Assembly: GCA_019828565.1 (NCBI GenBank) | Contig: JAHDYR010000024.1 | Coordinates: 1-64,000, forward strand | Source of the DNA: Carpediemonas membranifera BICM | Lineage: Eukaryota; Protista; Fornicata | Direction: 5' to 3' | DNA length: 64,000 nucleotides | Part shown: piece by piece, positions 1 to 64,000 of the stretch | Position numbering within the stretch: position 1 is the first letter of the stretch | How the letters are laid out: each line of letters starts with the position of its first letter | Position numbers and translations under genes: made by a program | Notes under the pieces: model-generated | What the model was told of the DNA's origin: nothing | The model's database searches: none | The model's input: the letters and a program-made list of their open reading frames with translations, nothing else

Positions 1-1052
1 ATGTCAACTGGAATGTAGCTAGCTTCAACACGCGCTTCTCTGCTAACATGTGTCGTTGTATCATACCAAATATCTCTGGCTGTCTCGAGATACTGTGGTG
101 ACTGAATGCCTCGTGCAATACGGCTGGAAATGTTATACTTAACCGACTTGACAAAGGCCCACCGATCGCTTTTCAACTTGGTGGGGTTGAGGTGGGAAAG
201 CATGGAGACACATTGATCTCGTTCATCTTCGCTGTTGAAGAAGATAGTAATGTGCGTTCCATCATGTAAGTAGTTGTTGACCGGAACCGGCAAGGGAGCC
301 TATTGCGTCAGCTGCAATTGGGAAACGTGTCGTATGTTCGAGAGGGAACTTCTGGTTGTTTTGATCATAACGAAACGTGTTGTGCGAACAGTGTATCTCG
401 TCTGGTACAAGACTCTCGAAAAAAATCTGCCTCGTGATCTTTCATGGCTTCTTTCACTCCGAACACGTTCCTAATATCACACCCAAGGTCTTTGAGAGCA
501 TAATGTGAGACATCAAACTTCATGGTCTGGATACCCAGCCTTTTGGCGATCGCGTTAAAGACAGTAACCTCATCATCAACGACATTGACACCTTCAGTGA
601 TCCGCTTGAGCGCCATTGAGAACGGAAATGCATGCTCGGTGTTCTCAATCTTCTCGAGTAGCAGGTGGTTGTCCTCGCACAAGCTATCTCTCTCGTCCGA
701 CGCAGGTGAGAAGGCATGGGACCATGTTGGTGTGTACTCTCTGACAGTAGCACATATGTTACGTCGAAAAACGATCCGTATTACCATCAAGCAAGGAAAC
801 AAAGACAGGATCAAGAATGCTCTTGTCAATATCACCATCAGTTAGAGATAGCAAGACAGCCTTGAACAACGAACGCGAATCCTTATCGCATTGACGGAAC
901 CGTCGATCCATGCCATTAGCGTGGTGTCCTTGGATCGAGGTGTAAACGTTTGCTAGAATGACATTGACGGCGGAAACGCTTGATGGTGCTAGAATGTTAC
1001 CGTAAGGTGTCATTCTCCAGATGACCAAAGTAGCTTGTGTGGAGATATGCAT
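1..1052 (-). CDS. Transposase paralog, N-terminal part (runs off the left edge; frameshifted)
   Basis: Joined ORFs 759-1052, 365-838 and my manual translation of 1-300 align with the 25078-27600 protein: LKRITEGVNVVDDEVTVFNAIAKRLGI vs LKSITNGYNAVNDEIRIMNSLAGRLNL; ITIFFNSEDER vs IVVFYDSEQDR; PQYLETAR vs PVSLETSR. Confidence 0.85.
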
Positions 1053-1178
1053 GTCCTCCCAGTTTTTGTTTCCTTTACGTTTTTTTCGCTGTTTATATTG
1101 GTCCTACGTAAAAAAATGTCGATGCCATTTTCTCCACCTCATTTTGGCAGTGCAGTTTAAGAACAGCTATAGGGGAAC

Positions 1179-2708
1179 ATGACTGATTCTAATCACAGAC
1201 AATTGTCGCTCAGTGTTTGTGACCTTTACTGGAACTCTTGTGTCCTGTGCAAAAACTTTGCCCAACAACCTGCCGGGCTATTTAGAACAAGCCACAAGGG
1301 TCTTCTTTATGTTCCCTGCGCGTTCGCATTTCTATCACATCTTTCAAGACCTGGAGACGTTTGATGACATGCTTCAGCTTGCTTGTCTTCACGCGCAAGA
1401 GCTTGAGAATTCGGATCAGGCATCGCAGGTTGCCCGGATTCTCTCTCGCGTCATCAAACTGCGAAGCCATCCACAGCTAAGCATGGATGTTCAGCTTCGC
1501 GAAGGCGAATCGCTGCCCGACCGTCTTCACACGCTTATACAAGGGACGTTGTGGGCCATACTGAGGACGGTGACCGATGGTGACTCGAGCGCTCTCTGGT
1601 TCATGTGCAGGAAGTTCATGTTTTTCACATAGTGTTGCTAAGAGAGATCGGACTGTCATCAAGAGCTATGATGCATCAGAGCTCGTGCATTATTGTGGGT
1701 TTGTCTTCCACGACAATCATCGTTCATTCCGTCACCGGATCATGCGGTTCTGGTCTGATGGCAAGTGTTTCTTCTTCTCAACCAGCAAGGCGTTCTACAT
1801 TGGCAACTTGTGGTTCGCTCGTGTTACATCTGTCCATCAGGCGGTTTTCCCCGCAGCCATAGCTGAGAAGCTTGCCAAGATGCATCTGTGGTGCAGGCAT
1901 CGATTTGTTCTTGACTGCCACTGCAACACTTACATCATGTTGCACACAATGCACGGGGTGCTCGTTACAGCGCCTTCTCAGGAGTATGGCGTTAATATGA
2001 TGGCTTGGTTTGGACACGATGTGGCCCTCACTCACCGATTCTCTTCGTTTGCTAAGGTGAAACTTCCCGTCAATCTTGGAGGGATCAGGGCCGTGCCTGG
2101 ACTTGTTATCTTGTCCGGAACGGTCCGGGCATCCAAGACAAAGAATATAGTCCCAGCCCAGTTCTTCACCGGTAATACCACTGGTCATATTCCCGCTGAT
2201 GACATGACGGATGTCGCCCATCCGGGGTTCAGGAGGACACCTGTCTGGATCGACGCAATCATCTTTGTTGCACAGTCTAGGGTTTATGATCGTTAGATCT
2301 GGCAATGATTGCTATCTCATCGGTAGATCCCGACTCATCCCCAACATTGTCCGATCTCTATTTTTTTGGACCCAAACCCGATTCCTTGCAGCGAACATGA
2401 GGTGTATAGGTTGTACCCACTTTCCAAGTTTGTGCTATTGCCCAACAACGTCCTTATCTATGTGCGAGTAGACGGCGGGAGCAGACAAACTGTGGTTTCG
2501 AGACAATCGCATGGGTTTCCTGCTATTGCGCGCTTTGAGGCATCAAAAATATGCAGTGACACTGATGGATAAGTCCCCCAGCACTTACTGGCTGTTCAAC
2601 CCACTCAACAAACGGTGGTACGCGTACAACAATATTCTGCGGTGGACACCAACTCTTCCATGGATGCCGTTGTATGAGAAACCAATACCAGCAGAAATTG
2701 TTGTTTGA
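1179..2708 (+). CDS. Spliced hypothetical protein
   Basis: ORFs 1213-1632, 1577-2296 and 2366-2572 join in frame via GT-AG introns 1599-1632 (34 nt) and 2282-2326 (45 nt); 2511-2708 follows after a slip in an A run near 2545. No recognised domain. Confidence 0.6.
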
Positions 2709-2920
2709 CCCACATTGCCCAATAAACGCGTAATAGAAACGTCTCCACACCTTCCCCACCTTCCCCAGCGGGGACGACAGTCAATCTACTGCAGCGAATT
2801 TGCTGCCGTGGGATGATGTTGACCCCAGTGAGTGGCTAACCCCGGCCGGCCGCTGTATGTAGATAAGCCGCAAGTGATTAAATTACATAAAGGCTGGATC
2901 GCTTCTTCCTTCCTTTACTC

Positions 2921-4157
2921 TCACAATGCCAGACTCGGATTCAGTGCCAGGAGGCTTTCCTTGCAGACCTGGCAAAAATAAGAACCTGGCAACGGTTCCA
3001 TCAATCGAGGTCTCCCACATGGCCACACCGCATGGCTTGCAATACCAAGATTTGCACATGTTGCAGAAGAAAGAGTCCCTTCCCTTTGACGATTTGATCT
3101 TAGCCTTGCAGCGGGTGCATTCAGAAGCAGCAGCACAATCCGGACACGTGAAATTGGTAATGGCCTTCTTCCCATTGCTGAGCCACCTCACGCACCTCCC
3201 ATGGTAGTAGCGGTTGCATGATCCGCACTGGGCGAAGTCAGTTTCGTTCTCCGGATTGCCCAACCAATCCGGGGAAGTGCAATGCCCGCAGCAAAAATGC
3301 TAGTTGACGCATAAACATATCGAAAGAAATCAGCGGACCTGTCTTCTCAGCAATGCTGACATCACTGTCATCACTGTCATCAGCAGTAGGACGCTTCAGC
3401 TCTTGCTGATGTGCCATATCGAACTTTCGTTCACCAACAACGTATTGGTGAAGATCCTGGATCATTTGGTGTTGGACCGAAGGATTTGTCAGAGAAGAGT
3501 CACGAGCGGGAGTCTTCGCATCTCTTTCAGTCTTAATGGATCCAAGAAGGCTGTTATCGTTGAGCAGTGACTCAGATTTGATTGGAGACGCAGGAAAGCT
3601 GGGTTCATCTCCCCTCAGCCTTTTTGGTCTGCACGCTTTGCTTGTGATATCTTTGCCTGGCATCAAGAAGTAGACCTGTCGGGAAGATGAACTTCATCTT
3701 CTTCAGGTTCTCGATGTCCATATCAGGGGCGTTGGCTAGTCTGAGGACATTCGCCATCTCCTTCATGAAAAACTGACAGATCCTTGGCGCTAGGCTTCTC
3801 TTTCGGCGTCAACTGGTGGTAGATGATCGGCTTAGTCTTGGTGTAACCGAGCTTATAACCCAAATCTCTCGCCCAGTCTAGCAACCCCTTCTCGTTGAAG
3901 TTCTTCTTCTTCAAAGCAACAAAACCACCGTACACAGGGACAAGCAAGTTCGACACGACAGTGTTATAGGCCGATAACACGGAGTCTTTGGGCATTCCCA
4001 GTGAGAGGCCACTGTCTACGTCGATATCATCGACAATGACAAAGAAGCATGTCAACATGGCCCGAAAAAGTGATCTTTGAAAGATTTGTAGTAAGATCAT
4101 GACCAGTGAACGCGCGATAGGTTCCAGGAGACTTCTTTTTTTCGGCACTTGCTTCAT
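2921..4157 (-). CDS. Double PHD-finger protein (paralog 1)
   Basis: Removing the 39-nt intron 3300-3338 gives FCCGHC..W..AQCGSCNRYYHGRC..FTCPDC followed by CTRC..CNMC..WYC..C..CQVC, matching the paralog at 23606-24887. Frameshifts lie in homopolymer runs. Confidence 0.8.
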
Positions 4158-4389
4158 TTCGTTCGATATGTTTATAACGTAAATGAATTATGTAAAGGGT
4201 GTCACTGAGAATGAAACCAATGAAACCACATCTAGAAACGCCTGAGGGAGCTGCATCACAAGTGGTCAGCATTTCATCGGACATTATGCGCGGAATTGGC
4301 ATTGTTGAAGAAATTCAAAGCCGCTTTTGTTTAGATAGTCGCTTGGAATCAATATGCAGATCAATAATGGCAGAAACAGGCAAAAATGA

Positions 4390-6267
4390 AGGCAATTGGT
4401 GCTGCTTATGTTTATGACTACAACAAAGACTCATTAAAAGCAGCACGAGTACATTTCATTTGGAGAAGTGCTCAGTTTGACGAATACCGTGTGGACATCT
4501 GTAACTCATCTCAGACTGATCTTAGAGCTCCCAAAGCGGAGACTGAGAACAGTTCTCGCCATACAATGTCAGGGGATGACCTGATATCTCTATTTCGCGG
4601 TTGCTTGTTCCGCCCTGTCGCCGTGCCCATTTACTTCAACTGCTCCACTAGCATGAACGCCCTTCCAGGGGAAACTCCAGCTTCTCTCCCTGTGTTACAC
4701 GAGCTTTTTGTCTTCTTCTCTCGAGAGTGCTGTGCGATGATAGCCTTCATCTCAGGCGTAAGACCGAGGTCTAGGGGTGGGACCGTTATGAACTTCTGGC
4801 CCCCGTACCTCATCATGGTGCTATTGATCCGAGTCCACAAAGCTCCAGCCACATTGTTCCTCTGGAACAGTTCCATCAAGGCAGCGAGAGCAACGTAGCG
4901 GTCAAGCTCGATTGTTGCCTCCTCGGCGCGCCTGATAAGCTCCGCCCAGTTGTCTTCGAGTTCATCGGCGAGTGCTTCAAGCCCAGCCTCACTCGCGCGT
5001 GCCAACTCTGCTTGAGTAAACTGATGGATCGCCTGATCCTCGCCCTTCTGCTGACCTAACTCAGCTTCTAGTCTCTTCTGGGACTCCTCAGAATCTCTGT
5101 TAGCCTGTTCAAGCGCCTCCCTCGCCTCCCTCTCCTCAGCAAGCCGTTTCATCAAGGGCTCGTACTGCTCCAACAAGCGCACAGACTCGGGTACATCATC
5201 AAGGCCTGCAATGGTGTCGTCTAGCTGTGCTAAGCTGTGATTAAGCAGGGACACTGGCTCGCGGACGTCATGATCGGCCTCTGCATCAACATCGTAAACC
5301 GTCTGGAGACCAACGGTGTCTGTGTCGTCCACATCGGACTCTACTTCGACGTCTTGATCAGTCTGGGGCAAAGGAACGCCGTCACCCTGCATGGCGGCCG
5401 GTTCAGCGTGGCCATCGGACTCGTCCTCGTCAGTGTCGGAAAAAATTCCACGGCGTCGCTGGCGGGTGGTGTCACATATGCATGCCCTGTATCTTGCGCA
5501 TAGGATGCAGTAACGAGTTCAAGCGAGTGTATGGCTTCCTCGCGGTCATTCCTTGCCTGAATAGCTTCGGCGGCTGCCTTGGCAACATCTCGACGCAACC
5601 GCTCAAGCTGGGCTGATGTCACATCGCTTCCCGGATCATTCTTGCAACCAGAAAGAATGTCCTCGTAGGGGAATGCACGCGGCGGGCCTCGACAGTGCCC
5701 TCAGGGGCGACGAAGAGAGCGCGAAGGATCAGGTTGACTTGATCTGGAAGAAAGAGACGGCCTGTTCCTTCTAGATGAATAGAGCCACGATGTGACGGCA
5801 TGACAGCCTCGCGGTTATCCTCAAAGGTGATCGCTGATCCGGTGTAGTGGTCAAAAAAACTGCTTCCGCACGATTTCAACCTGATCATCCTCCATAAACA
5901 AGCCTGCAGGAACCTTAGACAGCTCGGGCCGGGCAAGGTCGTCACTAATGGCCATGAGCTCGGGAAGGGAAGCCTTGTTGATGAGATCCATTAGTGAAAC
6001 TCGGCCAGCGAGACCAAACACATCACGAATCTCGTCAATGACGATGTTATCGACCAGCGCGCATCTCAGGGCTGTCTTCGTTATCACTTTGTGCTCCTTG
6101 AGGTGCTCCAAGCGGCTCTTATTCGTCCGGAGTGCGAACCATCTCTCGAACATACTCTTATCTGCTCGAATAGCCTTACGCTCTTGACCAGGTGCAGCAG
6201 AAGCAATCCTAACGGTCTTCTCATGATGCTCACGAATCCAGCTGCGTAGAATAGTGATATCTAGCAT
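4390..6267 (-). CDS. Coiled-coil acidic protein, paralog of 18504-20488 (fragmented, no OTU domain seen)
   Basis: Consecutive ORFs 5851-6267, 5619-5945, 5341-5622, 4631-5392; LDLGLTPEMKAIIAQHS matches IDLNFTPEMKDIIAQHS, and the N-termini are similar (ILRSWIRE / FLHEWIES). The 3' end is approximate. Confidence 0.6.
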
Positions 6268-6837
6268 CTTTTTCCAAAAATTTCACAGCAATGCAGTGTT
6301 ATTTTTCAGAGTGAATATTTTTGTTCTTTCGAAATAAGATGCAGGAAGAGCTTTTAGTATATAGCACGTACGACTGAAGGCATTTTTAAGCATGTTTATA
6401 GCATGTATATGCAGGTAGTTGATTGTAGGTACTGTCAAAATTTTCTGTTTACGCAAAGCAATATAAATATGCCAATTCATCACGTAAAACTTCTGGAGCC
6501 GTGTTCAGACAGTCAGAGAACCCACCATACCGCTTTTCAGCCAGAATAGACTCAACCCTAATTTTTGCTTTTACGTATATCTCGGTAAATAGACTCGAAC
6601 GATATGTAAAAAAATCTTGGATCCGTCCTAACATATCAAATACTACACATATACCAAGTTTCAGCCAAATCCAAGCCGAGAAGATCACCCCCGTCAAGCC
6701 CATGGACAATGGTAGGTCAGCGTGGTTTTGGCGAAAATAACAGTGCATTGCTGTATTCCAAATGTATGACTTATAGTGCAATGCACTGTTATTTTCGCAG
6801 AGCCGAACTTGGACGTGGCCAGAAACTGACATCGCTG

Positions 6838-6888
6838 AAAAGCTCAGAGACGTCGTTATATCATCTATAACGGCATCTCTGAGCTTTT
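6838..6888. repeat. Imperfect 23-bp-arm inverted repeat
   Basis: AAAAGCTCAGAGACGTCGTTATA-TCATC-TATAACGGCATCTCTGAGCTTTT, 2 mismatches. Confidence 0.8.
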
Positions 6889-7601
6889 AAGCACACAGTT
6901 CTCATCCTGACGTGGAGATTGATGCTTGATAAATTGAAGAATCGACTAGGAGAGCTCTACGCTTGCATGCAGCCTTCTATTAGGTTGTTGATGTTGGTTA
7001 TATGCTTCTTTTTCGTTCTCGATGCGTGTGGATGAGTATTCTGTTGCAAGATTCATTTTGATGGACTGATGTTGGTTATAGAGGATAAAGGCACCAGAAT
7101 GGATCATATGCATGCTATAAACCGTTCTGTGCCGTTGGTCGGACGGCTTCAGAAGTCATTGTATAGAAGGAGATCGTTTAATGGTCATCACATACATCAT
7201 GGTATTGCGGGGAATCATGGTAGTGAGGTGATTCGATTTCGAGACTCGGTGGTGAACTGCGGACAGGAGATGGAGGCGGACTTACAACAGGCGTGGCGGG
7301 GGCTGGCGTTGAAGGCGGAGTGGGGGATGGAGACGGGCACGGAGATGGATACGGCGAGCTGTACGGCATACACCTTACTGGAAGCGGCATCTCCGGCCAC
7401 TTGACGAACCTGCACCGCCGGGCAGTTAAATCTTCAGGCCTCTTCTTGTTCCGTTTTAGTTTCGTCATCGCTCTGTGCAGAACAAGACGCAATTTTCGCA
7501 CAACATTTACGTATTTACCCAGTTATGTGTCGGTATATGTTCAAACCACGGCCAGGCCCCACCGGGGGTGAGTGTTGGGCATGCGCCGGTGTTCTTAGGA
7601 C

Positions 7602-8351
7602 TCATGGTTTCGAGTTCAATGCTACGACCCTTTCGAATCGCATCTCTAAACTTTTCCTCCAGGACCCCAGTTGGCAGCAGTCGACCATTCTCTTTCGCTG
7701 ATCTACAGAGAGTAAGACCTGTTCAGTGTCATCTAACAGAAGCGGACTCGGCTTGGCGACGCATTCATGCACGCGCATGATGACCTTGAGCTTGTCAAGA
7801 CATTCGGCAGCAGTGGGACGCTTCGTTGGGTCGAAGTGGAGCATCTGCATTGCCAGGTCGTACATTCCGAGGCAAGTGGGTGGCGTTGTGCCGCGAATCG
7901 GTAGTGCAGAGTTCACGTTCACGAAGTTGAGACAATCTCTGAGCGGTTCGAGTGTCTTACGTGACAACTGCAACTGCCCACCATAGAAGTGGCACCAGTT
8001 CAGCAAGCTACCAAGCTTCAGCATCTTATTCTTCTTCTTGTTGTCGATCTGCGCCATGTCAGTCACCTTCGCGGCAAAGGGGGACTTGGGGAGACCGTAA
8101 AAGAGCAATGACTACACCGCACGAGTAAATGTCGGAGGCAGGTGTGACGACATGAAGAACAGGCGGGAAGAGCCGATGCAGTCATGCGCGTATGCTTGGA
8201 GGTCTCGTATGGCGCTCGTTGACGGCGGAATGACCGAACACGAACACACTTTGAACATTTCTGGGGGTAAATACCCATGCGTGCCGCGATATTCGGATGC
8301 CGATTTCAGTTCTATGGCCCAGTTCTCGTCGCGACAAGCCGGCTTCGTCAT
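7602..8351 (-). pseudogene. Protein kinase C-lobe remnant (paralog of 12508-13760)
   Basis: RGTHGYLPPEM, SDIYSCGVV, KSPF and MLHFDPTKRPTAAECL are spread over several frames; no HxD, DFG or N-lobe upstream. Confidence 0.75.
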
Positions 8352-8522
8352 AGCAGAACTTCTTCATCAACGAAGTCTGTGCAGGATATGATTGAAATGA
8401 TTGAAAAGAAACAGCCTGACATAAGACCCACCCAACCTTACATGGGTCATTGAAGGGTTGTGTGCCACGCTCTTGGTGCTGTGTCATTGCTGCGTATAAA
8501 CTGCTGGTATAAACTGCGTAGA

Positions 8523-9370
8523 ATGCAGCAAGAAAGTGGAACTGTCAACTTTTGCTGCGATTGCTTTCCGGAAGAGCTTGCGCGTCGTGTCTATGCAAAT
8601 TGGGCGGACATGGGCGAAGCCGCGATGAAGATAGACGCCTTGCCTTTCGATGATGACCAAATTGTCGAGCTTGACGGCCAATCGCTCATTTCTCTGAAGT
8701 GCAGCACATGCATGGTGTCAAAGGGCGATGACATGATGTATGGTTTGGTCACGGCTGGCGATGTTGATGAGGGAGAAGTGCTCGGGATTGCCAAGGGTGT
8801 TCTTAGCGATCAGCCTTCTCGGATTCAGCTATCGTCACAGCTGCACCTCATGACTCCTGATGAAGCATGCGTCAACAAGCTTTGCCATCATTCGGCTGCT
8901 GGCAACTGCAGGTTTGCCCTATTCAAGGTGGATAAGAAGCCGATCTGCTTCTTGGTTGCCACCAGCAAGATCCCAAAGGACAAGGTCATCCTTGAAGGTG
9001 GCGGCACTGACGATAATGTCTTTGTCGTGGTTAAGCATGCGAGGAATCGTGATGTACCGAAGGACGTGAAGCACTCAATTTCTCGCGTGGTCCAGGAGGA
9101 TGCAGAGAAGGCGAAGAAGTTAGATGTAATGAAGTCGAAGAAGAAGGCGAAGGCAAAGAAAAAGGAAGCAGACATGACGGAGGAGGAGAAGTACAGATTA
9201 GAGCAGAAGAAGCTAAGAAAAAGCATGCGCCAATGGGGAGCTGGGAGCCTTCTAAGAAGAAGAAGACGACTGTGAAGAGAAAGGGTACCAAATCGAGGTT
9301 GACGAAGAAGGACAAGGTGGCCATGACGCACAATGCGAAGACGTTGGACGAGTTCCTTAAACTGTTTTAA
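8523..9370 (+). CDS. Degenerate SET-domain protein with Lys-rich C-terminus
   Basis: YGLVTAGDVDEGEVLGIAKG, KLCHHSAAGNC (for RFINHSCxPN) and FLVATSKIPKDKVI (for AxrdIxxGEEL); the terminal FDY Tyr is absent. A frameshift near 9240-9250 extends the frame to the TAA at 9370. Confidence 0.7.
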
Positions 9371-9458
9371 CCTTTATGTCTCTTCAGCCCGCAGAGACGC
9401 CTTCGAATAGTGGGGTTTAGAGGCGCGCTGATCGAGTCAATGGTCAACAATTGCATCT

Positions 9459-10317
9459 TTACACTGTAGAGAACATACCGAGCTCTCTTAAAAACTGGTA
9501 AATCTCAACCTCCATCTCTTGACGAGCAATCTGCCGTTCTTCAGTCATGGAAAGATGGTTGCGAAGCTTCTTTCTCTCATCAGACGGCATTGTCAGGCAA
9601 GCTTCGTCGTAGGTGGCATTGCTCGTGGACAGGATAAAGAAATCAGCATTGATCGCTTCAGGGGAGAAGCAGGGAGACAATCTTGTTCCAAGGGAGGTTT
9701 GGAAACACCTTCGCCAGGTGTTCGCGCAAGGCAGCGCGAAGATTGGTCGAGAAAAACTTCTCGTCACTGCGAGGAAGGCAGTACTTGGAGAATTTCTTCG
9801 TATCCTTCAGCTTCAGGAACCGACGCTGTTCTTCAGGATCCAGGCGAGCATGTGGCACATCTGGCGTTGCGTCAAGAGCAACCGCTAAGGTGTCAAGCAG
9901 TGTCTTCATATCTTCTGTCGCAGCAGTCTCAGGGTCAACGCTGCGGAAGGCATGCAGCGCTGATTGGTAAGCAGCTTCTGCCCGCGCTGCCACCTCGTCC
10001 TTCCTCGATGGGTTCATGTGGACAGACTCGGACTCAGTGTTGAATGCAAGTCGGAAACCAGCTCGTGTTGAATTCTTGACCATCTGCTTGAAGTTGTGCG
10101 CCTCCGTCTTCTTGATGCACGACAGAATAGTTTCTTGGATATCAGCATCAGCCTTTTGCAGGACTGCCGTGCAATTCTCCAACGCGGCCTGAGACAACGG
10201 CTTGTAGGTGCGGTACGACGAAGTATTCGCTCTCCGCGCAGCTATCGCTGCTAACTGCTTGCGAGGCGCCTTTCCACCTTGCGTAGGCCGGCGAGCCGTT
10301 TGCTTTGTTCTAGCCAT
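9459..10317 (-). CDS. Histone H3 N-terminal tail mimic fused to an unrelated helical domain
   Basis: [30 protein letters not shown] vs H3 [29 protein letters not shown]; no histone fold follows. The C-terminus probably continues in ORF 9459-9767 after a slip near 9665. Confidence 0.9.
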
Positions 10318-10379
10318 CGTCTTCTGAATGCAGAATTATATGCAATACATTTCTCACATAAAGCTGCTTTTAAAGTGCG

Positions 10380-12060
10380 ATGCCATTTTCTCACCCTCAA
10401 TTTGGCATTGGCGTCATGAACGACGATCAGACATTTTTCAATGCAATGGGGTGGAGAAATCGATATCTGGATGGATCAAAGCTGTTTGAATGTGTCTGTG
10501 GGGACATCAGTAGCGAAACACGCAACGTCGGTTTTCCCTCGCCATCCCGACGTCACAAGTGCACCCGTACTGCACTGGCGCTGAAGAATACACGTGTCCT
10601 CATCGTGTTCGAGCCAACCTATGGGTTCGTTGCTGGAGATAGCAGGCAGTTTTCGATTGATGAATCTGTCTCCATTGGAGGGCACGCAGAACGCATTCGT
10701 CAGATCTTTGCGGCAATGCATAGCGAGTATACGGTTATCGAGACGGCCCAGTTCGAGAACGAGGACGATTTTGAGGCGAAAATCAAGGAATTCGGCAAGC
10801 TGTATGGTGACTATGAGACTTTTTTTCATTATCACTGGTCACTCGGACTCTGATGGTCGGTTTGTGGTCGATGCCCGCACGATACCAGCCATCTGGACAA
10901 CTGCCTTCGACTTCATCGAGGCAATTCTGAAGAATTATGAGAGTCATGTCTGCAAGTTCGCCCGAATCATGGGTGTGTATATTGCCGCCTGCCAGTCTTC
11001 CGCCCGTGACCCACGGCCGATCTTTCAGTTGTATTCTGGCAAGTTCAAGTTCACAATGCAACGGTGTGTGGTGCTTTTGACACCAGATGAGCTACCCGCC
11101 GTCGAACTTGCCGCCCATGACGCCACGTGGCTCATCAGAATCATGACTCAGCCAGATCACCTCCATGAGATCGCGCAATTCTGGTTCTGGATGTCCAAGC
11201 TCTCGTACATGAAGCGAAGAGTCATTATCGCAAGACCTGACGGTTGTGCAAAAGCGAAGATCGTATCGGAGGAAGACGCAAGACTCCCGCCGCGTTGTTA
11301 TCCTTTGCTTAACAAGGTTTACCGGCCTGCGTACCCGAACTTCGATTCCACTGCTAAGATCGTCGACTTTCGCTCTCTGCTCTTGATCAAGTCTGAACAC
11401 GAGTCATCTGTGGCCATTGAGTCTCACATCAACAATATGATTGAGAAGAAAGAGATTCCAATCGGCACCAGCGGTCAGCCACAGTCCTTCGTTGAGGAAA
11501 TTGTGAATGGGTTGAAGTCATGGAGGAAATACTCGACACACCGTGATGGCAGCTGTGTTGCGCACTGCTGTTGCATGATTAGGGACGGCCATTTCCGGGA
11601 TATGACCACCCTGACCCACAGAACAGATCTTGAGGCAGCCATGGCTTTGCGTGCCGAGCTGGTGGAAAGCCGGGTGAAGCGGACGGCTCTGACGGAGGAT
11701 TCCGCTAAGGCAGAACTGTTTTCCAAGATGGGCTGGCTTACCGATGATGCTGTGCGAGAGTTTTCCATGATCTACATGCGTAATGTCATCATGGTGTGCA
11801 ACAACGGTAATAATTCTACAGTGATATTGTTCACACATGGTCACCAGTTTTGGGGTTTGTACCCTTCTGGCGACTCAGCTGCTGATCGTTGTGAGAATTT
11901 CCAGGTGTTCTGTTCCAGACATGGCATTACCCACTTTATTCTGCTCCAGGACGACCATGCGGAACTTGTCAGTCTCCCAGAGGGTATCAAAAGAAAAGCG
12001 CAAATACAGGAAGGCGCTCCGTCATCCACAAGTAGACAAAAAGATGATGAGAGTGATTAA
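10380..12060 (+). CDS. Caspase/CHAT-like peptidase + OTU-like cysteine protease fusion
   Basis: ORFs 10380-10853 and 10594-12060 join at the T run near 10820. FFIITGHS and VYIAACQS fit the caspase-hemoglobinase His/Cys dyad; RDGSCVAHC...GWLTDDAV...ILLQDDHAE fits OTU Cys/His. Confidence 0.65.
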
Positions 12061-12507
12061 CAGTAAGTACAAGATAGAAGCAAAGAAAGTAGTGTAAAGA
12101 TCATTCTGGAAGCGCCTTCCACATATTCCTCAGCGGCCGCCAGCTGCTTTTTGCCGGTAGAGTTCCAGGCCATATCGTCCGGTCGGGTCTTCTGCCTGGG
12201 TACTACAGGAACGAACACTGTATCACAGCCACCCCACTCCAGTTCGATTCGAGCGTCTACTGGACTGATTTTTCGGTTTTAGTGTAAACAACTGGGTATT
12301 GTCTATAAAGCCAGCGCAAGGCTGCAGCACGGGAAACAAGCTCAGTCCGGGGTCAGAATCCAAGCACCATAAATTTCTTTTCTTTCTTTCTTTCTTTTCA
12401 AGGCTGCAGCATATCTCCTTTATATCTGGTCGAGTATGCGGCCTCATCTCTTCTTTGAAGGTGAATGCGATCATCCCATGGTAGTGAGGTGATTCGATAC
12501 TGGGCGG

Positions 12508-13760
12508 TTACATATCAATAATCAATGATAGATCACGATGAACCCTCCAAACTCGTCCTCTTCTCTTTGTGTGGGGGTTCATGATGCTTCTGTAATCTTG
12601 GTGGTGTGTCTTGCAAGTTATTGTTCGATTATCGTGAACCGGCATGCCACATGCAATGCATCGGCCAGCAAATCGGGTTTCTCGAAGTGCTTCAACGGTG
12701 AGTTTGGCGGCAGCGAGCGTTTCCTGAGAGATTGTCACCTGGTCGTTGATCATCAGTGGTGTTGATGCGAACGTTGCTGCTAGGGCGGCGATATCGTTGA
12801 GATGTTCAGCGCACATCAAAGCTGTTGGTCTATCCTCCGGATTATAGCTGAGCATCCCCATTGCAAGGTCATAAAGGCTCCTATACTGTGTCGGAGGGCT
12901 TCCTCTCGTGCAGAGAGTCGGATTGATCATCAAACCACGGGCTGCATTCTTCTTCTTGCTGTGTATCGTGATTTCGCGGCCGTAGAAGTACGCCATGTTA
13001 TATAGAGCGCCAATATGCTCGTCTGGGTTACTTGGCTTGCCACCATCCACTCTCACAGATCGAAATGGAGACTTATCCAGTCGCAATGCCATCATGAGGA
13101 CGATAACGCCGCAGGAAAAGATGTCGTATGCCGCATCAACTGTGTGCATGTTGGTGTTTCTGGTTGTGGTGTTCCTGGAAGCCTGGAAGGGGTTCAAATT
13201 CTGTGGTTCCCGCATAGCTACTGTACAATGCTTCGATTTCCGACTGAGTTCGTCGGCACGAAGCTCGGGGGGATAAAACCAGGTGTCCCTCTCATGTCTT
13301 GTCCCATATACCTGTTAATCCCAGTAGGAGCCTCTATTTTGATGGCAGAGCCGAAGTCAATGAGTAATCCACCGTCTTCTCGGTTGAAAAGGTAGTTGTC
13401 GGGCTTGATGTCGCCGTGGATGAATCCATTCTCATGCACATGGCTGAGAGCTAACAGTAAGTGCCGCAAGTAGCGACATTGATCCGGTACTGGTAGTGCC
13501 AGAACGTCTCGCCACGACATATGGTCAACAAAGCGAGTGGCAAACGCTTGATCGCTGTCAACAAAGCCCACATCGACGATTGTAACAATAAATGGGCTTT
13601 TCATTGCCTGAAGTATCGTCTTTTCGTGTGTCAGGCGAAGTGTCATACAGTTATCGACCTTGACGACAGTTTTGACCCCGCTAATGTCGGCAATGTACGT
13701 ATTACTGTAGTTAGTCTTGTGTAGTTGCGTCAAATCGGCAGCGGAGAGCTTAAAGACCAT
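12508..13760 (-). CDS. Cdc7-like Ser/Thr protein kinase
   Basis: VVK, HEKTIL, FVDHMSWRD, YLRHLLLALSHVHENGFIHGDIKPDNYLF, LIDFGSA, RGTPGFIPP(E), DIFSCGVI, YNPEDRPTA; single-base slip in the C run near 13270. A further 3' exon is possible. Confidence 0.85.
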
Positions 13761-13764
13761 TTCC

Positions 13765-13829
13765 ACAGACGTCTGTTGCAAAAATGACTTTAAAGTGCGT
13801 TTTTGGCAGATTTTGCAACAGACGTCTGT
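13765..13829. repeat. 19-bp-arm inverted repeat just upstream of the kinase start
   Basis: ACAGACGTCTGTTGCAAAA (13765-13783) and TTTTGCAACAGACGTCTGT (13811-13829). Confidence 0.85.
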
Positions 13830-14258
13830 TGAAATTGGTTTTGAGTACGAATTGTGAAATTTTGAGTCTATCTGCTGAATCAGGAGGCCATTTTGAGTAA
13901 TCTAAGACTCACCTCGAACATGTGTCAAATCTGGCAAATCAGAAGTCAATAAAAAAAGGGCAGAGAGGAGGAAGCGACCCATAAGGCGTACTTATGGACC
14001 ATTTCCTCCCCCCAGCCCGATTTTTGAGTCTGAACTCCCAAGGAATAATTGTCCCTATGTTACTTTTTTCTAGCAGGATTTAAAGCTCAAAACTACGCAT
14101 GAGTAGTCCTCATGTGTAGGCATGTATTCAACCTCATTTATAGATTATGAATACAGCTCGTTGTTGATTTTTTTTTCTTACCGAGTCGAAATGCTAGGGG
14201 AAAGCCCGAGGAAATTCCCCTACCCAATAAGGGAAATTCCTGAACCCTGGACAGTATG

Positions 14259-15188
14259 AAATCATCCTTTAGTGACGGGCATTCTCCTCTGCATTGCCGA
14301 GAAAAAGAGTTGATGTTGATTAGATGGTGACGAATGCATTACCGGACATTTGACGCGCACAACCTGCTTAATACTGCATAAAAGCATCGCTGATCGCTTT
14401 CTCTTCTGTTCTTCAACGCCCAAGGAGCGGCTTCCAGGTCGGCAACCGTTGCCGACCTGGACCCGTGCAGTTTATGCTTTTTCGGCCAACCGACGAAGTC
14501 AAGCTTGGCCAAGACACATACTGTGTACAAGGACCCTGGCAGGCTAGTTACGCCGCTCAGCCTCTGCATCCAGTTGATAATCACTCGCCATTTACTTCTG
14601 GTGCTTTTCCTGCTCTCTCTTCTCCATCACGTCGTCATACTCGGCCCTCGTCAGCCTCACAGTTGTCATCCCGGCATCACGGATGTGCTCAAAGGCCTCA
14701 ACGGGCAGCTTCGGCATCCCGTCCTCGCTGTCGCTGCTGCTGCCCAAGTCTGACTCGCTCTCGTGATAGCGGCGAAGGCGAATGCGTCTGCTGGGCACCC
14801 TGGTCTTCATAGAGTCATAGATCGGAGCGAGCCCACTTCCATTGGCCCCGCTACGGACACCCTCATCGGTATCTCTCTCAGACATATCACACTCAACCTG
14901 TTGTGACTGAAGAAATGACAGGTTGTCGACGAGGCTATCCTCGGCATCGCTGTCTGAACTCTCCTCATCCTCCCACTCTCCTTCCAGCATCTCCAACCCG
15001 GCCTCATCGTCAAACTCGCCCTCCACTGCGGTCTCCGGCATCTCTGCCTCGCCAGCTGTCTCGTCAAACAGCGCCTCATCGTCAGACTCACCCTCCCCCG
15101 TGTCGACCCCCATCGGGATTACGCTGGTCGTGGAGCTGGACCATCCTCATCCTGAGCTTTTTGTAAAGCCACCAGGTCGGCAGAGCTT
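14259..15188 (-). repeat. Inverted near-identical duplicate of ~22366-23313 (3' half of the YR-like gene plus the palindrome module)
   Basis: ORFs 14592-15113 and 14339-14584 are almost identical to the C-terminus of 21562-22980 and to 22988-23233. Confidence 0.95.
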
Positions 15189-15253
15189 AAGGTAATCCTG
15201 GCGCCCTCATCCTGGCGCCTCATCCCTGGCGCCGTCATCCCTGGCGTCCTCTC

Positions 15254-15658
15254 CCTCATAAATCTGAATCATCTTCTTGTCTTGCTCCCGATGTTGTCAT
15301 TGCTGTTTTCGTGTCCACAAGCATTCCAGTCTCATTATAATGTTTATTCAGTACCAAATCATCCTTTAGTGACGGGCATTCTCCTCTGCATTGCCGAGAA
15401 AAAGAGTTGATGTTGATTAGATGGTGACGAATGCATTACCGGACATTTGACGCGCACAACCTGCTTAATACTGCATAAAAGCATCGCTGATCGCTTTCTC
15501 TTCTGTTCTTCAACGCCCAAGGAGCGGCTTCCAGGTCGGCAACCGTTGCCGACCTGGACCCGTGCAGTTTATGCTTTTTCGGCCAACCGACGAAGTCAAG
15601 CTTGGCCAAGACACATACTGCGTACAAGGACCCTGGCAGGCTAGTTACGCTGCTCAGA
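15254..15658 (+). repeat. Palindrome-module copy 2
   Basis: Matches 17999-18320 and 14259-14558; contains the 29-bp palindrome at 15530-15558. Confidence 0.95.
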
Positions 15659-16548
15659 CTATGTCTAGAGACGTTCGGCTGGGCTCTGCACGGATGGAAA
15701 TGAACACTATCACGTCAAGCACCCAACAGCAAGAGACAACGGCTTTTAAGGAAGCTTTTGAGCTCTTTATGGACAAGTACTCGCTATTCACAATCAGTAG
15801 GCTTAACGAGGGCGAGAATAACGGTAACACAGCCAAAATCAGGGCCGATGTCCGCAGCTCGTTCTTTTCCGCTTGGCTATGCACTCAGTGTGGCAGTAAG
15901 TGGATGATGGAGAGAACGAACAGCCTTCTTGTGTCGTTCTCGGGCTCTGTGGCAGTCGACATTCAGACGACAGTCTTCGCAGGTTTCGGTGCTGGTGATC
16001 CGTCGTCAATGTCGATCGACACCACCCTCGCACTGCTCAAAGACGTGCAGGACTTGGTTGTTTGGTGTGACATTGCTGCTAAGGTGAGGCGCATGAGACT
16101 ACCGAGCGACAAGGTCAGGAAGGCGTGCATTACCATCGCACCGACGAGTGTGGCCAAGAGGGCTTACGCAATCGTCAGCCATCCTACTGCTTTCACGGTC
16201 TGGTGGGAGCACTATGCCCTTCGCAAGATTTCTCCTGAAGTCTTCAAGGACTTTATTGACTGGGCCAACTTTACGAGCACAGCCGATCTCGTCACTGGAG
16301 AGGTGACTGCTGTTCAGCTCACTGACACTGTGATGCACTATGCCATAGACTCTATCTCCAAGTTTGAGTCCGGCTATCACCTCACCAAGTGGGAGGAGCC
16401 GTGGGTGACCAGAACTTGGCAGAAACCGTGCGAGGCGACTGCAGACGCCAAACAAAAACAATCTGGTCGAAAACAAAACTACTCGCAGCTGGTATTGTCC
16501 GCAGCCTTCGCCTCAGGCTCGAAAGCTGTTGGAGCAGTTTACCCGTAG
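15562..16548 (+). CDS. Hypothetical protein (CxxC motif); first ~30 codons derive from the repeat module
   Basis: 328-aa ORF with CTQC; the real start may be an ATG at ~15661-15700. Confidence 0.55.
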   Translation: MQFMLFRPTDEVKLGQDTYCVQGPWQASYAAQTMSRDVRLGSARMEMNTITSSTQQQETTAFKEAFELFMDKYSLFTISRLNEGENNGNTAKIRADVRSSFFSAWLCTQCGSKWMMERTNSLLVSFSGSVAVDIQTTVFAGFGAGDPSSMSIDTTLALLKDVQDLVVWCDIAAKVRRMRLPSDKVRKACITIAPTSVAKRAYAIVSHPTAFTVWWEHYALRKISPEVFKDFIDWANFTSTADLVTGEVTAVQLTDTVMHYAIDSISKFESGYHLTKWEEPWVTRTWQKPCEATADAKQKQSGRKQNYSQLVLSAAFASGSKAVGAVYP

Positions 16549-16597
16549 CTCCTTTACTCGGTTTGGTAAGTAACACTGATAAATCAATGGATATAGT

Positions 16598-17872
16598 TTA
16601 CTCGTCAGGCTCTTCGACCTGAGGAACTGCCCCAGTTGAGACAACTTCCTCATCAGCTGTTCCAATCGCCTTATAAATGACAACTCTTCTGTCATCGCCC
16701 TCAAACTTCTTCTGGATGAGCGTGGTGAGGGACGAGTCATCCTCGGCAGGGGTGTCAAGCAAAAGATTCTTCAGACCAACATCCATGACAACGTTGGTGT
16801 AAGCGATGGTGTCAGGCAGACAGTGGCTCGAGAGCAGGTCCCAGAAGAGATTGGGGAAGAGAATCATGTATCTCACCACGAGAATATAGTGTCGCGTGAC
16901 GGTCCCAGGGTCGATGAACAACATCGTTGCCATGGAGTCACAAATCGACTTGACCATGCCGGCGTACGTCGCCCTGTAATTCCACACCTTCCGAGTTCCA
17001 TCGATAAGTTCTCTGGTGGGTCGCATCAAGGCCTCGCTAACCCTAGCCTGCAGTACCTCCAGCTGCTCGGTCGGGACGATGCAGTCGTCGATGGCCACAC
17101 CGTCATTCTCCAGCTCATTGTAGAGCTCCATCTGATATGCCACCCATGCGATGTTGCAGATGCGCTCGACACTCTGGACCCTCTCATTCCGAATGACCGA
17201 CTTCAGGTCTGACTTGGATATAAACTTCAGCTCCCTGGCGCCGGCTGCCTCAAGCTTGGTGGAACTAGCCCACGAGCTTAGGAACTGCTCCACATCAATC
17301 TCACTGGTAAGGAAAGGAAGCTTGCGCTTCGGCGCCTTGGCGCGGGCAGTGGGAGTTATGGCGGATGCGGATGCACCAGTGTCGGCGATGGCCACAGACG
17401 AGCTACCAACAGAGCCAGAAGAAGCTGACTCGGCGAGGGACATGGAAGGGACAGCCGAGCGGGTGCCAGAGCACGGGTCATCCGCTGAAAGCTGTCTGGC
17501 AGCAGAACCGGTGGGAGATGGGCCGGCGAGGGATGTAGCGGCGTCGCCAGCTGCGCGCCTGGCTGCGCGCAGGGCTCGGTCTGAAGGCTTGGCAGGATAA
17601 TCGACTTGCTCTGCGCAATCGGCGGAGCGAACGCGCTTCTCAGCAGGTTGCGGAGCTGCCTTGCGCACAATGGGCTCATCGCGTTCCTCGAACACGTTAG
17701 AGGCTGGAGCAAGCTCAAGAGCGGCGAGAAAGAGCTCCTCGGCACGTCCACGGGCGGAATCGTTGAAACGGTTGACAACGAGGACCGATTTCTCAGATAA
17801 CTTGTCCCGTCGCATACGATAGGACGTACCAGTGAGGCAGTGAAGCTCCTGAAGCATGTAATTGCTTTCCAT
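16598..17872 (-). CDS. Hypothetical protein with Ser/Ala-rich linker
   Basis: 424-aa uninterrupted ORF with ATG start; no recognised domain. Confidence 0.65.
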   Translation of the reverse strand: MESNYMLQELHCLTGTSYRMRRDKLSEKSVLVVNRFNDSARGRAEELFLAALELAPASNVFEERDEPIVRKAAPQPAEKRVRSADCAEQVDYPAKPSDRALRAARRAAGDAATSLAGPSPTGSAARQLSADDPCSGTRSAVPSMSLAESASSGSVGSSSVAIADTGASASAITPTARAKAPKRKLPFLTSEIDVEQFLSSWASSTKLEAAGARELKFISKSDLKSVIRNERVQSVERICNIAWVAYQMELYNELENDGVAIDDCIVPTEQLEVLQARVSEALMRPTRELIDGTRKVWNYRATYAGMVKSICDSMATMLFIDPGTVTRHYILVVRYMILFPNLFWDLLSSHCLPDTIAYTNVVMDVGLKNLLLDTPAEDDSSLTTLIQKKFEGDDRRVVIYKAIGTADEEVVSTGAVPQVEEPDE

Positions 17873-17998
17873 GTCGATTCCAGTAATGCGCGAAGAACAA
17901 GAACCTTGGGAACAACCATGGGAGCACCAGACGTACTGTTTACGAAGGAAGATGGCAGGCCAGGGTCCCCGGTCGATTCACCATGGCCTCTTCAGCGT

Positions 17999-18320
17999 CC
18001 TCATAAATCTGAATCATCTTCTTGTCTTGCTCCCGATGTTGTCATTGCTGTTTTCGTGTCCACAAGCATTCCAGTCTCATTATAATGTTTATTCAGTACC
18101 AAATCATCCTTTAGTGACGGGCATTCTCCTCTGCATTGCCGAGAAAAAGAGTTGATGTTGATTAGATGGTGACGAATGCATTACCGGACATTTGACGCGC
18201 ACAACCTGCTTAATACTGCATAAAAGCATCGCTGATCGCTTTCTCTTCTGTTCTTCAACGCCCAAGGAGCGGCTTCCAGGTCGGCAACGGTTGCCGACCT
18301 GGACCCGTGCAGTTTATGCT
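17999..18320 (+). repeat. Palindrome-module copy 3
   Basis: Matches 15254-15575; the palindrome at 18275-18303 has a central G instead of C. Confidence 0.95.
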
Positions 18321-18503
18321 CGCAACCAAAGTTGGTCACAGTTTCAATGATACGTGTTAACAATGCAACATAGACGGGTAAACACTGGTGTGAACTAATA
18401 TATCCTCGCTAATTCACGTGACGTGAGTGATGTTGCACTTGTGACTATGAACAGACTCCTAGTTAATAGTACCGATCAAATTACCGAATACTTCATGTCA
18501 TAT

Positions 18504-20488
18504 TTAGTTCTTACGTCTCCTAATCTTCACCTGGGTCGGCTTTGAGACCTTCCGCAAAGTTGCATGTCGACCCATCAACTGTATCACGTAGTTGATGTCG
18601 AGCCTGGCGCACTCCGCCCTAAAACTCTCCAGCGCTCTACTCTGATCGCCATCGAAGGGACGCCGCACTGTCAATGCATTGCCCTTCTCGTTACGGTAAA
18701 TGTGCGTGATCATCTTCTCATCAATGTTGACAAGCATGGTCGGCTTCCCTGTCATCGAAGTCCACACTCTGATTGCTTCAACGCATGCCCATCTCGTCAC
18801 TGTCCCGTCACTATTGACGTGCCCAGGAAACAGCTCATCCAGAAGCTCTATCTCTGTCATCTTTGAGAATACGGCCATGGTCCTTGCGTGGGCGAGGAGC
18901 GTCTGGCGGTAAGCTGTCGCCTCATCCTCAGCCTTGAGCTTCTGCGACAAGGGCAATTTGCGTCTGAACGCAGTAAATGTTCTCAGACCCGACATCATCA
19001 TCAGGCAGTGAATGATGCAGTTCCCATAACCCAGGGTCGGATACGTAGGCCAACCTGAACTCGGAAGCCTTGTCGTGATGATCATGTCGAATGCCACAGT
19101 TCGGTTGTAGCGGGTTGGGTCAGACCTGGCGTTGACCACTCTTCCGCTCTCCTCGGTTTCACCCTCCTCCTCTGCCCCACCCTCCTCGTCTGACTCGGCC
19201 TTCTCTTCCTCCTGCTCCTCCTCTGACTTACTCTTGGCCGGAGAGTGCTGTGCGATGATATCCTTCATCTCAGGCGTAAAGTTGAGGTCTATGGGGTCTG
19301 CCAGGTCATTCGGAGCGGTTGCTTGTGCAGACGCTGAGCAAACATCCTCGTCGTCGCCGGAGTTGCCGCCCTCGAGGTCGCCAAAGTGCAGCTCCTCCAT
19401 CAACTCATCCGCCACTGGCTCCTCTTCCTCCTCTGACTCGACCTCCTCCACTGGCTCCTCTTCCTCCTCTGACTCGACCTCCTCCACTGGCTCCTCTTCC
19501 TCCTCTGACTCCTCCTCCGAGTCCTCTGGCCTGGCCTTCTCGGGCGTGATGATGAGGGCCTTGCGCTTCACAGACATGGCTGCCTGCGCCTCGTCCGTAT
19601 CGCGTCGGGGACAGGAAGTCCTGGAGACTGTGCCAGACTGTGGCGGGATGGGGCTGCATGGGAGTGATGCATCCATGGACTTGTCAGCGTCATAGGCTGC
19701 CTCTCGCTCAGCCTGCTGCTGCAGAAGGCGTCGATGCAGCGTGATGACTTCCTCACTCTTTGCCGTCAAGCTCTTCCTCAACTGCTTGACTCTCTTCTTG
19801 TATCCTCGAACAATTTTGTGATAGTAATCGATGATAGCGCCAGTACCTGGGGGGAGCAGGGGCGTACCTTCTCCCGCGGGGGTCTCCAACCATTCCAGGG
19901 CGATGATGTACTCTTCGAAGTACGAGCGGCAGGAGTGCTTCATGTAAGCAAGGTCTGCCTCCTTGCTGCGCACCCTGGCAACCATTGCTGTGACATGGTC
20001 GCGCACAAGCGCGTTGGTGGATGTCGCGTTGCGCCACGCCCGAACCTTGACACTCAGCGCCTCTTTTTCGATACGCGCGCCCTCATTCTCCTTGGCATAC
20101 TCAGCCCTCTTGGAGTTCTTGAAGGCTGTGACAGCGGCCGACTCAAACGCCTTCATCTCCTTCTCCGTGAAGATTGCCTCGATGTTCTCGTTCGAGGTCT
20201 TATCCTGCACCTGCTGAGACAGCAATGCCTCGAGTTCTGCCTTCTTCTCGCCCTGAATCTCGAAATATGAGCACAGGTGGTTAAAGTTGATCCCTATATA
20301 AACATTTGCACCAATTACGTACCGTTCTTGACGACTATATCGAAGATATCGTTCTCGTCGAGCAATTTGTCCCGAAGAACGGCACTCTTCGCCTTGTTTG
20401 TCTTCTTCTCCTTGAATTCGGTGATAACGGCCTCAATCACATCATCTGAGGTGCTCTCGATCCACTCGTGAAGGAATTCGAACGTCAT
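18504..20488 (-). CDS. Coiled-coil/acidic protein with C-terminal OTU-like protease
   Basis: 573-aa ORF plus an upstream exon (MTFEFLHEW); GYGNCIIHCL...RWACVEAI...VIQLMGRHAT fits OTU; 36-bp tandem repeat encoding EEEEEPVEEVES at ~19412-19519. Confidence 0.7.
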
Positions 20489-21618
20489 TCTTCTCTTCGT
20501 TATATCCCAATAATGGACATATAACAGAGATGAGAAAATTGCCAGTAACCGTAGGCAACGGGGTGTCGGAAACGTTATACCATACAAACGGGGGATATAA
20601 TCGCTCCGAAAACATCCATTATGTGGACTGAATGGCGATATAACGTATGGGGAGTGATCCGACGAGCTTTCGGGCGGTGCAGGCTAAGACACACCAAGTC
20701 TGTGGTGCTATAACGTACCTCGGGACGCACTGTGGAGGCCCCTAGAGTACTCGGTCATGGCATGTCAGACCAAGGGTCCCTCAAATCTGGCCCCATTCAG
20801 GATGCTCCCCCTAAATGTTCCGTTGCAAGCGTCTGACGGAGGTTCTCTGGATACCGACCAAGATGGAGGTCACGTGGATCAACGGACGATAATTGCGGTA
20901 TTCTGGCCATGCCTGGTACTTTCAAATCAGCTGTACTGATCTATGCTCCATTTATAGTTCATATCGTATGGTCCTGGTGGACTTATAGTTGTTGATGTTG
21001 TTTAGGGATAATTGTTGCTTTAATGATGCTCTGCGCCCGCATACTGATGTTTCTTAGTGTTGTACACATGCCTACTACGTTAAAGCCGCCAGTATTCTTT
21101 CTATTCTTAAGTTCGCCATTTCAATCTCGTTGCGAGCATAAAGTGCACATTGTGAAAGGAAAGTGGGTGGTTATCTAATGGATACAGGGCAGGACAAGGT
21201 ACACAAATGCCGTCCTGAGGTTTGGCATGGGATACTGATTTCATACGTCTAAAATGGGCGGTTGGACCCGAATTTCAGAATTTCGGCATGTCCGAATTCC
21301 GAGGCAAGCGGGTAGGGTGTACAAAACCTGGCCTGGGTACCTATTAGAGCGAATAGAGAATGGCAGCACCATGGATTCGGTTTTCAGAATAATAATTGCA
21401 TTTGGATCGCCATTTCAGAATTACTTCCAGCACCGGAGATTATCATTAAATCTGGGAGTGTAACAACACTTTTAAAAAAATGAAAGGTCCCCATTCACCC
21501 ACTCAGGCCCTAGATCACGTATCTGAGCTCAGTTTGGGTCAATTCCCAATACTTTAGAGTTTTGTATGGTCGAAATTCTGGAATAGCAATCCAAACTGAA
21601 GCAGCAAAAACTCATCCC

Positions 21619-22980
21619 ATGGAGGCTGTAGCGGCAATAGACGAAGATATCATGAAGCGTTGGTTGAAGAATGTTCCAACCAAATCGCGTACGAACTACA
21701 ACAAGCTTCTGAAAGACGTTTTGGCCAGAATTTGTCAGGAAACCGCCACAGATATCCAGAAGGGCATCGCGATTGTTCGTAGTGACGAGCTGGTAACCCA
21801 TTTGCGCCGGTACCTCGCTGAGAAGCCTCTGGGGACGCAGAAGAAGATCGTTTCGGCTGTTCAGTCTTTCCGGAACTTCGACTTGCCACACCCCGCGAAG
21901 CCGTTGTCCTGGAAAGAGGAGGAAGAGGTGTCGCCTGCATCAGTTGAGAGTCTCCCCAGCCCGTATGGCGCCATTGCCATTCTGCTCAACCAGACGGGCT
22001 GGGAGTATTCGTATCTCCAAGGTAATCTCCCCGATGCGATAGACCTTACCTCGTGCCCGAGCTGGATGGGCTTTGGCACGCTCAAATCGGGATTCCCGCA
22101 GGCCAGTGCTGTATCGGAGGCGCTCAAGGTTCAGGGGTTGACGGTTCGCATGCTTCGCTTTGCGCAGCGGATCGACGTGTCCACCGATAGGATGCAGTCT
22201 ATCGGCACGCTAGAGCGCCGTGGCAGACCGCGGGAGAAGCCTCAGAAGGTCATTAAGGACAAGCGCATCAGCCTGACCGATGAGCAGTTCAGGCACCAGT
22301 TGGCGTCCAGTCACTTAACGACCACGCGGCGCCCAACGATCCTCGATCTCAACCCGGAGATCCGAAGCTCTGCCGACCTGGTGCCGCCGACGCTCGATAA
22401 CTGGCTTTACAACAAGCTCAGGATGAGGATGGTCCAGCTCCACGACCAGCGTAAGCCCGAGGGGGGCGACACGGGGGAGGGTGAGTCTGACGATGAGGCG
22501 CTGTTTGACGAGACAGCTGGCGAGGCAGAGATGCCGGAGACCGCAGTGGAGGGCGAGTTTGACGAGACAGCCGGGTTGGAGATGCTGGAAGGAGAGTGGG
22601 AGGATGAGGAGAGTTCAGACAGCGATGCCGAGGATAGCCTCGTCGACAACCTGTCATTTCTTCAGTCACAACAGGTTGAGTGTGATATGTCTGAGAGAGA
22701 TACCGATGAGGGTGTCCGTAGCGGGGCCAATGGAAGTGGGCTCGCTCCGCTCTATGACGCTATGAAGACCAGGGAGCCCAGCAGACGCATTCGCCTTCGC
22801 CGCTATCACGAGAGCGAGTCAGACTTGGGCAGCAGCAGCGACAGCGAGGACGGGATGCCGAAGCTGCCCGTTGAGGCCTTTGAGCACATCCGTGATGCCG
22901 GGATGACAACTGTGAGGCTGACGAGGGCCGAGTATGACGACGTGATGGAGAAGAGAGAGCAGGAAAAGCACCAGAAGTAA
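21619..22980 (+). CDS. Degenerate tyrosine-recombinase-like protein with acidic C-terminus
   Basis: WLKNVPTKSRTNYNKLLK...LRRYLAEKPLGTQKKIVSAVQSF resembles the integrase SAM-like core-binding domain; LLNQTGWEYSYL resembles box I with the catalytic R lost; VRMLRF resembles HxLRH. Confidence 0.5.
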   Translation: MEAVAAIDEDIMKRWLKNVPTKSRTNYNKLLKDVLARICQETATDIQKGIAIVRSDELVTHLRRYLAEKPLGTQKKIVSAVQSFRNFDLPHPAKPLSWKEEEEVSPASVESLPSPYGAIAILLNQTGWEYSYLQGNLPDAIDLTSCPSWMGFGTLKSGFPQASAVSEALKVQGLTVRMLRFAQRIDVSTDRMQSIGTLERRGRPREKPQKVIKDKRISLTDEQFRHQLASSHLTTTRRPTILDLNPEIRSSADLVPPTLDNWLYNKLRMRMVQLHDQRKPEGGDTGEGESDDEALFDETAGEAEMPETAVEGEFDETAGLEMLEGEWEDEESSDSDAEDSLVDNLSFLQSQQVECDMSERDTDEGVRSGANGSGLAPLYDAMKTREPSRRIRLRRYHESESDLGSSSDSEDGMPKLPVEAFEHIRDAGMTTVRLTRAEYDDVMEKREQEKHQK

Positions 22981-23605
22981 ATGGCGAGTGATTATCAACT
23001 GGATGCAGAGGCTGAGCGGCGTAACTAGCCTGCCAGGGTCCTTGTACACAGTATGTGTCTTGGCCAAGCTTGACTTCGTCGGTTGGCCGAAAAAGCATAA
23101 ACTGCACGGGTCCAGGTCGGCAACGGTTGCCGACCTGGAAGCCGCTCCTTGGGCGTTGAAGAACAGAAGAGAAAGCGATCAGCGATGCTTTTATGCAGTA
23201 TTAAGCAGGTTGTGCGCGTCAAATGTCCGGTAATGCATTCGTCACCATCTAATCAACATCAACTCTTTTTCTCGGCAATGCAGAGGAGAATGCCCGTCAC
23301 TAAAGGATGATTTGGTACTAACAGGCTTTAATAAGCATGTCAAGCCTGTGATCACGATAACAGCCTTCAATAACTACATCAAGGCAATACATCAAGAAGA
23401 TTGTTTAAAGAGACGGCGGGGAGCAAGATGCAGGGAGAGCGGCAGGGAAACGAAGGCATGGGGACAGGAGCCCGAGAAGAGCGCCTGGAGAACGGTGAGG
23501 AAGAACGGCGGGGAAGAGCAGCCGGGCGCATGGGTACACAAATCTGTCATCATGTGGCATCAACATTGCCACAGTGGTCAACTCAATAACAAGCAATGTC
23601 TTCAT

Positions 23606-24887
23606 TTACTCACTGTTCTGGATCACCAATTCGTACGACGAGTAACAGTCGGGACAGAGCCGAATCTTGGGAATCGACTTGCCACAGATGACAATCTTCA
23701 GCAGCTCCATCTGTACGCAGTTGGCAGAGTTACAGAACCAGTGCCCGCACTGCCTACAGTGCACGGCTGAGTCGTTGCGTCGGCATGCGTAACACTTCTT
23801 CTCATTGAGGCAATAGCTACACGTGTATTTCCAGCGACCCTTAGTGGACTCGGCCCAGTTCTTGTTCTTTCCAGTCTTAGGCCGGGGAGGGACACAGCGT
23901 GAGTTGTCGTGGAAGTTCACTTTGCATTCCTGGCAAGTCACAAACTTTGACGTCACGCGATTGTCGATCCAGTCCAGACTGTGGCAATGGCCGCAACAGA
24001 AACAAAGCAGCCTATTCTGAATGTCGAGAATCGAGAAAGAATCATCACCGACCTCAGACACATCGTCATCGTTGTCCCCTTGGCTGGCCAGACGTGCCTC
24101 CACGGTGGCGAGCCTCTGATCGACACTCATCGCGACACGGTGAACATCGTGCAGCACAATCGACTCGCGAGGCGCTTGAGGGGAAGCTGGAGAGGGAACC
24201 GAAGTGGGACCGGACGATGAGTGCAGGAAAGGCTCACTTTTCACGCAAAGCTCTTGCTTCACGTGTGTAAGGGCGGGGGTGGCAGGGTTGGGGATTTCAA
24301 CTGTTCTGCACTTGCCCACAAATCTCTCCGGGTCATTGATATCGGGCACACAGAGATTAAAGTCTCGGGAGTCGAGATTATCTGGCACAGGAATATTGAG
24401 TCTCGACAGGACGGATCTGATCGCGCTGGTTAGCTCCGAACGGACTGGGCGAGGGCTCTTGCAGAGAGCATGGACAACCTTGGGTTTCCCGTCAGATATG
24501 GCCACAGTCACCCCCATCGTCTCAGCCCAATCTCGGACGTTCTTCGCAACAACCCTTCCCATCGAGACGCCAGGTTTCAACTTCAGCTCATCGAGGAAGT
24601 CCGGTGTTTCGGAGCACGGCTGAAGAAACGACACGATGATGTGGTTGAACGCATTTCCGAGCTTTTTTGATGGACAGGCCAGTTGGGTCTGAGTCAAAGA
24701 CGTCAAACGCAAACGTGAAGAAGGCCTTAAGCATGCCCATCATGAGAATTGACCGGCAAGTACTCAAAGCGGTTGTGTTCCACTTCGTCATCGGTCTCGA
24801 TCTCTTAGAAACAGCCTTAACTGCATGATCGTCCGCCATGTTCTCATTTACGGCCGCGCGCTTCGTTTCTAGCTCCGTTTCTGTCAT
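23606..24887 (-). CDS. Double PHD-finger protein (paralog 2)
   Basis: CFCCGHC..W..VTCQECKVNFHDNSRC..YTCSYC then CYAC..CRQC.HWFC..C..LCPDC; the N-terminal ORF 24588-24887 joins via a slip in an A run near 24665. Confidence 0.8.
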
Positions 24888-25077
24888 TCCAGAGTAGATT
24901 TTCTACTAAAAATTGGCATTGTTACAACCAATCATTAACATTAATAGAGAAGGAGAATAAAGACTCACCAGCCCGCGGCCAATCGTGACTCAGGTTCGCA
25001 TCAGACGTCGACAGAGACGAGTTAAACATGAGGCTGGGCAATTGTCTTCTGAGCTAATCCTTAACCTTTCAAAGAGG

Positions 25078-27600
25078 ATGCTAATACCGAAGTGGACGCT
25101 ATTACACGGCACTATTTATGCTCCTCAAGAGGATACTGGCATCAACACCATTCTATGCAGCGTGTACCTTTCCATTGACTCAGATAACGTCAGCACACAT
25201 CGGTTTCGTGTTTCCAAAGCTCCCCAACGCCGTGAGTTCGTCCAGGTTGTTCAAGAGTTGCTCAGTGCAGGATATATATGTCGCCAGGATGTTTCAAAGC
25301 AGCTGTACCCCTCTCCGACTGCCACATCTATCGCTGCGGAGAAGAGGAATCACACGACTTACCCAAGAGCCTACGTGAAGCATACATCCGCAGTTGACAC
25401 TCTCGCAGCCGAGAATGAGTGTCTACGGAAGCGTCTGGCCGACACGGAGCGCCTGATTCAACTAACGAACCAGCTCAAGTCCATCACAAACGGATACAAT
25501 GCCGTTAACGACGAGATCCGCATAATGAACTCTCTTGCAGGTAGGCTTAACCTTGATATTGTGCGGATATCTCCTGTTACCTCGAAGATCAAGTCTCTCG
25601 CGTGTAATATCCAGAATATGGAGGAGATAGAATCACTTCTCCAATCTGACACCGCTTGGAGGAGATTTATCCGCAGTCACGTTCCCGCCAACATTCAGCA
25701 CAGGGTAACGGCGAGAAGGTCTGATCAGGCCAATCAGGAATATGAGCTCGACCTCATCACCCATGTCGAAGCTCCTCTTGATGTTGTACGATCATCTATT
25801 CAGGGCGACTCGGCCCATGCAGAGCACGTTGCAGGAAAGATCGTCGTCTTCTATGACTCAGAGCAGGACCGTGAGACTCACTATAGCATCATGAAAGAGC
25901 AAGGCCTCACCCCTCGGATGCAGACGAGTGCAAGATATACCCATGTATATCATGCATCATTTGATATCATGGAGTATTATCGCCAAGCGGTTGCATTCCC
26001 CGTATCGCTGGAGACGTCACGATCCGGGCGCAAGAGTGCAGCTCGGACATTAAGACGACAGAGTCATTCCGCTGAGACGGGGACGATCCCACTCGTGTTA
26101 GAGGTGTGGGTCGATGCGTGGAGAGGGCTGACAACCGCTGTTAAGATTCGTTTCCTCGACGACTCCCACAAAGTCTTTCCGTCTGGTGCGACTCCTCCTT
26201 TCCGGATTCTTGAATACAACGGCCCAGAAAGTCTCATCACTGAGCATTTTGCCTTCATTGAACAGTCCATCGAGAGCACACACCGCGAGGTGCTGGAAGT
26301 CAGGAACACGGGTCTCCTCTGCCGAGTAACGCGTGTCTTTATTATCGCTGACCATCCAGCCATGTCCAAGGTTTGCGGGGCACTCATTGGAGGCAATTAC
26401 CCCTCGCCATTCAGTCCCGTTCATTCGAAGAACAAGGGCTGGAGTCCCTTTGGTCGCACCCCGCGCTGCACCTTGGCAGATATCCTGCTGGCGAAGCATA
26501 AGTCACAGTTCGACACTATTATGGACAGAGAGGCCAAATGGGGATCCTTCTATAACCATCAGAAGAAGTGCATCGCTCCCACTTTGTTTGAGACGTCGAC
26601 TGCGTCGCTGCCCAGAGACTGCGTCTTCTTATTCCCTCCAATCATGCATGTCAGTCATGACTTTGTGTCGTTGATTCATGCCATGTGCCGCATGTTCAAG
26701 CCAGAGCCAATTGACCCAGAGAGCGACCCTCGTCAAATTAAGAAGGTGAAGGCAAGGAACGCGATGCTAGCGAATCTGGCGTCGTTTGAGCCACCCAGCC
26801 GTACGACGGGCTGCAACGAGCAAGTCAAGGGGAGAAAGATGATAGCATCGATTGGACTTAAGCTGCATCGTGCGTTCCCGCCACCCGTGCAGTCATTATT
26901 CATACTCGCTGCATATCTCCAGGAGCACTACTATTCCCACGAGGATGTAACTGAGAACATGGTCGTGTGGCATCGCTTGACAGCACTTCTCGTGCACCTC
27001 TTCTCTGTGACCATGTGTCTTAGCACATCTAACACGGTTGCCCCAGACATTCCGATCCGTCAACCATCTGCGACTCCCGATACGGCGCCGTGTGTTGATA
27101 CACTTCACGGATTGGCGCGTATTGCCGCGCTGCCGGAGATACAAGCGAAGACTCGGGCCTCCTTTGGTCGAGTCATCGAAGAGTGCTTTGAACGTGATTT
27201 CATTGGGAATCAGGAGAGTCGAGTGCGATTGCGTCAGAACCAGACGGTTCTTGAGAGCACTATTCTGAAGGAGCAGGTTGAGTTGCTGTTCAGATGCCTT
27301 CGTGGAGTGATTTCCTACGGAAGACGCGAAACAGATGTCCCACCCCAGTCACCCCTGAAACATATGCGCATTCATAAGTGTTGTAAGGATGCCAATTGGT
27401 GGCTTCGTATCCGGAGTGTGCATTCTAAGACGCTGACAGCGACTGAGTGCCAAAAGCTGCACATGGTGTTTACGAAGGAAGTCAACGGCCTATGGCGCAC
27501 TGTCTTGTCGAAAGCAGACTGTAGCTTTGACTCAGACTGGCTGGATGTTCCCATTCACGAGCAGGGACACACTCTTGATGTTTGCATATGCAAGAGATAG
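25078..27600 (+). CDS. DDE transposase, CMC (Chapaev/Mirage/CACTA)/Transib-like
   Basis: Intact ~840-aa ORF; LEVWVD (first D), VFIIADHPAMSKVCG..GGNYP (second D), FPPIMH and IEECFERDF (E) resemble motifs of this RNase H-fold group. Family assigned by eye only. Confidence 0.65.
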   Translation: MLIPKWTLLHGTIYAPQEDTGINTILCSVYLSIDSDNVSTHRFRVSKAPQRREFVQVVQELLSAGYICRQDVSKQLYPSPTATSIAAEKRNHTTYPRAYVKHTSAVDTLAAENECLRKRLADTERLIQLTNQLKSITNGYNAVNDEIRIMNSLAGRLNLDIVRISPVTSKIKSLACNIQNMEEIESLLQSDTAWRRFIRSHVPANIQHRVTARRSDQANQEYELDLITHVEAPLDVVRSSIQGDSAHAEHVAGKIVVFYDSEQDRETHYSIMKEQGLTPRMQTSARYTHVYHASFDIMEYYRQAVAFPVSLETSRSGRKSAARTLRRQSHSAETGTIPLVLEVWVDAWRGLTTAVKIRFLDDSHKVFPSGATPPFRILEYNGPESLITEHFAFIEQSIESTHREVLEVRNTGLLCRVTRVFIIADHPAMSKVCGALIGGNYPSPFSPVHSKNKGWSPFGRTPRCTLADILLAKHKSQFDTIMDREAKWGSFYNHQKKCIAPTLFETSTASLPRDCVFLFPPIMHVSHDFVSLIHAMCRMFKPEPIDPESDPRQIKKVKARNAMLANLASFEPPSRTTGCNEQVKGRKMIASIGLKLHRAFPPPVQSLFILAAYLQEHYYSHEDVTENMVVWHRLTALLVHLFSVTMCLSTSNTVAPDIPIRQPSATPDTAPCVDTLHGLARIAALPEIQAKTRASFGRVIEECFERDFIGNQESRVRLRQNQTVLESTILKEQVELLFRCLRGVISYGRRETDVPPQSPLKHMRIHKCCKDANWWLRIRSVHSKTLTATECQKLHMVFTKEVNGLWRTVLSKADCSFDSDWLDVPIHEQGHTLDVCICKR

Positions 27601-28672
27601 TAAAGATCGGATTTAGTCTCGCGGTCAATCTCACGTGGCCCAGAGCAGCGTGCTCCTGGAATCAACAGGGCATAAAACACCCTGCGTATTCCGGTAGCAC
27701 ACCGTTCTGACTCACGTCCGTCTCTGGTTGTCGTACAGGTCTATTTACGTGTTTGGCGATGGCGCTCCTGACATAAGCTTAATGGCGTGTCGTGGCTGTC
27801 AGTATGCTGCAAATGTCTCAGCGAGAAAGGAGTCACCAATCGCGTTCAGCTTACTTGTTTCTCGCCTGATACTGCTCGTAATATCGTTCAAGCGTGAATC
27901 TATGAAGTAATGGGACTGAATGGCCTCTATTGCGTCAATTTCCTGCGTAATCGTTGTTGAATGGTCTAGAATAGATGTTGCAGCTACTTCCAGCTCATGT
28001 TGCATGCTAAATGCTGTGTTTTGGACAATTGGTCGTGTTCAGGCAGAATTTTTTCGTGCAAAGTGCAGGCTAATACCCGTCCTTAAACTGTGGGATCAGC
28101 CGCTGGGTAAATATACTGAGAAAAAACCATATAGCTGAGTTCACTGTCTTGTGCTGAATACGGTGGCGCCATTTATTTCTCTGAATCGTCAAGTTTTGTC
28201 AGCGTTGACCGCGCAAGACCGGTCGTCCTTACGCGATGTCACCAACACCATCATATTCTTCCCCCTGACATTCTACGTGTCCCCCAGTCTGGATTCGTGG
28301 TCTGCAATATTCACAGAGATATTCGCCTTCTCTTTCGCGAATTTGACTCTGATCAAGTCGAAAAACGAAAAAACGACCATATCTCGAAATCTACACGTTG
28401 GAATCGGTACCAGAGTGATTTTGCGCATATGTACATCCCGTCAGCAGTCTGCAAAATCACTCTCGTACCGATTCCAACGTGTCAATTTTGAGATATTGCT
28501 CGTTTCATCCTTTTGCCTTAACCTGCGTCGCAAAGAAGTCGAAATCAGTGGTTAGACCGCACTGGACCTCTTGCAGGCTCTCTGCATACGCGCTTTAGTA
28601 TGCAATGAAGGTATTCATTTTCCCGTAAATTGTTTAAATTCAATGAATACTTCATTTTCGGTCCGGAAGAAA

Positions 28673-28708
28673 TAGATAATCTAGGGTTTTTAGGCCCTAG
28701 ATTATCTA
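28673..28708. promoter_or_regulatory. 14-8-14 inverted-repeat site
   Basis: TAGATAATCTAGGG-TTTTTAGG-CCCTAGATTATCTA, with a partial third arm TAGATTATCT at 28719-28728. Function unknown. Confidence 0.6.
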
Positions 28709-29029
28709 GAAAAAATCGTAGATTATCTGCCGACTTTCACAGTATGTCCGCGTCCCTATCGACGATATCCCCGACGGCGACCTCTTCGACACTATCGCGA
28801 CCGAGTTCTTCAAGTTTCATACACAAGTTGAAGCTTACCAGTCTATCCAGCGCCTCCGCCTGCGCTCCCTCGAGCCGCCGGCCTGTCAGGGTCCTACCCA
28901 TTGTTTACATAGTTGATATATTTATTATTGCCATATTTACCACAGCAGGGTCAAACCCTCTCTTCTTTGCTTTTACTAAAAGTTCTTCTAAGTCTTGACA
29001 GACCACAATACTAGTATTCCCCTTTCATC

Positions 29030-29890
29030 ATGACATTTAAGAACAAAGAAAAAGCGGTTCCCCCGCTATTCCGCGACCCTTCAATGAAGGCGTTGCTTGA
29101 TTTTTACCTTCACCTCCAAACGTACCGTTCCCTCGGCGGTAAGGCCGATATCTCCGAACTCGTCGATCCATCTATCGCTGACTATGTCTCGCAATGCATC
29201 GACGAGGCCGGTAACTCCGAAGACGATGATTACGTACCGTTACTGATGGCAACTACCGAGCGCCGCCGTCAAAAGCGCAACTTCAGCGATCTACGAATCC
29301 TCAAGCGCCTAGGCAGCGTACTGCGTCCCAGCAGATCCACCGCTCAGCTCGATCTTTTCCGTCTACGCGCCAAGACCTTCGACCCCGTCGAGGTCAATAA
29401 CGTCAATCGGAAGTTCAAGGCGCTCCAGCTGTTAGTCAATCCAGATGTACCTGAGGATGTGCTCAAAGAGACGTACTGCAGATGCTTCCGCGTGCAAGGA
29501 TCCAACACGATCATGTACAAGGTCAAGGAGCTCGCAGAAGGCCTCGACATCCCCTCGATCATGCCGAAAGTCATGGCAATGTCACGCGACCAACAGGAGT
29601 CGCAAGAGATGGTGAACTCCTTCTCCCCCGCTGCTGCCCGTCCCAGAGCTCCACATGTTCACGAGCGCGAGCCACGCAGTGACCACCAAGATCCTCGGAG
29701 CGCCACGAACGCCAAGGTTCGAAGCCCATAGTGAAGCCCAACCGTCAGAACAAGCCCAAGAAGCAGTACGTGTGCTACAACTGCGGTAAGCCCGGGCATC
29801 CGTCTTTCAAGTGCGCTGAGCCGAAGGCATTCTGCCCTAAGTGCCATTAAGTCAGGACACCTGGCCGATTACTGCCCTACCAAGAAGGGA
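29030..29890 (+). CDS. gag: Gag (Gypsy A), interrupted by stops/frameshift
   Basis: ORF 29030-29731 followed by CYNCGKPGHPSFKC and CPKCHxSGHLADYC. Confidence 0.8.
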
Positions 29891-29906
29891 GTAAATCAGC
29901 GTCGGT

Positions 29907-32080
29907 GTGTTCATTCTGTTTCGGATTCAAAATTCGCGCGCCTACGTGATAGACACTGCGTTCGACATCATCATCGGATTTCCTCAGATGGTAAGTCTCG
30001 GACTCTTGCCAAGCGCCATTCCCAGCTCCTCCGACCCGACTGAGGACTCTAGTGAGACCCCACCGGCCACGAAATACATCGCACAAGCCATGTCCGAGCT
30101 GTCCCAAGAGGCACGCGACCGACAGTCGTCTATACTTCGACGATACGCCTCCAACTTCAAAGAGCGTGATGCGCCTAGCCTACTAGACCCCTACGACCTG
30201 GTGATCAAGGGAAACAAGGTCGTGAACGTCCGTCCATACTTCGTGCCTCCTCCTAAGGTCCCCATCGTTAAGGAGCACGTTGACACCTTGCTTGCAAAAG
30301 GCTTCATAGAGGCCTGTCAGTCTGAGTATTCTAGCCCGACGATCGTTGTCCCCAAGAAGGGTGAGAAGACGCGGTTCGTGGTCGATTTCCGGGAAATTAA
30401 CTCCTTGACCGAGCCGTTTGACTATCCGATTCCTCGCATTGACGAGATCTTGGCACAATTGAGTCGCAAGAGGATCTTCGCCACTCTTGACCTTGCAGCA
30501 GGTTACCACCAAATCGCGCTAACCGAGCGTTGTCGCCACCTAACGGCCTTCCGAACTGTCTTCGGACAGTATCAGTACACTCGCATGCCGTTTGGCCTGC
30601 GGAACGCTGGGGCTTATTTCCAGCGCGCGATGGAGACTGCGTTCGAGGGTCTGGTCGGAGCTTCCTGCATTATCTATATTGATGACATTATTGTAATGGG
30701 AGACTCTGAGGCAGAGTATCTGGATAACCTAGAGCGAGTGATGGCCCGAGTCGAAAAGATGAGACTCCACCTGGGTCGGGATAAGTGCCAGTTCGACTGT
30801 GCCGAAGTTGAATTCTTGGGGTGGATCATCCACAATGGTACGGTTCGCATTTCGCCTCAGCGTGTTGAAGATATAGCACAGTTGAAAGTCCCGAAGTCCA
30901 CAAGAGGGTTCCAGGCCCTTCACGGGTTCCTGAACTACTTCCGCGATCATATCCCTTTCTTCGCCGAGCGAGTCAAGCCTATAACGGATGCAATGTCCGG
31001 TAAGACGAGTTCTACAAGCGCTGACGTCTCCAAAGCACTAGAAGACGCGAAAGCCGCCCTCTGCTCCGCGGATGCACTCGCGATCTTCGACGCCACGCGT
31101 CCACACGTTGTTATGACTGACGCTTCCGCCGTGGGATACGGAGCGGTTCTCCTCCAAGACGGCAAGCCCGTCTGCTATCTATCGAAGGCATTTAATGATG
31201 TACAGTCGCGGTGGAGTGTTGGTGAAAAGAGGCGTACGCCATTGTGTCCGCGCTCCAGGCCTGGCGCAAGTTCTTGTGCTGGGAGCGCTTCGAGATCAAG
31301 ACCGACCACCGTAACTTGCTCTATATGTATAAGTCGGTCAACGCTAAGGTCAGGCGCTGGGCCGATTCTATCGCCGATCTCGATTTCACTATCTCCCACG
31401 TTCCCGGCCTCGATAACGGTGCCGCTGACGGTTTGTCTAGGGTGTTTGCCATGGCCAAGAAGACAGCAACGACCGAACAGATTCACCAAGCTCACTTGTT
31501 CGCCGACGTCCACCTGTCGAGACGTCTTACGATCGAGCGCCTCCGTGGCCAAGGACTGTCAGTCTCACGCGATGCAGTTGATAGGGTCGTATCCGACTGT
31601 CCGATCTGCCAAGTCCTCGATCGGCCGCCGGTCGACCAACCCGACGGTCTCCACACAGCTGTTGACACCCCACTACAACGCGTGGCAATCGACACGATGG
31701 GTCCTTTGCCGTCCTGTGACGGGTACTCGTATATTACCGTCATGGTAGATATGTGCTCTCGCTGGACTGAATTAGTCCCTGCCAAGAGCAACTCCGGAAA
31801 AGAAGCAGCCGAGGCCTTTATCAATACCTGGGTCCTAAGATATGGAGCGCCGCAAGTACTCCAGTCAGACGGCGGATCTGAGTTTCACAATGGCCTATTC
31901 CGACGACTATCGCAAGAGGTGGGGTTCCAGCAGCATATCACCACCGCGTACCATCCTCAGGCCAATGGGATGGTGGAAAGAGCGAACCAACAAGTCGAGA
32001 GGATCCTTAAGGCCCGTAAGTTCCAGTTAAGAAACCCCAACTGGCTCACACACCTGCCAGTCGCAAGATTCATTGCTTCC
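29907..32080 (+). CDS. pol: Pol (Gypsy A): partial PR, RT, RH, truncated INT
   Basis: ORFs 29907-31748 and 31244 onward, joined by a missing A near 31228. Confidence 0.9.
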
Positions 32081-34290
32081 AAGACGGTCATTGGAGCGAC
32101 TTCCATCGACTATTTGGGCTGGCGAGTAGACAAGGACGGTAAGCGGATCTCCCCCGACCGTCTGGAGGCCATCCATGATCTCAAGGAGCCGACTAGTCTG
32201 ACGGACGCCCGAGCCTTGCTCGGGTTCGCGAACTACTTTCGAGCACTCATTGAGCGTTACGTCGATATGACTGAACCCATCACCGAGCTCACCCGAGCCG
32301 CCGAAAAGTTCGTTTGGGGCGACCGACAACATGACGCGTTTGAGCAGATTAAGCGAGAGCTTCTACTGCAGCGCACGCTGGTCCACCCCTGTCCCGACGA
32401 ACATCTCCACATTTTTACGGACGCATCAGACTACGGCATTGGTGGCGTGCTGATGAACGCGGTGTTTAAGCCCATCGCGTTCTTCGCCAAGACGCTCACG
32501 CCCCAACAGCGCCGTTGGTCTACGATAGAGAAAGAGTGCTACGCTCTGTACTTCGGTACTACCAAGTTCAGAGCGCTATCTCGCTGGACGAGACTTCACA
32601 GCTCATCTAGATCACCGTAACTTGGTCTACATGGACCGTTCCTTGAATTCCAAGGTGATTAGGTGGAGCCTCGCGCTGTCTGAGTACTCATTCGACATCG
32701 TACACGTTCCAGGTTCCGACAACTCTGTAGCGGACACCCTGTCCCGCCTCGTTCACCTGGACGAGACCTCCGTCGAACCTTCCCCTCCACCCGAGGCGCA
32801 TCGGGAATCCTTCCAAGAAGCACATGGCGGAGATGCTGGTCACCTTGGCCGTGATGCCACCTGCAAACGCATCATAGCCGCCGACAAGGGCTGGCCTGGC
32901 ATGCGCCGGGACGTTACTGCCTGGATAAGACAGTGCCCTGTTTGCCAGTTGACACGCCTCAAGCTTTCACCGTTTCCCCAAGCGACCCATCCCATGACCG
33001 GCAGCCGACCCTTCGAAGTAGTGGAGGCCGACACCATTGGTCCCCTCTCACTGCCCGGGCAACACCGCTACGCGGTTGTGATTATCGACACGTTTACTAG
33101 ACTCACCCAAGCCTACCCCACGAAGAGCACGGACGCTGTATCTGCACGTTCGGCTTTATCGACATGGATGAAACACTATGGCTCCCCGACATGCTTGATT
33201 ACCGATGGTGGCTCACAGTACCATAACAGAACCATCAGAGAATTTTGCCAAGACCACGGTATAAGACACGAGATCGGTACGCCTTATCATCCTGCGGGAC
33301 AGGGTGCTGTTGAAAGAGCGAACAAAGAGGTGAAGAGACACCTACGCGCCTGGATTCTCGAACATGACGACGACTGGGAGGACGCCTTACCACGAATCAC
33401 GAATATAATCAACAACGCACCTCTAACCGCCTCCAACCTGTCGCCGTACGAAGTCCTATACGCCAGGGACGTCCACGAACCGACTAGACAACCTTCCCTC
33501 ACCGTCGACCACTTCCGTACCACCCTACGCTGTTTACAGAGCAGAAAACGCGCTGTCGGTGGCCAAACTCCAGCGCAGAGCCATCCAGCGAGTCATCTCC
33601 TTGGATCCGCCGCCATGATCCAGCGCAAAACTGCCATAGGCATCGTACCCCGGGGCCCGGTCCGGGTCATCTCCACCAATCCCGACCGCCCCAACACCTA
33701 CGTCGTTCAAGACCTCACCACTGACCACCGCCTGACAGTACATGCCTCTGAGCTTTACCAGTTCGAGGGCAGCTACACTGACGCTGAGCTCAAACACTGG
33801 GCAGCCCGCAACGAAGGAGAGTACGTGGTTAGGAAGGTTGCTGACCATCGCCGACAAGCGGGCAACCTTCAGTTCCTCCTCTTGTGGGAGGGTTACGATG
33901 ACGACGAAGGCACATGGACCGATTACAGCCGCGAAATCGATGGATTAGCTGCCCTGGACGCATACATTAATGAGCATCCGAGATTGAAGCTTCCATCGCT
34001 CAGGAAGGGACGCCACGCCGGTAAATCCCCCTGAGACGTGTGCTGTTGATGTTGTTTGATGAAGAAAGAAGAGAAGAAGAGGAAAAGTGATTGCAATCAC
34101 GAGGATAATGATAATGAACGCAAATGATCACCTAAGAGAGAGAGAGCGCGTGAACTCGCCGAAACGAACTAATGAGAAGCGATGAAACTGAAGAAGCGAG
34201 ACAGAAGCGCGAAAGAGACAGAAATGGAGAAGAATGAAGTATAGAGCGTGAAGAAGATCATAGTTACGTACCAATCCGTCGTCACTGGCA
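32081..34290 (+). mobile_element. Ty3/Gypsy element B (chromodomain), 5'-truncated
   Basis: RT thumb (IDYLGW), RNase H (TDASDYGIG), integrase (ADTIGP, ITDGGSQY, GAVER) and chromodomain (EYVVRKVADHR..FLLLWEGY) ending at 34034; the purine-rich 3' segment may be the LTR. Confidence 0.85.
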
Positions 34291-34376
34291 ACTTAGACGC
34301 AATGACTCATTTTGTGCCAAATCTGACAAAAAGGACCAAATTTCCGAAGATCGCAAAAGGAATTTAGATTAGGTCT

Positions 34377-36056
34377 AAAGGCTCGGACGACATCCGAGTA
34401 ATACACGACCTCCGAGAACTCAACACCGTGACGGAGGAGACCCGAGTCTTCCGCCTCTTCGGCATCAAACGTGCTTTGGCGACGCTCACGGCCGGGGACT
34501 GGATGACGAGGATCGACCTCCGCTCGGGGTACTCTCAAGTCCCAGTCAGGGAGCAGGACAGGACACTTCTGGGCGTGGTCACTCCGGAGGGCGAGACATT
34601 CTGCTACACTGGACTCCCCTTCGGTTGGACCGCGGCTCCGTTCTACTTTCAGACAATAACCATCCAGGCCGCAAAGATCATCGCCAGGCGCCTCCAGATC
34701 CACGTTTGCGTGTATCTAGACGACTTCCTCCTATCGTCTGCGCGCAAGGAGCACCTGGCATGGGCAACACACGAGGCCCTCGAGCTCATGCGCTCCCTCG
34801 GCCTCATTCCGGGGCTGGACAAGTGTATTCTTCAGCCTACACGCTGCTTGGAGTACCTCGGCCTCCTCATCAATACGGAGAACACTTCAGTGCGCCTTTC
34901 CAGCGACAAGGCGCGCAAGTATCAGCAGACGTTGATATCCGCGTTGGAGAGCGACTCCATCAGCGCCGTCGACTACTCCAAGATCCTAGGGCGTCTCTCC
35001 TTCTTCGCTTCCGCAGCGCATGCAGCACAGCTCAAGCTGCGGCCGTTGCAAGCAAGACAGCCGAGAGGCAGAGTACCTTTGGATGCAGCCCTCAAGCAAG
35101 AGCTCGCCCAGTGGGTCTCACTGCTGCAGCAGCGCCCAGCCAAGTCATTTATCGAGCTCAGGGCCCTCTGGGACATGACAGGCTCCCTGGAGATGACAGT
35201 GGCGTCCGACGCATCCAGCTTCGGCTGGGGGGCCAGAGTATACCTCGGAGAGAACAACAGATCGGCGCATGGGCACTTCCCCCCGCACATAGTGAACGCC
35301 CACATCTGCACAAAGGAGCTTTTCGCAGTCGTTCGGGGCATCGAACTCATCTCTCCACAGCCGCAGGTGCGCACCCTGACAGTTTTCTGCGACAACTCGG
35401 CCGTAGTCTCGTGGGTCAACAAGGGCGGATCGACAAGAGCAGACCAGACAGTCATGAGCCTACTCCACGAGCTGCAACAACACCTCGACAGCAGAAACCT
35501 CGTGGCTCGATGTCTTCACATCGCAGGACACCTCAACGTGGAGCCGGACAGGCTGAGCCGGTTCATGAAGCTCGAGTGGTCGACCCCGCGTTCAGTCCTC
35601 GAGCGAATCCAGCGCAACTGGGGACCAGTGCAGGTCGACGCGACCGCCGCTCCCACTCGCCGCCTGGCCCTCCCAGGATTCGCTCAGCACGGATGGACTC
35701 TCGCAGAACACGGCCTGTCTCGGGACTGGACGGGGATGAGAGTCTTCGCAGCTCCTCCAGTAGCGATGATTCCAGCGACATATCTGCATATTCGGACGAT
35801 TCGGTCGCCGACCCAGACTGGATCCCCTCAGACGTGGAGGTCAGCTGCGATAATAGTGACTCCGGACATCCCGTCACCAGAACTCCGCCGCTTGCTAGCC
35901 CTCTCATCAGTTCCCAAGATGTACTTCAGAGTGAACCAAGATCTTCTGTCGGACTCCGAGCTGTCGCGGCTGGCCGAGAGGGGCAGGATAAGGCTCATCG
36001 CGATGATCATCAGGACTTCGAGTTCCTCCTCCACCACGACAGGCTCTCACATCTGA
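34377..36056 (+). CDS. RT-RNase H-methyltransferase-like ORF (D1), N-terminus missing
   Basis: RVIHDLRELN, IDLRSGYSQ, LPFGW, YLDD, SDASSFGWG, DNSAVVSWVN, DRLSR, WGPVQVD..DW..FAAPP. Confidence 0.9.
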   Translation, partial: KGSDDIRVIHDLRELNTVTEETRVFRLFGIKRALATLTAGDWMTRIDLRSGYSQVPVREQDRTLLGVVTPEGETFCYTGLPFGWTAAPFYFQTITIQAAKIIARRLQIHVCVYLDDFLLSSARKEHLAWATHEALELMRSLGLIPGLDKCILQPTRCLEYLGLLINTENTSVRLSSDKARKYQQTLISALESDSISAVDYSKILGRLSFFASAAHAAQLKLRPLQARQPRGRVPLDAALKQELAQWVSLLQQRPAKSFIELRALWDMTGSLEMTVASDASSFGWGARVYLGENNRSAHGHFPPHIVNAHICTKELFAVVRGIELISPQPQVRTLTVFCDNSAVVSWVNKGGSTRADQTVMSLLHELQQHLDSRNLVARCLHIAGHLNVEPDRLSRFMKLEWSTPRSVLERIQRNWGPVQVDATAAPTRRLALPGFAQHGWTLAEHGLSRDWTGMRVFAAPPVAMIPATYLHIRTIRSPTQTGSPQTWRSAAIIVTPDIPSPELRRLLALSSVPKMYFRVNQDLLSDSELSRLAERGRIRLIAMIIRTSSSSSTTTGSHI

Positions 36057-36916
36057 GCCTAGAGGCGTCACGCAGGGCAGTCGCGGGCTACCTCGTCAAG
36101 TTCAACGCGTCGAGAGACACCACGCTATCACACGCGGCGCAGCTCAGGCAGCACCTCATGAGCGAAGCCAAGACCTCGGGGCCCGACACGATCGGCAAGA
36201 AGGGACACTGGATTTGCAAAGCGGCCCCACTGATCTGCGACTGGACCCCCCCGCAGGACAGCAGCGAGATCATTCGATCAGTCCGCAACGTAGCATCCAC
36301 CACCAGACTGACTGGCGGGGCTCGACCGGTGACGAGCGACATAATCCGGTCGGGTTTCCGACGTTGGAAACAAGATCCGAAGACGTTCCAGGCGGTCTTG
36401 TTCGCCGCACTCTGCTTCCAAACTGTCAGCCGCGGCAAGGAAATCTTCACTCTGACGAGGGGAGACGTGACGTTCAGCCCAGAGGGCGACGCGACGCTGT
36501 TCATGGCACGCACCAAGACTACCACAGCGGTGAAGAAGCTCGTGGTCAACGCCACCTTTGACTCATTCAACATCGCGAAGGCGCTCCAGCTTTGGGTCAA
36601 CTTGGCCACGAAGCGCGACACGGATTCACTATGGAGGAAGGTCAACGGAGACACGATCAGCAAGACAGAGGGGCTGTCAGAAGGCGCAATGAGGCGCTGG
36701 ATCGCAGCAGTGTTTGGCGACTCCGTCACTTGGCACAGCTTCAGAAAGGGCGCGGCGACCGAGCTCGCCGTCGCCGGCACTCCTGAGCACGTGCTGATGG
36801 CACTGGGGAACTGGCGCTCCGCGAAGAGCCTGCTGGCGTACACCGGCAATGGCATCCGCCAGCACCCCGCGGTCCAGAGAGACATCGCCAGGTCTCTTTT
36901 GGGCAAGCCACTGTAA
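34625..36916 (+). CDS. Tyrosine recombinase ORF (D1); YR domain ~36000-36916, upstream part overlaps RT
   Basis: SRGKEI, HSFRKG, GNW, LLAY. Confidence 0.85.
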   Translation: MDRGSVLLSDNNHPGRKDHRQAPPDPRLRVSRRLPPIVCAQGAPGMGNTRGPRAHALPRPHSGAGQVYSSAYTLLGVPRPPHQYGEHFSAPFQRQGAQVSADVDIRVGERLHQRRRLLQDPRASLLLRFRSACSTAQAAAVASKTAERQSTFGCSPQARARPVGLTAAAAPSQVIYRAQGPLGHDRLPGDDSGVRRIQLRLGGQSIPRREQQIGAWALPPAHSERPHLHKGAFRSRSGHRTHLSTAAGAHPDSFLRQLGRSLVGQQGRIDKSRPDSHEPTPRAATTPRQQKPRGSMSSHRRTPQRGAGQAEPVHEARVVDPAFSPRANPAQLGTSAGRRDRRSHSPPGPPRIRSARMDSRRTRPVSGLDGDESLRSSSSSDDSSDISAYSDDSVADPDWIPSDVEVSCDNSDSGHPVTRTPPLASPLISSQDVLQSEPRSSVGLRAVAAGREGQDKAHRDDHQDFEFLLHHDRLSHLSLEASRRAVAGYLVKFNASRDTTLSHAAQLRQHLMSEAKTSGPDTIGKKGHWICKAAPLICDWTPPQDSSEIIRSVRNVASTTRLTGGARPVTSDIIRSGFRRWKQDPKTFQAVLFAALCFQTVSRGKEIFTLTRGDVTFSPEGDATLFMARTKTTTAVKKLVVNATFDSFNIAKALQLWVNLATKRDTDSLWRKVNGDTISKTEGLSEGAMRRWIAAVFGDSVTWHSFRKGAATELAVAGTPEHVLMALGNWRSAKSLLAYTGNGIRQHPAVQRDIARSLLGKPL

Positions 36917-37447
36917 ACATTCGATGGGATGTTTATGGTGCAGGCTGTTGCGACCTCACGGGAGGTGACAGCTAGGAGTTAATGATATCTCCTCGGCCGG
37001 CGGGACAACCCCGTTGGATCTACAGAGTGTAGAGGGTCAGGTGGCCCGCGAGTCGGGCGGGTAGTACCCCAGCTCATTGTCGCAAGGGCGACGGGACGTG
37101 GGCGAGGCCGGCAATCGCCGGATGCCCGCGTCATTGGTCAAGATTGGTCGGCGCAGTTTATGCGGCCAGATGACGAACGATTCGCAGCCGGTGGCTGTAA
37201 GAACGCGCTCGGGAGAGCGTCCCTCGTCGGTACGCGAGGGAAACCCAAGACTTACTTAGGAGCCGAAGGCGCGTAAGTCTTCGAATATTGACGCGGCGAA
37301 ACAGGGGTTTCTTGCGTAAATATTCTTTCCCCCGTTGGATCTACAGAGTGTAGAGGGTCAGGTGGCTCCTGTCACAGGACCATCACTGGCACCTGCGCGC
37401 GCCGATCAATGTGCACTTTAGGTCACACTTCGAAACGCATCGGCAGG

Positions 37448-37930
37448 ATGTCTGATAACGAAGACCTGCCGCCGCAAGACAGTCCCGATGAGCTTAACAA
37501 GCGTATCGAGAAGCTGGAGCGCTTGGTTAAGATACAATCGGAAGCAATTTTGGAGCAGCAAGCAGAAGCAGCTCGCCGTCCACTGTTCCTGGAGATGCCA
37601 AAGAGGTTCGGCCTCGAAGATGAGGCCAGATTCGTATACAAGACCATGAATAGGATCGAGAACGGCGCAAAGATGAAGGAGATCGGGAACATTCTCTTTG
37701 CAAGAATCCAGTACCTTCTAATCAAGGACGTGTACACTGACGCTACTGCAGAGCGGTTCGAGAACTATTGCAAGGCGAAGGGCGTGCCTGATCGCGACGA
37801 GGTCCTGGAACTGGCGGCCCGCGCCAAGTCTAAGGGCGATAAGCGCGACGCTAATTTTCGCCGCGGTGGCCGCGCTCAGGACCGAGGTCGCACTCAGACA
37901 GGATCCTCCGGCAAGAGAGCCCACACCTAA
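37448..37930 (+). CDS. Gag-like ORF1 (D2)
   Basis: Coiled coil, LFARIQYLLIKDVY motif shared with the other ORF1s, basic tail. Confidence 0.75.
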   Translation: MSDNEDLPPQDSPDELNKRIEKLERLVKIQSEAILEQQAEAARRPLFLEMPKRFGLEDEARFVYKTMNRIENGAKMKEIGNILFARIQYLLIKDVYTDATAERFENYCKAKGVPDRDEVLELAARAKSKGDKRDANFRRGGRAQDRGRTQTGSSGKRAHT

Positions 37931-40616
37931 CCCTCTTTCCATGCATGAACGCGGCGTGGAGGGAGTGGCAGAGGTTGGGAGCATCACAACGGGTGATCAA
38001 CTGGTTACGATACGGGGTCGAGATCCGTCTGAGAAGTCAACCACCAGCACCAAGGCAACAGCCGACAGTCGACCCATTCATTGTCCAGCAGATTCCTTCC
38101 TTGATAGAGACAGGCGTCATAGAGCAAGTGAATCCCTCTTCCCTGCGACACACCGCCTCGCTGTTTACTGTGCCGAAGGGCGAGTCGAAGAGGATCATTC
38201 ACAACCTCACGATACTGAACGACTGCTCGGCAGAGCGCTCATCCTTCCGGCTCTACGGTCTGCGCAGAGCTCTCTCCCTTCTCCAGAGGGGCGACTGGAT
38301 GGTCAAGTTCGACCTCAAGTCCGGGTACCATCAAGTACCAGTACGGAAGGAGGACCGCAAGCTGCTAGGAGTCTATCTTCCAGACGGACGAGCGTTTCAG
38401 TACAGAGTGCTAGGCTTCGGCTGGCGCGCATCGCCGTTCGTGTTTCAGACGATCACCAACCAACTCGCCAAGATACTAGCCCTTCGGACGGGTCTTACCA
38501 TCGTTGTCTACCTCGACGACTTCCTCTTATTTCACCGCGACCGAGAAATCCTGAGGAGGGCGGTGCCGCGCATCAGGCGGACTCTAGCCGACCTCTGTGT
38601 CCTCACCTCAGAGGAGAAGTCAGAATGGGCACCGACTCAGTCATTGGTCTATCTGGGGCTCGTGATAGACTCCGCGAGTTTTACAATACGCCTCCCGGCG
38701 GACAAGGCCAAACGTTACTCCTCTCACATTCATCAGGCTCTGGCAGGCAAGACCATCGATCAGGAGACTTGGGCCAAGATCCTCGGGAGACTGACTTACT
38801 TCGCTACAACCGCCCACGGGGCTTTCCTCCGGCTGAGACACCTTCAACAGGACCCACTCTCCAAGGAGCTACTGCAAGAGTGGCTGCTACTGCTAAGAGA
38901 GCGCCCAGTCCGAGACATCAGAGAACTTCAGTCGCTTTGGGGCGCTCACCCCTCCTTAGACCTCGTCGTATCGACAGACGCATCTGGAGTCAAGTGGGGA
39001 GCAGCCGTGCACGGCGAGTATGGGACCTCAGCCTCGGGCACGTTCACTCCAGAACTAAGAGCAGAATCTATCAACGTGAAGGAGCTCGCGGGAATCCTAC
39101 AGGGCATCCGTCTGATCGGCAGACAGAGTTCCCAACGCGAGCTATCGATCTTCTCAGACAACACATCAGCTCTGGCCTGGCTCAACAAGGCGGGGTCTAC
39201 GAAGGCTCCACCTCAGGCCCTGCACATTCTAGCCCAGATCCAGAAGGAGGCGGAGGACCGGAACCTGACACTCCGTGGACTACACACTCCGGGCATCATC
39301 AACCTGGCAGCAGATCGGCTGTCCAGAGGCTTCTCACGACTCCCTTCCTCTCTGGAGTCCAGCATGGAATCTGTCCTCGCGGAGTGGGGTCCAGTCCAGA
39401 CAGTCTCAACGGACGTAGACGTAAGGCTTGGATGTCGCGTCCTCTGGGCCCCCAATCCGTCTATGGCAGCCATAGTCCAGAAGATAGCGACAGCGAGAGT
39501 TCAGACTCAGACTGGACACCCGAGGTCTTGGACCTCAGCAGTCTTTCTCCTCTACCCAGAGGTTCAAGCGCCGGAGATGAGACTCCTCAAGAGTTGGACG
39601 CCCTGGAAACTCCGTCTCTCCGTCCCGGCTTCGAGCTCAGATCTGGCCCACCTACTTCACCTACAGGACAGAGGACGCCTACGGTTCAATGTGATGGCGT
39701 TCAGGACGTTTTCCACAGAGTCCTCAGGTCGGACAGAGTGATTCACCTTAATCACGCGTCTGCTCGGACGGTGGCCGGCTGGGTGGCCAGGTTCGAAGGC
39801 TCTCGCGATCGCAGCCTGTCGGATCGAGACCAGCTTGTAGCCTTCCTCAAGGACGAAGGCTCCTTCTGCGGGCCATCGAACGTGGCGAGGAAGGGCTACT
39901 GGATTGTTCAGCTACAGGAGTTCCTCAAAGACTGGCATCCGCCCGCCAACTCCAAGTACATCGTTAAGCAGGCGGCTAAGGGCGCCAGCACGGCGGGAAC
40001 TACCGGCGGATCGCGCGCCATCACCAAGGCTGAGATGATCGAGGCACTGGGGCGCCGGAGTGACGACTTTGAGTCATATCAGGCATGTCTCTTTGGGGCA
40101 GTCGCCTATCTGACGGTGTCCAGAGGCATCGAGATACTCTCCCTATGCCCGGCCGACCTGGAGCTACTCAAGAACGGCGACATTCTCCTACACATTCAGC
40201 GGACCAAGACCATCCTAACGGGAGTTAAGAAGCGCGTACCATACGTATGGCTATCAGCCGCCTTCAACCCGGCCTTGGCACTTAGACGCTGGGTCGAGGG
40301 CACACACTACCTGGCTGATGACACCCCCATCTGGCGAGTCATAATCAACGGGCGCCTGAGCAGAGACAAACCGCTCACAGCCGCACACCTCCGACGAGTC
40401 GTGAAGGCGTTGTTCGGTCCACGGACGGGTCTCCACAGCTTCCGTAAGGGGGCAGCGTCGGAGATGGCTCTATCAGGAGTCCCGCTGGAGGTGATCCTCT
40501 CAATGGGCACATGGAAGGACGTCACCTCCCTCCGCAGCTATGTCGCTGACGCCATCAGAACAAACGAGGACCTCACCAGGAGGATGAACCTCAGCCTTCT
40601 CGGGCCCCACTTTTAA
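37866..40616 (+). CDS. Tyrosine recombinase ORF (D2); YR domain ~39700-40616
   Basis: SRGIEI, HSFRKG, GTW, LRSY. Confidence 0.85.
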   Translation: MAALRTEVALRQDPPAREPTPNPLSMHERGVEGVAEVGSITTGDQLVTIRGRDPSEKSTTSTKATADSRPIHCPADSFLDRDRRHRASESLFPATHRLAVYCAEGRVEEDHSQPHDTERLLGRALILPALRSAQSSLPSPEGRLDGQVRPQVRVPSSTSTEGGPQAARSLSSRRTSVSVQSARLRLARIAVRVSDDHQPTRQDTSPSDGSYHRCLPRRLPLISPRPRNPEEGGAAHQADSSRPLCPHLRGEVRMGTDSVIGLSGARDRLREFYNTPPGGQGQTLLLSHSSGSGRQDHRSGDLGQDPRETDLLRYNRPRGFPPAETPSTGPTLQGATARVAATAKRAPSPRHQRTSVALGRSPLLRPRRIDRRIWSQVGSSRARRVWDLSLGHVHSRTKSRIYQREGARGNPTGHPSDRQTEFPTRAIDLLRQHISSGLAQQGGVYEGSTSGPAHSSPDPEGGGGPEPDTPWTTHSGHHQPGSRSAVQRLLTTPFLSGVQHGICPRGVGSSPDSLNGRRRKAWMSRPLGPQSVYGSHSPEDSDSESSDSDWTPEVLDLSSLSPLPRGSSAGDETPQELDALETPSLRPGFELRSGPPTSPTGQRTPTVQCDGVQDVFHRVLRSDRVIHLNHASARTVAGWVARFEGSRDRSLSDRDQLVAFLKDEGSFCGPSNVARKGYWIVQLQEFLKDWHPPANSKYIVKQAAKGASTAGTTGGSRAITKAEMIEALGRRSDDFESYQACLFGAVAYLTVSRGIEILSLCPADLELLKNGDILLHIQRTKTILTGVKKRVPYVWLSAAFNPALALRRWVEGTHYLADDTPIWRVIINGRLSRDKPLTAAHLRRVVKALFGPRTGLHSFRKGAASEMALSGVPLEVILSMGTWKDVTSLRSYVADAIRTNEDLTRRMNLSLLGPHF
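37945..39741 (+). CDS. RT-RNase H ORF (D2)
   Basis: FDLKSGYHQ, LGFGW, YLDD, TDAS, SDNTSALAWLN, ADRLSR. Confidence 0.92.
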   Translation: MNAAWREWQRLGASQRVINWLRYGVEIRLRSQPPAPRQQPTVDPFIVQQIPSLIETGVIEQVNPSSLRHTASLFTVPKGESKRIIHNLTILNDCSAERSSFRLYGLRRALSLLQRGDWMVKFDLKSGYHQVPVRKEDRKLLGVYLPDGRAFQYRVLGFGWRASPFVFQTITNQLAKILALRTGLTIVVYLDDFLLFHRDREILRRAVPRIRRTLADLCVLTSEEKSEWAPTQSLVYLGLVIDSASFTIRLPADKAKRYSSHIHQALAGKTIDQETWAKILGRLTYFATTAHGAFLRLRHLQQDPLSKELLQEWLLLLRERPVRDIRELQSLWGAHPSLDLVVSTDASGVKWGAAVHGEYGTSASGTFTPELRAESINVKELAGILQGIRLIGRQSSQRELSIFSDNTSALAWLNKAGSTKAPPQALHILAQIQKEAEDRNLTLRGLHTPGIINLAADRLSRGFSRLPSSLESSMESVLAEWGPVQTVSTDVDVRLGCRVLWAPNPSMAAIVQKIATARVQTQTGHPRSWTSAVFLLYPEVQAPEMRLLKSWTPWKLRLSVPASSSDLAHLLHLQDRGRLRFNVMAFRTFSTESSGRTE

Positions 40617-40880
40617 CCACCCCCTCCATTAAACATCCGCGTTCGAGGGGAACGGCCGAGGCGAGACGGACTCGCCGGCCTGGATTCATCATTAATTCTT
40701 AACTCTGGTCGAGGCGAGATAGACTCGCCGGCCCAAAGCTTTAGTCCCACAGGGACGTCTTGCGGGATTGTCCCATTTTGGTTGGATTTAAGAGGAGGGC
40801 TCTCTGTTATAGAGCCACACTTTGTGGACCGCGAGTCGGGCGGAGTCAACGACCGCAAAGAGTGAAATAAAATTCGAGCG

Positions 40881-43800
40881 ATGCAGCATCAGAGAATGTC
40901 GGTAGATCACCGACGATCACAAGAAGGAGGTGGGAGAATCATCTTCACAAGGTCTCCTGATGTGCCTGGTGGTACATTAGGGATCCAGGAGGAGCTTCTC
41001 CACGTTATCTCCGAAATCCGCAAAAATTTCGCACAATACGTCCCTGATGAGGTCGTGAACGACTTCAACAGTAATCAGGAACTATTTGACGCTTTGCAGA
41101 ACGAAGCAAACGTTAGAACTTGGCTTGGAGACGGGAAGTCCCGTAAGAACAAACGTCTGACTCTCGCAAAACTGCGGGAGATCCTCGACAGAATTCGTGC
41201 AGTTGCCGTGGCATACGAGGGTCGCAATGCGCCCAACGTCACGAAGTCTCGCATGACAATGATCGATACAGCGCCTGCTCATGCAGCCGAAGTCGTGAGG
41301 ACTGTCGCCCGGATCGCTGGTGCGCCTGTTGGGTCAACCGACACCGCCCGCGCCCTCAGCCCTTCACCCCAGACTCAGTCTGCCCCCGTCCCCCGCCCGC
41401 CGATTCCGAGCCAACCGCCGGCTCCGAGTCAGACCCCTCAACGCCCAGCAAGCCAGGCAAGCGAGGGCCCGTCCAGCGTTACACTCGACGCGTCCCAGAC
41501 GCCAGAGTTCAATCAGCGCAGAGCGACGGCCCCCGTCCGCCCAGACTGTTTCCTCGACCCAGCGAAGGCCCTCTTCCTGGGTAAGCTCGCCCCACCCAAG
41601 CGCCGTCGCGCCGGGTTCGCGGAGGGCTTGATCAGCCGCCTGAAGGCAATCGCCGACGCCGAAGGCACGGACGCCAAACTTGCTGCCGCCGCGAGACTGT
41701 GCTCGTACGCGCAGACCTTGTACGCACCCCCGAAGGTCTCGGCTCGCAGGCCGAGAGCCAACCGCACAAGGCGCGCGTGGAACTTGGCCATACGTGGCTT
41801 CATCTCCAAGGCAGTGACAACGATCACGGGGTCGGAGACGACCCTCACGCCTGACGAGATCAATCAGTCTCTGAAGGAGAAGCTGTCTTCTCCGACAGGG
41901 CTTGTGCCGAACATCTCCCTCCCCGACGTGCCGGCGAACCCGCTCAGTGCCATCACGGTCTCGCGCAAGCAGATCAAGGCCGCACTCATGAGCCTTTCGC
42001 CGGAATCCGCCCCTGGACCGTCGGGCCTGTCAGCGCTACACCTGCGCATTGCCGCGAGCGTGAGGCGTGGAGACCTCGTAGCCGCCTTGGAGCCTGTCTT
42101 GCAGGACATCCTGGACGGTGAGGAGTACACGTCGATCTTCGCACACGCGATCCTGGTGCCGGTGCCGAAGGATTGCGGTGGGGTCCGCCCTGTCGCAATA
42201 GGCGAGGTGCTGCGCCGGCTGGCGGCTAAGGTCGCCGCAACAGTCGTCTTCCCAAGGCTTGTCGTCGAGGATGAGTTGATGGGGGACCAATTCGGGCTTG
42301 GCGAATCAGCCGGCCTGGAGCGGCTGGAGACGGCCACGCTGAACGAGTACATGAACGGGAGCACCATCGTGACGTTGGACATGTCCAACGCGTATGGCAC
42401 GATGTCCCGAGATTATCTCGTGAAGGTGGTCGAGGCATATATTCCCGTACTCGGCCCCTACCTCCGCCGAATGTACGCCAGCGGCTTGCTGCTGACGACG
42501 ACTGGCGAGGTGTGGGCCTCGGAGGAGGGCATCCACCAGGGGATCCTCTCTCCCCACTCCTCTTCTCGCTGGGCATGTTCCCTCTGCTGACGCAGTTGCG
42601 CGGGGAATTCCCGGACTTCACTGTTCGCGGATACCAGGATGACGTTTCGGCGTCCATCCCGAGCCCCCTGCAAGACTACGAGACGGGCCGGAAGGCGAAT
42701 TCATTCGTCTCTCGGTCGGAGCAGCTCTTTGCGAGTGTTGGGATGCCGTTGAACCGGTCCAAGTGTGCGGTCGCTCATCGCGAGTCGCGGGACGACAACA
42801 ACGCTTCGGACCAGGTGACGCGGGCGCAGTCTTTCAAGCTGGTGGGTATCCCCATCTCCGTCTCCTCAGCCTTCCACGTTGAGTGCTGTACCAAGATCCT
42901 GAAGAAGGTGAAGGCCGTGCTCGACGCCGCCAAGGAGCTCTGCCGGGAGATCGGGTCGAAGGCCACGGCGGTGGCTCTGACGATTGTCAGGGTGTCTGCG
43001 CTCACCATCCCCATACATTTCTACCGCAACGTTCTCCCCACGATCAAGTCTACCACAGGCCAGGGCAATTTGCTGGGCAAGACGGCCGTCTTTGAACGGC
43101 AGTGTATTGCCCCAGCCGTCTTGGACATCCTGCAAGACAAGATCACCGATGCGGAAGAGATGAAGAAGTTCTGCCGGCGGCTAGGGCTGCCGGTGCATGC
43201 GGGCGGTCTCGGCTTGCCGATGCCGCTCGATGTCTGGGCTCCCGCCTACCTGGGGGCCTCCCGGCATCTGCTGGAGTTTGGCCTCAGCCGGCCCGACCTG
43301 GATAAGGTCCTCGCGCTGGGCGCCAACGTGAAGGATTGGCCCAAGGATGAGGCAGCGCTGAAGGCGGTCGGCAAGGACAAGCCGCAGCACGAGTTGGTGT
43401 GCCTGTTGAAGGAACATAATTTCAACACCAACCCTGCGGTGAAGGACAGCGTCGTCGCGCCCAACATCATCAGCGCTATGCTCAAGTCCGACCCAGTCTC
43501 TGTCACGAGGCAGTCGAACCGCCACGAGGTCGACCGGGCCATGATCGCCGACCACCTGGGCCGGCCCGCCTTTAGCGACGCGGCTGGAGTGTGCCCGATC
43601 TGCTCTGAGAAGCACAGTCGTACTGTGGCTATGAAGGGCTGGTCGCACGCGGTGGTGTGCCCGTGCCTACGCGGTGACGCAAAGGTGCAGCGGCATGACG
43701 CCATCCGGGACGAAGTGATCAGGACCCTCAAGGAGGAGGGCGTGGCAGCCAGGCCTGAGAGGTGGCTGACGCCGAAGTCTGCAGAGGCGAAGCATCCTTT

Positions 43801-44185
43801 GCGGCCGTACAGAGTGCGCATGGACGTCGAAGTCAGGCCCGACGAGGGCGGTGTGAAACCCGTCATTGACATCGTCTGCTCGGACTACGTCTCCGACGCG
43901 CGGGCTGATAAGGTGAAGCAGTATCAGCACTTCAACGTTGATATGGTGCCTGCTGTTGTCAGTTCGAGCGGCCGTTGCGCGCCCTGGAAGGCTGGCGGTG
44001 TGCCCTGGCCAGAGAGGCTGGTCGAGATGAAGCTGCTGGACAACGCGGCCAAGGATCGTCTCGTGGACCGGGTTTTCGTTGCCAATTGGAAGTGGCAGTG
44101 CAGAGCCATCGTGGATTGGCTGACACAAGCCCAAGCTGCTCGCGAACGCGCGGCTGCTGCTGGGCAGGACATTGTGAGTGAGTAA
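40881..44185 (+). CDS. Non-LTR RT-CCHC-REL endonuclease polyprotein (1-nt slip near 42540)
   Basis: SAPGPSG, GGVRPVAIGEVLRR, QFG, LDMSNAYG, GIHQG/DPLSPLLF, GYQDD, GGLGL, CPIC..HAVVC, RHDAIRD, RMDV..IDI..KVKQY. Confidence 0.9.
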
Positions 44186-44424
44186 GAACGGGAATACCAC
44201 AACATTTCGCTGTTTTGATCTCACTTTGGTTACTTTCGTTGTCTTTTGCGGAGAATTAGCTCCTTTCAAGGAGTTTTGGTACGTTTTGTGCGAGTGGATG
44301 CGTGAAATTGCGCAAAATCGAGCCTTGGTGCTCAGATGCGCGCTGCTGCTGAAAGTGAACGCAAACCGTGTTCCTTTACGCCGTTTAACGCAGTAAGCCG
44401 CGAGAGCGCCATCGACGACCGAGT
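40887..44424 (+). mobile_element. CRE-like non-LTR retrotransposon (RT + restriction-like endonuclease)
   Basis: Single RT-REL ORF flanked by a 46-bp duplication (40841-40886 / 44425-44470, 1 mismatch). The exact 3' end is uncertain; no poly(A). Confidence 0.85.
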
Positions 44425-44458
44425 CGGAGTCAACGACCGCAAAGAGTGATATAAAATT

Positions 44459-44532
44459 CGAGCGATGCAGGACTCGAACCTGCAACCACCTGATCCGTAG
44501 TCAGGTACTCTATCCAATTGAGCCAACCGCCC
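44459..44532 (-). tRNA. trnR-ACG: tRNA-Arg (ACG)
   Basis: GGGCGGT..GCTCAATTGGATAGAGT..CCTGA-CTACGGA-TCAGG..GCAGG-TTCGAGT-CCTGC-ATCGCTCG folds as a full cloverleaf; TTTT follows. Confidence 0.95.
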
Positions 44533-44535
44533 TTT

Positions 44536-44846
44536 TGGCAAGGCCAGCGGAGCCAAAACTTCGGCGCGAGAGGTCGAGGATGATTCGATACGATCTCAAA
44601 GACGGGATCGTGCGTCTCATAAGGGCGGTTCAGTTGTTCAAGAGCGAACTGAAACCGCGGGGCAGCCTTGCTCCCGATCCCCTCCTTCGGAGGGTGACGC
44701 TCGGCATTACGTAAGGTCGAGCGAGGTAATTTACTCCGGCTTACACAGAGATAGACCCGGGACGATGCGAGAACGCGACACAATAAATTACCTACCCCCC
44801 CCCTGTGGGAATGGACGGAGTCTACCGGATCGTCAGCCTGTCTGAC
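44536..44846 (+). mobile_element. Solo A-spacer-B remnant of a D5-related YR element
   Basis: Starts TGGCAAGGCCAGCG like D5 repeat A; ends in poly-C plus GACGGAGTCTACCGGATCGTCAGCCTGTCTGAC, homologous to D5 repeat B; 311 bp vs 304 bp for D5 A2-B2. Confidence 0.7.
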
Positions 44847-44984
44847 GGCGGGGCACGCCTTCAATAGGACGTAGGGGTCCTGCGCCGGATACGGTTCGAT
44901 TTGCTGATCTGATTCTGCGAAGAGGATCGAGATCAACTCCGAGCAAGTCAGTTCGGACGAAGGGCAAAGGAATAAGCTTTAGAG

Positions 44985-45503
44985 ATGGCACCGACCAACA
45001 ACGAGACACCTGAGCAACTGCAGGAGACCATTGAGCAACAACGGGACATCGAAGTAACTCCGAAGTCCAACGAGCAACTCGAGCAGGAGCTCAAGACCTT
45101 GCGGGGCCTTATTTCCAACCTTGAGGATGAACGGCGCTCCAACAACTGGACCCCTCCGCATTCGGACTCCATGCGAGGGGAATGGGCCTTCCTTCAGCGC
45201 CTCTACCGAGCCATTCGGTTTGACGCGTCCACCTCATCAACCGAGCTCCTCAACAGGCTCTACTCTCGCCAGAGGGCCCTTGCCATCAAGGACCGCTACG
45301 GGTTCCACGTAGGCCTGGCGGTGGAAACCGCCACTGACGCTCTGCTCAGCGCTAAGCCAACTGCTACGGAGGCGATCATCGAGGAGAAGATCCTCTCCAC
45401 CCTTTCCAAGATCCCCAGGCTTGGCGACCGCCAGCGTGAACGCGCTTCTTTTCAGCGCTCCCGTCGCCCACCGAAGCGAAGCGGCAAGCCCGCCAGAGAT
45501 TAA
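44985..45503 (+). CDS. Gag-like ORF1 (D3/4)
   Basis: Homologous to 57032-57535 and 58172-58684 (RLYxRxRxLxxKDRYG). Confidence 0.8.
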   Translation: MAPTNNETPEQLQETIEQQRDIEVTPKSNEQLEQELKTLRGLISNLEDERRSNNWTPPHSDSMRGEWAFLQRLYRAIRFDASTSSTELLNRLYSRQRALAIKDRYGFHVGLAVETATDALLSAKPTATEAIIEEKILSTLSKIPRLGDRQRERASFQRSRRPPKRSGKPARD

Positions 45504-45634
45504 GAAAACATCCGAAAAGACTCTCTCTAGGCGATCGCTCTCACTCTCTTGCCTCTCCCCACTCCTCCCCACCCATGCTGTCTGGAGGGGGTGTATGGGT
45601 GGCAGTATACACCTACGGAACAGAGGGGCTCTGT

Positions 45635-48600
45635 TGTGCCGGATGGCAGCAGAAAACGGGGAAATCCATTTACCTTAAAGTGCACTGGGAGTGAGGGAGA
45701 TGCTGTGACATCTTGCCCCCCTAAGCCGAAGCTTATTGGCTCTAAGGTAAGCACGGGCGAGCGAGACTCCGGAGAGTGCAGTCGCCGGCTCATAGGTGGG
45801 TTCGTCGTAGCCTTCCCACTTCACCTTCAGTTCGAGGATGTCGTCCTTGACGCGGTGCTTGAGGATCTTCTCAACGATAAAAGTCTCCTCGTCTGAGGAA
45901 GCTAGCTGGCGGAGCTTGTTGAAGTGGTAGTTCACGTGGAACGGGAGCAGGTGATCCCGGTGGACGGTTGTGGTGGTGTTCGTGATGATGTCGGCGATAA
46001 CGACGGCCTTGTGGTCGAGGATCTCGAGGATCTTGTAGGGTCCCAGGTGACCGTGCAACTTGGGGGTCCTGTTGCGCTGTACGAGGACTAGGTCACCTGG
46101 CTTGAGCTCGGTCTCTGCGGTCTTTCCTTTGGCAAGGCGCTTCTCGACAACCTTACGTTGCGTCTCCTCCCCCTTCTTGGAAAGGGACTTCAGGTGGTTA
46201 GTGAGGTTGTCTAGGTATTCACGATGGGAGGATAGGATTGTCTCGGAAGCTGTAGGGTCAGTCGGGGCGAGTAGCCGGGCTCTAGTGGCGGACGGGTCCA
46301 AATGCTCGCCGTAAAGCATGCTGTGGGGGGTGAGGCCTGTGGCAGAGCAGATAAAAGTGTTCAGCAAAAGCTGAACGGCAGGGAGAAGCCTGATCCACTC
46401 GTCAAACTTGTTAAAGTTGAGCGTGAGGCAGCGGAGGTGCTTCATCACTTCGGCGTTACGGCGTTCAACAACGCCGTTGGACTGGGGATGATACGGGAGA
46501 GTGTGTTGTTCGGTGATCTCGGCATCAGACAGGAGGGCCTTGATCACGGCACCAGTGTACTCCGGCCCGTTGTCAGCCTTAATGGCGGCAGGGATGCCAT
46601 GACGGCAGACAAGTTGTTGCCAGATGGCAGAGGCAGCGGCATCGGCAGTGTTCTCATCGCTGGCATATAACTCCGTGTACCTGGTGAACATATCAACAAG
46701 GACGAAGATGTACTTGCGGCCGAACATGTCTGCGGGGATGGGGCCTATGGTGTCAATGGCGACCGTGTGGAAAGGCTTATACACGGCCGTGGTCCCTAGG
46801 CTTGACTGAGCGAACTCAGAGAGTCTAGCCTTGAGACAGATCGGACAGGAGTGGACGTAGGCGGCGATCTCTTGAGTCGCGCTGACCCAGGTGTAGCCGT
46901 CATCGCGGAGGCGGGTGTACGTGGCTCTAGCTCCGTGGTGGCCACGGTGAGCGATGGCAATAAGCTCTTGGCGTAAGCCCTTCGTTTGATCACAGGTCGG
47001 GATCATGCAGGCTCCGTTCCGGCGTCGGAGACCATCAGCGTCTACCGGCAGCTTGCTGATCTCCGGGTCCTCTCCTTGGAAGTGTGCCAGTCTGTCCTTG
47101 AACCGGGCATCGACAGATATGGCGGCGACGGGTTGGGCTGTAGTCTGGCCGTGGCCATACCGGCTGAGCGAATCAGCTATGACGTTATCCTTCCCGGGAA
47201 CGTGTGTGATTTCAAAGTTGAAGTCGGCTAGCGTCAGACGCCAGCGGAGGATCTTGTCGTTCGTCGCGGACTTGTAGATCATGTAGATCAGATTACGGTG
47301 GTCTGTTCTGAGGGTTACATGCTTCACGCGCAGAAGGTGGGTGAGGGAGGGGTGCGTGAAGGCGTATACGATGGCGAAAAGTTCCTGTTCGCAGGTAGCC
47401 CATCTGGTCTGGGTGGGGGTGAACGTATGAGAGAAATAGGCCAGCACTTGTCTGCCCGAGTTGTCGTTGGGAGTCTGGTAGAGTACACCTCCGGCTCCGA
47501 CATTGGAAGCGTCGGTCTCGAGGGTCCAAGGAAGGGACAAGTCTGGGTGAGCGATGAAGAGGTCATCGGTGAAGAGGGACTTAAGGGTGTTGAAAGCCTC
47601 AGTCTCGGCTGGGCCGAAGCTGAAGACGGCGTCCTTCTCTAGGAGAGCGGTAAGGGGCTTGAACAGCTCATGGCGTTTCTCTGAGATGAATGAGGCTAAG
47701 AACTGGAACTTGCCGAGCACGGTCCTGAGCCCGTGGACATCAGTGGGGAGGGGAAGCTCTCGTAGGGCGCGGGTGCGCTCAGGGTCTACGTGAACTCCAG
47801 CCTTGTCGACAATGAAACCAACTATGGGGGCCTCGGAATAGCCTATTCGGCACTTCTTTGCGCCTAGGCGGACGTTGGCTTCTTCCAGGCGAGTGAGGGT
47901 GTCATCGAGAAGCTTGAGGAAAAGTTCCTCGGAGGAGTACATGAAGAGGTCATCGATGTACGGGTCAACCCCCTTATGGAGGATGGGCCCGAGGATAGTC
48001 TCGATACCTCGCTGGAAATGCGACGGGGCATTGGCAAGCCCAAAAGGCATCCTGGTGAACTGTTCATGCACGCCAGGGGCGATGAACGCGGTCTTCTCCT
48101 TGTCCTCGTCAGCCATAGGCACCTGCCAATAGCCTGAGGTCAGGTCCAGGGCGGCAAATCGGTCGCACCCACTTGCTCGGCGAAGGAACTCGCGCATGTT
48201 GGGGAGGGGGTGTCGATCACGGGTGGTGTGGCTGTTGAGTAGGACATAGTCGATGCAAAGCCGCCAAGCGTCCCCCTTTCGCACGAGGACTACTGGACTG
48301 GCATATGGGCCGGTGTTGGCCTCGGTGATGCCCTTGTCGCGTAAGTCTGAGACATGATCGTGCAGCCACTCCGTCTTGGCTGGAGCCAGAGGGCGTGGCT
48401 TCATGTTGACAATGTAGCCGTCGGTCGGGATGGTCATGGGGGGGAAGGCTGCCGGCTCTTCGGGGAGGTTTGGATCGAACACGGCGTCATGCTTGCGGAG
48501 GATCTCACGGATAGGGTCGTGTAGTTGATCAGGACATACGTCCACTTCATCGCTGAAGAACTGTGGAGCAGCTGAGGCTTCAGCGACAGGGACTGGGTCT

Positions 48601-50214
48601 AGGTACTTGTGGGGAGGGAGCCCTTCGGTGGTCTGGGGGTCTTCGTTGCAGTCGACGCCTGTAGGGACGAAGAGGCCCTTGGCGCTGAGGAAGCCAAGAG
48701 CTCTGAGGATATCACAACCAACGAGTATGTGATCATCGTCGCGTTCGATTACGTGGAAGGTGGCCTCGGTAGTGACCATGGCGTTGCCCGCAGATGGAAG
48801 GCTCAGACTCACCTTTGCTACGCCCTTCGTCATAAAAAGCTGCTTATTGACGTCCAACAGAGCAATTGAGACGGATGTGTCGATCGTGGCCTTGAGGCGC
48901 TCGGCCAACAACTGCGAAATACAGCTTGGGGCGGAACCGGAATCAATCAGGATTGTCTGCGTCTCGCCGTTGACTTTCCCTTGGACGGTGAAGTAGGATG
49001 AGTCGGGCTGTGGTTCGTCGACAGACTGCACCGGCTGGGCATGGGCGGTCTCATGCACTGGTCTTCCCTTCTTGAGGGTGCTGCTGGGGCGGAGGTTCAT
49101 CCTACCAGCGCGGCGGTCGGACTGCTGAGTGGGATCCGCATTTGGTTGAGGCACTGGCAGCTGGCGGTTGGCGTTGCCCGAAGTATGTCGGGCTTGGGTA
49201 TGTGGCTGTTGCTTGTCATGCTGGCCGGTCGGTTGTGCCGGGTGCGGCGACTGGTTGGACTGCTGGGTGGAGCCTCGCTGGGCGGCGTCGGCCTTAGGGC
49301 ACTGCCACCTCCAATGCCAACCACCACAGAATGGGCAGGGGGTCTTGGAGGGTGTGGCCGGGAGCCCATGTGTTCGGCCTATGGCGGGGCGGCCTTGGCG
49401 GCTCTGCCCGCCACCTTGGCGAGGGCGGTCAACGGAGGTCAACACGGCAGCTGACGTGGTGGACGGTGTCAAAGACGAGATGTCGAGGCCTGCCAGATCG
49501 CTTGCCAGCGCCTGGAGGCGCTCGACCTCGGTCTTCACGATCTGAACGGTATCCTCGAACAGGCGAGCGCCTTGTAGCTCAACCTCGGTCTTGAGGCGAG
49601 CTTGAAGCTCACTTGGCCTGATGGCGGCGAGGAGTACACGGGCGGCGACCTTGCTCAGGCCCCGATGAGCGGGGCTAGGCCCGGATGGCGAGGAGCCCAG
49701 TAGCTCAGCGAGAGCGTCTACGTCGGGGTCGTCATCATCAGCTTCAGGCTTGGGCGGGTCGTGGTCGGGGATGAACGTTAGAGCGTGCTTGTAGAGCGCA
49801 CGGAGCTCTCGGACGTACAAGAGGATCGAGTGAAGCTTGTTGTCGTGATTAGGCATCTGGAGGGCACGCATTGCTCGGAGGCATCCATTGAGTGTTGGAG
49901 GTAGGAGGTGCGTGAGGAGAGAAGCCTCGATATCTTCAATGGTTGCGGAAGAGAGATCAACTTCATATACGAAGCTCAAGGACATCAAGAATCTCTTCTG
50001 AAATACAGTCGGATGGCGAAAGAGTTGGAAATTGGGCTTTGAGGACTCGGAAGTGCCGAGTGAAGGTTCTGATCGTAACAGGATCTAGATCAGATAGGAA
50101 CAGATGATTCTGCGTTACCATTTTCCAGGAGTGATCACTGTGCCGGATGGCAGCAGAAAACGGGGAAATCCATTTACCTTAAAGTGCACTGGGAGTGAGG
50201 GAGATGCTGTGACA
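45635..50214 (-). mobile_element. Complete chromodomain Ty3/Gypsy element C
   Basis: Identical 76-bp TG..CA LTRs at 45635-45710 and 50139-50214, 4-bp TSD CTGT, PPT AGGGGGCAAGA. Confidence 0.97.
45675..49988 (-). CDS. gag-pol: Gag-Pol polyprotein (PR, RT, RH, INT, chromodomain), intact
   Basis: CPFCGGWHWRWQC, LIDSGS, LDLTSGYWQ, YIDD, TDAS, IDTIGP, ADNGPEY, VKWEGY; the stop codon lies inside the 3' LTR. Confidence 0.95.
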   Translation of the reverse strand: MMSLSFVYEVDLSSATIEDIEASLLTHLLPPTLNGCLRAMRALQMPNHDNKLHSILLYVRELRALYKHALTFIPDHDPPKPEADDDDPDVDALAELLGSSPSGPSPAHRGLSKVAARVLLAAIRPSELQARLKTEVELQGARLFEDTVQIVKTEVERLQALASDLAGLDISSLTPSTTSAAVLTSVDRPRQGGGQSRQGRPAIGRTHGLPATPSKTPCPFCGGWHWRWQCPKADAAQRGSTQQSNQSPHPAQPTGQHDKQQPHTQARHTSGNANRQLPVPQPNADPTQQSDRRAGRMNLRPSSTLKKGRPVHETAHAQPVQSVDEPQPDSSYFTVQGKVNGETQTILIDSGSAPSCISQLLAERLKATIDTSVSIALLDVNKQLFMTKGVAKVSLSLPSAGNAMVTTEATFHVIERDDDHILVGCDILRALGFLSAKGLFVPTGVDCNEDPQTTEGLPPHKYLDPVPVAEASAAPQFFSDEVDVCPDQLHDPIREILRKHDAVFDPNLPEEPAAFPPMTIPTDGYIVNMKPRPLAPAKTEWLHDHVSDLRDKGITEANTGPYASPVVLVRKGDAWRLCIDYVLLNSHTTRDRHPLPNMREFLRRASGCDRFAALDLTSGYWQVPMADEDKEKTAFIAPGVHEQFTRMPFGLANAPSHFQRGIETILGPILHKGVDPYIDDLFMYSSEELFLKLLDDTLTRLEEANVRLGAKKCRIGYSEAPIVGFIVDKAGVHVDPERTRALRELPLPTDVHGLRTVLGKFQFLASFISEKRHELFKPLTALLEKDAVFSFGPAETEAFNTLKSLFTDDLFIAHPDLSLPWTLETDASNVGAGGVLYQTPNDNSGRQVLAYFSHTFTPTQTRWATCEQELFAIVYAFTHPSLTHLLRVKHVTLRTDHRNLIYMIYKSATNDKILRWRLTLADFNFEITHVPGKDNVIADSLSRYGHGQTTAQPVAAISVDARFKDRLAHFQGEDPEISKLPVDADGLRRRNGACMIPTCDQTKGLRQELIAIAHRGHHGARATYTRLRDDGYTWVSATQEIAAYVHSCPICLKARLSEFAQSSLGTTAVYKPFHTVAIDTIGPIPADMFGRKYIFVLVDMFTRYTELYASDENTADAAASAIWQQLVCRHGIPAAIKADNGPEYTGAVIKALLSDAEITEQHTLPYHPQSNGVVERRNAEVMKHLRCLTLNFNKFDEWIRLLPAVQLLLNTFICSATGLTPHSMLYGEHLDPSATRARLLAPTDPTASETILSSHREYLDNLTNHLKSLSKKGEETQRKVVEKRLAKGKTAETELKPGDLVLVQRNRTPKLHGHLGPYKILEILDHKAVVIADIITNTTTTVHRDHLLPFHVNYHFNKLRQLASSDEETFIVEKILKHRVKDDILELKVKWEGYDEPTYEPATALSGVSLARAYLRANKLRLRGARCHSISLTPSAL

Positions 50215-51128
50215 CTGTCAAAAATGTCCGATTTAGAACGTCTTACTCTGGCACCATGTAGCCCCCTTCCTGATGCACCTTTGAGCACGTGCTTGGCCTG
50301 CGATAATTACTTGGCGTCCCGTAAAGCCCAAAAATTAATCAAATCGTCATCAAATGCGAATTAAAGATGCTGATATTGCTCATGAAACGACTCTGCTGAT
50401 CAGCTGGGACTCTACGCGGCGATATGGCATGGCAAGTCTCTACACTTTGGAGACAATTCGGTCCCATGGTTCCTACCTTGACCCACGTTGTCTCGCGCGC
50501 GCGAGGGACTCACTAAAAGGATATATCAACACTGGGAGCAGAAAAAAGGCACGGCGAGATGCAGGCGCTGTTGCTGAGCTCATTTTCCGGATAAGACCCG
50601 TTTTACCTCAACCCATTCATATTGGCGGCTGTTGCTTCGTTTTTGATCAAATCAAATGGAAACCAAAACGAGATCCGGGAAACGAGGATGATTGGGAGAG
50701 ATAGACACATCATAAGGTCTTTAATATAGTAATGCACCGTCAATGAGAAGTTCTTGGTTCCTGAAATGGATTATTGATCCCAAACGCTTTTCTTTGAGGA
50801 TAACGCACTTATAGCGGTGATTTCCACACAATTCATCCAAATGCTGATCAAAACATCAGAACTGCAAGTAAAATGGGTATAGATCGTTTATCCACGGAGA
50901 TATCAATTGCTCCCAATCCCAGCTTGCAAGAAAAAAGTTAAGGGGCTGTATTGGGGCTTGCACTGATATCTCTATATATGCCGACACAGTCACTGGGCTG
51001 CCCATCACTGAACAGCTCTAGCCCAATACAAAAACTTGAGGGCTCGAAGTTTTGGCCTTCTCGGAAAAGGGTGGCAGTATACTGCTACTTTTCTTTGCTT
51101 GAGTAGCTGTATTACACCCCCTCCAGAC

Positions 51129-52166
51129 CTACCTTACAGGATCCCCGAGGAGCAGCGAAATGCGCTCGTCCATTGGCAGAAGCTTCTCAACAACCATACT
51201 CCACGTCCCCTGAAAGAACTACTTTCCATTTGGGGCACTTCCAGCAACCTGGACGTTACGATAGCCTCAGATGCTTCGAAATTCGCGGCAGGAGCCGTCA
51301 TCAGCATCGATGGAGCGAAGAAGACGATCTCTGTACCAACAAGCACCAACAAGGACCGTCATATAACGGAGCTGGAGTTCTTCGCTGCAATGGAGGCCAT
51401 CAACTTCGTGCTGCAGGAGACAGCGGTCTCGGACCGCGAGATCCGCGTATTCTCGGACTCTACGGCGGCTGTGGCGTGGCTCAACAGGCAGGGCTCGTCC
51501 CGCTGCCCTCAAGCAGTCATTGCAGAGCTCCATCGCATCCTCCCGCGCCTGAGAGCCAGAGGACTGCTACTCAGGGCGGTGCACGTGAGCGGGCACCTGA
51601 ATGTACGCCCGGATCGGCTGTCACGGCTCAGCAAGGTCGATTGGGGCACGCCACAGGTGGTCCTCGACCATATCATCGACTCTTGGGGGCCTCTACAGGT
51701 GGACGTCACAGCACAGGAAGGCAAGACGCTGCAGATCGGGGCAAACCCGCTCATGCCCCTTACTCGCGCGCAGGATGGTCTCTCATCCCGGTGGGAGGGC
51801 CTCAGAGTCTACGCAGCACCCCCGTGGGCCCTCATCCCGGCCACTCTATCGAAGCTGGCCTCCATCACCACCCCCTCACAGGACGGAGATCCCTCCAGCT
51901 GGTCATCAATGGCAGTAGTGCTCGTGCCGGACATAGTGTCGGCCGCGACCCTCGCCCTCAAGCGCTTAACGCCCCACAGGCGGTACTTCCGCCTTCCTCC
52001 GGGCTCATTCGATGGGACAGAGCTACAGAGGACGGCACGGGCCGATGGCACGGTCAGACTGATGGCTCTCGCGTTCCGGCTGAAGCCTTCAACACCCTCG
52101 TTGGACACCCCAGGCTCGGAGGCCTCTCAGACTCCTACAAACGCCACATCGCGGGTACTCTGGTGA
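51129..52166 (+). pseudogene. RNase H + MT-like remainder of the D3/4 RT ORF
   Basis: SDASKFAAG, SDSTAAVAWLN, PDRLSR, WGPLQVD, YAAPP; the RT core is missing. Confidence 0.85.
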
Positions 52167-53019
52167 CATTCGTCGACTTAGCCTCAACAACACCCACGGT
52201 AGAGCAGGTAGCTACCTGGGTGCGGCAGCAGAGAGCCTCCTGCAGCGAGACCACGATCATGCGGAAGGCCCAGCTCATCATCACTCATGGGCCAGACATC
52301 TTGGGCATCCAGCTCCCTGAACACTTCCGTCCGGCCATTAAGGAGGCCGCAAGGGCGCAGCCGGCAAGCCGATCGGTCAGGCCCCACCCATAAGACTGCC
52401 ACTCTTCCACAAAGCACTGTCAGAGGCAGCCGCCTCCGGGCCCCTACCGAAGACGTGGGTGCAAGCCTTCGCCTTCTCACTAGTGGCCTACTCGACGACC
52501 TCAAGACCAGGCGAGATCTTCGGATTGACAGGAGGAGACGTGAAGCCCGCGGGCGCGCGCGGTATAACGATCCGTATTCAGGCGACTAAGACCGGGAGGT
52601 CTAAAGTGCTCAAGCTCGTACCGGACGTGCGGGGTCACCCGCTTTCCCCTGCGCTGTGGCTGGCCCGTCACATTCAGAACCTCCCTCAATCTGATCTGAA
52701 CGAATCTATCTGGCGTGCGCCGCGTGTCGATGGCTCGCTCTCATCCACGCCCATCTCCTTCGACCTACTTGGAGACTACATGGCTGGCGTCTTCCACAGA
52801 GTCAGCATCCGGGCTCACGGGCTTAGGCGCGGCTCAGCCGCCGACCTAGTCCTGGCGGGCGTTTCTCCCTATGTAGTCGCAGCCAAGGGTACATGGGCCG
52901 ACATCAATTCGATGCTCCGCTATATCGACGACACGATGAGACTTGACCGCGCAACGTCGGCAAAGTGTTTCACGCCCCACATGGCACAGGGGCTGCCGGA
53001 CAAGATTGAGTTCGAGTGA
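52060..53019 (+). CDS. Tyrosine recombinase (D3/4), slip near 52385
   Basis: SRPGEI, HGLRRG, GTW, LRY. Confidence 0.85.
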
Positions 53020-54050
53020 AAGAGAGACTGCAAGAGAGCAGCAAGGGGCCCATCAGCCGGGACGGGTGGTCTGGGGAGGCTACCTCGCCCTCGGCCGGGC
53101 CCTATCGCGTGGACCAAGTGTGGTCGCGATAAATTTTGAGAGAGTTATGTTGTTGGCGACCGGGATTCCCCATGGGTTCACATTTGACATACCCAATGTC
53201 TGCTTGTCAGACTGGCGGGGCACGCCTTCAATAGGACGTAGGAGTCCTGCGCCGGATACGGTTCGATTTGCTGATTCTGCGAAGAGGATCGAGATCAACT
53301 CCGAGCAAGTCAGTTCGGACGAAGGGCAAAGGAATAAGCTTTAGAGATGGCACCGAACCGCGATTCGAATCTGGTAGCTCGAGACAGGAGAAACTGAATT
53401 TGTTTCCCTCGTCAGACGAGCTGACGAGTCGGCAGACTCTGTCTTAACCATCCGGGGGGGGGGTGAACAATTTACTGTGATCTTCTGTAGCACTATGTAA
53501 ACAGGAAATTGTTCCGCCGGGCCCTTACTGGGACCCAGACTCACTCCCCTCGAAAGGGGAGGATTGGCAGCCAGGCTGCATTGCGACTTATTTCGCTTCT
53601 CCTTCGTTCTCTGGGTTCCTGATTTGATCTGGTCCTGATTTGGCCTCAATCTGATGCGAATCAGAATGCCTCGACCGCTCAGCCGAAGATTGTCCACTAC
53701 GCTGGCCTTGCCAGTCAGACGAGCTGACGAGTCGGCAGACTCTGTCTTAACCATCCGGGACTCGTCGCCGCCACGATCCCTGGCTCATTTTCTCTATCCA
53801 TCATTTGACTGGATCAAATTTGGCGCACATCATCTTGGATTCTTAAACCTCCCGACGGTTCCTCTGTATTCCACCCGTGCAGGTGGAGAGCTCGAAAAAC
53901 GTGCCTAGAGGTCTCAACACCGCCTGGTTGCCGAGATACGGCACTTTTGATATTTTCTCTCTCTTTTGAGCGTATATCGCCGTAGTTTCGCTAGAATCCG
54001 TGCGTAACCTCTCTAAGGTATCTCCCTACACTATAAGGAACTCAATATCA

Positions 54051-56876
54051 TCACGTTTTACGATCAACCTCACTAAGGTCCGCGATCGTGCTGGAGCAAG
54101 CACTCCTCAATGCTGCTCCAGGCCTCAACGAGGCAACAGAAGTGCTGTAATCGAGGCGTAGGACGTCCTCGATATAGCGTATCAGTGATTTGGTATCCAC
54201 CCAAGTGCCCTTCGCGGCCACGACGGGAATGGGTATGCCCGCAAGGACCAGGTCCGCCGCGCTGCCGCGGCGAAGGCCATGAAGCCTTGCCCTCGAGGAG
54301 CGAAGGATCCCCTTAATCTGGTCCTCAAGCTCCGAGAACGCAAAAGACCAGAGTGGATCCTCCTCCCCAGCGTGGGCGTCCATCCGATTAACGACGACCT
54401 CGGAGAGCCAATGCGCAGGGTCCAGCTCGCCATCGACCCTTGGTACCAGCTTCTCTATGACCTCACGCCGCGTCTTTGTGCCCTGTATTGCCACGCGCAG
54501 CCCTCGCCGACCATCAGTGGACACGTCCCTCATCCGCAAAGAGAATATCTCCATAGGCCGCGATGTGGTGGCGTAGATGGTGAGCGCGAAGGCGAACGCC
54601 TCTCTCCATAGGGCCTGCCGGCGGGCCTCCGGCGTGGAGGCGTGGAGTCTTGCAGCTAACATCTGGGCCCTGATGGGCAGGGCTGGGCCCATCGGTCGAC
54701 CAAGCGCGTCTCTCGCCTGCTCGATAACCACCGCCGTGCCGTCCACGGGGACCTCCCAGGGGACAACCCGGTCGAAGAACCTCACTATTAGGTTCCACTT
54801 CGACATGATGGTGGGGCGAGCCACCCTCTCCGCCTGGTCGTGTGCCCACATTCGAACGAGCTCGGTGTCGCCACGGGCCTCGGTGTGGCTGTCGCGGAAG
54901 TCAGCGAACTGCTGCAAGACCCCGGCCACGTGTCTCTTGTCCTTGAATCTGGCTAGCATGTCACTGCTGACGGCCTGGTCGAAGACCTGATGACCATGAA
55001 GAGGGCCATGAGCCTGAACGTCCCGTCCGACTGGAGCGGTGTGACCTCCGACAGGTCTGCCTCCTCCTTCCGAATCCTGAAGTAGAGCCGGTGCTCCGAG
55101 AGCTCTCTCAGTGCCATCGCTGTTGGAGAGCGGCTGTCCGACACAAGCAAGACCAGAGCATCCGGACATGCTGAGGGGGAGCTGGGATGGTCCATCTGGA
55201 GGCGTTGCAACTTCGAATAGACCTCCAGCAGCAGGCTGAACGGGACTACTGCCAGCCACCTGCCGACTGACCAGTCCTTGTCCATGAACTGTATGCTCCC
55301 GGAGGCCTCTGTCGCGTCCTGCTTTGCTCCAAGCCACCCGGAGGGCCATATCTCTCCTTGAACCGGGCCCCACGTCGTGATTATGCGCTCGAGCATCCGT
55401 CTGGGTGGTGATAATGTCTCGGATCGAGATAAGGCGTCGGCAGTGACGTTGAGGTGACCTGACACGTGCACGGCCCTGACCCTGATCTGTCGCCTGCTGA
55501 GCGTGGGCAGCAGGGCTCGGAGGGTCTGGTCCACCACCTCTGGCGCCTTTGTAGACCCCTGGTGGTTCCACCAGGCCACCGCCGCAACAGAATCCGAGAA
55601 GATAGTGATCTCGCTCGGGTCTCGAAGGTGTTGGAGAGTGAGCTCCACAGCCTGGCAGAGGGCTCGAAACTCTAGCAGGGTGATATGCTCCCCCTTCGGG
55701 GCCGAAACAGCGAAGGTGTGAGGGTCCTGGCCTGGGATCAGGAGGACTCCGCCGAGGCCGGCCTCCGAGGCGTCCGTCATCACCGTAACCTGAAGCTTCG
55801 GGGACATGCCCCACAAGTGGGTGAGCTCCAAGAAGCTGCGGACTGGGGAAGGGCGACTCAGGCGGGCTTGCCAATCGATGAGGGCCGCCTCTGCCTCGCC
55901 ATGGACTCTCGTCCTGTATCGGGCCTTGATGTTGGCCAAGCAGCGTTGGATAGGCCTGATGGCCGCCCGGCCCTCTGGCCAGACTATCGACGCAAAGCCC
56001 AGGTTCCCGAGGAGTCTCTGCAGGCTGTGGAAGGTGACGCCCTGCTGGAGAGCCTCCTCCACTCTGGACAGGTACTTGTGGCGCTTCTCCTCCTGAAGGG
56101 AGACTCCATGCTTCCTCGAGTCGAGCACGAAGCCAAGGAAAGTCGTCGTGGGCGATGGTGTCAACTGGGATTTCTCCCGGTTGATTACGAGGCCTAGGTC
56201 CGTAAGCAACCGAACTATCCCCGGCATCGACGACTCTAACAGGGCTTTCGGACCGCAGAAAAGCCAGTCGTCTAGGTATATCGTCAGGTTGATACCCGGG
56301 AAGGCACGCGCGACAATCTGTCCGGCGGTCATCATGACCCGTTGAAAGTGGTAGGGTGCCGCGCTCCATCCAAACGGCAGGACGTTGAAGCAGTAGGGGC
56401 GCCCGTCTACCACAAAGCCCAGGAGTGTCCGGTCCTGCGGTCGGATGCCCAGCTGATAGTACCCCTTTGTCAGGTCGATGCGCGTCATGTAGTCGTTCTC
56501 TCTCATCTGGCAGATGGCTTGCCTGACGCCTCGAAGCCGGAACGACCTTCTCTCGAGCGACACTGCATTGAGTGACCTCAGATCGTGAATGAGGCGCGTC
56601 TCTACAGGTGTCTTCGGCACGGTGAAGATTGGCGAGATGAGACTCGGTGCCCGGCACGGGCTGGCCGCTCCCAAGGCGAGCAGCGTCCTTAGATGATCTC
56701 GGAAGGCCTTTCGATCCCTCGGCCGCGGTGAAGGAAGGCTGGGGTGCCTCGGCCGCGCACTCACCGAGATGGGGATACCCTCTCGTAGCCACGAGACCAC
56801 CTCGGATGGCGCGTGTAAGCGCTCCCAAAGGGTCCAGCGGCTGTTGATGCACGGGAAGGGTCTCATCTTCGGGCAC
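54051..56876 (-). CDS. Tyrosine recombinase ORF (D5); YR domain ~54051-55000
   Basis: SRPMEI, HGLRRG, GTW, IRY. Confidence 0.87.
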   Translation of the reverse strand: MPEDETLPVHQQPLDPLGALTRAIRGGLVATRGYPHLGECAAEAPQPSFTAAEGSKGLPRSSKDAARLGSGQPVPGTESHLANLHRAEDTCRDAPHSRSEVTQCSVAREKVVPASRRQASHLPDERERLHDAHRPDKGVLSAGHPTAGPDTPGLCGRRAPLLLQRPAVWMERGTLPLSTGHDDRRTDCRACLPGYQPDDIPRRLAFLRSESPVRVVDAGDSSVAYGPRPRNQPGEIPVDTIAHDDFPWLRARLEEAWSLPSGGEAPQVPVQSGGGSPAGRHLPQPAETPREPGLCVDSLARGPGGHQAYPTLLGQHQGPIQDESPWRGRGGPHRLASPPESPFPSPQLLGAHPLVGHVPEASGYGDDGRLGGRPRRSPPDPRPGPSHLRCFGPEGGAYHPARVSSPLPGCGAHSPTPSRPERDHYLLGFCCGGGLVEPPGVYKGARGGGPDPPSPAAHAQQATDQGQGRARVRSPQRHCRRLISIRDIITTQTDARAHNHDVGPGSRRDMALRVAWSKAGRDRGLREHTVHGQGLVSRQVAGSSPVQPAAGGLFEVATPPDGPSQLPLSMSGCSGLACVGQPLSNSDGTERALGAPALLQDSEGGGRPVGGHTAPVGRDVQAHGPLHGHQVFDQAVSSDMLARFKDKRHVAGVLQQFADFRDSHTEARGDTELVRMWAHDQAERVARPTIMSKWNLIVRFFDRVVPWEVPVDGTAVVIEQARDALGRPMGPALPIRAQMLAARLHASTPEARRQALWREAFAFALTIYATTSRPMEIFSLRMRDVSTDGRRGLRVAIQGTKTRREVIEKLVPRVDGELDPAHWLSEVVVNRMDAHAGEEDPLWSFAFSELEDQIKGILRSSRARLHGLRRGSAADLVLAGIPIPVVAAKGTWVDTKSLIRYIEDVLRLDYSTSVASLRPGAALRSACSSTIADLSEVDRKT
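54953..56866 (-). CDS. RT-RNase H ORF (D5)
   Basis: IDLTKGYYQ, LPFGW, YLDD, TDAS, ADALSR. Confidence 0.93.
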   Translation of the reverse strand: MRPFPCINSRWTLWERLHAPSEVVSWLREGIPISVSARPRHPSLPSPRPRDRKAFRDHLRTLLALGAASPCRAPSLISPIFTVPKTPVETRLIHDLRSLNAVSLERRSFRLRGVRQAICQMRENDYMTRIDLTKGYYQLGIRPQDRTLLGFVVDGRPYCFNVLPFGWSAAPYHFQRVMMTAGQIVARAFPGINLTIYLDDWLFCGPKALLESSMPGIVRLLTDLGLVINREKSQLTPSPTTTFLGFVLDSRKHGVSLQEEKRHKYLSRVEEALQQGVTFHSLQRLLGNLGFASIVWPEGRAAIRPIQRCLANIKARYRTRVHGEAEAALIDWQARLSRPSPVRSFLELTHLWGMSPKLQVTVMTDASEAGLGGVLLIPGQDPHTFAVSAPKGEHITLLEFRALCQAVELTLQHLRDPSEITIFSDSVAAVAWWNHQGSTKAPEVVDQTLRALLPTLSRRQIRVRAVHVSGHLNVTADALSRSETLSPPRRMLERIITTWGPVQGEIWPSGWLGAKQDATEASGSIQFMDKDWSVGRWLAVVPFSLLLEVYSKLQRLQMDHPSSPSACPDALVLLVSDSRSPTAMALRELSEHRLYFRIRKEEADLSEVTPLQSDGTFRLMALFMVIRSSTRPSAVTC

Positions 56877-56928
56877 TGGAGGGGGGGGTTGGTGGATGGT
56901 GGGCTGAGGGTGGTCGTGAGGAGAGCGG

Positions 56929-57008
56929 TCGTGAGGAGGGTGACCGTGAGGAGGGTGACCGTGAGGAGGGTGATCGTGAGGAGGGTGATCGTGAGGAGGG
57001 TGATCGTG
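56929..57008. repeat. 15-bp tandem repeat (CGTGAGGAGGGTGAY) between ORF1 and RT
   Basis: About five consecutive units. Confidence 0.85.
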
Positions 57009-57031
57009 ATGATGATGATGATGGTTTGGAC

Positions 57032-57535
57032 TTATGAGCGGTTGTTGCCGGGGCGCTTCGGGCCCTGGCCGCCTCGCTTTCGAAAATCCTTGCCTGGCTT
57101 CTCCGTAAGGCGGGGGTTCTTCGAGAGCGTCCGGAGGACCAGGGTCTCGATCTCCGACTCGGTCATCTCTGGCTTCTCGGCCAGGGCGGCGCGACCGGCG
57201 GTGCTGACCGACTGGCCGGCGAGGTAACCGTAGCGATCCTTCACCCAGAGCACCCGGTGACGGAGGTAGAGTCGGGCGAGGATGGCGAAACCGCTGAGGC
57301 GACGGAACTTGAATCCGCGGTACATCTCCTCAATAAACTCGGCCTCCTCCTTCATCGTGTTGGAAGCTGGCCGTTTCCAGTTGATGAGCGACTCGTCGGA
57401 TAGCATCTTCACCATGGAGGAAAGGTTCGAAGTTGGTTGTGCGATCTTTGTGGTCTCTTCGAGTTGTTTCTTCAGTTGCTCGATTGCATCTTGCATCTCC
57501 TTGATCGTGGCGGCGTTCTCAGATTCCTCAGGCAT
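57032..57535 (-). CDS. Gag-like ORF1 (D5)
   Basis: Close homolog of 58172-58684 (WKRPAS..MKEE.EF). Confidence 0.8.
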   Translation of the reverse strand: MPEESENAATIKEMQDAIEQLKKQLEETTKIAQPTSNLSSMVKMLSDESLINWKRPASNTMKEEAEFIEEMYRGFKFRRLSGFAILARLYLRHRVLWVKDRYGYLAGQSVSTAGRAALAEKPEMTESEIETLVLRTLSKNPRLTEKPGKDFRKRGGQGPKRPGNNRS

Positions 57536-57670
57536 TCTGATGACTTATTTCGCTTCTCCTTCGTTCTCTGGGTTCCTGATTTGATCTGGTCCTGATTTGG
57601 CCTCAATCTGATGCGAATCAGAATGCCTCGACCGCTCAGCCGAAGATTGTCCACTACGCTGGCCTTGCCA

Positions 57671-57746
57671 GCTCCACCGATAGCAGAGTCGACTGATCCC
57701 CGGCTTCTGTTGCCGGAGGTCGCGGGTTCGATTCCAGTTGGGGTCA
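57671..57746 (+). pseudogene. Degenerate tRNA-like sequence (CTG at the anticodon position)
   Basis: CCGGC-TTCTGTT-GCCGG stem-loop, AGGTC, GGTTCGATTCC B box and TGGGGTC acceptor half; D arm poor and T stem mismatched. Confidence 0.6.
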
Positions 57747-58171
57747 GACTTTCCACAAAGCTCAGTGGAAACGAAACAAAAGGAGCAATAACGCGAGACG
57801 TACTCAGGTCCGGCGAGTTAACAGGACGTTGAGGGAAGAGCCGAAGCCAAAGTGGGCTAGGCAATGAGGCCATGGAACCCGCAGCCGAGGGGCACCTCTT
57901 GCCACTGCGGGGTGGCCACCTTTATCCGCCGCGAGGCGTGAGTCGGTTGACCGGTGGTACGGTCACCGACGCGAAATATTTCCGCTTACACAGACAAGAA
58001 TAGCGTAAATATTTCTCCCCCCCATGGGTTCACATTTGACATACCCAATGTCTGCTTGTCAGACTGGTAGGTGAGCGGAGCGCCACGCCCACGCTTCGGC
58101 TGAGCGGTCGAGGTTAATCTGATCGAATTGATTCCGATCAAATCGTCGCAGTTCAGGAAAGAGAGCAAAGA

Positions 58172-58684
58172 ATGGCAAGCATGAACGCCAATGAGCAAGA
58201 AGAGCTAACGCAAGCGACGGCCAAGATCGCAGAACTCTCCGGAGCTTTGGACAAGCTAAAGGAGCAGCTCGATGACAAGACCGAAGAGAGGAAGCTCAAA
58301 ACCACCGTGGCTCAGCTTCAGGAGGAGGCAAATCTTTCCTGGAAACGCCCTGCTTCCCAGTCAATGAAGGAGGAATCTGAGTTCCTCGAAGACCTCTATC
58401 GAGGCTTCAAGTTCGGACGCCTGAACGGCTATGGACTGCTCTCGCGCCTGTACCTCCGCCACCGTGTTCTGTGGTGTAAGGACCGGTATGGTTACCTCGT
58501 TGGTCTCTCGGTCGCCACTGCCGGCTCGGCGGCCCTCGCAGAGAAACCCGACATGGGCCCTGAGAAGATTGACAGCGAGGTTGTGTTTAAGACTCTGGCG
58601 AAGAACCCGCACCTCAAGGAGCGAACGAGACAGGACGAGGATTTTCGGAAGCCGAGGAAACCCAAGAGGGCAAACAATCGGTAA
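58172..58684 (+). CDS. Gag-like ORF1 (D6)
   Basis: Homolog of the D5 and D3/4 ORF1s. Confidence 0.8.
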   Translation: MASMNANEQEELTQATAKIAELSGALDKLKEQLDDKTEERKLKTTVAQLQEEANLSWKRPASQSMKEESEFLEDLYRGFKFGRLNGYGLLSRLYLRHRVLWCKDRYGYLVGLSVATAGSAALAEKPDMGPEKIDSEVVFKTLAKNPHLKERTRQDEDFRKPRKPKRANNR

Positions 58685-59108
58685 ACCGCCCTCTGTCCAA
58701 AATTCATCATCATCATTCATTCCCTCCTCTTCATCCATGTCCTCCTCAATCTCCTCCCCCATCGCCTCCTCCCTCTCCCCCACCGTCCCCTCCAACGTCC
58801 CCTCACCCATTACCATCCCCTCAGAGCCATCTGATAGCGCTAGAGACCAATTGCGCGGAAACACGTCCATTCCCGAGCATCAACAAGACGTGGCGGCTCT
58901 GGAAGGCATTAGGCGTGCCATCAGAAGTGGTCACGTGGTTGCACGACGGCGTACCAATCTCCCTGTTCAGCAGACCGCGGCATCCGAGCCTCCCACCAGT
59001 GCGGTCGCAGGACAGGAAAGAATTCCGTCGCCATCTACAGACGCTCCTCCACCTCGGAGCAGCAGTGCCGATGCGAGCACCGACGCTCGTCTCTCCGATT
59101 TTCACCAT

Positions 59109-62100
59109 TGTGACCCTAAACTGCGGGAGTTGGTTGCATAAAACTCATTCGTAATACGGCACAATATCGATATTACCGGTGAAATGAAGCAATTCACGAC
59201 TAATGATCCAGAAAGCGCAATCCAGGCGCTCGCGGATTACACCACTGCAATTATCCACGAGAGAAACCCAACTTCTTTCATCCAAACGCTCACAGCGGAC
59301 ACGGTCGCGAAGTTAAAGCGTGATTGGCGTCCGACAGCGAAATTTCCCACTCTTGAGAGCCTCCAGACCTCCATTATGTCTGACGCCGAAGCCCGAGCTC
59401 AGGCCCGTTCGGACGAGGCTCCGCAAGCTATATCCCACAATCCCACCGCAGATGCAATCGCCAAGCGTTTCGCTGCTGCCTTTGAGGCGGCCTGCAAGCG
59501 AGCGCAGTACGCAGAGTGTGTGCGGGTCTCTTCAAACTTCAAGGACCCGGCCCTCACCAGCCTGACAAAGGAGTCAATCTCAGCAGAGATACAACGCGCA
59601 ATCCCGGAGGCCACTGAGAAGGCCAGGACATTCATCACCTCGTACATGAAGGACCCCGCGGCCAACAGATGGTCCGACCTCTTCAGCGCCGCAACCCCGA
59701 CTGTCCCCGTGCCTGACGGGACCGACATGACACTCCCAGATTTCTCTGACAAGGTCCCGGAGCCCACCATAGATGAGAAGCCCGACCTGGCCGCCTGGCC
59801 AAAGCGTGCTGATTTCCCCGACGTTTACGCTTACCTCCGCGCCGAGGCAAAGGCGATCATCCCCTACATCGTTTATACGCTCCTACCGACCCTCGACATG
59901 GGATCGAGACTGAAGATGGTGCGCGACAAGGCATCCGGCCTTAGATTCTTCGGCCCAGCCGTCGAGCACCGACTCGCCGTCTTCAAGCTACGTAGGATCC
60001 TCAACGCTTACGATCCATGCGTCCCAGACATCGAGGCACTAACCTACAACTCGACTGAGCGCTTACTGGGGTCGATCTTCCTCAAGGGCTATAGCAAGGA
60101 CGCCGAGGCTCTTTACGAGGACATCATCGAGGACCCAGCCGAGTCAATCGACGATCTTCTTTCTCGCCTCGAGAACCTCGACGTCGATCACGACGAACGC
60201 GTTATTGTCCCGTGGCGGGCGTTCGCGGTAACATCCCAACCCGCCGACCAGAAAGACAGCGGCCGTCGCGCCCCTGGCAAGCAAAAGCCGACAGTACTGC
60301 CCCATACAAGCGATCCCTATCTCCAGTTCAAAGACAAGCACAAGTATGCCATCCCACAGCACTTCAACAAGTGGTGCAAGTCTCATGGGTGGAACAGTAA
60401 CCATACGACAGAGTCATGCAGGTTCCTCGCACGGCAGAAGGACAACCAGTCCAAGGGCACCTCCGGCTCCTCTCAGCCGCGGAAGAACGACCAGAAGCAG
60501 ACCAGCGGTACGCAGTCCGACCGTCGGGCCGGCAACATGTTCCTGAGGGACTCCTCAAAGCTTCGCAACTCGCGCGGCCAGCGCGACGTCCATGAATTCG
60601 ACAACAACGCCTCAGATGACGCCGAGTCCGAGGACGAAGGTGACGTCTATGAGGTGGGGGCTGTTGAGATCGACAACGACCCCATCAACGTCCCGGCCAC
60701 GATCAACGGTGTCCAAATCAAGACGAAGTTCGATATCGGAGCCTGCGTCTCAGTCATCTCGGAGCCCGCACTAGCGAAGGTCCCGAATTACCAGCTCATC
60801 GACACCTCAGTCGAGCTCTTCGGCGCCGGCGACGAGGTCATCTCCATCGGTAAGGCCGCAAAGGTCGACATCACTCTCCCGTCTATCGATGGCAAGACCG
60901 TGCAGGCCACCGCATTGCTGATGGTGATCCGCGCCAAACGCCGAAAGGTCCTGATCGGCCGCGACCTCCTCAGAAGGTTGGGCTACCTCATGAACGACAG
61001 ACTGCTGATCCCGTCATCCGCCACCATCTCCGACAACGACAATCTGCCTCCACACCCGTGTCTCGACTCCTGCACAGATGAGATTGATGTTGATAACGAG
61101 TGGAAGAAGGTCCGAATCCCTTACGATGACAATCCAGACCTCACTAAGTGGCTCGAAGGCTTCCTATACGAACGCCGCGAGCTCTTCGGCGAGCTGCCAG
61201 AGGACGGCAGCGAGTTGCGTCCACACAAGATCACCCTGAAGCCTGGCGACCACAGGCTCCCGAAGGCAAGACCACGCCCCCTTAAGGGTTCCCAAGCGTC
61301 CAGCGCCGCCGCTGAAATCGACAAGATGCTCCAACAAGAAGTCATCCGCCCAAGTGACTCGCCGTACTCATCCCCACACGTGATGGCGAAGAAGAAGAAC
61401 GGTGAGGACAGGTTCTGCGTCGCGTATAACGTTCTGAATGAAGCCACCGAAGACGATCGCTACCCGACACCAGATATCCGCTCCTTCGTCCATGAGGCAA
61501 GCGGCTGCTCACTCTTCGGCACGCTCGACCTCCGAAGCGGCTACTGGCAGCAACGTATGGACCCCGACAGCGTCTCACTCACCGCCTTCACTATCCCAGG
61601 CGGTCATTACGAGTTTCTTCGTACCCCCTTCGGGCTCAAGAATGCCCCGGCCAAGTTCCAGAGAGCGATGGACGAGGTGTTGGAAGACTGCAAGAGCTCC
61701 AAAGCCTACGTCGACGATATCTTCACTTACTCGCACACGGAGGAAGAGTTCAAGAGCGCCATCACGGATCTCTTCGATCATCTACTGGCGGCCAACGTCA
61801 GACTGAAGGCCGACAAGTGTGCCCTCGGCCTCTCCGAGGTTGAGGTGTGCGGCTTCATCGTTAACGAGATGGGCAGATCCGTTGCCCCCGCTCGAGTCCA
61901 GGCCATCCGCGACCTCTTTCCTCCGACCACCACGTCGGAACTCCGTCGATCCCTCGGCAAGTTCAACTACTTGTCGAATTACATTCCCCATCTCGCCGAC
62001 GCCGCAGCACCTCTCAACCGGCTGCTTAAGGGCTCTCCGGGGAAGTCGTCCCCCGTGGCCTGGGGCGCCGAGCAGGACGCCGCTTTCGCTAAGATGAAAG

Positions 62101-63972
62101 ACCTGGTCACCGAACACACGGCACTCGCCCTCCCAGACTTAGACAAGCCCTGGACCTTGGAGACCGATGCCTCCTCAGTAGCGATCGGCGGGGTCCTCTG
62201 GCAGGGCGAAGGAGTTGAGAAGGTTCCCCTCGCCTTTTATTCCAAGACCTTGGACGAGACTCAGCAAAGGTGGTCGACCGTCGAACAGGAGCTTTACGCG
62301 ATCATCCACTGTGTAACTCGACCGGAGTTCTCAGCCCTCCTTAAGATTAAGCCGTTCTCTCTCAGAACCGATCATCGGAACCTTATTTGGCTCCTGAGAA
62401 AGACGGACGAGGAGGGCACGAAAAAGCTTACTCGCTGGCGCCTGACAATGACCGAATACCCCTACTCCATCGCCCACATCAAGGGCGTCCACAATGTCGT
62501 CGCCGACTCGCTGTCCCGTCCTAGCAGCGTCCCAGAGGACCGAGACGACCTCAAGGCCGCTATCGAACAGGTCTCCAGTTCTCACCGTCACCTCATCAAC
62601 CAGGCCCACGCCGGTGCACAGGGCCACGTCAGCGTCGCTCAGACGATGGAAAGTCTCCGCAACGCCGGGCAGTCTTGGCCCGACATGAAATCGGACGTCC
62701 GGGGAGACCCTCAGAAGTTGCGCCGTCTGCCAGAAGGTTAGACCCCCTGCCCGCGAGAAGACGAAGTGGCACTCCACGCAGCGACTCAAGCCCTTCGAGA
62801 CGGTCCAGCTTGACACAATAGGCCCCCTTCCGGAAGAGGCCGGCATGTCCTACATCATCACGATCGTGGATGTCTTCTCCAAGTTCACGATCCTCCGTCC
62901 GGTCGCTACTACAAAGGCCGAAGAGGCTGCAGCAGCGATGCTGGATGTGTGGTCCACGTTCGGAGTCCCAAAGGAGATTCAAACCGACCAGGGCACTCAA
63001 TTCCGTAACGCCCTCATTGCCGAGTGTAACGCCATCATCAGTCTTCAGCACAGGTTCTCAACCCCTTACCATCCGGCCAGCAACGGAGTCGTTGAACGAC
63101 TCAACGGCACGATCATGTCTCGCATGAGAGCGCTCCTCCTAGACGCAGAGGACGGCAACTGGCCCGCCTATTTACCGCTCGCTCAACACGTCATCAACTC
63201 TACCCGCCACGCCACCACCGGTCGCTCCCCTTTCGAACTGCTGTTCGGCAAAGAATCGACGCTACGGGTCGCCCCGATCGCTCTGGCAAACGCCACGAAG
63301 AGCTGCACCCCTGGGAGCGTTGATGAAGGTGAGATTGTCCGCTTCCAGGAGGACGTAGCCGCTCTACAAGCCCTCGCCCGCGTCAAGATTCGCGCGTACG
63401 AGGCGCGCAAGGCCAAGGCCACAGCAGACACTCATGCGTGGGAGAGAGAACAATACGTTCTCCTGCGCTACCCGGGCAAGCCCCCGGCTAAGATCTACAC
63501 CCCCCTGCGCGGACCCTTCCGCATGGAGGGGAAGGGCGAACACCCGAACACCTACCGCGTCCGTGACCTCGTCACAAGATGCGTCAGCACGGTCCACGCC
63601 GACAGACTGGTCCGATTCGAGACCGATTCTTCCGACACCGAGCTCGAGCGGATCGCCGCTTTCGAGCAAGGCGAACAGCCCGTCAAGGAGATCGTCGGTC
63701 ACAAGAAGAAGAAGAACGGCTCATTGGAGCTCCTCATCCGTTGGGAAGGCCTCACACCCGACGAAGACTCCTATGTACCCTATAACCGGTACTATGACCA
63801 GCTAGCGGCTCTCGATGATTACCTCGTCGCTCATCCAGAGCATGAAGCCGCGTTCGCCGCCGCCAAGAAGAAGTTCCGCAGTTCCGGGCGCCGTTAATGC
63901 GTCCGCATGGGGGGAAGTGTGACCCTAAACTGCGGGAGTTGGTTGCATAAAACTCATTCGTGACACGGCACA
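59109..63972 (+). mobile_element. Complete chromodomain Ty3/Gypsy element D
   Basis: 55-bp TG..CA LTRs at 59109-59163 and 63918-63972 (2 mismatches), 4-bp TSD CCAT, PPT GGGGGGAAG. Confidence 0.97.
59184..63897 (+). CDS. gag-pol: Gag-Pol polyprotein (slip in the G run near 62703)
   Basis: CKSHGWNSNHTTESC, FDIGA protease, LDLRSGYWQ, YVDD, TDAS, LDTIGP, TDQGTQF, NGVVER, IRWEG chromodomain. Confidence 0.93.
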
Positions 63973-64000
63973 CCATCCCGAAGTCCCTCGCCGAGACGAG

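Follow-up and report, generated by a model that had tools for sequence, protein, structure and literature searches.

A histone H3-like tail without a detectable histone fold in a likely mobile gene cluster of Carpediemonas membranifera

Introduction

Histone mimicry has been described in viruses and in a number of host proteins, and EZHIP, an inhibitor of the K-to-M type, shares with the gene described here an H3-like peptide in which a target lysine is altered. Among host proteins, the H3TMs VRK1, BCL11B and PCLAF are non-histone proteins with a free H3-like N-terminus that retains R2 and K4, for which docking to PHD or Tudor domains is possible (PMC8166343). As that report presents them, these are defined by their first few residues, whereas the tail described here is a 28-residue homologous copy, likely carried by a mobile element. 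Among genomic parasites, an H3-like motif that competes for chromatin partners is found in the NS1 tail of influenza H3N2 (PMC6028506) and in SARS-CoV-2 ORF8, with its ARKS motif (bioRxiv 2021.11.10.468057). According to these accounts both are four-residue viral motifs and ORF8 retains ARKS; by contrast, our tail is long, has lost ARKS and sits on a transposon-like carrier. K-to-M oncohistones, such as the H3K9M that traps Clr4 (PMC5030085), similarly present an H3-like peptide with an altered target lysine. In our tail, however, both K9 and K27 are Arg, which is the non-inhibiting control substitution, and only K23I is of the hydrophobic type.

Two further systems resemble the setting of the gene. 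VANC of the VANDAL elements (PMC5735166; PMC10398659) is a chromatin-directed cargo that may counter silencing, and the chromatin readers captured by transposons (bioRxiv 2021.11.30.470311) are also chromatin-directed cargo of mobile elements; capture of PHD, chromo and SET domains is common according to the latter report. The parts of these reports that concern us describe no fold-less histone tail, and the element described here has separate cargo genes, not transposase fusions. No transposon-borne fold-less H3 tail was among the entries listed by searches of the open-licence literature; the supplements of bioRxiv 2021.11.30.470311 may list such tail fusions. The tail of our locus is a real and unusual feature, and would be a variant of histone mimicry in a likely mobile setting. 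An initial annotation had described the tail as having both of its silencing motifs knocked out, a story that stands only in part. If the reading that we prefer is true, histone mimicry and the capture of readers and writers by transposons are joined here in a long H3 tail that has no detectable fold and is encoded as separate cargo next to PHD, SET-like and kinase genes. Such a tail would represent a testable anti-silencing device of a eukaryotic transposon.

Results and Discussion

An H3-like tail opens the gene

The window, by which we mean the whole stretch of 64,000 nucleotides that was analysed, comes from the free-living protist Carpediemonas membranifera, in which a large part of the chromosome machinery usual in eukaryotes is gone. 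Positions 10228-10317 of the minus strand translate to Met plus 29 residues, an H3-like N-terminal tail which opens the ORF at 9658-10317 (-). Compared to residues 1-28 of H3 (the reference used here, not the host's own H3), 22 of the 28 positions are identical, with residues 1-8, 12-21 and 24-26 being those of H3. The tail differs by K9R, S10P, T22A, K23I, K27R and S28A, and by one extra residue, a Gln after T11. The tail sequence quoted in the initial annotation is identical to our translation, which also bears out the retention of T3, K4, K14 and K18; all the changes that it named (K9R, S10P, K23I, K27R and S28A) are correct, but T22A and the Gln insertion had been missed. H3 chains in the PDB match the tail with an E value of 2e-6, and an H3 profile aligns to it with a probability of 98% (hhalign), so that at the level of sequence the likeness to H3 is far beyond chance. 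No second such tail was found within the 64-kb window.

Since an in-frame stop is found seven codons 5' of the ATG, we consider this ATG to be the start of the gene. With respect to the features that define H3TMs, an Ala follows the initiator Met, whose removal is predicted, and Arg2 and Lys4 are both present. Inhibitors of the K-to-M/I type have Met or Ile at K9 or K27; here both positions are Arg, and the Ile is found at K23.

Extent of the gene and its only relative

The ORF comprises 219 codons, which encode the tail and a predicted helical body with no assigned family and one database relative. The codon usage of the body is of the coding type, as judged by a codon model trained on neighbouring ORFs. 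A further 66 codons in the +1 frame (9459-9659, minus strand), following a C run and then TGA, reached a codon score of 26.9, which was matched by 0 of 5000 shuffles. Because the coding signal goes on in this frame, the gene is probably about 285 codons long and broken once, and the additional 66 codons are likely its true C-terminus. The break at codon 219 may be a long-read (assembly) error, decay or a shifty stop. The CCC followed by TGA at 9658-9663 (-) resembles +1 shifty-stop sites, and programmed frameshifting may be involved. A search for intron-like routes round the break found no strong donor.

The only true relative of the body is another C. membranifera record, KAG9389682.1 (referred to here as P0003), which carries the automatic label "histone H3/CENP-A". 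It may be another copy of the gene, or derive from a different assembly of this locus; the public records of this species stem from a nanopore-based, polished assembly (PMC8516963). Over 127 codons, P0003 departs from the window frame by exactly three single-base indels and zero substitutions. The first indel, a one-base deletion, falls in codon 29 and results in a Lys at position 27. In codons 29-54, the window frame beats the P0003 frame by 10 bits under the codon model, which in calibration had picked the true frame in 56 of 59 in-sample windows. For this reason Arg27, as read from one sequence, is the more likely residue at this position, and the Lys27 of P0003 is less likely to be a true residue. 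The claim of a double knock-out is correct with respect to the substitutions, but its second half is weaker, K27R being seen in one sequence and near the edge of homology. The label "histone H3/CENP-A" is most probably wrong, and the frame of the record is broken. Relatives of the body were not found among 254 candidates from metagenome contigs (0/254), and the ESM Atlas returned no usable match for it; 41 viral loci match the tail gene by the tail alone.

No detectable histone fold follows the tail

An HMM built from 98 H3 cores gave the body 0.0 bits, a score reached by 694 of 2000 shuffles. When the body was read through the break and compared to a cleaner HMM of 40 H3-core sequences it scored -0.4 bits, versus 115-182 bits for three true divergent H3s. 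Aligning both body pieces to H3 with hhalign gave a probability of 0.1% each, no H3 core was found anywhere in the 64-kb window, and no Pfam family was found for the tail gene. The HMM, hhalign and Pfam tests of the body are all at noise level, in agreement with the earlier statement that no histone fold follows the tail, and by these profile tests the tail gene has no detectable histone fold and its product is not a histone.

Structure prediction was less informative. The single-sequence model of the body is helical, with a pLDDT of 45.5, and only generic helical bundles match it, the best with Z 8.7. Histones are absent from the best 50 fold matches to this low-confidence model, a listing which excludes nothing. 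Because the model is poor and its matches are generic helical bundles only, the predicted structure speaks neither for nor against a histone fold. We have considered that the protein might be a highly diverged histone variant with a body that is still histone-folded, as implied by the label of P0003. The predicted helicity of the body is consistent with this, and so is a weak hhalign extension of the H3 match to a YKP that recalls the YRP of H3, an anchored extension equalled by 15 of 400 shuffles. In the same test, however, equally high scores were obtained for 13 of 50 other body stretches. The noise-level profile tests and the lack of an H3 core in the window also argue against a diverged histone, as does the fact that the CenpA candidate of the genome paper is J8273_4235, whereas accessions near that of P0003 carry tags near 8430, suggesting a different gene. 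We consider a diverged histone very improbable. A by-eye likeness of the body to the H3 helices was gone after shuffling.

Other fold-less tails and the substitution pattern

For comparison, 252 tail-bearing proteins were fetched, 11 of which had no core score. Once the three records of the tail gene had been set aside, together with two partial H3s, a chimera, a fragment and a duplicate, three independent fold-less H3-tail fusions remained (P0084, P0117 and P0123/P0151), to which a giant-virus ORF in locus L011 is added; giant-virus and fungal proteins are among the fold-less H3-tail proteins found. Like the tail gene, each of these four joins H3 residues 1 to about 21-26 to an unrelated body. 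They differ from it in that their bodies are unrelated to its own, S10 is kept and none is known on a comparable element. K27 is absent in 4/4 and S10 is kept in 4/4. Because these four tails lose K27 but keep S10, the patch formed by K9R, S10P and the insertion is the distinctive part of our tail.

Some features of these and related proteins can be described briefly. The L011 ORF (4525-4962 of a giant-virus contig; 145 residues) starts with H3 residues 1-26, which are followed by an acidic part and then a basic non-histone body. In the other three, K9R tails are fused to a VWA domain (P0123/P0151), a protein that by eye is F-box-like (P0117) and a PF20150 protein (P0084). P0042 was rejected as a precedent, as it is a chimera in which the tail is joined to a bacterial integrase, and its cluster mate is without the tail. 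P0144 was rejected as a fragment of the folded P0148. The protein represented by P0148/P0144 is a variant H3 whose tail is duplicated and shows K9Q/S10P/K27T; a long insert precedes its histone fold, which is intact.

In a neutral-drift simulation with six changes, blocks 1-8 and 12-21 were both spared in 37 of 40000 runs and all six changes fell on K, S or T in 155 of 40000; when positions 27-28 were disregarded, these counts rose to 205 and 735 of 40000, respectively, for patterns that were picked after the data were seen. The K4 block and the K14/K18 block, whose lysines the initial annotation had described as kept, are thus cleaner than neutral drift predicts. The substitutions were also compared to two reference sets: 28 distinct tails of folded H3s from viral contigs (set A; 38 of 41 loci, with L011, L025 and L038 excluded for being fold-less, stopped or cut), and 71 distinct true H3 tails from a search with P0036 (set B). 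The numbers of tails with a different residue at K9, S10, K27 and S28 were 4, 2, 8 and 20 in set A, and 1, 7, 4 and 53 in set B, respectively; K9R rows from one word search, whose words had been selected for K9R, were kept out of these counts. All four positions were changed in 0/28 and 0/71 tails, and a null weighted by variability gives this combination a chance of 0.007-0.012. Since both the simulation and the weighted null make the pattern rare, we infer that selection has acted on it. In the folded viral-contig H3s (L001-L041), K18, K23 or K27 is often changed, with K23M in 4/28 and K27M in 2/28 distinct tails by automatic alignment.

The question is where this selection took place. Blocks 1-8 and 12-21 also show the best conservation in true H3s. 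Because no diverged relative shows selection on the tail gene itself, the preservation of these blocks may stem from selection in a donor histone, and this could be the selection that we see. The tail may have been copied from a divergent H3 variant of the host or the element that was already so changed, in which case the pattern was inherited and did not evolve to be a decoy, regardless of the present role of the fusion. The species is reported to possess three types of H3, some of them divergent (PMC8516963), and true H3s with similar tails exist in our set, namely P0148, P0036 (insertion before GG, tail end AAARRA) and P0008 (LAAIAA). Yet the 120 top-ranked matches to residues 1-40 (out of 240 candidates, 120-384 residues long) included no Carpediemonas H3 with such a tail, although an H3 that has the RRPTQGG words in common with it would be expected near the top. 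A host H3 was not recovered by this tail search, nor by the search that started from the look-alike H3 P0036. Inheritance from such a donor is, in our estimate, unlikely.

The tail could also be a captured 5' piece of an H3 gene that serves as a start site or a basic nuclear signal, or a decaying passenger, without a role in chromatin. Both tail-gene sequences and two neighbours contain frame breaks, five of the six tail changes are a single base change away from H3, and H3-tail fusions can be artefacts, as exemplified by the integrase chimera P0042. However, two independent records contain the fusion, and the changes avoid two blocks beyond the expectation from drift. The breaks, moreover, are located at short runs, as is usual for errors in long reads, and the public assembly of the species is nanopore-based. 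We therefore regard a captured or decaying piece as somewhat unlikely.

Neighbouring genes

The tail gene is arranged head to head with a gene at 10380-12060 (+), which is broken at a T run (10820-10826). The gap between the divergent ATGs (10318-10379) is AT-rich and likely acts as a shared promoter; its length of 62 bp, measured from ATG to ATG, is exactly that reported previously. The divergent neighbour had been described as a caspase-OTU gene. The gene is present where it was said to be, but "caspase" and "OTU" are motif-level labels, for which no support was found in Pfam, PDB and NCBIfam. They derive from sequence motifs only (Cys/His motifs for "OTU-like"), and the acidic protein encoded at 18504-20156 (-) was called OTU-like at its C-terminus in the same way. 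The C-terminal domains encoded by these two genes are mutually similar (pairwise E 3e-7).

On the other side, the tail gene converges on a gene at 8523-9275 (+), and the two stops lie 382 bp apart when the 219-codon stop is used. This neighbour, previously called a pseudo-SET gene lying tail to tail, is indeed convergent and weakly SET-like, but its Pfam SET match (E 0.015) is under the curated cutoff; SETD8 matches with E 0.18. A PHD finger is encoded at 2886-3299 (-), with a Pfam PHD match of E 2.7e-5 and BPTF as the best solved match (E 2.1e-6). In this finger Tyr replaces the Trp before the zinc-binding His, and the cage is partly kept. Its paralogue at 23606-24562 (-) is cysteine-rich and PHD-like (pairwise E 6e-9). 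The "own PHD proteins" which the initial annotation attributed to the element are therefore found, as one PHD finger and one PHD-like paralogue. The cluster also includes a protein kinase gene in two frames at 12508-13760 (-; Pfam Pkinase E 5e-17 and 3e-4) and a second, weaker kinase-like piece near 7602-8111 (Pfam E 0.15).

A proposed tail for active marks only

The explanation that we prefer, with a probability of roughly 0.38, is that the gene provides an H3-like tail carrying active marks only, which would dock the machinery of K4 and K14/K18. Its expression, binding and effect are all predicted. The protein of what is likely an element cargo gene begins with an H3-like tail minus K9, S10, K23 and K27, and the predicted removal of its first Met would expose a free ARTK end to be methylated at K4. 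The methylated end would be bound by K4 readers, either those of the host or the BPTF-like PHD of the element, and the K14/K18 block would draw acetylation machinery, while the helical body would link the tail to other element proteins or to DNA. The predicted net effect is that activating chromatin machinery is recruited or competed for, which would counter silencing; no inhibition of silencing enzymes would be involved. Loss of K9 would prevent the protein from receiving heterochromatin marks and from being recognised by their readers. The new RRPT may move the Aurora site to T11 instead of abolishing it. The host does have an Aurora kinase (PMC8516963).

Docking of H3TMs to PHD domains is described as depending on a free H3-like N-terminus with R2 and K4 (PMC8166343), and the exact N-terminal position, R2 and K4 are all found in our tail. 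That the same cluster also encodes kinases, a weakly SET-like protein and a BPTF-like PHD speaks for an active-mark-only tail as well. Against it stands the fact that both known sequences are broken as assembled, with one break in the window and three indels in P0003.

Besides docking to K4 readers such as the element's own PHD proteins, the initial annotation had offered a different mechanism, in which the tail is a decoy that binds K9/K27 methyltransferases without being modified and thereby inhibits silencing. In a variant of this mechanism, K23I would capture a K23 enzyme in the manner of a K-to-I trap. Neither ARKS motif is intact (weighted chance as given above, about 0.007-0.012), and three nearby chromodomain gypsy elements hint at a methyl-lysine heterochromatin in the host. 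K-to-I changes can inhibit SET enzymes, and K27I is a listed tumour mutation. In fission yeast, however, an H3 copy with K9M was dominant, while silencing was little affected by a K9R copy in trans (PMC5030085). E(z) is reported as absent from all metamonads studied, in a dataset that included C. membranifera (bioRxiv 2021.07.16.452543; PMC9018016), though other K27 enzymes are possible. In addition, Pro10 and the insertion should disturb the K9 recognition site. The K27 loss and the S28 change are not specific to our tail, as K27 is also missing in all four of the other fold-less tails and S28 differs in 20/28 and 53/71 true H3 tails. A decoy for K9/K27 methyltransferases thus finds little support, and we consider it quite improbable.

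The likely carrier element

Bases 1 to about 28,000 of the window have a GC content below that of the retrotransposon-rich right half. This part is an undescribed multi-copy cluster with paired paralogues, comprising two PHD-like, two kinase-like and two OTU-like genes, plus a RAG1/Transib-like ORF. In a copy look-up, 3 of 10 window ORFs were present in the protein collection, with cluster mates all from C. membranifera. Two of nine element ORFs were present, each in a 4-member near-identical cluster, the members being spread over contigs of five different lengths: a gene without an assigned family at 15571-16548 (+; 4 records on 4 contigs), and the acidic protein gene at 18504-20156 (4 records on 2 contigs). 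Dispersed near-identical copies are thus seen for two neighbours of the tail gene. Three further element ORFs were not found in the collection (0/3).

The 840-codon ORF at 25078-27600 (+) likely encodes a RAG1/Transib-like DDE transposase. RAG1 clusters dominate its named matches in the ESM Atlas, with a feature score of 0.93, where a score of 0.9 is reached by 4-10% of shuffled proteins. Searches of Pfam and PDB, and Foldseek with a model of pLDDT 35.9, gave no support for RAG1 or a transposase, and relatives were found in 0/120 cases among metagenome contigs. Neither terminal inverted repeats nor a target-site duplication were found within 1-29500, and the left end probably lies beyond the window. 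No genes for a capsid, a packaging ATPase or a viral polymerase were found among the Pfam-scanned ORFs of the window, which covers part of the element. The carrier is likely a recently amplified, putatively mobile large DNA transposon; alternatively, it may be an endogenous virus or a segmental repeat with dispersed copies.

Taken to its full extent, the argument would describe a giant RAG1/Transib-like transposon with a chromatin toolkit. Its tail would have been edited to accept activating marks only, be methylated at K4, read by the BPTF-like PHD and stay invisible to K9 writers and chromodomains, with silencing escaped by histone mimicry. We regard this complete scenario as rather unlikely.

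The cluster contains several repeats. A repeat unit that reaches a length of about 315 bp and includes a 29-bp palindrome occurs four times (14252-14566, 15349-15663, 18094-18320 and 23006-23319), with one copy partial and one inverted. A 7.3-kb block lies between the two arms of an 859-bp inverted repeat (14253-15111 and 22461-23319) and might be a segment that can invert or has been rearranged. Near-perfect long intergenic hairpins are located at 28379-28496, 13749-13845 and 6731-6892 (arms of 46, 35, 26 and 27 bp), and the one at 28.4 kb is close to the likely right end of the element. The remainder of the window, 29030-64000, is dense in retroelements, with three chromodomain gypsy-type elements and tyrosine-recombinase (DIRS/Ngaro-like) elements that have overlapping frames.
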